A stretch of DNA of 63,959 bases, filler included, from Collodictyon triciliatum (Eukaryota), in the NCBI GenBank assembly GCA_043381765.1. It is 4 parts of 4 records of this genome, joined end to end, with 100 filler letters (N's around TTAATTAATTAA, not from the genome) between each part and the next. Parts side by side here need not be neighbours in the genome. Positions count along the whole stretch, not along the records: positions 1 to 22,512 come from JBHJMP010001146.1; 3 more parts are not named here. One strand, 5' to 3'. Shown one piece after another: positions 1 through 63,959 of this stretch. A model generated the notes under the pieces. It searched no databases. It saw only the letters and a list, made by a program, of their open reading frames with translations, and was not told where the DNA came from. A program made the position numbers and the translations under genes. How positions within the stretch are numbered: position 1 is the stretch's first letter; every line of letters starts with the position of its first letter.

Positions 1-117
1 AAAAGATAAAAAGATAAAAAGATAAAAAGATAAAAAGATAAAAAGATAAAAAGATAAAAAGATAAAAAGATAAAAAGATAAAAAGATAAAAAGATAAAAG
101 ATAAAAGATAAAAAAGA
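1..117. repeat. (AAAAAGAT)n simple repeat
   Basis: Directly visible ~8-nt tandem unit at the window start. Confidence 0.95.
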
Positions 118-584
118 TCGAATGCCCCGGCACCAAGAAAAGTGCCACAAATCCTGTGCAAACCTCTTCATCTTGTCTGAAGTCTGGAAGAGACAGAGCC
201 GAACTGACGGTTGTGGAGATCGAGCCTCGATTCATGGCACGCATTATGTCCGAAGCGCTTCCTTCCTGCTCTTTCTGATGCCTGTAAAAGCGCGTGGGCA
301 GGTCGTTTGTTAGGACATAATTGACAGGCAGACAGAGTAGCCACCCTTACGATGGTTTTGCATGGTGACGTGAGACTTTCATACCCACAGCAAAGCAAAG
401 CGAGACGAGACACAAGGACTTATTTTTATAGAACAACGCGAAGAAGCGCTTCGGTTCAAGGCAAATGGAGACAGATAAGCGCGCGATGTAAACGCTACTG
501 ATTCAAGAAAGTGTCGAAAGAAGGAAACATAGTCTCGCAAAACGGAGGGCAGCTCCAAAACGGGAGGTCGAGGGCGGAATGCAG

Positions 585-2293
585 TCACAAGATTAGTGGC
601 GGCAGCGAGAAGATTAGAACAACAAAGGAAAGCAGCGCAGAGAGCAGAATCGGCGCCTCCACGGAGAGCGCCAAAAGATAACCCCCGAGAACTGGACACA
701 CAACAGCGGCCACTGCATCGGGGACTTCAAAGAGCGCCATCTGCCGCCCGATTTGCTTTGGTGACACTTTGGCGTTTGCGTCTGCAGAGGGACTGGACGA
801 GTCACCCAGGCAAGGTTGGAGGCTGTGGCTCAGTTCTGGTGCGGCCCCGTCATATGCGCGCAGGACACACTTGACTCTTGGAGGATGATGGGTGGCTGCA
901 TCTGCTTCTCCTGTCTCAAGGTCATTTTCATGGTGAGAAGGCTTGTGATGGTAGTGCGTAGTCAGGGCTGAAGATGCCTGGATGAAACGCGACACCAGAG
1001 CCTGACGCAAAAGTGTTGCCGCAAGCGAGGCTGGAAAAACCAACAAGAGCACACGATAAAGAGATGGTGCGAGGCCGATCAAAAGGTAGACGAGGAACAT
1101 CGAAAACGACGCCACAGGAATCAGAACCTCGTCCGTGATTGGGACGGTGACGCGCGAGGTTGTTGCGTGCGTAAGCAGGGCCAGAAAGGAGGCACACGCA
1201 CTGAAGATACGCAGCCCATCTGGCTCCAGTCCGTACTTCCTGCGGACCACAGACGGCAGCCACGCTCGGATCATGCCCCAAGCCATGGAGGAGAAACTGC
1301 GCAGTGTGTAGAGCATTCCTAGAGATATCTCTTGCGAGGCCGTTGCGCGGCGCTGATTGTTCGCATAGGAGGCATGTGATGGTCTGCGCGGCTTGCATTC
1401 CCCAAGGTCATTTGGGATTGCATCATACATGAATGCAACGAAGGCAGCACTGCACAAAAGAATGACTGAGCATAGGTTGGCGGCCGACGGGAAGTCCTTC
1501 CTACATCAAATATGTTAGCATGACCACTTACCGGATGTTACCACCGTCGAGAGTAATGTACAATCCAAAGGAAAAAGTGTACAGAAGAATAAACAAAATC
1601 TTCTTTTTGAGATAAAAGCAGGGGAAAGGAAAGGAAACTGCTACGCGGTGTGCCCCAACGCATTCCCTAATATCGGCCCGATAGTGAGCCCCGCATACAT
1701 GGCAAAGTCGAGCTTGGCCACCTGCACGGACGATTCCGCCTTAATCGCTGAGACATCCATAGCATTCAAGAAACACACATCAAAGAAGATTACAGAACAA
1801 GATGACAACAGTAATCACAGTACTTAAAAATAAAATAAAGTAGACAGAGTATCAAGAAGAGACGGAAATGGCCGAGGTAAAAAAAAACCTGAAGCCGAGC
1901 ATGTGCAATAGGAGACGAGCGAAGTAGAATTATCTGTGCGATGGTGTGCGTGTTTTTGAGGAGACCAACTGCTGCTCGGGCCAGCAGGAAAAGAGGGAAG
2001 GACGGAGCCTTTGCAAGCAGCGCATACGCAACAGACCCGCCGAGCAGCGACCCCGCAAAAGCACGCTGCGGCGGAAACGCATCGGCAAAGGCTCCAACAA
2101 GCGGGCTGCAAAGAGCCTGCGTTGCGCCCCACGCGGCAATGATGAAACCCTCCCGCGCAGCCGTGAGACCGAACCGCTCCGCCACATAGAACGGCAGCAG
2201 CGGAATCACAAGTCCCACACCCAAAAAGTCCAGAAAGACCCCAGCAAGAATCACTTGCGACCCACAAAGCCGCACACTCGGCGATGAAGACAT
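585..2293 (-). CDS. Major facilitator superfamily transporter (MFSD9/SLC22A18/TetA-like), 3 exons: 2293-1889, ~1723-1647, 1500-585
   Basis: Spliced translation MSSSPSVRLCGSQVILAGVFLDFLGVGLVIPLLPFYV...SPLVGAFADAF...LLARAAVGLLKNTHTIAQ...|VAKLDFAMYAGLTIGPILG...|KDFPSAANL...VCPVLGGYLL. It shows DHA1-type TM1, a motif-A-like loop and GP.LG in TM5. Both GT-AG introns keep the frame. Confidence 0.85.
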
Positions 2294-3248
2294 TATCTTT
2301 CGCTTGTGCGTATTCTTTCTTTTCTTGCTTTGCTTTGTTGCGCCTCTGCTCTGCTCTGCCCAGCCTTCTCTTTGATTTGGCGGTGTGCTTGTGTGCTTAT
2401 GCAGAGAGCAAACAAAGGAAAGAGCGTCTCTGGACAGAACCTGAGAGAGCCGCACGTCCGCAGACTCACAATGGCAACGCGTCTTGCGCTCTGCTTTCTG
2501 TCCTTTGCGCAACCGCCGTTTTCGTGCGGGTTTGTCAGGATTCCGATTTATTCGATTTGTTGGGTCTCTTATTCTCTTTTTTTTTCTTTTTTCTTTTGTC
2601 TTGCGTTTCACGGTATGGGGTGTGTGCGTTCCCGTAGAATATGCGATGCAGAGTGGAATGGAAAGGAGGAAGGGAGTGTAAAAAAAGTAATAAAAAGACG
2701 TATCAGGGCAAAAGTGAGCTTTTTTTTTTTTNNNNNNNNNNNNNNNNNNNNNNNNNNNNNNNNNNNNNNNNNNNNNNNNNNNNNNNNNNNNNNNNNNNNN
2801 NNNNNNNNNNNNNNNNNNNNNNNNNNNNNNNNNNNNNNNNNNNNNNNNNNNNNNNNNNNNNNNNNNNNNNNNNNNNNNNNNNNNNNNNNNNNNNNNNNNN
2901 NNNNNNNNNNNNNNNNNNNNNNNNNNNNNNNNNNNNNNNNNNNNNNNNNNNNNNNNNNNNNNNNNNNNNNNNNNNNNNNNNNNNNNNNNNNNNNNNNNNN
3001 NNNNNNNNNNNNNNNNNNNNNNNNNNNNNNNNNNNNNNNNNNNNNNNNNNNNNNNNNNNNNNNNNNNNNNNNNNNNNNNNNNNNNNNNNNNNNNNNNNNN
3101 NNNNNNNNNNNNNNNNNNNNNNNNNNNNNNNNNNNNNNNNNNNNNNNNNNNNNNNNNNNNNNNNNNNNNNNNNNNNNNNNNNNNNNNNNNNNNNNNNNNN
3201 NNNNNNNNNNNNNNNNNNNNNNNNNNNNNNNNNNAAAAAAGCAATTAC

Positions 3249-5149
3249 TTCTGCGCGAAGAAGGAAAATCCTCCATTGAATAGAGATTCAGTACTTCCAG
3301 AATTTTTTCTGTTGAAATAATAAATTGATATAATAAACTATATTTTCTTTCTAAAAGAAAAAAGAAGACGTAAGCATGTACGTTGGCACAGTGTAATAGA
3401 GTACCGATCATCAGTGTCCACATAAATTTGGGTGATTAATTGTTCAAAGCCGCTGGCTGTGTTGGATGACTCTACCATGTCGCTCATCACAAGGCGAAAG
3501 ACGATGTGTTTATGGTCCACCAAAAGCTATATAAGGTTTGTTTATCTCAGTTTCTGCATAATTTATCAAGATAAACACAAACGAGTAGTCACAACAAATA
3601 GATACCTCAACAGAGATTATATCGAATAGAGATGGGTTGAAACCAGGACCAAGGTCAACATCTCGATAATCACTGCAAAATAATATAATCCTCATTAGTG
3701 TGGAGATATGTTCCTTTTGAAGTGGATTAAGTTCATTTTGTGCAATTTTTGTAGTTTATTGACGAAAAAACCAAAATGTCGAACCGAGGTGGGTCTTGTA
3801 GTGAAAATATGCTGCTTGCTGGGTATATTTCGTAACCGACTGGATGCACGTAGGTGATTGCTCCGCTTATGTAAGCATCGAACGTTTTCCTTTTATTGTA
3901 ACCCTGATATGCTAAGAAATCTGTCGCCTAAGGGTGATGGAATAAGTATCATAATTCAACTATAATGGATTCGGTAAGGTATGCTCTTAAAGCTGAATGA
4001 ATGATTTACACCTGTGTTTCCAATCGCCTGTCTGCACCTCCGCCAAGGTTATATTGGGTTTCCTTAGCCCTAACATCTCGAAATTCTCCAAAACTCTCAG
4101 ATCCACACCAGACAGTATAGGCCCATTTTTTAGAAGGAATACCTATCTTTTTATTAATGAGAAATGTCACTTCAGAGAAATTAGCTTGTTTAAATAAATC
4201 TGAGGAGATATATATATATGATGTTCTATAATATTTTAAGAGACGAAAAATAGCGGTTATTTCACGGGAATATCTTTTTCTTTTTATTTTATTTTGTTTT
4301 GTTTTGTTTTGTTTTGTTTTGTTTTATTTTATTTTATTTTATTTTATTTTATTTTATTTTATTTTATTTTATNNNNNNNNNNTTATTTTATTTTATTTTA
4401 TTTTATTTTATTTTATTTTATTTTATTTTATTTCCTTTTTCGTTTTCGTTTTCTTTTTATTTTATTTTATTTCTTTTCCTTTATTTCTTGAATATAACAA
4501 CAATACCAGATGAAGTGGTACAGGAACACTAATGAGGTAGCCTATAGCCTGTTATTATTCCTTAATAAAAAAAAATACTGACCTTATAGCCCGGGTGATA
4601 TTTTGGTAATATTTTTTGGCTTATATATTAATTAAAACTCACACTAGGAGTAAGGGGAGTTCCTTTCTGTTCTACGCGTGAAGAATTTTGGACGAAACTT
4701 ATATGAGCAATCCAACCAGTGAAATATATTGTAAATTCGTAGGGTGCTTCGTCTGTCAAGAAAGTATTCGCACGGTAAGAATAATCCTTAGGGTCTACAG
4801 ACCCGCTTCCAAATCTTCGGTCAGTATCAACAAATATTTGGCATATTTGATGAGAAAATCCTATGTTTTAAGAAAAAAATGTTGTCAGTCGATTAGTTAA
4901 TCAAATTACATATCATGTATATAAAAAAAAAGAAGCAAATTTAAATTATTATATAGTCAGACCGAAGGGAGCAGAGTATGTATTGGTCGAATTCCGGAAT
5001 AAGACTTCGAAGTAAGCTGACGTGCTGTCGTGACTAACATTAAACTGCAATATGTCAAAAAGACCAGGAATGAAAACTGGCTCGGTGGGGTATATCCAAC
5101 CCTCGTCTTTAGCAGGGTCTACATGGCTGTAGATAGGTTGCCTATCAAC
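3249..5149 (-). CDS. Partial gene with two tandem glucodextranase/amylopullulanase C-terminal DOMON-like domains; at least 8 exons, both ends run into N gaps
   Basis: Exons: 5149-4963 VDRQPIYSHVDPAKDEGWIYPTEPVFIPGLFDILQFNVSHDSTSAYFEVLFRNSTNTYSAPF; 4860-~4645 GFSHQICQIFVDTDRRFGSGS...PYEFTIYFTGW; ~4142-4012 GIPSKKWAYTVWCGSESFGEFRDVRAKETQYNLGGG; ~3928-3785 ATDFLAY...IFSLQDPPR; ~3672-3606 DYRDVDLGPGFNPSLFDIISVE; 3526-3405 ...SGFEQLITQIYVDTDDR; 3308-3249 KNSGSTESLF. The splice phases I checked are compatible with GT-AG; the small exons at ~4500-4640 are approximate. Confidence 0.75.
4290..4431. repeat. (TTTTG)n/(TTTTA)n intronic microsatellite containing a short N run
   Basis: Directly visible. 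Confidence 0.95.
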
Positions 5150-6886
5150 CTAAATAGGCAAAATGTTTAATTGACATTTTTGGTTTCTACTTTCAGTTGA
5201 CTTGAATGGTTCTTTTTAATCAATTTGTCAAGTTATTTATGATNNNNNNNNNNNNNNNNNNNNNNNNNNNNNNNNNNNNNNNNNNNNNNNNNNNNNNNNN
5301 NNNNNNNNNNNNNNNNNNNNNNNNNNNNNNNNNNNNNNNNNNNNNNNNNNNNNNNNNNNNNNNNNNNNNNNNNNNNNNNNNNNNNNNNNNNNNNNNNNNN
5401 NNNNNNNNNNNNNNNNNNNNNNNNNNNNNNNNNNNNNNNNNNNNNNNNNNNNNNNNNNNNNNNNNNNNNNNNNNNNNNNNNNNNNNNNNNNNNNNNNNNN
5501 NNNNNNNNNNNNNNNNNNNNNNNNNNNNNNNNNNNNNNNNNNNNNNNNNNNNNNNNNNNNNNNNNNNNNNNNNNNNNNNNNNNNNNNNNNNNNNNNNNNN
5601 NNNNNNNNNNNNNNNNNNNNNNNNNNNNNNNNNNNNNNNNNNNNNNNNNNNNNNNNNNNNNNNNNNNNNNNNNNNNNNNNNNNNNNNNNNNNNNNNNNNN
5701 NNNNNNNNNNNNNNNNNNNNNNNNNNNNNNGAAAATACGTTACCTACCGCACAGCACAATTAGGGGATGGAATAATCACTTGTTATTTCATTCCATTTAT
5801 TTATACATTGCACACAAATATTAGCAACTCAAACAGCCTCACATTTTCCCATCGAACAAATATATATTGAGCTGATCAGTTATTGCTATAAACAATTTGA
5901 TTGACTTGATAAGATTGATTATGAACTAATTGATGCTCGAATCAAAATATTTGCTTGATCGTGAAGCATTTTATTGCAAGATGGATTTAAACTTGCCGCT
6001 AGCACTCGACTCAGCTACACAGCAAAAGGACAGAAAATTAAACGAAATATTAAAGTCTGGAGATCGCCTTGCCAAAACAACCACATACAACAGGCATCAT
6101 GTGATTTTGAGGGCGAGTGATTATTTTTTTTATTATTATTCCTTCTTTTATATATATAGATTTTTTGGGGTGTTTAGTTACAGTAGACCTACAACAGTAC
6201 GCAACCAAGAGCCGAGAAGCTTGCCAGCATCTGCGCATTCTTGGACAATTCAAAATAGTCTACAAGTGCAGTTCTTTGGCAAGGTTGTGGTGACGGGAAT
6301 TTCAACATTGTTTGCTTTCGAACGGGCGTCGTGTACGCCCTGCTTAGCCATATATGGAAAAGACTTTATCTCACATAGTGTAGGAAATCACATAAGTATG
6401 TATTTATGCATTAATTATTGTATTTGTGGATATTATAAGTGTAATTTAATTTTTTCATATAAATTCCGTATTAGATTAACGGAATCTATATATGAAACGA
6501 TTCACTGAATTTCGACCAAGGCAGAAGTTCTGCTTGGGTGAGCTTTCCAATCAAGCAAGTCAATTGGTTTTTGCGCTTGCGCACATCGAGCCATTAAGCG
6601 GAGGAAGCCATCGAACAATAATATGCTGGTAGGGATATGGCTCGCTGACGCGCGTAGTTTGCTTTTAATATTTTTTTATAGAAGTCGGAATGAGAATACT
6701 GATAAGAAATTAAACGTGCAAACACTTGGAAGTCTGGTGAGAGAGGATGCCAATAAGAATGGCCGCACACCGATCAACTGCCCCAGTCTCTTTTGTTCCC
6801 GGCCCCAACCCGAGATGAAACAAAATGCAGTTTTTTTTTTTTTTTGTTTCTTGCAGCACAAGTTAACAAATTCAGGAACCAAGAAG

Positions 6887-9813
6887 ATGGTGGAGCCGGA
6901 GCAGCCTCGTAGTCTGTTTTTCCAGCCGGATATTAGTATTGTAGACTCGATCACCTCGGAGCAAAAGAAAACTCGCGGACAGAATCCTCAGCTTCTTGCA
7001 ATCACATTCGCTTCTCTCACCATGGAGGGTGACCTACTTTCAAAAAATGGGGAATATGGACGTGCAGTGCAGTCATACACAAAGGTATTTGGCCCACTTA
7101 AACCACTCCCCTCGTCTCTATCCCTCCTATTTGCTTTCATAAGGCAGGACTCAGCTTGATGGGAAGTATGGACAGAAGCAGAGAATTCCCATAAATTAAT
7201 TCTTTTCAGGATCCTACTGATCTTTAATGACTGTGGATCGCTATTAACTCTTCTGATAGTATTAAAAATAAAGAAAAAGTTAATTGGAGTTGAAAAAGAT
7301 TGAATGATTCCATCCGACACTGTAAGATATACCGCCCGGTCAGATACGGTGGAAAGCGGCACTTGACAACTATATTTATTTTGACATAGATTTTCGATCA
7401 TGAATGCATTAAAAAAAAAAGAACAACTTTAGGCTCTTGATATGCGAAATGGAGATCGTGCAACTCTGGTCTCCAGGAGCAGGTGCTACATGCTCATGGG
7501 AAAAAACGAGCTGGCCTTGAAAGATGCTGACCGGTCCTTAGAAGGAGAAAGGACGTACGTGAAGGTTAGGGTTTGATTCTGTGTGGCAGGCTATCTCTCG
7601 TCAGTATCAATGCATCTATTCATGCTTTGCTCACTATAGTATTCACAACGTAATTAAAAAATCAGGGAGTTCTGCAGAAAGCTGAGTCGCATTTTTACGC
7701 CGGCGATTTCGAGCAGGCCCTGATGTTTTATCATCGAGGAGGGAAAATTAGGCCTGATATGGAGGAATTCAGACTTGGAATACAAAAATCCAAAGAGGCT
7801 ATTGACGATGCTCTGTGTATGATTCACATGTGACTATATTTTCTCCCTGATTCACTCTTCCTATGAACTCTGTGTAGGCGGTCCTTTCTTCAATCGATTA
7901 CATCGCTTATATATGTATATGACTCCATTAAATCATCTTCAGTCGGACCTATCAAGGACCCGGGGTCACCCTCTACAAAACTTGCGCTGTCTTTCAATCG
8001 GAACAGTCAGTCCTCTATTAACATGGATTCTTCCCGAAGACCGCAATCAACAAAGAGCTCTACCTTGACATCATATGGCCCGACCACCTCCCAAAAGTCT
8101 ATATCAGGGAAATCCACCAACAGCCGCCCAAAAACTCTTCAATCATCTATCGACTTCCGAACATCTCGAATGGCCAATCTTGTACCAGTCCCGCCCTCAT
8201 CGTCTTCGTCGAGTAGAAAATTATTAGGAAAGCTGTACGATGATAAAAAGTATCTGGAGGAATTTCTTCGAGATACATGTAATTCATTTCCTTTCCTTCT
8301 AAATAATAAGTCCTTATTTGCTTCCTAATTGTATTGTTTGCGCCACGTTGATATCTTTCTCAACTCGTTCAATCGCTACGAAATATAAAGCTTCGAAGAA
8401 GAGTGATGGACTTCAAAACTTGGCAGAAACCGGCCTAAAGTACCTTGACAAAAGAGAAGACTTTTGGAGGCAACAGAACGCAGTAGATAATGAACGGCAA
8501 CTTTCACCGCCTCAACGACCAACTTCTGCGTATGTGGTGGACTACTTGGTAAGAACTGACGAGAGGTCAAATACCAAGCTTATTATGAGAAATGCCAGTC
8601 AAGGCACTTTTCAGAGCGGATTGGGGAGCATGTCCCAGGCCTCTTTTTCAGCTCCTTCTTTGCCTGCATTACGACCTGGCAGCTCAGGTCAAGGAACTCG
8701 ACCTAAATCAGGACAACCGAGTCATCCCATGGATTCCGGGGTCGTCACAGAAAGTGAAACTTATCACATCCCTCGGAGGCCTCAATCTCACAAGCCTTCC
8801 AGGCCCACAAATCCCAAACATAATCAAAACAAGATCCGCTACATCGAGGAGAGTCAAGTTGCTGTTCACACGATTCAGTTTATGTCTAAAGGTAATAACG
8901 GTGTCATATTTCTTGTATTTCATGTAAGAGATGGATGATTAAAATTATTTTTTTTAGAGAACAGCATCTTATATCCTTTTAAACCTAGTATACAGTTGGT
9001 TTCTTGCACTCATGATTATTCTCTCTTTTTTTCTCTTTTTTTCCTTTATTATTTTCTCATATGTTCACACTTTGGATAGCGTTTGCTTCTGGTGACTCGA
9101 ATGCAGCTGTGAGAGCTGCCCGAGAATTCCTTGTTCAAGTCCCATCTCTGGACATCCCCGACAAGCCCAGGATTGTTGGAAGTATCTTCTATCACTTGGG
9201 GAAGGGCTTTATTGAGCAAGAAAATTACGCCCTAAGTGTTGTGTATCTCCAGAAAGACCTTGAGATAGCGGTGGAGTACAACTTTAAAGATGCCATACTT
9301 CGGTCTCTCGGTCAACTTGCCCTCGCCCAGCAGTGTTTGGGGAATTCGAGTCGCGCCATTTCTATATTCAAGAAGAAGCTGGAGCTTGCACCCGAGGCTG
9401 AGATTCCCCACATATACCTGAGTATCGGTGTCTGCCACAACGACCTCGGAGAGCATTTGGACGGCAGCAAGTATGCTAAAATGTGTCTGGATTGGTTTGA
9501 AACGCGGTCGAACCAAGGAGTCCTTTCGGATTCTGTTGTGTTACAACTCAAAATGCACGCAAATGGGCTTGCAGGCCGTTGCTTGAAAACCCTGGGAAAC
9601 TACAGGGATGCTATAGTGAAGCTGGAAGCATATGCACAGATTGCTGAGAGACTAGAGATTCCATCGGAAATCATCGAAGCCCTCAATCTTCTGTCCGATT
9701 GTCACGGAAAGCTCGGCAACTCTTCAAAGCTGGCTGAGCTCAATCAACAACTCTCTGCCACACAACAGACTATTGCAAAGATTCCACGCCCCAAGGAAAA
9801 GAAGCAGAAATAG
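6887..9813 (+). CDS. TTC25: Outer dynein arm docking complex TPR protein TTC25/ODAD4, 6 exons
   Basis: Spliced TFASLTMEGDLLSKNGEYGRAVQSYTK|ALDMRNGDRATLVSRSRCYMLMG...|GVLQKAESHFYAGDFEQALMFYHRGGKIRPDMEEFRLGIQKSKEAI, then LLGKLYDDKKYLEEFL and GLKYLDKREDFWRQQ, which are characteristic of TTC25. C-terminal TPRs lie in 9080-9813. Confidence 0.9.
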
Positions 9814-10418
9814 ACGCTGCTCTCCTGCGCTTTGTCAGGCTCTCTGCTCGTAAAACTGTTTAGCCTCCTGTCTTACTTTTAATTGGACATTTTTTCCACG
9901 GGGAGCCTACCATCTTGTCATAATATAAAGAGAAAGAGAGAGAAAAAAAAAACTTCACCCTAAAGCGCTGTGTGATGTTGTTAATTTTGCCTTCAACTGA
10001 TTCGCAGGGCTGTGTGTGGGAGATGGTGTGGGGTTTGTGAAGCCGCGAACAGAATGTAAATATTCCAGGAATAGAATATTGGTGTGTTTTAATTTCCAGA
10101 AATAGAGTTATGTTATGTTGGACTGTATAACGCTTCTGCTATAACCGAAGCCCCTCTTGTTGATCCTGTGGGGTTTGTGATTCGTGAAGGCAAGGAGGCC
10201 TCTTCAACAAAAGGCTCCGCATAGTCGTCGCATCCTTGAGAACTGATCCAAGTCAAGGTACATAATATGTTGGGGAGTGAGAGGCCGTAGTCGCATTGCA
10301 AGAGAGACAGGCGTTTCCCTATTCTCTTCTCCGTCTTGCAAACACGAAAAGGTGTATTATGTTCAACTGCGGTACATAGATAGATCAACTCGAAACCCCA
10401 AACAAACGCGTCCGCACA

Positions 10419-11885
<1,467 letters not shown>

Positions 11886-12977
11886 NNNNNNNNNNNNNNN
11901 NNNNNNNNNNNNNNNNNNNNNNNNNNNNNNNNNNNNNNNNNNNNNNNNNNNNNNNNNNNNNNNNNNNNNNNNNNNNNNNNNNNNNNNNNNNNNNNNNNNN
12001 NNNNNNNNNNNNNNNNNNNNNNNNNNNNNNNNNNNNNNNNNNNNNNNNNNNNNNNNNNNNNNNNNNNNNNNNNNNNNNNNNNNNNNNNNNNNNNNNNNNN
12101 NNNNNNNNNNNNNNNNNNNNNNNNNNNNNNNNNNNNNNNNNNNNNNNNNNNNNNNNNNNNNNNNNNNNNNNNNNNNNNNNNNNNNNNNNNNNNNNNNNNN
12201 NNNNNNNNNNNNNNNNNNNNNNNNNNNNNNNNNNNNNNNNNNNNNNNNNNNNNNNNNNNNNNNNNNNNNNNNNNNNNNNNNNNNNNNNNNNNNNNNNNNN
12301 NNNNNNNNNNNNNNNNNNNNNNNNNNNNNNNNNNNNNNNNNNNNCTCATCAGACCGAAGACATTCCCCTTTCGCATATTCGGCTCTGCAGAACGGGAAAG
12401 AATGCATGCTCCACTAAACTGGGAAAGAAAAAGAAAGAACAGATGAATTGTCTATCCATAAAATAAAAATATGAAACCTTTGCTTCTGACAACCATCCGC
12501 CCAGCGAGTGATAAAAAAAAAAAATAGATTTAAGAACAAAGCACAGACCCTCAAAGCACTCTTCTGCCCTTCCATCATAAATTGGAAACTAATATGAAAA
12601 TTCAAAAATTCGAAAATTCGAAACACACTTATAACTTCAGAATCATGGTTGCACAAGAAACAACCTCGATTCAAATCGGCGCTATTTGGAGGCAGTCTTG
12701 GATATGATGCGACCAACGTTCAGAATCATAACAAAGAAACGCCGATAAACTCAATCCACAGCAAGAACAACTCAGCTCCAAGATCATCCACTTCCCACGA
12801 CCTCCTTCTCATTCACTGCCCTCTCTCCTTCCCCAGCAAACCTCCATCGTTGGCAATCACCCACCTGCTTCACCCCACAAAAACAACCCCATCCACAACA
12901 AATAAAAAAAAATTTTTAAAAAAAAAACAAAAACAAGCCAAACCTCAATAACTCACTCCCACATCTCCCTAAGAATC

Positions 12978-15900
12978 ATGCGTTCTGCATACCCAACATA
13001 TTCGGCAACGCAGCTTCCCTCCGGCCCGGGACAAACAGGGCTGAGCAGCCACACGCCACAAGGTCCAATCGCCACAGCCTTCCGCACGCGCCAGAACGCA
13101 CCTGTCACAGGCTCCGCAAACTCAACCGACTCTGTCCCGGCCATTCTCAGCAGTGGCCACTCATTCTTCTCCACGCCACTGAAGCCCCAAACAGCCGTCC
13201 GCTCCGTCTCGCCAAACACCAATGCAGCAGATCCCCTCGCAAAGTACCATACTTCTGCCCAGCCCGCCTCTGTCTCCGCCTCCACAGCAGGCTTCACGGG
13301 ACTCGCAGCCAACACATACCATCCCTACGGCCCTCGCGACGATTCCAAATACGCATCGGTCAGTGCCATCAGCTGCCTCTTCAACGGGGCGCCTCTTATC
13401 CCCGTGGCGAATGACCCGCCACCTGTCACGTTTCTGCGCTCTCCCCAGGATACCCGCCTAAGCGGCTCGACACCTGTCAAATCCTCCACGCCCGGCAGAG
13501 CTGCTGCTGACCACAGCCCGGTCCACAAGAGACATTCTCCGCGGCAGAAGGAAACAGCCAGAGACACGCTCGATGACCCGCGCGGCCGTTCGCTCTTTGA
13601 GTACTTCAGCCCGTCACGCCCTTTCGATTGGGTGCGCGCGATGGACTCGACCGGGTTCGAACCGCCAGAATCCGCACCGCCAGGTCGATACAGTTTCGAC
13701 TACACTGCGAGGAACGGACACTCCGTCCAACGATCCCTTGGAGCAGACTACTCGGCCGCCTACAACGCCGCAGAGGACGCGTACAGCGAATCGCCCTCTT
13801 CGTCTTGTTCGGCCGCCCACTCACCCGATTTCCCGCCGCAGTTGAACCCCGACGCACAGAACGACTCTGTTTTATTTGCAGCCCAGTTGCGTCAGTTTGA
13901 TCCTTACCAACCGCACAGCGTGGGTCTTTGTTTCGCACACGGCCGATCTTTGCCGACTCACGAACCAGAGAACCCCTGCAAGTATGATCACTTGCCAACA
14001 AGCAGGCCGCGTGCAAATGAAGATGTGCTTCGCGCGTGGGACTTTGATCACACAACGCCTCATCAAAGAATGTCTGCAAATATATGTTCAAAGGATGGCC
14101 AGACAAAGTACGGTGCGACGAAGCAGACGGAGCCTGCTGATGGATTTTACACCCACGGACAAGGGAAGCACGCAGCAGCAACACTTATATCGTCATCATC
14201 CACAGCAAGGAATCAATCATACCAGCCGATTCGTGATACTGGATTTGCCTTGCCGCGCTCGGCCTATGCGCAGACGCAGCAGCAAATGCGACAGACTCAG
14301 CTTCATGCGCAGCCGATGGTTGATGCGTATGGGCACAATGCATCGTATCAGCCACAATCTCGAGTTAATGGGAGTGTGTATCATGAAAAGACAGCCAGTC
14401 TGTATCAGAACGCTCAAGTCCAATCGTCCTCAGCATCGTCGGGTTCGTCATTTTACCAAACACAAGTACAACAAAGGCTGAATTCGGTCCCACTTCAGCA
14501 TCGCTACGGACCTGTTACAAGTCATGCCTATACACAACCAGCAGGGCCATATGCTAGTACTGCCCATTCCCAACGGTCCTTTGTATCAATGCACGATAAC
14601 TCTTCTCATTCGATACTACCAGTTTCGCATGATAGTGGATATCAGAGTACTTATTCAGATGTCCATCCGCTTCACTATAACACAAATGAGCATTATTCGG
14701 GTCATCGCCCGCCAAATTACACTTCACAACAATCGCACCCACAGCAGGACAACTTTGACTCGTTGCTTGGGCAGTATCATGCCAATATGGCTCCAATAGT
14801 CCCACTCTCCCGTCCTCCGCCTTATCAATTGGAGCAGAAGAAGCTCTCAGAAGACGTTCCAAGGAAAAAGACCGAAGCTAATGAGAGCCCATCCAAGAAG
14901 CAGTTGTTGAAAGACTTTACCAAAATCCTGAAATCAAAGGTGTGGATTTGAAATACTTGGGTTTATTTGTGTATTGTCTCGTGGTTTTTTTTTTTTCGTG
15001 AGTTTGTATTATGATTGAAAGTGAACTGTGACTATAAAACGATACTGAAGATTTGCTTCTTTTTTTTCTTTTTTTACTTGCAAAGTTGTTGTTGACTATT
15101 CGACTTTCTTTCAGGAAAACTTCGAAGCTGCATCATCCTATGTGGATGGTGTCATTCAAGATGTTCCTGCTCATCTGCGCTGGAAATTATGTATGCTTAT
15201 TTTTTTGTACTTTTGAAATGATTGCTGCAGTTTATTATGTTGTCAAAGGAATAAAGAAAAAAACGATAACAAAGGATTATGAAAAAATCGCATGCATTGA
15301 TAATTCTACTTTTGTAGATATCGAGCTCGCTGACATGGCGAAGAGAGATAATAATCTTCGAGAGGCACGTCGATTATATACCGATATAGTTACCATTCAG
15401 CCTGATGCTGTCCAAGGATGGTTGGAGTTTGCAAAGCTTGAGGAGGAAAACGGGAGAATGTCCCGATGTGAAGTAAGTACTTAATTAAAGGAATCATGGA
15501 AACATGGCCTACTATGCTATGTTCTTTTCTAAATTCATTACCTGTTATATGTCTTCTGGATGCGCTTAAAAAATATTGTATCATTCCTTGGCATGTGCTT
15601 ATTTTTCCGGGAAAAAAAAGGACATTGTATAATTATACGCCTTGTTTTCATATCACGAGTTAATTTCGTGTTTAATTTGATGCAATAGGCCATCCTGAAG
15701 CAAGGACAAGAGAAATCCGAGTTTAATGAGAATCTTATCATCAAACTGATCAAACACGAAGAGCGAATCGGGAAACTTGATGAAGTATGCATTTCTTATT
15801 CAATATTTGTTGTATGGAACAAAAGTTTTTAAATGTCGATGTCAAACTGAGGTAAATCATTTTAATTCAGGCCCGAAAGATTTTTGCCAGTGTGCGTTCA

Positions 15901-18509
15901 AGACTCTCGGAAAAGTCATGGAAAATCCTACTCGAGGGAGCTCTTCTAGAGTCTAGGGCTGGCAACGACGAAGCCGCTCGCAAGATATTTAAGGTAAGTG
16001 CGCTCTGGCGGCTTCTGGGTCTTAAAATTTTTTCCCGTAAATGCATTGAATTACTGGAGGCATTTTTTTTTCCTTACACAGGTGCTGCCTTTTCTTTTCC
16101 TTTTTTTTTCTTTTTTCGTATGGAATGTCTTTAACACTTATACTCACTGCGAATCTAATACAAAAAAACAAAAAAAAAAAACAAATGCAAATACAACAGA
16201 ATCTCATGAAAATGGTTCCATGGTACGGGCCCGTTTATCATGAAGCCTTTAAATTTGAAGAGCGATGTGGAAATGATCTAGAAGCGTTGCGTTTGGTGGA
16301 AAAAGGTCGATCGATGATTCCAAGATACGGGCCTTTGTGGTTTGCTGCTTTCAGGATGTACGAGAAAGTCAAAAAGGACTACCAAGCAGCTAGGGAGGCA
16401 TATGCCCAATCCGTCAAATGCATCTCCAAAGAGTTGGTATGGAAGGTTTACTACGAATTAGCACAAATGGAAGAACGACTCTCTGGGCAATGTGAGGGCA
16501 CTCATATCGATGCAGCACGTGCGGCATACATCGAGAGTCTGCATAGTTGCCCTTCAAACCTGAGATGGAAGGTATGTTTTTTTTTTTATGTTCACTTTAT
16601 TCTCTATTACATGCTCCAAGTATCCGATATAAAGACAGCAACGTTTCCAAGTCACACAAAACGTGATGGAGAAAATGGCTCTATCTTTATACATGAAATA
16701 CCAATCGATAATACATTTCAATCTTTCCCCTTCATCTCTAGACTACTTTCGACAATAAATGAGACAGATTTTTGAATCGAGCCTTCGTCCTGTCTTTTCT
16801 CACCGAATAATTCGTTCTTCTCTCTGACCTATTTTCAGGTATGGTTAGGTGGAGCACGGACCGAAATGGTGATTGGAAATATCGAAAAGGCCATTCTGCT
16901 CCTAGACAGATCGATGGATGAAGTTCCCCAGAAAATGAAGGTTTGGTGCATCATGCCACACAAAAAAATCAATTATCTTGTTACTATTGATATTTTATTA
17001 TCATGTTCATCACTGAACTCTTTGACCGCTAAACTTTCCTTTTCTATGAAGAGTGTTTAACAACACACGTACATTCCAGGCACTTGTATATCTTGAAAGA
17101 GCTAGGGTGGAAGAGTATTGCCAGAACATCGACAAAGCTCGCACCATTCTCCAGGAAGCGCAGACCTCTTGCAAGCAGGAATGGAAAGTATGCTTAGAAT
17201 CCATTCTGCTCGAAATACGATGTGGTGACATGAAGCAGGCGATAGAATCCACGAAAGAATCTCTCAAGGTACTTAAAGTCTGAAATTTTCAATTCATGAA
17301 AAAAAAATTATTCATTTTCTCGAAAATTCCACTACTTTGTATTCCAATATATTTTTTCTTCGAGTAGTACTAGATTGTAGTTTGTTTGTTTTTTCATTTC
17401 CCAGCGAAAGACAATTAATTAATTGAAACAAATAATCCAGATGCATCCTGGAACCGGTCGTCTCTGGGCGATGTATATCCAACTCATGCTCCATATTGGT
17501 GAAGAGGAGCAGCTAAGGGTTTTCTACGAAGCCGTTCGTGAAGTACCGAAATCTGGGGAAGTATGGTGTGAGGGCGCGAGGATACTGATGAATCCACTGT
17601 CGAAGCATTTCAGCCTTCACCTTGGTGAGTGCAGCTCTTCTTACTTTAAAATGGATGGGAAATTTACTGCAGTGCACTGTTTGCATTTGAGTCTCATCCT
17701 CATTAATACTATCTAGCGAAAAGGTTCCTCGATTTTGCAGTACAATTTACCCCACAGTATGGGGATTCTTTCATTGAATACATTCGATTAGAGCTGCTCA
17801 TGAAAGGAATCAATACCAATATGTCAAGTGTCGAACGGGTGAGAGAAATAACATATATGTTCATACAAGTCTGCCGAGCATGAGACGTTTATGCTGACCA
17901 CCAGTCCATCACACTAAATACATGCACTTTATTATTCATAATTATCTATCTTTCGTCCCCTTTTAAAAGCCCCGCTATTCACATTCCAGTCATTAAAAAT
18001 ATCCATAAAGTTTAGAAAATAATCATCGATTTAGATTTGTGCGAATGCGGACCCGAATTACGGCTCCATGTGGTTTTATTGCAAGAATGACCCACTGGAT
18101 ACAACAACAGAGACATTTGCTACTGCCCGCCGACTGGTGACCGAGGACTTGGTTTCTAATTGGAGGGTCTACCAGCCATCACTCGTAGAAGAGAGTGGCA
18201 CAATCTCCTTTAATTTTAAGCCTCCTAATTTCAAGTCAGTTCCGAAAGCTTTAGAATCCTTTTGAAACACCGTCACATGTATTCTGCAGCAGCCTTCTGA
18301 CAGGCGATTTTTGGTATAGGAATATTTGGATTTAACTAATTCCATATACGATATTCTGCAGGTCGAAACGAGGCATTCCTTCAGATATCGAAATTACGGA
18401 CTTTAGTACGGGGCTTGTTAGCCTAAATCGTGTGCACAAACTCCCCAAACCCCTCTCGGATGGCGAGAGATACAAACTAATTTTTGGGTGTGATAGTATC
18501 GTCCCATAA
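12978..18509 (+). CDS. HAT/TPR-repeat protein with Prp6-like C-terminus and a ~650-aa low-complexity N-terminus; about 13 exons
   Basis: Exon 1 is 12978-14939 (S/P/A/Q/Y/H-rich). HAT repeats follow: QGWLEFAKLEEENG, SWKILLEGALLESRAG, PRYGPLWF, VPKSGEVWCEGARI, FTPQYGDSFIEY, CANADPNYGSMWFYC. The last exon ends LIFGCDSIVP-TAA. Junctions around 18180-18360 are uncertain. Confidence 0.8.
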
Positions 18510-18827
18510 CTCTTTGTGTTACTCCTTCTGGTTCGTTTGATATCTGTGATTCCGAAAATCTCTCGGTGCTCCGCTTCATTCTCTCCTCATTCCCTCAGAG
18601 CGATGACACTTAGTAGCCCAAGACATTGTTACAAGTGTCGATGCGCTCTGTATATTTTCTTTTTGCGAATATATGTTCCCTTTTGCCCTCGCCTTCATCA
18701 AAATGGAAGCATTAATTTTCTTCCATGATTCAAACAACCCTTTACCTTACCAAAATGACAAACGCGCAGCCGTGTTTGTCGCAGCAAACATAAATAAGAA
18801 TATGAATACCCCGCTGTGGCTGATATC

Positions 18828-19000
18828 TTGTTTTTGGTTTTTGGTTTTTGGTTTTTGTTTTTTGTTTTTTGTTTTTTGTTTTTTGTTTTTTGTTTTTTGT
18901 TTTTTGTTTTTTGTTTTTTGTTTTTTGTTTTTTGTTTTTTTGTTTTTTTTGTTTTTTTTGTTTTTTTGTTTTTTTTTGTTTTTTTTGTTTTTTGTTTTTG
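18828..19000. repeat. (TTTTTTG)n simple repeat
   Basis: Directly visible; the source of the spurious F/C/V- and K/Q/N-rich ORFs. Confidence 0.95.
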
Positions 19001-19121
19001 TGTGACAACAGCAACTCGTTTCATACACATTTGTAAAATAGTATATATCAATGTTGTTTACTTATGGAATGCTTATTATTGTGGCTGGCTTATTTTTTTT
19101 ATCTCGGATATTCTAAATTAG

Positions 19122-19330
19122 ACTTTAACTATCGAACACACATTTCTGAAGCGCTCCCTTGCTCAAAAAGTGACAGAGTCTACCCACAAGATGCTCTCTG
19201 AGCTTGATTATGCTCCCAACCGACTCAGCGCGTCTGACATCATGTTTGGCCCACAATACCAAATGAACCATGACTCTAGAATACTCTGGACAGTCACAAG
19301 GGGGACATATGCTGTGGTTCTTATGGAGTG
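19122..19330 (+). CDS. Possible exon of an unidentified small gene
   Basis: Open frame flanked by AG and GT: TLTIEHTFLKRSLAQKVTESTHKMLSELDYAPNRLSASDIMFGPQYQMNHDSRILWTVTRGTYAVVLME. It is higher in GC than its flanks; the neighbouring exons are not resolved. Confidence 0.3.
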
Positions 19331-20548
19331 TGTGTGCATTCTTTCGTTCTAATGATTCACCCGAACAAGAAATCAATGTAATCAGGCTGAAAAGCCTCGT
19401 GGAATACAGCTTCTTGAATATCTACATCACCCGCCTTTATTTTTCCTTTATTCGATTCAGAGTTATCCACCGTAATCTCTTATTGTGAATCTTATTGTTT
19501 CGATATATTTTCCACAAATATATTGTACAAGGTGATACTCTTTTGATTAACAAGGCTTCTGTGGCTGCCCTATTTTCAGACTAAGAAATCCAGAATAAGA
19601 TTATTTTTAAAAAGGAAGTGGACCACAACAAAGCATATTTATTGGGTTCGTTCCGGTGGCGGCTCTGCGTGGAATCATAGAGCAGAAGATGACAAGAAGC
19701 GATTAAGCGCAAATCACAAGCGGAGTAATACAAACGAGCCCTGCCCGCCAACTAACTGTCTCTCACCATACTGGTTCGATCCCAACCTGCCCATCTCGCT
19801 AATACTTGGCTTATGCAGCGAACAGCAAATGCCTCGTTTCTCAATTATGATATGCTCCGAGTGCTCTCACTTTTTTTACAAGGACACTGGTGCATAACTT
19901 TCATGAAAAAACAATTATTACTTCGATGTTAATCCGTGGGATGAGCCGTGATGCGCCATCTGCAAAGATGCTTAATTTTTGAAAATAGCATGATTTATTC
20001 GCATTAAAAAATTTCATTTGATATAATATGGTGCATTTTCTATTTTTACCGTAAATCCAAATACTCTTTAATAACGCCAAACTAAACCGACCTACCTGCC
20101 ACCACAATTTATTTAACCATTCTTCCAAAAAATCACAAGGGGAAGAGATAAGAGAAATCGTGAATGTTGATTTTTGAGCACATAGCTAGCTTTAACATTT
20201 GCCAATATAGTTTTCTCTTAATGAAAAGCGAATCATACACTTATATTATTAACTTCACCTAAAATACCTCATATTTACATTTCTATCCACTGTCTCATAT
20301 CTAGATTAGTTTTTGTCTAAACTTCACTTCTCTATCATTGGAAAATATTAAATTGACGTTCACTTTCTTGTTCTAGCTCTACACCAACTCGTAAATTATT
20401 CATAAAAGAAATGTATTCGTTGCAATAAGAGCGTTAATCAACACTAAACTTCTTTTTTCTTCTTTTTATCTCTTGATTTTCATTTCGCTTTAATTACTCT
20501 ACATTTTGAAATAAGTGCGTTTTCGTCAGGTCCTAGTTGTAAAGCACC

Positions 20549-21944
20549 ATGGAAGATAGAACAAATAATTATGAAGTTGGAGGTTATTTTTCATTTTAAG
20601 CCCACCTTGTTATGCAAACATCATCCGTAAGAACATAAATAATCTATTAATACAGGCGATTCTTTTATTCTTATCCAAATGAGAGGCGGTCCCAGCTTTC
20701 GATACCAAATTCTCGCCTCCGTTTATGATAAAACTTCCAGAAGAGGAATCACAACTGGTGTTTGTCAATGGTACCGCAAAGTGAAAGAAACCTACGATCC
20801 CATAAGAGGTAAGCACTGTTCTACTTTTCTTTTTCATTCTGAAATGAAGTTGTATAGTTGTCGTCCATATTTGAACATTTATACTTTTCTGAGAAATCCT
20901 ATGAATGTCTGCCAATTTTATGTCTCTGCTTTACTATAACCAATCTTGGCATATCACCTGCTTCTGAAATAAACCAAATTGCTTCTTTTTTTCCCCCCTT
21001 TATTCGATTCAAAGTGCAGCGATAAACCAAATTGCTTTATAATTAGGCGCAGTCACCCGTGCATATGCACCCACAGCAGATGACCTGTACACAAACCTGT
21101 GCTTTGAGTTCCGGCCCGCCAGTGGAGACCCTGTTCGTGCCCATGTCCCAGGGGAATTCCATGCTATGGGTAAGTTGCCCTATTGTGACCTGTTTCATCT
21201 CGACCACTCAGAAGACAATCGATGCATTATATCGGAAAGGAGGAAGTGTGCATGAAACTTTCTTACATAATTCATAGATGCTGAAGTTCGCGATTTGGTG
21301 GCAAAATTTGTCAGAAGTGGACGTGACGGTGAAGTCAAATTTAATGTCGTTAATGTGAGTAGACACTGATACCATGTACCCGATATATATATATTCGCTA
21401 TTATATTAGTAATTTTTTTAACTCTGTTGTTTTTTTATGTTAATTGTTTTACAAAAAAAGAAAACGAAGATAAACATTTCATGAATTATTTATCCCCTAG
21501 CCCCAGTGCGGACTCGGAAGTATAGATAATGTGTGGACTATTCTTGTTTCTGAAAACTCTGTACAACTGAGACAAAACGAAGTCGTGATGGCGACGTATG
21601 GTTCTGACGTTGAGGTAAAAGGGACATATACACATCAAACAAAATAGATCTTTATTTTATCTATTACATTTAAACCTTTTTACAAAGCTTATCTGTTATC
21701 AAATTGTGATAACAGAGCTCTATTTTCTCCTCAACAAATCGCATATATTCTAAGCACAGCTCCAAAGTCAGCCAATCACGCACTTCACTTTCTTCTTCTC
21801 CCTCTATTTTTCAATTTGTAGGTAGTTCTATCACCGACAAGCCCCACTGTCTTTCGCATTGGGTCAAATTACCTCGAAACGAATAGCCTTCGCAACCGAG
21901 ATGTGATTGTCCTGACTGTGCGTGCTCTTTTGGGCCATAAATAA
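20549..21944 (+). CDS. SCAB-like protein (AIR9/SCAB-type Ig-like domain + PH-like domain), 6 exons: 20549-20582, 20656-20808, 21047-21169, 21278-21354, 21501-21614, 21822-21944
   Basis: All five GT-AG introns are in phase. Translation includes GVCQWYRKVKETYDPIRGAVTRAYAPTADDLYTNLCFEF...EVRDLVAKFVRSGRDGEVKFNVVN...LETNSLRNRDVIVLTVRALLGHK*. The QWYR..I.GA...Y.P...D motif and the terminal R.RD...L..R helix resemble the plant SCAB Ig-PH module. Confidence 0.75.
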
Positions 21945-22512
21945 GGCTCTCCACATGTTGACCAAACCGTCCTCTCCTGAGTGCATACTCTGTTTATCCT
22001 CCTCAGCGGATTATGTTGATTCCTTGCAGTTCGGTAGGACAGGAGAGCGCGTTGGGCTTTGAGAGGTGGGATGAAAAGATGAAGAAGGAGGTGATTATCT
22101 CATCGTCAAGAATAGGGGACATAATTGGGCATTTTTTTCTTTTAATTGAGCCAAGGTGAAGAAGGGATTTTGGCATCGTGAATAACAGAATATATCAAAA
22201 AGGGAACAAACTCTGGATTACTTGACCGATACATGTTATTCGGGTGTGGATGAGAGAGAAAGGTGGTTGTGGATAGCAAGTCTCGAAGCCACAACTGTTC
22301 CATCTCTGTGGATGATTCTGCTATTGCCACATTCCTACGCTGCACATTCCTTCTTATAGTTCCTTCTCATCTTTCTCTCTCCTTTTCTCTCTCCTTTTCT
22401 CTCTCCTTTTCTCTCTCCTTTTCTCTCTCCTTTCTCTTCGGCATCGAACCCATCACTTATCTATTCTCTGCGTTGCTCCTGTCAACCCCAAACTCTACTC
22501 TTTTGCTCGGCA

Positions 22513-22612
22513 NNNNNNNNNNNNNNNNNNNNNNNNNNNNNNNNNNNNNNNNNNNNTTAATTAATTAANNNNNNNNNNNNNNNNNNNNNNNNNNNNNNNN
22601 NNNNNNNNNNNN
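22513..22612. other. Artificial scaffold linker N44-TTAATTAATTAA-N44
   Basis: The 12-mer at 22557-22568 gives stops in all six frames; the same construct occurs three times in the window. Confidence 0.95.
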
Positions 22613-22772
22613 ATAAAAAAAAAAAAAAAAAAATAAAAATAAAAATAAAAATAAAAATAAAAATAAAAATAAAAATAAAAATAAAAATAAAAATAAAAAT
22701 AAAAGTAAAGATAAAATAAAAATAAAGAATAAAAAAACCAAAAACCAAAAACCAAAATTATAATGTTAAGAT

Positions 22773-24327
22773 ATGGAAAATCAAACAATTAATCCTCTCG
22801 ATGTAGATATACCCACCGGAACTAAATACCTATTCCATGATGAGTTCAATGTCTACGAACCTGATGGCTACTCAAATGCAATCAAATATCCGTACGTATC
22901 TAAAGAAATAATGAAGCCAAATGGAGATATTACCTTAAGGATATCAAGCCAATCTGAGTCACCAATTTCCTACTGTTGCGAAACTGTCCTAACTCCCGAG
23001 GCAAACCAGTATGTTATCGAATTCCATGTTCTTTTTCCAGGTCTGTTAGTTGGCCTTATTCCTGAAGACTATGAAGAAGGTGTCTTACCTGGATTCGGTG
23101 AAAACTCTGTTGCTTACGACGCAGAAAATGGTTTTATTATTTTTAACAGTAATATTGTTGAACATAATGCAGAAAAATGGGACACCTTTGGCTCTATGGT
23201 ACGGTGCATCACAAACTTCCAAAAGGAGGAAGTCACGTTTAGCATTAACCAGCACACATACCATATCAGCATTCCGAATATGGGGAGTGTTAGATTCTTG
23301 CCGGTAGTATATTTCATGGGATACGGCTCTGCCGCAGAGATTAAGATTCGCCAGCGCCAAGGACATGTCACATTTCATCGGCAGCAGACCAACTTCTCCA
23401 ACATTCCTATGCAGGACACATTCGACGAAATAGAGCATCCAGATGTCAAAATGCATCCAGACAAGCTTTCTGTGTGTGTCTTGAAAGAGATAAATTCCCC
23501 TTGCTCCGTTCGTAGCAATAAGGCCTGCGTTGATGATGGCCAAGGTATCCATTTCTTCGAGTTTGAGGTCGTCAATTTCGGCCGTGCGAAGAGTATAGTG
23601 GTCGGAGTTGGGCCGAAGCATCAACCATCTGGGGATGTGTACGGGTATTCGGATTACTCCATCGGGGTGGAGTTTGATGTCGGTAGAAGCAGAGCATATA
23701 TCTCGGGCTGTTTGGCAGAGTTTGCTTACTTTCATTCATTTTTTTTAAAAAAAGAAATAAATATTTCATAGTAATATATTTTATTTTATTAGATTGCACA
23801 ACCACGCTCTTCCATATACATACATGCACCACATGGCTCGATAAGTATGCCCACCCCCACTAATATTCCGAAATTATAGAGAAATTATATCGCGTGAGAC
23901 AGTCTTCCCTCATATTAAGAGCTCCTCTCCAACTTTGATTGGGGTCATAATTGACTTCAAAAATCGGCTTGTTGTTTTTTCTGTGGACGAATACACTTCT
24001 TCAAAACTTGTGGTACAGCTTCCGGCCGAACGTCTACCAGGATTTCGTCCTGGAATCACCCTCAAATATGAATCGCAGCTGGTTATCTTCAATCCTTCCC
24101 CAGTCCCGAGCAGCGGATTGAAGCTTAAATTACACCATATAAACGACACTATTTTTGACGATATAATAACCTACTTCGACGAAAAGCAAGAGAGCAGCGA
24201 CATCGCAGGCTCCTCAAACCCCAATGCCCCTATCAACGGGTCCTTGAACACTGGTCCAATGTTTTCAAAATACCTTCTCTTTGAGAAAGCCTTGGGGTAC
24301 TTCTGTTGTGGAAGAGCCAGCTCGTGA
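22773..24327 (+). CDS. Tandem SPRY (RanBPM-like) domain protein; termini uncertain
   Basis: Two SPRY-like units: YVIEFHV..LLVGL...LPGFGENSVAYDAENG...VTFSIN...FLPVV, and SVRSN..IHFFEFEVVNFG...IVVGV...GYSDYSIG...IGVIIDFKNRLVVFSVD...FRPGITL. Confidence 0.7.
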
Positions 24328-24353
24328 GTGCACTCCTCTCAAGAACGAATAAA

Positions 24354-24606
24354 ATCATCCCATCGTCCCATCATCCCATCGTCCCATCATCCCATCGTCC
24401 CATCATCCCATCGTCCCATCATCCCATCGTCCCATCATCCCATCATCCCATCATCCCATCATCCCATCATCCCATCATCCCATCATCCTATCATCCCATC
24501 ACCCCATCATCCCATCATCCTATCATCCCATCACCCCATCATCCCATCGTCCCATCATCCCATCATCCCATCATCCCATCACCCCATCATCTTATCATCC
24601 CATCAT
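24354..24606. repeat. Degenerate (CATCC/CATCATCC/CATCGTCC)n tandem repeat
   Basis: Directly visible; lies between a GTGAGT donor-like site (24324) and a CTGCAG acceptor-like site (24629), so probably intronic. Confidence 0.9.
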
Positions 24607-24825
24607 GGGAGCGAATATTCCTTCTGCAGATTAAATCATGCGGTAAGTACAACTGTGGAATTTATAACCAACGACATTTAAGAACGATCAAATCAAGCGA
24701 CAGCCAAAGAATCGCGATTCTGGCGTCAACACTCGCACAAACAAGACGTCAAAAGTTGAAATCGAAGCAGATCGGAACATCAAATGCGCAAAGAAGTACG
24801 ATCTCGAGTTCTTGATCTGGGGGAG

Positions 24826-24920
24826 TTTGTTTGTTTGTTTGTTTGTTTGTTTGTTTGTTTGTTTGTTTGTTTGTTTGTTTGTTTGTTTGTTTGTTTGTTT
24901 GTTTGTTTGTTTGTTTGTTT
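24826..24920. repeat. (GTTT)n microsatellite running into a gap
   Basis: Directly visible. Confidence 0.95.
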
Positions 24921-25311
24921 NNNNNNNNNNNNNNNNNNNNNNNNNNNNNNNNNNNNNNNNNNNNNNNNNNNNNNNNNNNNNNNNNNNNNNNNNNNNNNNN
25001 NNNNNNNNNNNNNNNNNNNNNNNNNNNNNNNNNNNNNNNNNNNNNNNNNNNNNNNNNNNNNNNNNNNNNNNNNNNNNNNNNNNNNNNNNNNNNNNNNNNN
25101 NNNNNNNNNNNNNNNNNNNNNNNNNNNNNNNNNNNNNNNNNNNNNNNNNNNNNNNNNNNNNNNNNNNNNNNNNNNNNNNNNNNNNNNNNNNNNNNNNNNN
25201 NNNNNNNNNNNNNNNNNNNNNNNNNNNNNNNNNNNNNNNNNNNNNNNNNNNNNNNNNNNNNNNNNNNNNNNTTTTTTTTTGGGAGGCTCAGCTTCCAGCA
25301 TTTAATTCACA

Positions 25312-28300
25312 GGGTGGTTCTCTAACACAAACCCAGGAGTCGACTTCAAAGGAATCCACCGTTCATCAAAGCCAAGTCGGCTCTGTTGTCAGATTTTCCT
25401 CTCCAAACGAAGCCAGAAATCCGACAAATAAATATGTAATAAAGTACTATATGGAATATAAATTATCATGTATGCAAACAAGATAACGAGATTCAAAGAT
25501 ACCACAAAATAAACAAGTAAGGTTCTTAACCAGCTCACACAAAGTTTCTTGCACCAAAAGTTACTGACGTATTTTAAAAGGTTGATACTAGTGCTATGAA
25601 CGAAGGGACAACTCTTCGCTGGCCACCCCTCCAAGAATATGACATGGACGCTACATTACAGCGCTTTGAGTCATTTGCATCGACAGACGTTGATAAGCCG
25701 TTCTTTTCGCAGGATGTCATCCCACATTCCCATCTTGCGTCGTTGAGCGAGCCAAACAAAGGCTATGACTCACACAATTCTACAACGTACTCACACACAT
25801 CATCCTTTGAAGTTGATGAAGCCCTTATGTCCGCTCGTCTGAGTGAGGAGATCAAGGAACTCATTAAAGAGCGCATCTCTTTGTTGAATGAAAAAGAGGA
25901 CTTATCCAAAGAAATACTCGAACTGAAGCAAAAAAGACACGAAATGCATCTTCTGACCGGCCCTGAGAATACTATTCGGACAGAGTTGGAAAAATTGCAG
26001 TCAGACCATTCGCGCTTGAAGATTAACTATGAAAAAATTCGCATCGAATATGGGCTTTTGATAGAAGATAGACAAGAGGTGAGAGGAGAACGACCGTCGC
26101 CCAAAAGTCTATTTCATCTACCCTAAATGTTTTCTTTTTTGTACAGAATGAAAGTACTCGTGCAAGCATAGGAGGTAAATCTGGAGCACATACACCAACA
26201 TCGCTTGTAGAAATCAATGATTTGAGAACGAAGCTGAAATTAGCAGAAGAAAAATTATCTCACTTGGAAAAATATGATAGCCATTCCAATCCCAGTATCC
26301 AGATGCACCCAACCATGAAATCGACTGCCGATATTAGTAAATGGTATGTCCGAAATACGATTCATATTTAACTATGATGTTTTTTTTTTTTGAGTGCGTA
26401 TTAGGCTGTAATATTACACTTATCGTGATACATTATCATGTTTTGAAATGACACACATTTCAAACACTAAAACGGCACCTTAATGAGAAAAGAAGAAAAA
26501 TGCAATGCACTATCTTAGGAAATCAAAATATATTAGTATAAAAAAGAATACACGCAAATCCACTCACATTTCGTGATATTTTTCATATTCAACCTATGAA
26601 GGCTCTCCCAGGTGGTCACCTCTTTGCAATATGTGCAGGACACAGCCAATTCTCAAATCAGTGGGTTGCGTGAGTTAAATGCTAAAGTAGGTTAAAGTTT
26701 CAATCCGTTTGACTGGCACCAATAATTTTGTCATGCCTCCTATATCTCTCTTATTTTTATTCTTATGTTTTTTATCTTTCGTTATGAGCAGCCCTTCAAT
26801 ATTTACCACTAACATATTCACTTACTGAAAGCTAAGTAATTGTACGACCTTCTGCAATAACCTTTATAAATTACTTGTGAAGAGCAAAGGAACGCCGAGT
26901 GATTCCGACCATTTGATCTCTGGTGTTCTCGTTGCTTTGGAAAATATTCAGTTGAGATCTTTGAAGTCATCGAATATGTGTCGCGATATTTTACAAGCAT
27001 CTATGGAGGAGGTTGGCTTTATCGCAATATTAAATTTCAGTTCATTTTTGTCGTTGCGAAGCTATTAATGCGGGTTCCATAATTAGGTCGGTAGAGAGGA
27101 TACAATCACATCTGCGACATTGACAATGTAAATAGGCATTTATTTACAAACTCGAAATTTTTCACTCACTAAGTAACCATTTTTATCCTTTAAAATTAGC
27201 AGTGCACCATCATACAAAGAGGCCAAACCCAAACGAACACAGGTTTTTTTTTTATATTCTCTTATAAAAAAAATTAGGCTGATATATTGTAATCTCAGTT
27301 ACCAAAAGGGTACTGACATGTCTTGCCATCCTCCTTTTCATTTACTCTATATACAATCAAAATGATTTATTGATTAACACATTTTCTCTAGATTCAATCA
27401 CAGCCAGTGAGCGATAAGGAAAACCAGCATAAAAGTACGAGTAATATGCTCATACATCTTCTTGCACAAAAGTTGAAAGGAAGAATAAAAAAAAATGCTC
27501 ATACATCTTCTATGATTCAAATTTCACTTTGGATATTATAGACCTGTTTTTCTTTTCTTTTCGAAAGTTCAATTAAGTCCATTCTTTTCCCTTCGTCATG
27601 GCCTCCACTAATTGTGAAAACTAAAAAGTAGGCAGCGGCATGTTTCCAGAGCAGTTGTATGAAACTTGTAACCAATTATCTCTACGTTTACGACTGTTTT
27701 TTCAGAGATTGGAGGAAAACTTCACAAAAATTCCTGTGTTTCTTCAAGAGATGGAGTCAGGAATAACAAACACTGTCAAGACACTCGACAGACAACTGCA
27801 TGAATGTAGTAGACAATCTGAGACGAACTTTGGCGCAGATGGGAAATCGGCCTATTCAACCATTCCAAGGCACAACGAAACTTTTGATCAAGGTTTTCCA
27901 ACGCCTCCTAGTTCTCCACTCATGGGAAAAGGGACCCAATACAACGTTACGATGGTTGGAATCCAGAGAACGAGAGGTATGGATGGGCATTTTTGTTTAC
28001 ATAACTTGTGAAAAATAAACTACCAAATTTCTTTAAAAGGCGCAGTTTATGATGATGCCTTTCTAAATCTTGTAAATTGTGCTTCTAGACGCATCCCTAT
28101 CTCCCGCTCGCCAAAGAAACTATGGTTTTGAAACAGACCCATCTCCACGAACAAGTTTATATCTGTTTTACATTTGATTTATGCGCACATATAATGCAAC
28201 ATCTTTGATATGATGTTTATATTTTAATCGTTTCCTTCACTTTCATATACACCTGTAATCCCAGAAAGAAGCTTGGGCTCTACATCTACATCACCGAGTA

Positions 28301-31300
28301 ATACGCTGTCAACAAGTTCCATAAATGAGGTGATTCATAAGAATTACCCTGTTTTATACATCGTGTTGCCTGTTTTCTTCCCTATCTCACTCAATTAGAA
28401 ACCCAGCCACGTCTTTTTCGAGTACAATGCGATACCTGATTATCCTTATATAATCGAAATTCACCACGTGATCTCCTAACTCTCAATTAAACAATAAATT
28501 CCACGAATCACTTTCGTCAATCAAGCTGAGTCGAGTCCTGACAACCGTTAGAGATTACATATTGCTTCCGAGAGGTGAAACTCAGGGGCTTCTCATTCCC
28601 CAACCCAACACAATAGCCACCTTATTAGAGCGCTCATTAGAGATATTGCACGGTATAAAACTATCTCATACTCTTTTAATTATGGCGCTCCCTTTTTATT
28701 GTATTTTTCTTTATTACAAATAATACAGTCATTCAGTCCAGATACTCCTATCTCGTTCTTTTTGAAGTTTACTATTTATTGCTATTTATTATTATTCCGT
28801 TGTAAACAGATGAGTCTATATCAAAAGTTGTCAAGGATTACGAGTTGTGTTCTAAAGAATTGGTGTCAACAAGGTATTTGTATAAGCACGAATATTGATT
28901 TTAATCATATGAGGAATCTCATTAAAATTAAGTACCACCCGATTACTTACTTTTTCATATGCATTTTTTAAACAGAGAATTATTGAGCAAACAATCAGTA
29001 TCATACGAGAAGACTATTGCTGCGCTAGAGGCCAAATGTGATGGCTTGTCAAACAAGGAGAAGAGTTTTGATGCACAAGTGAATGAATTGCAAGAGGGAA
29101 TGGAAAGACTAAGATCGGAATGCAGTCAACTGATTCGCTTCTTTGATGCCTCTCAAACTGAGAAAGGTTGAGTTCTTTAGTTTTTTTTCCGCACTATTTC
29201 TTCTACCCTCCACTCATCTAAACTGTTTCAGTGTTCATGCAGTTTCTATTCGAATATGCGACATATGCGTGAAAACATATTTCATATTTTTGAAGAAACT
29301 TTGCATATACTCACATATACTCAATATCCTGGGTATGCATGGCACAGAGGCACTGCAGGAAACAATCAATCAATTAAAGGAAAATATAAGAGCCCTGGAA
29401 GAAAATGTATGAATAATTTGGCGTTTGCCTTTTCTTTCTGTTTTCTTGATGTTTCATCTCGTTTCATGAAATAATGCCTGAACCACGACGATAGTGGAAT
29501 TAAAATGATACACCAAGTGTCTGTGATTATTTTTTTTCTCTGAGAAGGCATCACTCCCGCATGACATTTTGGATTCGCTCAGTTTGATTCATTTTGATGA
29601 TATGATACCTTCAATTCAGAAGGTTCATTTCAAGAATATAGATAGACAAATGAATAATGTGGCAATATCAAAATGTATAGTTTATCGCTGAATTTTCTTA
29701 TTATTCAAACAAACACTATTTTCTTAACTTTCAAACTAAAGTTTACTCACTATTCAACTGACAATAGATAAAACACGACCTTTTGATTGCATCGTCCGAC
29801 AATACCTGGAAGACACAAATTGCTGAAATGATTTCTGTGGTCGGGCAGATGAAGGATATGTATTACTCGGAAAAGAATGACATGAATCAGCTCCTCTCGT
29901 CAAATGACATAAAGAGGTTTCTTGAAGAGAATATAATCGTCGATGAGATAAAAGCATTAGCTTGGAATGTCATTTTGAGGCCATCCCTTCCTTTTGTATC
30001 ACTAACATTTATTTGCATTACTTTCCTTCTAAAGCCACGAGATAGGTCAGCTGAAGGAGGAGCTTGAAGCAAAAAAGAAGGAGAATGAACAACTCCTCCA
30101 TCACATCCAGATAATAATTCAAGAAAAGTCCTCGACATCACAAGGACACGACCAACAAATCGGTATGAGGAAATAGAAAATTAAAACATGAATACGAAAA
30201 CAACAATAATAATACTATCTTATAATTCACATGATTATATTATAGACTTTTTTTATCACTCTACAAAGCACAAACAAGAATTACGCAATTTTCAACGGTA
30301 ATCGTTCATTTCCTCAATGCTCCTTTTTTTTTTTTTTTTTCCATTAGCCATGCTATCAAACCAGTGTCGTTCGCTGATTGTGGAGATGGATAAGCTGAGC
30401 AATGAGGTTCATCAGTCTAGGTCAACTTGTTCCATTTATGAAGTCGAGTGTTCAGAACTACGGAAAGCTAGAGCCGAAGACCATGATATCTATTTAAAAC
30501 TACTCTCAAAGATACAACAAGTTGTGGATACATCCAACCGGGAGAAAATAGACATAGAATCAGTAAAAATAATAATGATAATAATTCTGAATCTATCCAC
30601 GAAAAATTACAAAGTCTACATTTTAAAATATTATCTTGGGAAGTGAATAATACTCTTGTGTCGTAGGTTCTTCGATTCTTAAAGGCGGGACTTAAGAGGA
30701 ACACACGACCGCACGGAATCGATTTGATGAGTCTCAATATTGACCCCATTCTGGCCAACTTATCCACCGCGCTATTAGATTGCAACCATATGAGGTGGAA
30801 ATTAGAGGAAGATAAACGAATAACCATGGCTGCCCTCAACGAAGTCTCTTCACACTACCGATTATTGGTAACAGTCCTTTTGCATTCACAACCAATATAA
30901 TAATACGGTCTCTCTAACCAACCCACATCAAAATCGCCAGAAAGCTGAATCAGATGCGCAAAAATCTACAATTATTCAATTGCAAAATGTAAGCACAACT
31001 CCATTTCTATTCCCTGAATGATGATATGTAAAGCAATCTCTTCCATATTATCAGTTTCTACCACTCAAATTATTATCAGAAAAGAAAAGGATAGAAAAGA
31101 AACACTCGAATCAACAGGAAACATTTGCTTTTCCATATGTGAGACATTACACTAGACCATATCTCATCACCATACAAATCACTCTCATTAAACCCCCGTC
31201 CAGACGGTGGAGTCCGGCCGACTCACAGCCAGGTCAGCCAACCAGTTAAGCCAAGAGGCGCTCCATCGGGTGACTTCGCTCCAGGACGAACTCAACGACA

Positions 31301-32322
31301 AAATGACAAACCTCATGACCATGACCCACCAGCGCCAGAAACTGGAATCCCAAATTGCCACCTGGGACAGACCCTCACAGCCACGCGAGCCAACTTGGGC
31401 AAGAGCAGACGCCTCAAGGTATTCATCCGAGGCAGACCTCCCCTTGAGCGCCGCAGAAAGAGAGCCGCACGGCACAAGAAGCCACTCCGAGTCTGCATCT
31501 CCCGAGCGCAGCGGTCTTCTCACGGAACTGCAGCGATTGCAGGACCTGCTTCGCTCTCGACAGGACCCGCAACCAGGGCAGATGCCTCTTGCAAAACCAC
31601 CCACAAATGACAATCACAATCACAATCAAAATCACAATCGCCACCGCGTCCTGCAGGCACAGGTTGAGCTCTTGCAGCTGGAAAACCGCAATCTGCAGGA
31701 GCGCATCCACACGGAGACGCAGCAACGCCGCCCATCGCCGCCCATCCCACCGCCTCAAAAGCCCGGGTTTCTCGAACAGAAGGCTGTGAGCCCAACATTC
31801 ATCCACACGAGCGCCGCAGCGTCATCCTTCAGCTCTGCAAGCCAGTCCGACACAAGCGTTGACATCGTCCCACGCAGAGAAACTCATCAGCCCAGCACAG
31901 TCTCTTTGCGAAGGCCGGCATCTGCATCTGCATCTGCATCTGCAGAGGACACGCACCAAGGCATCCCATCAACGCACTCGCGCTCGCCCTTCTCTCAGGC
32001 TGCGGCGCGCCAGAGACACGCTTATCATTCTTATCAGAATCAGCAACCTACGAGCCCAGTCATGCATGTGCAGCGATACGCGTCCCACCACGAGGGCCCT
32101 GCCTCGAATCAGGCCGTGCGAATGGGCTCGAATCCTCCTGTCCGCCCTGCTTTGCCTCTGGACTCTGCCTCGCTTGGCCGGCCGTCTGCTGTATCGCCTC
32201 ACATTGCGTCCTTGCATCGGGCTGATGGATTCGGTCTGCCAAAGACTCACGCAGCGTCCTTGCAGCAGCTGCAGGCCCTGCGTGACCGTCTGCAGTACTT
32301 CACAGAGAGGAATCCCCGGTAA
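25312..32322 (+). CDS. Large multi-exon coiled-coil protein of unknown function (5' partial; may continue the SPRY gene across the gap)
   Basis: A series of GT-AG-bounded exons with heptad character (LSEEIKELIKERISLLNEKEDLSKEILELKQK; YEKTIAALEAKCDGLSNKEKSFDAQVNELQ; LQAQVELLQLENRNLQERI). The GC-rich terminal exon ~31204-32322 ends in TAA. Only the first junctions were phase-checked. Confidence 0.65.
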
Positions 32323-32780
32323 GGAGATGCGGCATAGAAAGAGAAGCACGGTTGATGAGGATGATGGGGTTCCGTTGGCGAGTGAGTGAATTGGCTTTGT
32401 GGGTTTGGCCCATCCCCATTTCCATGTCATCTTGTCTCTCTGTGACCTCCTGTGCCGTGGATGAGGCGATGCAGCCTTGGCTTTGTCTTATCTTTTTCTC
32501 TCTCTTTTTTTCTTCTGTAAATTAAGTTATCAGTCGAGGAGAAATAAAGACTCTTGAATAACACTGCTTCTTTTCTTTTCTTTCTGCTGATTTTGTTCTT
32601 CGATTTCCTTGATAGCTTTTTGGCTAGAGTCAATGCAATTTTTTCGCTACTGCATACAAGCTCAGGCACGAAGTTATGGTTGTTGGTGGGGAGGAAAAAT
32701 TCAGAGTTTGTTGTGTGCTTTGGCAAATGTAGGCCATCTTTTCATTCTGTTGAGCCGCACCCTGAGGCGTTTGCCAGCGC

Positions 32781-34648
32781 TTATAATGGTCGGCAGTAAG
32801 GGCCAGGAACTTCCCCAAGTAAGGTGGTCTGTCCTTGAGGCCCCTCGCAGTTGCGGCGGTGGGTCTGTAACAAACACCTTTCAGACTTCACTATGCTATT
32901 ATTTCCAGTTCTGCTCTTGCAAACAATCGTAGTATATTTGCACAATGCGTACCTGAGGACCAATCTTTGGTTGCTTTCCATCCTTAAGCTGCTTCAACAC
33001 ATTCACTGCGCTTTCTCCGGTCAAATCTTCCTGCATTTGCAGAGACAGGTTGATATTTCAAACTTAATGTAGCGAACTTATGAAATAGTCATGTGATAAA
33101 TGGATATCGCAGATAGAGTAATACACATACGAAAAAGTCGTCGTTAATTTGCATCATTGGTGCATTCACGCAAGCTCCGAGGCACTCAACTTCGGATAGA
33201 GTGAAAAGGCCGTCTTTGGTTGTCTCTAGACGAAAAAAAGAGTGAGTGCAGGCACGCATGGTGGTGCTGTTTCTGGTAGATGAGAATAAAGGGAGCAGAG
33301 GGTATTCATACAAGGGCAGCCCTGTGGAAATAGAAAATGACCGTGGGTAAGAAAAAAAAAACCTCCATAGTGAACTCCAAAAGCCTTTTGAATGGCAGTT
33401 TCGATCTCTTTGCTTCCTCGCAACATGCAGGGAGTGGTTGTGCACAGTTGAACGTGATATTTCCCAATAGGCGCACTATGGCGCAAGAGTGATGAAATAT
33501 TTACACATGTGAATGATAAAAGCAGCGAACAGACAGTAATATGCGACATAATCCAAATGAAATGTGGGTTTTGTAAAAGTCAGTTAAAATGATAAGGCCG
33601 TATTCCTATTCTGGCTTGACTTTATAAATACATATCACTATTTTTTGAATATGTAATACAGTGCATCCAAATCATCACCCGTATAATATATAAGAAAATT
33701 ATCAAGTTAATCATAGTTATCTACAAACCGGTTGAACATGGTATAGAAGGTTGCGACCTCATAGACTTTGATGGGCGGGATTTCAAGGATAGTAGCAATA
33801 TGATTCATGGCAGCAAGAGAAACCCAGCCATTATTTTGGCGCTGGGCCAAGTGCAGCAGTGGAATGGTTGCACTGCGTTTATAATGGTCTGGGTATTTGC
33901 TGAGAATATGCTTGACCTTCTCATAGTTTTCTTCGTTAAACTCAAACGGCGTATCCTCGTTGTTGTATTCTGTGTTGCGGTGCTATATTCACAAATACGT
34001 CATAAGGTGGATAATTATTTTTATTTGGTTTCGGTGATAAACTACTATCGATTGATTTTGCTTCTCGATCTTTTAGTTATGACAGAAGGCACACGTTTTT
34101 TATTCTATTTTTTTTACTTGGATAGAGCAAACCAGGGTTATGTATTTGTAATACTAAAGAAATATACGGAGCACATACGTTGTTCAAAGCAGCAGAACCG
34201 CCGAGACGAACGTTGGAAGAGGCGATTCCGCGGGTCTAGTTGAGCATGTTTTTTTATTTATTTATTTATTTATTTTTTGTCAGTGAAAAAAAACAACCTT
34301 TTGGTCGCAGCTCAAAGTAAACTAAGAAAAAGAGAAAACGAAATGTTGGTTGTCAAGGATGTGGCGAATCCGAAAGTCAAGAAAGGTCGCAAGAAAAGGA
34401 GAGATATGGTGGGACGCAGAAGAGGAGTTCTTTTGTTACAAAACTGGGCGACACAAAGATCAACGGGTTGAGAATATTCTGGAGACAGAAACTGCTTGTG
34501 TAGAAAGGAGCCCTTTTTTTTTTTTTTTTTCTCTTTTCTTTTTTTTTTTTTTTTTTTTTTCGAGGTGACTTTCCCATGTTGATCGACTCACCAGAACGCC
34601 CGTCGCCTTGGTTGAAGACAGAATTGAGGAAGCGAAGCGGCTCAACAT
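32781..34648 (-). CDS. NDUFV2: NADH dehydrogenase 24-kDa subunit (NuoE), mitochondrial precursor, 7 exons
   Basis: Spliced [53 protein letters not shown]...[14 protein letters not shown]...[33 protein letters not shown]...|[23 protein letters not shown]. The four 2Fe-2S cysteines are present and the N-terminus resembles a presequence. Confidence 0.95.
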
Positions 34649-35497
34649 GTTCTTTGTCCTACACAACTATTACTTTGAAAGTTGCTCCTTGCTTCAAAGC
34701 AGCAGTCTTTTCCACCCGTCTGCTGCGCTCCATAACGTTTGATTCGCCTGCTTCTTTATCGTGGGCGACAACTTTTGGCTGCTTCGATTTTGATGATTTC
34801 TGCAGGGTGATCAAATACCAATTCTGGAGGTAGAAGGCTGCAAAAGCCTGATGCGGCCATTGATTTCAACAATCCTTTTTTGTCTGATGAACCCATAAGT
34901 TAAAAATATTTTCCGCAAAAGGACATGGTGTGGGTAAGACTTTCTTGCGGTAAAATCATTTTCCCTTCAAGCACTATTCATGCGTCCCGTCACACAAATC
35001 AAATCAAATCAAATCAAATCAAATCACACAAATCAAATCAAATCAAATCACATCGCGTCATGGTTTTCCAAACACACAACTTCCGGGCAAACTCTTCGCT
35101 GAGACTGTCAAGGCTGGCATTTCGCAAAAAACGGATCAGAAGAACAAGAATGAATGGGATGGTGAAGTACGGTGACTGAAACATGTGGGTTCGGCTTTGA
35201 AACCGAACACTCGAACTTACGCCAAATAGAAATAAAAAAGAGAGAGAAATTAAAAAAAAAAAAGAGAAAAGAAAGACAAGTGTGGTATTAATACCTAAAT
35301 AATATAGAGGTATTAATACCACAACAAGACTGTGATCGTCTTGTGCCAACCGTTTCGAAAAGTGTTAGAGGTGTGCTGATTGCAGCCGATCGCTTTGTTG
35401 GCCTCGAGACTTTAGCAGCCCGTATATTTCTCTGCATTATTGTATTTATTCGTCTACTTTTTTTTTCTCTCTCTCTCCTTGCAAGCACCAAGAAATC

Positions 35498-38400
35498 ATG
35501 GCCGACCAACCAGGTAAGACCTCAAACATCACTCACTACATAAATGATTGTGAATACCTCTTTGTTCATCGCTAGTAATTCTGAAATGCTCTCACATAGT
35601 TTCTTTTATTGTAGCCGAAGCTGTGCCGGAAGTCAAACCCGATCCACGCGACATTCTTCAAACTAAAGTAACACCACAAACCAGTATTATTGTTCCTCTG
35701 TTTTTTTTTTATCACCTTTTGATTCGTCGCCTTGTCACTTCCCTCTTTAACCGTATATTTTTCCTCGGCATCTTTATCATTTCACAGACTTTTACGGCGT
35801 GGGCGAATTCTCACCTGATCAAAAAAGAAAAGTCAATCCAAGTGTTGACTGAAGATCTAAAAGACGGACTTCTTTTCATCTCTCTTGTTGAGGTTCTTCA
35901 AGGAAAAGACTTTCCTGAGAAATATGAAAAGGTTTGCAAGTTTGTTTCATCCGCTCCCAATTTTTTTCTCCTCTTTGGCTTGTGTAAAATACTTTGTGTT
36001 GCACGGTGTTTGAAGAAAAATTAAGGACACCATTTATAATAGACTGCAAATCGCCGTGTCGAGAGACTGTCTAATGCCCAGGCATTCTTGAAGCATCTGG
36101 AAAAAATCCATATTCGTCTTGTTGGTGTAAACCCTGACGGTATTTTTCCATTCAATTTTTTTTTTTAAAAAAAAAAACACGACTCATTTTCTCATTTTAC
36201 TTATGAAATACTCCCACATAAAAGCTGTACGTAGTTAAATCCACATAGTGCATAATTGGTTTAATTATACTTATCCCGACAAGCTATTGTTGATGGAAAC
36301 CGGAAAATGCTTCTCGCAACACTGTGGGCTCTCATTCGTCACTTCCATATTCAAATTGAAACGGCAGATTCTAAGGGCGGAGGTATGTCTGTGCTTCTAT
36401 TTATCCGTGACTAATATGCGATTTTGGATTGATGCATAGATTTATCGCTTTTCTTAATTTGTGATTTGAATTGTAATTATGCTGCATTCATGAATAGATG
36501 GGCCTGTCGTAGAGACTAATGCAGCACGCCTAAAGAAGGAGCTTCTTGAATGGGTTCAACAACAGGTGGCTCCCTACCAAAAAGTTAATGTAACCAACTT
36601 CACCTCGAGGTAATTGAAAAGTATAATGGCAATTGAATTAGGGTTGCTATACAACAACAAAACAAAACAAATAGGTTTCAAATTGAAGAATTTTTTTTCT
36701 TCCTCTCATAGTTTCCAAGATGGGCTGGCCTTCTGCGCATTGGTCGATAGTATAGAACCTGGAATCGTCGGATTTGACTCGCTCGGTGATGTATGGATTC
36801 ATCAGAAACACAAGCTTTCTGACAAATATTTCCAAAAAAATACATATATCAATTTTAATTTAAGTATTGAGGCTTTTTTGTCTTCATGTCGATTTGTCTC
36901 TTTACATATTCATCAATACATACTTTTATGTTTTTATCTAGAGTGTCGCAGAAAATGCAGAAAAGGCCTTTACTATTGCAGAGTCTAACTTGAGCATTCC
37001 CCGACTTTTGTACTCGAGTGATATTGCGGAGGGCAACATAGACGAACAAAGTATTATGACTTATGTGTCTTACTTCCGTAACGCCAAGGTTCAATTTTTT
37101 TTTAAAAAAAAAAACCAAACAAACGAAAATAGCCATCAATAGACGAAGGAAATCTTATGAACAGAAATCCTTTCAGTAAATTGTGCCACGGTTGTTACTT
37201 GTATCACTAGATCGCCCTGATCAAGAAGCGTGAGCTAATGGGGCACTTGGACCAAGAGAGAGCATCCAAGTAGAGCATATCATACTTTAGATACTCATGT
37301 GATTAAATTGCCACTTTCATTGTCATATTTCCCACTAAATTCGGTTTATTTATTCTTAAATATATAAATAAAAAGGGAAAAACTGAATAAAGCCGTTGAA
37401 GACCAAGCTGGCCGTATCAAGGAACTTGAAGATGAGCTGGCGCGACTTCGTGAAGAGTGTGAAACTTATAAAGCTGAGTCTACAGAAACGATTGCATCCT
37501 TGAATTCTTCAATAGCCAAAGAGCAAACTGAGAAGTATGTCCAAATTAATATATTATCAATTATGCACCTAATTCAACTTCACTTTGGAAAAAAGAACCG
37601 TCATTATTTTTGCCTTTTTTTTTTCTTACTTTCTTTTGTTTTTGTTTTTGTTTTTGTTTTTGTTTTTGTTTTTGTTTTTGTTTTTGTTTTTGTTTTTGTT
37701 TTTGTTTTTCCATAGACAACAATTTCTCCAAACCCTTACTGAGAAAGAAGCGAAGGTTGTAAATCTTGAAGATGAGTTGGCCCGACTTCGTGCAGAGTCT
37801 GAAACTTATAAAGTTGAGTCTACAGAAGCGATTGCATCCTTGAATTCTTCAATAGCCAAAGAGCAAACTGAAAAGTATGTCCAAATTAATATATTATCAA
37901 GTATGCACTTAATTCAACTTCGTTTTGGAACCAAGCCATTTACTTGTAGTTGACCTTTCTTTCGTACAGGCAACAACTATTTCATAAGATGGCTGAAAAG
38001 GAAGCGAAGATTGTCAGCCTCGAAGAAGAACATGAGAAGCTTCGACGAGAGTCAGTTTCGTTTAAAGAGCAGACCAGCGAGAATATCAGCAACCTTCAAG
38101 GTCAAATTCAAAGCCTCTCAAAGCAAAGAGATGAAGCATCCGCCAAAATTATTGTCCTGGAAGGAGACAAAGAGAAGCTCACTAATGACTCGTCCTATCT
38201 GAGGCAGACAGTTGAGCAACTAACAAAGCAGAATGAAGTTGCCTCAGGCAAGATATCTTCACTGGAAGATCAGAAAGAAAAACTCACGCATGAGTCTGCC
38301 ACATTCAAGGCGAATCTGGAGAAGACATCAAATGAACTGTTGGTTGTCCAAGAGCAGAAAAAAGCGTCAGAAAGTCAGGCTGCATCTTTGGAGCAAGAGT

Positions 38401-40908
38401 TGGCTCAAACCAAGGCTGAAGTCGTCACAGTAAAAGCTCAGTTGGAGAAGACTACCTCTGAGCTCATCCATAACCACGGTGCAGTCGCAGCCGAGCTTGC
38501 TCAATGCATGGCACAAAATACAGAGCTTGCAGGAAAGCTAGCACAATCTCAAGCCACCGGCAAGAACCTCGAGGAGCAGTATAAGCAATCCAGTGTGGAA
38601 TGGAATCAGAAGAGCGAAGGACTATCCGCCGTCGTTCTGGACCTAGAGACAAAGAACAATAATAATGACGAGCTGATCCGTCAATTGCGGGAGCAAATTG
38701 CTACTCTTGAGAGAGAAAAGAAAGACCTGACATCACAAACATCCTCTGAAATATCTTCCCTGAAAGATAACCTCCAGAAAACACAGGAAGAGTTGACCCG
38801 TGAAAAATCTGCGCGCAATATTTACGAAGAATTCAAAAAATTCGTAGAAGTTAACATCGCTGTTGTCAAGGTCGAATCTATTCAGAGTACCGCCAACGAC
38901 TTGCCACGGCTTCTCGAAGATATACGTAACCACTCTCACTCTGTGGAGGTTGAAAAAATCGGTATTCCAAAGATGCAAGAGAAAATCAGCAAGTACCACA
39001 TGGAATTGAGCAATTTCCACGGTCCAATAGGGTCTAAAGAACAAGAAAAAATGCAAGAGCTTGAGATTCTTATTCAACAATACAATATCGAGCTCAAAGG
39101 CCGCTATCGTCGCCAGTCAATCTCCTCTGCTGACCTGTGGCTGTCCAAGATGGAGAAGCTCATAGTGGAATCATCACCAAGCTACTCTGTAAAGGATTTG
39201 GAGCCACGCTTGAAAGAGATCCACTCGCACTTGCAAGGAGCTACGAACGTATTGTTTGATATGCGCCACACATTGGCGCGACTTGACCAAGATTACACTG
39301 ACAAATCACAAGAGAACGATGGTGTATTCCAATTAATGAAAGGTTCTAACTTGCTCAAGTACAAGAGCGGTGGAAAAGGTACATTAAGAATAAATCGTTT
39401 TACGTATTATTGCAGTCATTTTTACACCTCTTATTATCAACAAGCTAGCAGCGATTCAACGAGCTTGTTTCAAATATAATATCATACTAGGTGTCCCTCA
39501 CCGCCGCAAATTCTTTTTACATCTGTTTGACAATGCAACAATCTTCTGGAGTTTGGGAGATGTGTCACAAAAGGATGCGGGAATGTTCCAATCAACTGAC
39601 TACAGACAAGGTAAATGCAGATGATTTATCGTGCTCCGTAGCATCCCTATGTTTCATGGTAAAAATGATACATTGTAGACTATTCATGTACTCGCATATT
39701 GTAGCCATCGTAACTGACGTAAAGGGTGGCCCCAGCAAACAAGTGAGAGACTGTCAGAATCTTACTTCTGATGTGGAGGCTCTTTCATTCACTGTGTACA
39801 CTTCCACCCGAGTTTTGGATTTGATTGCACCTGACCATGAAACATACGAACTCTGGACTACTGTCCTGCTCAGAGTGCTGGAGAACTTCCGAAAGGGTGA
39901 ACAAACATAGTATTTCTTTCCTGTAAAATGTATTCTGTTCTCAGTTTATCTTTGTAATTGTGTAGGATTCATTGGGTCATCTCAGAATGTACGGTTGAAA
40001 GCTGAGCTCATGCTCAAGGAAGATGTGCAATCCAGCTTCGAGTAATTCATTCTTAGAATCAATATGGTTGCGGAGCCAGAATACATCTGTTTAACACATA
40101 TTGAAACCAGACTGCATTATATATCGGCAATTTTTTTTTTATTGATTTTATATTCATACATATATTTAAAAACTGTAATTTGTAATAAATATAATTCAAG
40201 CCCGGAGTTAGCTCGTCAAGCGATCGCTGAGGAGGAGGGGCGCAAAGAAATGGAAAAGAAACAAGCCCTAGAGTCTATGAGCTCAACCCTCAAATCCCGC
40301 CGTACCAGCATCATTCCCGCTGTATTCTTTGGTACGCCAATACAATTTAACATAGCTTAGACCCTTGCATACATAGGTAATTAAAATAAAAATTTGGCCC
40401 TCGCTGGAATTGAATAAAAAAAAATTCCAAAATGATAGGTGGCAACATCCCGAAAGAAGGCGAGGGCAGCGAAGGAGGGCCCAGCAACTATCGCCGAGGC
40501 TCCACACTCGACCCAACCAAAGGGCAGCCTCTTGGACACACACAGTTCAAGGACATCGTCATTGAAGAGGATGAGAAGCCTGGACAAGACTCCAAGGAAA
40601 GCAACCCAGACCAAAGCAGCCAGGTAGATGACGATGACAATAGCGACAGTGGCGCACCTGAAATCGTTGTTGAGCAGGACGATGACGCTGCACCTGGAAG
40701 TAAATCAGACTCAGGAAAACAAGATGACAGCATTTCAGGCACCACCAGAACCGAAGGCGGAGCCGATGCAGAAACCGATGAAGCTGCAGCTGAGGAAACA
40801 ATCTCACCTCTCTCTTCCACACAAACCTCTGAGAGTGGAAAGAAGGACCCGGGTCGCCGCCGGTCCCTCTTTTCCAATTTGAATCCCTTTGGAGGAAAGA
40901 AGGATTAA
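35498..40908 (+). CDS. Actinin-type actin-binding protein: CH1-CH2, long coiled coil, PH domain, acidic tail
   Basis: CH1: LQTK|TFTAWANSHL...LTEDLKDGLLFISLVEVL...IVDGNRKMLLATLWALIRHFHI. CH2: LLEWVQQQVAPY...VTNFTS|SFQDGLAFCALVD. Coiled coil ~37210-39300. PH: MKGSNLLKYK..G|VPHRRKF...LSFTVYTSTRVLDLIAPDHETYELWTTVL. Ends FSNLNPFGGKKD*. Confidence 0.85.
37425..37930 (+). repeat. Two ~166-bp direct copies (37425-37590 and 37765-37930), each spanning the 3' part of an exon and the start of the next intron
   Basis: Near-identical text, e.g. gattgcatccttgaattcttcaatagccaaagagcaaactga-aagtatgtccaaattaatatattatcaa in both copies; period 340 bp. Confidence 0.95.
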
Positions 40909-42093
40909 GGCCCTCATCAGAAGGCACGTGAAGTCTGGTGTGATTGGAATGAAACAAAACACCAGCGCAATCTCATAAAGTTATCCGGCAAAGGGAGAGT
41001 CTATGGTAGATGTGTGATCCACTTGAAATCCTATTTCGTTAAATGTTTAGTTCCTAAGTATAGAGAAGAAAAATGAGAGCTTTAATGCATCTTGAATTAA
41101 CATAAGATATTGGATATATTTATGTGATATTATTTTACAATTGTCAACCATATTTTTTGGTTTTACTTTATATATATTCTGATGATGGCGAAAAGTGTCA
41201 GTTAACATGTGTAGAAATAACTGCGCCTGTTTTTCTCCTGTGCAAAAGCTATTGAGCCACTCTAGGTTTTACGGCGAGCCCACTACCTATATGATTCTTC
41301 AACTCTGGTGTCGATTGCAATTGTGGTGTGGGTGGTAAGAAACCGGGTGAGTTTTCTCAGTGAAGAGCCCCCAACAGCGTTTGCAGCGAGGCATCGACAC
41401 AGAGCTTTCTCTGCAGCTTTATTTTCCACTTTGCTCAGGGGTTACCATGTTTTCGAAGTGCATTATGGAACCCAAAAAGAGTTGTCCATTTTCGTGTTTG
41501 GTTGAATGTTTGGAAAGAAAGAAAGAAAATGTGTCGCGCAATGGCCTCTCGGTGAGTAATAATTGCGTGGCGATGACAACTTGTGACGGGCTATGCTATC
41601 ACCGGTCCAAAGTCTATGAGTATGTATTTATAGTTTCCTTTGCCACACCACATCGTCAAGATATCAAGATTCTTCATCAAAGCGTGGCTGTGGTGGCATG
41701 GCTTGAGCGTTTGTTTTGGTCTCGAACAAAAAGGTGACGGGAAACCGTTCATAAAGAAGAGATTGTGTAATTTTCTTTATGAAAGTATATGTAGTGGAGG
41801 AACATGGCTGTGTTTCGTCGGCAGGGTGTGGTGTATTGAAAATAGAAGACAATATCGAATTGGGCTATCTTGAGTCTTCTTATCTTCCAACTCGTCTGGC
41901 TGAGGTTGCTGTGGTGGAGTAATTTCCATAAATGAGTTGCCGTTTGGGTATATATCAACTGCAAAAATGGAATTATCGGCAGGTGTCTGTTTTTTATTCG
42001 CGACACGATGAAAACTGATTCATCCACTCAGCACTTGTAGCCATGCGTTTTGTGTCGAGGTTCTCAATAAACATGTAATCGAAAGGACAAAGA

Positions 42094-44915
42094 ATGCTTC
42101 TTAATCCAATCCGAAGACATATGGACTACAAACTGGTGCGATTGCAATCTTCGCAAAGCCTTCCTCCGCTTCGATGCTCCATGAGTCTGATTAAATTAAA
42201 TTCTCATAAAGATTTACACACATTTACTTTAGAATGAATTTTTTCATTAAATTGGTCATTGTAGCTTGTTTTCACGCACCAAGTTTTTTTATATAATCTT
42301 TCATCAAGGAAAAATAAAAACGAAATTATGAAATATCTCTCTCTAATAGAAAATAACCCTATGGTTCCCCCCGAGCACGCAGTGGAAATTATAAAGAGCA
42401 AGGACAAAGTGTTCATCCATACAGCTGCCGCCTCTCCTCAAGTCCTCCTTCGTGAAATGGCCAAGCGTGCACCGGAGTTAAAAGATGTTGATGTATAGGA
42501 AATCGCAGCTCTAAAAACAAATAACAGAGTTTTAATAACTCCTAAAGAAGCACAATGACCTCTTTAAATGATACTTAGTTATAAATTAGTGTGAATGAAA
42601 TGCTTCTACATGGGTTGATCGATATCTTGTGTAGATTTTCCACTTGCACGTATACGGAGACGCCCCGCACACACAAGAGAAATTTTCATCCAGTTTCCGA
42701 GACAATAGCTTCTTTCTTTCGGAAAAATTTCGTCAGGTTGCGTGCACTGTCGCCTCATGATATTTTGTCTAGCCTTGAAGTGTTGATGGGGATTAATCAG
42801 TTACGGGAAGTGGCTGTTGTCATAGTTTCATCTCGCTTCATCGCTAAATCTTTTTTTATTCTTCCTTCCAATTTCGTGCAGGATAGTTTGATTCTAAATG
42901 AGTTTAATCGAAATCATTTCAGGCCGTCAATTCTGGGCCAGCAGACTTCATCCCCATTTTCATGAGCGGAGTGCCGACCTTATTTCAAAGCAAGCATATT
43001 GAGCTAGATGTTGCTCTTCTTTCGGGTGGAAATAAATTCGTTTTTATGCAGATTCAAAAAGATACCACTTCTTTTATATTTAATAAGTCAATTAAAATTA
43101 TGCCCATTTCCTCCAGAATAATGAGTGAATGCGTTTTTTCAGAGGAGCTTATTGATAATAGTGCAAGCGGTCGATCAATTAAATATGGCAACAATCGTTT
43201 TTGTCCCTCTTTTATAGTCTCACCTCCAGATAAGCACGGGTACTGCTCTTTGGGCACATCAGTTGACTGCAGTGTAGCAGCAGCCAATTCAGCAAAAAGT
43301 GTCATCGCATTGATCAATAAGCATATGCCTCGCACCTTCGGACAGGGAATCATCCATGTAAGTCCTGAATATATGGCCTGTTAATTTTCAGTTTAGAGCA
43401 TTATTGCCCATCTGATGGACTGTATATTTATTCAATAATCGTAATACGCAATTTCCTAAAAGTTTCACGATTTGATCGACTTGTTTACCATGATGAACCC
43501 TTTGCCAGAAGTGATAAGGAAACCAGCCGATGAAATCATTGAATGCATTGGACAAGTGAGTCAGTATCTGAATGGATTATATTTCGAATATTTAACTGTT
43601 GATTTTACATGGATAGCATGTTGCTGATTTGGTGGAAGATGGCGCAACCTTGCAAGTTGGTTATGGAAGTGTCCCTGGGGCAGCTTTGAAGTATCTGTAT
43701 GGTCGGAAAGACCTTGGAATCCATACCGAAATGTTCTCTGACGTAATATGCATTTTATTTAAAAATTCGTGCTATCAAAAAATTATAACAGGCCCAACTT
43801 TAAATGTCTTTCTGCAGGAAATCATTGGTCTCGTTAAAAATGGTGTCATCACCAATATGAAGAAGACTATAATGCCGAGGAAAATTGTTGCCTCATTTCT
43901 AAGTAACTCTAATTTTTATGCCATATAAGGCTTAAAAGTATTCATTTGATTTATTCTTTTGAGAAAAGACTGCAAGTATCTCAAATTTGCCTCAATAGCC
44001 GGCGCGAATGATTTGTATGATTTCGTCGATAACAATCCTGTGCTGGGTATGTGTGGATTTGAAAGAATAAATTCCCACTTAATATCTGCAATCTTTTGAT
44101 TTTTAAAATTCAACAAACCCTGATTCTACAGATATGTACGCTGCAAATTGGACAAATGACCCTGCTATCATTCGCCAGAATGACAAAGTCGTAGCCATCA
44201 ACAGCGCAATCGAAGTTGACTTGACGGGTCAAATATGTGCTGATAGTTTTGGTACCTCGATTTACTCTGGGGTTGGGGGCAAGTAGATTTTGAACGCGGG
44301 GCTGCCCTGGGTCGTGGTGGGAGGCCGATAATTGGTAATTATCTATGAATGTTGTTCTCAACCCTTGATATATTTACTCTATGTTTCGTTTGTTTACTGT
44401 ACGGCTCGTGAAGGGAAACAAAGCAGAAACAAAAACTGACACATCAATATCAATAGCTCTTCCATCACGCATCCACAAAGGAATTCCTCGCATCGTACCA
44501 TTTCTGAAACAAGGAGGTAAGGTGAAATGAATCAATGAAAAGGCTGGGAGCTACCACCCCCTACGCCTTTCTTCAATATTTTTTTGGATTATTCACGGCA
44601 TCAAAACAAAGTCAATAATGCGCAATTATCAGAAAACCATGTTTCCAAATCACTCCAAAGCACTTGGGTGAAAAAAAAAAACATCTGTGTTCAAAAGTCA
44701 CTATCGTACGCTCACTAATCGAGACCCCTCGTGTGGTTGTCATAGCTGGGGTGGTGACCAGCCGTGCGCATGTCTACTGGGTCATTACGGAGTACGGAAA
44801 GGCCTGTCTCTTTGGCAAGAACACACACCAACGCACTGAGGCCCTCATCAATATAGCCCATCCAGAGGACCGGGATGCTTTACGAGCTTACGCGAAATCA
44901 AACCTCCATCTATGA
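42094..44915 (+). pseudogene. Acetate:succinate CoA-transferase / 4-hydroxybutyrate CoA-transferase family gene with frameshifts (pseudogene or consensus errors)
   Basis: Motifs VFIHTAAASP, VSPPDKHGYCSLGTSVD, NKHMPRTFG, DGATLQVG.G, DLGIHTEMFSD (catalytic Glu), AINSAIEVDLTGQ.CADS.G and GVVTSRAHV..V.TEYG. SGVGGQVDF is broken by a G5 run (44275-44279), giving TAG at 44284-44286. There is a second frame anomaly at 43462-43503. Confidence 0.7.
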
Positions 44916-45107
44916 AGCCCGCCCATAAAACTCCCACCCTCCTCTTTTGCAAACACCGCCACATTTCCGTGAATTTTGTGGTTTCTGAAATCCTTGAACT
45001 TGGGCTCGACAAACAATCCAGATAAAAACCAAAAAAAAACAAAAAAACAAAAAAACAAAAAAACAAAAAAACAAAAAAACAAAAAAACAAAAAACAAAAA
45101 ACAAAAA

Positions 45108-45207
45108 NNNNNNNNNNNNNNNNNNNNNNNNNNNNNNNNNNNNNNNNNNNNTTAATTAATTAANNNNNNNNNNNNNNNNNNNNNNNNNNNNNNNNNNNNN
45201 NNNNNNN
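45108..45207. other. Artificial scaffold linker N44-TTAATTAATTAA-N44
   Basis: 12-mer at 45152-45163. Confidence 0.95.
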
Positions 45208-45302
45208 TATTATCCTTGAATATCTTTTTAGGTTCCCCGTATCTCACAAAACCAACCATATTGTCGAAAAAATACATATTTATTATTTACTATCAATTGA
45301 AG

Positions 45303-47682
45303 GTCATATCTGATGCTGTCTATTCCAAATTTGAATTATCTCTCAAGAAAAAGATTCTTGTCGATGAAGTTACAAAGTAAATCTATGCATTTAGTTTCCA
45401 TCGTTTTCTGACCTATCCTTTCATCCTCTTAATTCCTTAAAGTGGATTTGAATAATATTTATTATGATTGCTTATTTCTCATATTTTATTCATTCCTTCC
45501 CTCTAGGGACTTTTTAATAGTGATTTCTAAAGCAACTGACGATGCACTGAACGAGTTTAGACGGGGTGTACAACGTTTGTATTCTTTCATATATGAAAAT
45601 AGCGCAGAGACCATCGTAACAATTTATTTACTTTCAGGACTCTCTCCGACGATGTTTGAATGTAATGCATCTGCTATTGAAGGAAACCTAAAGGCGAGAA
45701 TAGACAGTTACGTTACTCAAGAAAAGAACCACCAACTGACACTTTTTTCTCAAGATAATCAGGTTTTTTTTTTTTATTATTATCTATTTCTTTTGGTTAC
45801 TCATTTGTTGCAAGTTATCTTGAACAGAAAGTTTAAACAAAAATTACGGACACGGTCTAGATGGATGTTGATGATGCCATATCCACATTCCGAGATATTA
45901 CGGATAGTATTGAATCTGGCTTTTGGGGGAAGGTGACAAATAAATACGAAGGGCTCTGTGAGAATTTCCGAGAAACCATCCCAAGCAGGCTTGAGCGTAT
46001 GTTTAAAATGATGCTTGCCAGATATCCATTTCATTATTGATATTTGTAACTTATTTTTCTTTGAAAACAATCACAACATAAATACCTATGCCCTAATGGC
46101 TTTTGATAACCACCGATTAGAGTTTGGAGCATCAGAAGACCAAATTGAAAAAGCTGTCAGCACCACTCTGAAAGATCTTAAAAATGCCATCCGCCAGCAT
46201 CTGAACCACTTCTTAAGTGCGCAAGAGATAGTCACTCGGCACTATAAATTGTATTCTATCAAACATACTTATTATTATTCTTGCCCAAACATGAAAAGAA
46301 TGCACTTTCCAAAAACAATCCATGCTCAAGCGATAAAAAAACCCCTTAATAGTTGTGTATATTTTATTTTATTTTTTTTTTAAAAAAAATGGTAAGAACA
46401 AATAAATAAACGAGTATTCCTTTCCTTCAATCATAGCTTTCACCAAAAATTCAACTATTCTGGAGGCACTGTCCGTATCTGGGACGCCCAAGCTGACGTG
46501 AAGAAGATTTATGATGATGCAAAGAATGAGGTATATATAGATATCCCGTTATATTTCTCTCCCTAGAATGTACTTCACGCTATTGCGAACAGTCTAAAAT
46601 GAGATTCTGCTGAAACTCGACCACATTCTCTGTTTTTTGCGGTGTTTTTTCCCTCTCTTTCAAAAAGACTCTTGAACTATTCGAAGAAATTGTGAACATC
46701 CCTGAACTTCCCGACATTGTGTTTAAGGTTTTTTTTTTCACTCCCTAATACTATGTACGTTAATTCCTTACTGATTGTTTAGTATGTGCGAGTCAAATAG
46801 ACAACATTTTTTTGTAGCTAAGATTATACTAATTTAAATATGTGTCAGACCTCTTTTTCTTCAAGTGAAAAGGACTCTATGAAACAACAATTGCATAGCC
46901 GTATGAGCGAGTCTAATCAAATAGCTGCAAATCAAGTTGTATGAAACTTTTTGTTGTTGACTTGATTCATAGACCACCATTTTGTTACAAACTCAACTAT
47001 TGATCTTTACATATAATTTTTTTTTTGTTGATTTCCAAACGTATGTTCCTACCCTTATTTTGAATTCGTTAGGCCCTTCTGAATGCTCAAAACAAAGTTC
47101 CGTTCTGGGCTATCGTATTGATTACAGTCCTTGGCTTTGATGAGTTCGTGTGGATGCTTACCAATCCTATTGGAGTTCTATGTAATATTTCTTTGTTTAT
47201 CATCTCCACACACAAAAGAAAGAAAAAGAAGTTTTCTTGCTTAAAATTTTATGATTTGAATGTAAACAAAAGATAGCAGGACGCCTTTTCTTTTCCTTTC
47301 ACACCCAACCAAAACACAGCATCCCAATCCCGTCCCCGTCCTTTGGTTAAGCTTCATTAACTCAAAATTAATTTGATGCCACAGTCCTTTTGATTGCTGC
47401 CGTTGTCGGTTACATTTTTTACACCATGCCACCCGAGATGAGAACAATAGCATTGAATTCTGTAAGGAAAAAAAAAGAAGTAGAAACGAAAAGAAAATAT
47501 TCAGCCATTTGTTAAACTTAAGGCATGCGGCACTCGATTCAGAATTTAAAATCAATATATGTTTTCTTTAACTTGTGTAACAACCTATTTGCCTGCTTCA
47601 AATGCCGCCACAGGGAATGACCGGCGCAAAGAGTATAGCCGACTTTGCCGCCTCCCAAATCTTCAAGAACAAACGCGATTAA
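45303..47682 (+). CDS. SEY1: Sey1/RHD3 ER-fusion GTPase, C-terminal part (GTPase domain lies off the scaffold)
   Basis: Spliced exons give FFHQKFNYSGGTVRIWDAQADVKKIYDDAKNE and KVPFWAIVLITVLGFDEFVWMLTNPIGVLFLLIAAVVGYIFY (Sey1-type hairpin TMs). The C-terminus KNKRD* is a KxKxx ER-retrieval signal. Confidence 0.85.
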
Positions 47683-48512
47683 GAGTCCAAGACCGCAGCC
47701 CGGTTGGCTTTAGTGAGAACTACCTAGACCGCAGAAGGCTGAATAAAAGAATCGCCCCTGAAACGACTCCGCCCCTGCGCACAACCCACATATAGTTCCG
47801 GCTGAGTTGAAAGATTTTTGCCCCACCTCCGAGCGAAGCTCTTCAACCATCTGACCATATCTCCCTCTTCTTTTATCTTCCATCTTTCTGCTTTCTTTTT
47901 CTTTTCTGCATTCTTGCGCGCTGCGTACGCAAAAACAACCCAAACATCCTTTTTAATGGGCCAGACATCCAATGCTGGAACAAACGACACAGTCCCGATT
48001 TTCAACCTCGTTCTGTGGCTGATTGTCAATTATTCTATCAGCGCATGTCCGTTTTACTATTAACTTCTTTTTTTAAGGACGAGAAACCTGATTCACACTC
48101 GCGCAACAACCATGTGGGTATGTGTCCTGGAGTTGTGCGGAAGTCAAAGCGTACGAGCACGACTCACGCTGGTGGCTTCTGGCAGCTCCTCAGCTCCTCG
48201 ACCGTTAGCATTTGAACCCTTCCTAAGATATTCTCGCCCCTTTTTTGTTTCAGTCCTTTTCTGGTTCGATCTGGGCCCTTTTTATGAAATACTTCAGTTG
48301 GTTTTTTCTTTTTCTTTTTGTCAAGTTTTCTGCTCTGTCTTTCAGGTGATATCAAAGCAGCTATTCTGTGTCCGTGTGTAGCTGTAAATGCCTTTCTTCC
48401 ACTGATTAGTCGCAAATAAAACAAAGCCAGCTATGAAAAGGATCTGAAAGTCGGTTACGATGCTATTGAGGCACGCTCCTTTCTAGCATACAAAACACCA
48501 ACTGCAAATTAA

Positions 48513-48599
48513 AATAATAATGACGATAATAAATAATAATAATAAATAATAATAAATAATAATAATAAATAATAATAAATGATAATAATAGTAGTAATA

Positions 48600-48698
<99 letters not shown>

Positions 48699-48732
48699 TA
48701 ATATTAAATAATAAATAATAATAATAATAAAT
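48513..48732. repeat. (AAT)n microsatellite
   Basis: Directly visible, just upstream of the eIF3f ATG. Confidence 0.95.
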
Positions 48733-48756
48733 AACAATAGGAAACCTTAAGGAATC

Positions 48757-50381
48757 ATGAATCGTGACCTTCTCTTCCTTGGTGGCGGCCAAGTCTCTGC
48801 CAAAGTTCATCCTGTCGTACTCTTGTCTGTACTCGATCATCACATTCGCCGCGCACACGAGAAAACCCGCGTGGTTGGAACTCTTCTCGGCCACGTTTTG
48901 GACGGCGTTGTTCACATCCGCAACTCTTTTCCCGTTCCATTCTCAAACAGTGAAGACGAGGTTTTTAATAGCCTATTTTCCTGTCTTACTTTCCTTTTTT
49001 CTTTTCTTTTTCTTTTTAGTTCAGTCCTGCACTTATTTATTTATTTATTTATTCATTCATTCATTTTAATCTATCCACACTCTTTTATGAATGTCGCTCT
49101 CTTCATACATCCACACAGCCACACATTTGCAGTTATGAGGACTCGAAAGACGCGCTGTTTATTTTTTTGCTCCTGCAGATCCGCCTGGACATGGAGTACC
49201 ACCGATCCATGTTTGATCTCTACCAGCGCGTGAATAACAAGGAGGTTGTGGTGGGCTGGTACACAACGGGAGGCAGTCTGGACGAAGACTGCGTTGCCAT
49301 TCAAGAGCTCTATTCCTTGACCACGTCGACGCCTCTTGTGCTCCTGATCGACACAAACATGCTGCATGATCAGCTCGGCATGAGTGCTTTCTCGTCGACT
49401 TCTGTGACCATCGACCAGAAGGCGTGCGGCACTCAGTTCCGCAAGATCAAACTCGACGTCACTGCCTCGGCCTCCGAGAGAATTGGAGGTGAGTTAATCG
49501 GCAGATATCACCGTGTGGGAGTGCGTCCTATTCTCACTACTTTTACCTACCATCAATGCACCCACGCACACGATACAAGTCATCTAATTCCTTCTCTACA
49601 GCATTATTTTCTATCTTTTATCACCTCATGATCCTCGTAATCGTCGAGCGTATTTCTAGTTACTGTTTGATATATCCTTGCTTTTTCTTTCATACATTTT
49701 GTTATTTGTTATTTGTTATTTGTTTTTGTTTTTGTTTTTGTTTTGCACTAAACCTTTGATTCCTAATGAGATTTCCCGTCTGCATTCAAACTGCAATAGT
49801 TGATATCCTCGCTAAAGCCCGCGATTCAGCCGACTATAAATCCTCCGGATCCTCCTCTCTCACCGCAGATACCGAACGCCTTCAAAATACAATTCGCTCT
49901 GTGATAGACCTACTCGACCGTGTCATAGGATATGTGCAAAACGTCCTTGTAATACTGGCCGATTATCATCACACTATCGATTATCTTATATTTATATCGA
50001 TTATTATTATTATTAAAATAGCATTTGTTTCGTATTAAAGAAATGATAACACAATATTCCCAGACTGAGTCTAGTGATACCATAACCAAATTTTGATCTC
50101 GTGATGAATTTTTTTTTTGTGTCTTATATGTGCATATATTCTTTAGAGAAGAAGCTTTTACTAACAATATATTCTCTGATACACAGAACGGCAAAGTTGT
50201 GGGTAATAAATCGATTGGTCGATACCTAGTGGATGTGGTTGGCAAAATCCCCCGCATCGACCCGCAAGCCTTTGAGGAGATGTTCAACAGCAACCTGCAG
50301 GACCTCCTTATGGTTGTCTACTTGTCCAACTTGACCCGCACCCAGGTGGCCCTTGCCGATCGTCTCCAAAGTGTGGCATAG
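48757..50381 (+). CDS. EIF3F: Translation initiation factor 3 subunit F (MPN domain), 4 exons: 48757-48960, 49179-49488, 49800-49948, 50187-50381
   Basis: VHPVVLLSVLDHHIRR...RVVGTLLG...IRNSFPVP, LDMEYHRSMFDLYQRVNNKEVVVGWYTTG and FEEMFNSNLQDLLMVVYLSNLTRTQVAL. All junctions are in phase. Confidence 0.92.
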
Positions 50382-51565
50382 ACCCGCAACTGGAAACTGC
50401 AACACGTTTTGACAGCTTTCCATAATCTTTTCTGAGGCGACTCAGTTTCTTTTTTACTCTCTTGGCATCTATAAGAAGAAAAAAATAAACCAAATGCTTA
50501 AATCACGCCAATAATACGCAGGATGTATCTATCAAATCCACCAATTTAACAAACGGACTATCATAACCTCGTCTACTGCGCTTTTGTTTTTCCTTTTCTC
50601 AATTTCTACTTAATTGCAGTCATGAGAGGATTAGAGCGTGCACTAATTCTATCAATGAATATATTTTACCTTCTGACATTGATAGCTGGCGACACAGGTG
50701 GTCAATATCCCTTCTATCGAAACAAACTACAAAGAAAAGGTTGCACACTATAAGATGTGATTACACATTCAAAACAAGCATCATATGCAAAAGCACATTT
50801 GTTTCCAAGTGAGCGTAAGAGAAAACTTCCTGTTCTTTTTGAATTGACCCTTCTTTTTCTTTCCTTCAAAGATACCATAAGAATATAGAGGGAAAATATT
50901 TTTAAAATAATCAGAAAACCACACATCTAAATACAAGTATCAAAAACATTTTTTAAAAGTTTGGATAGGTATAATCAAATAATCAAATACTATATTGAAT
51001 TGATTTCATTTTTCATGNNNNNNNNNNNNNNNNNNNNNNNNNNNNNNNNNNNNNNNNNNNNNNNNNNNNNNNNNNNNNNNNNNNNNNNNNNNNNNNNNNN
51101 NNNNNNNNNNNNNNNNNNNNNNNNNNNNNNNNNNNNNNNNNNNNNNNNNNNNNNNNNNNNNNNNNNNNNNNNNNNNNNNNNNNNNNNNNNNNNNNNNNNN
51201 NNNNNNNNNNNNNNNNNNNNNNNNNNNNNNNNNNNNNNNNNNNNNNNNNNNNNNNNNNNNNNNNNNNNNNNNNNNNNNNNNNNNNNNNNNNNNNNNNNNN
51301 NNNNNNNNNNNNNNNNNNNNNNNNNNNNNNNNNNNNNNNNNNNNNNNNNNNNNNNNNNNNNNNNNNNNNNNNNNNNNNNNNNNNNNNNNNNNNNNNNNNN
51401 NNNNNNNNNNNNNNNNNNNNNNNNNNNNNNNNNNNNNNNNNNNNNNNNNNNNNNNNNNNNNNNNNNNNNNNNNNNNNNNNNNNNNNNNNNNNNNNNNNNN
51501 NNNNNNNNNNNNNNNNNNNNNNNNNNNNNATAAATTTAGTGAGAATGCATAATCGCACCCACCCA

Positions 51566-51640
<75 letters not shown>

Positions 51641-51677
51641 TTCCTTTATTCGATCCAAAGATGATTATTACTATTAC

Positions 51678-51774
<97 letters not shown>
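51566..51774. repeat. (TTA)n microsatellite, two blocks
   Basis: Directly visible. Confidence 0.95.
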
Positions 51775-51934
51775 TGGTATTCTGATTGCCTAGGAAACAT
51801 ATGAACATTATTCTCTCTTTTGTTATGTAGTCACAGCAGGCACATTTCCGTTATTTCTTAATCCCCTTCTTATCATCATCATAATCTATTATCACTGTCT
51901 AGAAGGAAAACCACATTTTTTTTAAATCGCGTAC

Positions 51935-61778
<9,844 letters not shown>

Positions 61779-61802
61779 CGACCAACTGCCGAGAGATAAT
61801 GA

Positions 61803-62062
61803 TAAGGTAAATGAAAAGGTAAATGAAAATGAAAATGAAAATGAAAATGAAAAGGTAAATGAAAAGGTAAATGAAAAGGTAAATGAAAAGGTAAATGAAA
61901 AGGTAAATGAAACGTAAATGAAAATGAAAATGAAAATGAAAATGAAAATGAAAATGAAAATGAAAATGAAAAGGTAAATGAAAAGGTAAATGAAAAGGTA
62001 AATGAAAAGGTAAATGAAAAGGTAAATGAAAAGGTAAATGAAAAGGTAAATGAAAAGGTAAA
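61803..62062. repeat. (GAAAAGGTAAAT)n/(GAAAAT)n tandem repeat at a scaffold end
   Basis: Directly visible. Confidence 0.95.
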
Positions 62063-62162
62063 NNNNNNNNNNNNNNNNNNNNNNNNNNNNNNNNNNNNNN
62101 NNNNNNTTAATTAATTAANNNNNNNNNNNNNNNNNNNNNNNNNNNNNNNNNNNNNNNNNNNN
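62063..62162. other. Artificial scaffold linker N44-TTAATTAATTAA-N44
   Basis: 12-mer at 62107-62118. Confidence 0.95.
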
Positions 62163-62605
62163 AAAAGAAGAAAAGAAGAAAAGAAGAAAAGAAGAAAAGA
62201 AGAAAAGAAGAAAAGAAGAAAAGAAGAAAAGAAGAAAAGAAGAAAAGAAGAAAAGAAGAAAAGAGAAAAGAGAAAAGAGAAAAGCCTCCATTATTGCCAA
62301 GACCACGAAATTCAGGTGGCCTATTGCTGTCTATCACTGCATCGTCACAGACTCCTCGAAAAGAAGTGATAGACAAAAGACAGCACCAATTATTATTGTC
62401 TTAGAACTTAGCCAGACACAATGACTGTCCATTCTTTTACTTCTCAAATTACTTTTCAATATTAATATAATACAGTCTATATTTGTATGCCAGATGTAAC
62501 AATTGATAGTCAATCGAAAGGACATACCGACGTAAAATTCCCTCACCAATGTTTATTTATTTATATATTTATTTTTCTTGCAATTTTCAAGGAGGAAGTG
62601 TTATC

Positions 62606-63798
62606 TCATATCTTAGTGCATGCTATGGGCTGATACACTTCATCGGCTAAAGAGAAATACGGAATACTACATAGGACGGGGGAGGTCACGACAACAACAT
62701 ACTTGCAAGACGACGGCTCTTTAATCTGTGAAATCATAGTTTGCGAGTCTCTGGTGCAGCGAAATTGGACCGTGGTCTGCAAATTATTCACAATAATAGG
62801 GATGCATAATTTAATAAAAGGGACAATTGAATAAACAAGCACATGCATGTAAAGAGCGTAGCCCGATATGATATAATCATAATATGACTGCCATTCGACC
62901 TCGCGTTCAATATTGTTAAGGTCGCACATCGTTCCTTCAGAATAAGTTTGCACGAAAAGAGCAGGTGTATCTTGGGCGCGATTTGGAGGAACAATTGTTG
63001 TGGGAATCTGCAGAGAGGTTGACTTCCCCAAGATGAAGTTGACCTTCGAAGTCTTGTCTTCATGGAACTGACGCAAGTGCCGCAAATGACAGAATTCGTA
63101 TGTCCACCAACCTTCCATCTGTAATTTAAAATGGTAATTACCAAGAGTGCGACGTACATGCAGACCACGGTTTGATGAATACTTGGATTGGGAAAAGCAG
63201 CAAAAATAAAAATAAAAATAAAAATAAAAATAAAAATAAAAATAAAAATAAAAATAAAAATAAAAATAAAAATAAAAATAAAAATAAAATAAAAATAAAA
63301 TAAAAATAAAAATAAAAATAAAATAATATAAAAATAAAAACAAAAACAAACCCTGTAAAGGCACGCTGTGTTCAGAGGCTCCAGCAACTTTAAAACCTCT
63401 TCGGGCGTGGGAACATCTGTGTGATTTTTCTTTGATTGTGAAGATGAGGGCGGAGGGACAAAGCATTTGTATTTTGCCCCGGTATGGTCCACCATATCCA
63501 CTTCTGCATAGTCTGGCTAATTTAAGCATTGCACTTTCAGATTTGCTTATCAATTGCGTACTAACAGAACGTGAACGAGTTGAAAAAAGTTGCTGGGAAT
63601 TGAGAACGAAATAAAAAATAAAGAAGTAAAAGGAAGACGAAAAGGTTTTAGAGTGCCCCAGAGTGCTATTAATTATTTCAAATACACGCTTACTCTTCGA
63701 TGAAAGTTTTTGGGATTCATCATGATGGAGTAACGTGTTTCCGTGGGAAGTTTACTAACTTCATCCTCGTTCAACATTAAAGACAATGGAGGATCCAG
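62606..63798 (-). CDS. OS9: OS-9/ERLEC1-like ER lectin (MRH domain), 5' partial
   Basis: Spliced MVDHTGAKYKCFVP...LLEPLNTACLYR|MEGWWTYEFCHLRHLRQFH...QTYSEGTMCDL...RE|TTVQFRC...IKEPSSCKYVVVVTSPVLC. The WW, Q, R, E and Y mannose-binding residues of the MRH domain are present. Confidence 0.88.
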
Positions 63799-63959
63799 CT
63801 ATCATTTCCCGTTAAGGCATTTGAAGGAAACCCCATTAAAAGAGTAATTTGAGTTAGAATTGACAAATAATAAATATATACTTTGAACCTGAAAGAAAAG
63901 GGCACCCTTTCTTCCCCACTAATTAATCTCTCTCTCTCTTCTATATGGTGCATAACAAA

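Follow-up and report, generated by a model that had tools for sequence, protein, structure and literature searches.

Does the minus strand at positions 5149–3249 of this stretch of Collodictyon triciliatum DNA (63,959 nucleotides in all, hereafter the window) encode a eukaryotic protein assembled from prokaryote-type domains, and what would such a protein be? In the literature searched, Glucodextran_C is treated as an accessory module that alpha-glucan enzymes of prokaryotes carry, and literature joining DOMON, glucodextranase, and eukaryotes yielded, within the same scope, only work on a bacterial enzyme. The initial annotation had proposed a hidden, intron-split eukaryotic gene with tandem DOMON-like units, which is borne out by an exon model, by matches to Pfam family PF09985, and by alignment to a protein of Diphylleia rotans. 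The explanation that we regard as probable, taken as a whole, is a real split gene specifying an N-terminal, extracellular Glucodextran_C array orthologous to the Diphylleia ectodomain, the module having plausibly been acquired laterally.

The gene model consists of eight exons, all on the minus strand and running from 5149 to 3249, exactly the ends first proposed, with seven introns of 79–360 nt. GT..AG ends are present in all seven introns, the 324 codons are free of stops, and GC content is 0.428 in exons versus 0.231 in introns. Exon A (4963..5149, 187 nt) opens domain copy 1 with the motifs DP.KDE..YPT..PGLFD; in the model it lies between an acceptor ..ttag and a donor gtctga, and it aligns to residues 28–90 of the Diphylleia protein. 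Exon B (4643..4860, 218 nt), entered in phase 1 and ending at donor gtgagt, supplies GFSHQ..VDTDRRFGSGS..TGW of copy 1 and includes an 11-residue motif identical in the aligned Diphylleia protein. The small exon B' (4507..4548; 42 nt, 14 codons) encodes the copy 1 strand preceding the 'GIP..W.Y.V' segment; it has GT..AG ends and phase 0 on either side and is required for a gap-free Diphylleia alignment. This exon is an addition to those quoted in the initial annotation. Intron 3 (4147..4506, minus strand, 360 nt) contains a (TTTTA)n microsatellite at 4282–4472 and a 10-N gap at 4373–4382. It is followed by exon C (4012..4146, 135 nt), which carries GIP..WAYTVWCGSE..FR.V..LGGG of copy 1 and is 58% identical to the corresponding segment of Diphylleia domain 1. 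An alternative exon C acceptor 2 bases downstream was rejected, as it breaks both the frame and the alignment.

The end of copy 1, a linker, and the start of copy 2 (QDPPR) fall in exon D (3785..3927, 143 nt; donor gttcga), which was placed by its GT..AG ends, its reading frame, and its match to Diphylleia residues ~220–266. Copy 2 continues through exon E (3606..3672, 67 nt), where 'GPGFNPSLFDI' was positioned by the model and the Diphylleia alignment, and exon F (3405..3526, 122 nt), with SGFEQ..QIYVDTDD at its end and 40.5% identity to Diphylleia residues 295–331 (tblastn, E=1.3e-4). Exon G (3249..3308, 60 nt) adds 'KNSGS' and ends at donor gtaatt at 3248, 14 bases short of an assembly gap into which the gene continues. 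The claim of two copies thus holds in full for copy 1, whereas only about 95 residues of copy 2 are visible before the gap ends it at 3234; what can be seen amounts to ~1.4 domains, a complete copy 1 plus the initial 40% of copy 2. Where the copies overlap, none of five intron positions is common to both (model coordinates and Diphylleia alignment), which fits intron gain after duplication. The exon junctions are predicted from comparison, and the split gene is real, judging from a near gap-free alignment to an independent eukaryotic transcript product that lies far beyond chance. One sequencing run of unspecified type (X1) contained 63% of the sampled words from 4383–5243, and runs X1–X3 gave 0 contigs over 3235–4282, a stretch chosen to avoid the microsatellite.

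The motifs originally quoted are present in stop-to-stop minus-strand ORFs, and six such ORFs were scanned with Pfam, in which PF09985 (Glucodextran_C) has a curated cut-off of 22 bits. The ORF at 4949–5149 (exon A) matched PF09985 at E=1.3e-11 (44.8 bits, profile positions 2–64), the best value obtained in the profile check that the initial annotation had proposed, and the ORF at 4628–4867 (exon B) matched at E=9.2e-5 (22.5 bits, profile 63–123). Matches below the cut-off came from 4006–4140 (exon C; E=0.011, profile 152–191) and, in the second copy, from 3338–3526 (exon F; E=0.17, profile 40–78); the ORFs at 3733–3927 (exon D) and 3510–3680 (exon E) had no Pfam match on their own. PF09985 was therefore the best match in four of the six ORFs and above the curated cut-off in two, in collinear order. 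The exons of copy 1 cover the profile collinearly, with the remainder supplied by gap-free alignment to a protein that has full-length PF09985 domains. A search of the PDB by single sequence (phmmer) gave no match for either exon A or the Diphylleia protein P0001, whereas a nine-sequence profile that included the window exons matched residues 754–971 of PDB 1ug9/1ulv at E=4.5e-21. The window gene belongs to the Glucodextran_C family, and the domain type is that of the Arthrobacter glucodextranase, as had been recognized at the outset. The PDB entry is labelled glucodextranase, and its source organism we take to be Arthrobacter globiformis.

The closest relative comes from Diphylleia rotans, represented in EukProt EP00002 by the products P006332 (P0021), P006329 (P0001), and P006311 (P0022); the species name is the one given to a transcriptome record, whose source was a predator culture. 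Across window model positions 3–321 and P0001 positions 28–346, 113 of 320 positions are identical (35%), with 2 gap positions (E=3e-64). Given this low identity, the window organism and Diphylleia need not be close. Correspondence extends to individual domains. In a 34-domain tree, window copy 1 pairs with Diphylleia domain 1 (support 100/99), and it scores 158 bits against that domain versus at most 70.5 bits against domains 2–6; the partial copy 2 scores 54.7 bits against Diphylleia domain 2 and at most 42.7 bits against the others. The two proteins have in common the motifs VDTDRRFGSGS and WAYTVWCGSE, and both carry a deletion that makes the 'DD.GPG.Y.YPT' loop 4 residues shorter than in the aligned bacterial sequences. 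Window copy 1 is orthologous to Diphylleia domain 1. Because the relative has the same domain-by-domain layout, the array predates the divergence of these genes.

The longest Diphylleia isoform, P0021, contains six PF09985 stretches and a PK_Tyr_Ser-Thr domain (E=1.5e-21). Its N-terminus reads as signal-peptide-like, and a hydrophobic helix followed by RR lies ahead of the kinase. The Diphylleia array starts directly after the leader, and the window product aligns from its own third residue to residue 28. In contrast to the six domains, membrane helix, and kinase of Diphylleia, the window presents 1.4 domains, with no helix or kinase found.

Both ends of the gene lie in assembly gaps, located at 2732..3234 (503 N) and 5244..5730 (487 N) as the initial annotation had stated. 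Since an acceptor and an in-frame stop precede exon A, the gap at 5244–5730 probably holds the first exon, start codon and signal peptide included. Neither 5150–5243 nor 5731–6400 contained a signal-peptide-like first exon; the one weak candidate for a hydrophobic leader in the latter stretch, at 6086–6021, was rejected as lying inside the neighboring plus-strand ORF region. The gap at 2732–3234 is expected to contain the remainder of copy 2 along with any sequence beyond it. With Diphylleia proteins as queries, tblastn found nothing at 2400–2731 or elsewhere in the window beyond the gene, and the C-terminal 253 residues of P0021 gave no credible match in the window (best E=0.25), although the gene itself continues into the gap. 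Downstream there is room for the 503-N gap, at its stated size, and about 330 bases before the next gene. Four further domains plus a kinase would not fit there; hence, either the protein is much shorter than its Diphylleia counterpart or the gap size or contig placement is wrong.

Neighboring window genes are typical split eukaryotic genes, T-rich microsatellites of the same style occur throughout the window, and scans of the window for Rfam families and tRNAs returned nothing. Bacterial contamination is rejected on the evidence of the introns, as the initial annotation had argued, together with these eukaryotic neighbors. A different concern is that the locus is a pseudogene fragment, or a small contig that belongs to another part of the genome, or to a different eukaryote in the sample, and was scaffolded here in error. 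Gaps flank the 2-kb contig at either end, with too little room for the remaining gene, and no protein containing exon A is annotated in the protein collections searched. Even so, 324 stop-free codons, canonical ends in seven of seven introns, and the retention of every family motif are hard to reconcile with a dead gene, the microsatellite style and the exon and intron composition match the rest of the window, and wrong placement would leave the gene itself real; we consider this explanation improbable. Still less probable, in our view, is that the exons encode the C-terminal accessory part of a GH15, GH57, or GH13 enzyme. The initial annotation had placed any catalytic domain in or beyond the gaps, and the prokaryotic module is indeed often fused to GH57 or GDE_C (P0012, P0014, P0015, and P0017). 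However, the alignment begins right after the Diphylleia signal peptide, so only a leader is expected upstream, and in the orthologue the order runs from signal peptide to domain 1 and later to helix and kinase. Neither the Diphylleia isoforms (Pfam) nor any of the 101 window ORFs of at least 95 aa contain a glycoside hydrolase domain, and a catalytic domain in the gaps is accordingly unlikely.

How the module reached eukaryotes is a separate question. Lateral-transfer candidates are common in protists. Glucodextran_C was present in 16 of 151 and 36 of 151 prokaryote genomes from the two phyla sampled and in 1 of 14 control genomes. Using a 66-residue exon as the query, phmmer searched a library of 1.84 billion representatives that includes EukProt and returned 20 matches, with P0001 carrying the only eukaryote label among those looked up. 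Two of the matches were set aside: P0003 (4003 aa, Omnitrophota), in which Pfam shows no PF09985, and P0013, a repeat protein matched over 13 residues only. Word-based homology searches with exon A and P0001, which have low reach, found nothing beyond P0001; P0001 had no relative among viral contigs, and degenerate DNA patterns for WAYTVWCGSE and VDTDRRFGSGS each had 0 matches in metagenome contigs. Rarity of the family in eukaryotes is weakly established from these searches, made with one 66-residue exon and low-reach word methods. In the tree, four prokaryote-type proteins, namely, P0014 (GH57), P0004 (Peptidase_MA_2), and P0012 and P0017 (both GDE_C), join the eukaryotic domains in a half whose support is weak (77/59). 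The EukProt search and tree proposed in the initial annotation thus delivered the Diphylleia orthologue but no donor clade among the 34 domains, and the AU test fails to reject monophyly of the eukaryotic domains (p=0.343).

Vertical inheritance would account for the same gene by a tandem protein in an early eukaryotic ancestor that was lost widely, the likeness to prokaryotic domains reflecting common DOMON-like descent. An orthologue labelled as eukaryotic whose domains follow the same order, and hence an old array, agrees with this account, as do the many introns, a host-like composition of GC-richer exons and AT-rich introns, the missing donor clade, and the low reach of the searches for further eukaryotic members. 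Against it stand the single eukaryote-labelled match among 20 in a library that covers EukProt, the lack of metagenomic matches to either signature motif, the frequency of the family in both sampled prokaryotic phyla, and two copies without common intron positions. On balance, we judge vertical inheritance unlikely, albeit the most credible of the alternatives. An old lateral transfer from a prokaryote is plausible but unproven, its plausibility resting on how common the family is in the prokaryotes sampled and on the one eukaryote-labelled relative found.

Under lateral acquisition, eukaryotes would have received the module from a prokaryote prior to the divergence of the two genes, with introns gained later. 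On the main reading, the gene is nuclear and spliceosomally split and encodes the N-terminal part of an extracellular array of Glucodextran_C modules, predicted DOMON-like beta-sandwiches. This array corresponds domain for domain to the ectodomain of the Diphylleia protein with its signal peptide, six domains, TM helix, and cytoplasmic kinase. The protein is presumably secreted or membrane-anchored and non-catalytic. By analogy with the prokaryotic enzymes that carry the module, it may bind a polysaccharide, with an alpha-glucan or cell-wall glycan as the likeliest candidate, and a sensor role with signaling through a kinase can be envisaged. The window gene most probably represents the beginning of an extracellular array that binds glycans without catalysis, possibly that of a receptor; the surface or glycan-binding role suggested in the initial annotation fits the Diphylleia orthologue.

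Known systems offer partial parallels. The C-terminal domain of the Arthrobacter glucodextranase belongs to the same Pfam family as the window domains, but it occurs singly, as an accessory to a bacterial GH15-type enzyme, unlike an intron-split eukaryotic tandem array with no catalytic domain in sight. Tandem occurrence in Thermococcales GH57 amylopullulanases, noted at the outset, was seen in P0015 (WP_088855556.1, Thermococcus siculi), which resembles the window array in having two tandem Glucodextran_C domains; in contrast to the window gene, it is archaeal, intron-free, and headed by an N-terminal GH57 catalytic domain, and in the tree its two domains pair with one another, away from the eukaryotic ones. 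Single-domain surface proteins of Bacillota (the P0005 cluster, e.g., HHY31700.1; loci L002–L011) display the module without catalysis, as the window array would. They consist of a leader, one Glucodextran_C domain, and a C-terminal hydrophobic tail, and match exon A at 48% of positions across 48 residues, but they have only one domain, are bacterial, and do not form the nearest tree branch to the window domains. As to the ligand, PMC10074034 assigns Glucodextran_C to the DOMON_like superfamily and describes its fold as CBM9-like, reports a kinetic study of one bacterial member in which the domain was suggested to aid alpha-glucan chain recognition, and states that direct sugar binding by it was never demonstrated.

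More tentatively, and at less than even odds, the window gene and its Diphylleia counterpart may represent an undescribed family of type-I receptor kinases in distantly related protists, with a glycan-sensor ectodomain built as a tandem array of prokaryote-captured Glucodextran_C. If so, an accessory module of bacterial or archaeal polysaccharide enzymes would have been turned into a sensor of prey, food, or wall polysaccharides. An intron-rich, multi-copy eukaryotic version, fused in one protist to a membrane helix and kinase, would clearly exemplify recruitment of a prokaryotic module to cell-surface sensing and would also offer a handle on the module's ligand. The practical weight of the window copy is limited, as it is a fragment. 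The locus also illustrates how gene prediction missed a real gene built of very short exons.

A 2-kb contig bounded by N runs at 2732-3234 and 5244-5730 carries minus-strand exons that, as far as comparative evidence goes, belong to a real gene encoding tandem Glucodextran_C (PF09985) domains. The motifs quoted in the initial annotation were found by stop-to-stop translation in short minus-strand open segments, six of which were each scanned alone against Pfam-A (PF09985 cut-off, 22 bits). PF09985 matched the segments at 4949-5149 (E=1.3e-11, 44.8 bits, profile 2-64), 4628-4867 (E=9.2e-5, 22.5 bits, profile 63-123) and 4006-4140 (E=0.011, profile 152-191), and, as a second copy, that at 3338-3526 (E=0.17, profile 40-78); no match was found for 3733-3927 or 3510-3680 when scanned alone. 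The profile positions are collinear with the minus-strand order of the segments, and the domain assignment originally suggested is right. With exon ends set at frame-preserving GT and AG dinucleotides, the gene reads, all on the minus strand, as exons A (5149-4963, 187 nt), B (4860-4643, 218 nt), B' (4548-4507, 42 nt), C (4146-4012, 135 nt), D (3927-3785, 143 nt), E (3672-3606, 67 nt), F (3526-3405, 122 nt) and G (3308-3249, 60 nt), whose outer ends agree to the base with the extent first claimed, 3249..5149. All seven introns are GT..AG and measure 79-112 nt, bar one of 360 nt (intron 3), which contains a (TTTTA)n microsatellite as well as a gap of 10 Ns. The spliced frame runs for 324 codons with no stop, and G+C is 42.8% in exons versus 23.1% in introns. 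Both gene ends are missing, as an in-frame stop precedes the acceptor that opens exon A, and the donor closing exon G lies 14 bases short of the gap.

The exon junctions draw their main support from a nearly gap-free alignment to a protein of Diphylleia rotans. Exon A (66 residues) served as phmmer query against a set of 1.84 billion representatives and matched 20 proteins (E<=0.001), of which P0001, whose cluster comprises three EukProt records of D. rotans Trinity transcripts, was best by far (E=9e-24, six matched stretches). When the spliced product is aligned with residues 28-346 of P0001 (207 bits, E=3e-64), 113 of 320 positions are identical and 2 are gap positions; the alignment needs every exon, including the 42-nt B' and the Pfam-negative D and E. 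Part of 4383-5243 is also present in one sequencing run of unspecified type, and no run contigs aligned to 3235-4282. Relative to the bacterial sequences aligned, the window and Diphylleia sequences have in common a 4-residue deletion in the loop before "YPT".

Orthology was then resolved by domain. Domains were cut out with a local HMM built from the family alignment and used solely for that purpose, and a 34-domain tree (IQ-TREE, LG+C20+F+G4) was inferred from window copy 1, the six domains of P0021 (the longest Diphylleia isoform) and 27 prokaryote-type domains, taken from proteins P0002, P0004, P0005, P0006, P0008, P0010, P0011, P0012, P0014, P0015, P0017, P0020 and P0028 and loci L002, L009, L012, L013 and L014. 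The tree omits partial window copy 2, fragments (P0007, P0009, P0016, P0018, P0019), non-members (P0003, P0013), the P0021 isoforms P0001 and P0022, near-identical cluster members (P0023-P0027) and loci close to L002 and P0005 (L001, L003-L008, L010, L011). Window copy 1 grouped with Diphylleia domain 1 (support 100/99), separate from domains 2-6. BLASTP agreed, scoring copy 1 at 158 bits against domain 1 and at most 70.5 against the others, and partial copy 2 at 54.7 bits against domain 2 and at most 42.7 against the others. This pairing of first with first and second with second means that the tandem array predates the split of the window and Diphylleia genes.

By Pfam, P0001 and P0022 contain six and five PF09985 domains, respectively, and no other domain. 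In P0021 (1633 aa), six PF09985 stretches are followed by kinase matches at residues 1493-1602 (PK_Tyr_Ser-Thr, E=1.5e-21; Pkinase, E=6.6e-15), the PK_Tyr_Ser-Thr domain being cut off in the N-lobe. Reading of the P0021 sequence reveals a hydrophobic leader upstream of domain 1 and ~20 hydrophobic residues plus RR between domain 6 and the kinase; given this order, P0021 looks like a type-I receptor-like kinase. Compared with P0021, P0001 has a 21-residue insertion at residue 1320, beginning with V and ending with Q, and a divergent tail that also starts with V. The shorter isoforms resemble products of intron retention, the V...Q insertion being as expected of retained GT..AG introns. Pfam found a glycoside hydrolase domain in none of the three isoforms, which makes unlikely a catalytic domain in or beyond the flanking gaps, where the initial annotation would have put one.

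The module is common among the prokaryotes sampled, occurring in 4 of 4 genomes behind the collected loci, 16 of 151 in the phylum of a genome labelled Pyrodictiaceae archaeon, 36 of 151 in that of a MAG labelled Bacillota, and 1 of 14 controls (Thermus thermophilus). Among the 19 phmmer matches besides P0001, three carry prokaryotic names (P0003, Omnitrophota; the P0005 cluster, Bacillota; P0015, Thermococcus siculi); the others are metagenome or unlabelled records, of which P0012, P0014, P0017 and P0020 are fused to the prokaryote-type domains GDE_C, GH57 and Cu_amine_oxidN1. P0003 (MBF0522532.1, a 4003-aa protein from an Omnitrophota MAG) matched exon A over 7 stretches (E=1.1e-9); Pfam found PRTase-CE repeats there instead of PF09985, and the match is either spurious or reflects a highly divergent repeat. 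It was set aside as a non-member, as was P0013. Word-based searches, metagenome-contig motif scans and a viral-contig scan retrieved no more eukaryote-type members; as these searches are of limited reach, rarity of the family in eukaryotes is a provisional conclusion.

Lateral transfer of the module, as initially proposed, is plausible but unproven. A weakly supported split (77/59) puts all seven eukaryotic domains on one side of the tree, alongside four prokaryote-type proteins: P0014 (GH57), P0004 (a Peptidase_MA_2 fusion), and P0012 and P0017 (GDE_C), the last two bearing the source name "glycogen debranching enzyme". Constraining these seven to group together lowers the log-likelihood by 2.93 units, and their single origin is neither rejected nor shown (AU p=0.343). 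No donor can be named from the 34 domains. Where the two window copies overlap, there are five introns (one in copy 1, four in copy 2), none at a shared position. This fits intron gain after duplication, as expected of a once intron-less gene, although differential intron loss would leave an identical pattern.

The window product belongs to PF09985 at the domain level; it is not a glucodextranase, amylopullulanase or debranching enzyme. The family profile matches the solved glucodextranase (E=4.5e-21), and the tandem copies attributed to Thermococcales GH57 amylopullulanases are borne out by P0015. The profile also matches residues 109-295 of PDB 9x81_A, a 311-residue chain named "Alpha-amylase" (E=9.4e-11) that may represent another solved structure of the module. 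In prokaryotes the module is joined to alpha-glucan enzymes (GH57, GDE_C) or, in the P0005 cluster, displayed as a lone domain with a membrane tail. A kinetic study suggests that Glucodextran_C aids recognition of alpha-glucan chains and states that direct sugar binding by it is not shown (PMC10074034). The visible window product is a non-catalytic array of modules starting where a leader peptide would end. The protein would be exported to the cell surface or beyond it, and each putative beta-sandwich module would bind a polysaccharide. That the gene shares the Diphylleia layout, coupling ligand binding to a cytoplasmic kinase, is a tentative idea with the odds somewhat against it, because nothing is visible downstream. 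Literature outside subscription journals yielded no mention of a eukaryotic tandem Glucodextran_C array or of the Diphylleia kinase fusion; the likely receptor-type architecture of this eukaryotic family is new here.

The initial argument against bacterial contamination holds: a prokaryotic contaminant is excluded by the introns and by Pfam matches on window ORFs, which show the rest of the window to carry ordinary split eukaryotic genes. These include an MFS transporter, a TPR protein, a PPP-type phosphatase, SPRY, an NDUFV2-like 2Fe-2S protein, CH domain, acetyl-CoA hydrolase/transferase, JAB/MPN, C2 and PRKCSH families. Several, like the target, have consecutive profile parts on separate ORFs, and T-rich and A-rich microsatellites resembling that of intron 3 are spread across the window. 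The next minus-strand gene is the MFS transporter, starting near 2290, and the 503-N gap is too small for the other 60% of copy 2 and its introns, let alone further domains; the small target contig is possibly misplaced within the scaffold. Paired 44-N gaps with exactly 12 bases between them (22513-22612, 45108-45207, 62063-62162) were read as a scaffolding-artefact pattern and, with the ~500-N gaps, as a warning that gap lengths and the order of contigs are estimated; these paired gaps coincide with the non-genomic filler joining the records.

The MFS transporter gene (minus) has an MFS_1 match on ORF 588-1505 (E=1.3e-9) and a start-like MSSSP.. segment near 2290. Window 1-2400 has a G+C of 49%, versus 23-45% elsewhere, and a (AAAAGATA)x14.5 repeat lies at the first base. 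NDUFV2-like 2Fe-2S thioredoxin-like exons at 33092-33982 (minus; profile 60-97 and 98-129 on separate ORFs) imply that the organism seemingly has respiratory complex I. A split acetyl-CoA hydrolase/transferase occupies 42908-44912 (plus; N-terminal domain E=1e-9, C-terminal E=2.6e-16). At 24285-24812 (plus), a (ATCATCCC)x31.6 array forms a long open frame that encodes HHPIIPSS-type repeats, for which "Cornifin" was rejected as a composition effect with a Pfam score below cut-off. Finally, a Pro/Ser/Thr-rich open frame of 681 codons matching no Pfam family spans 12906-14948 (plus), where GC skew is strongly negative (-0.296).
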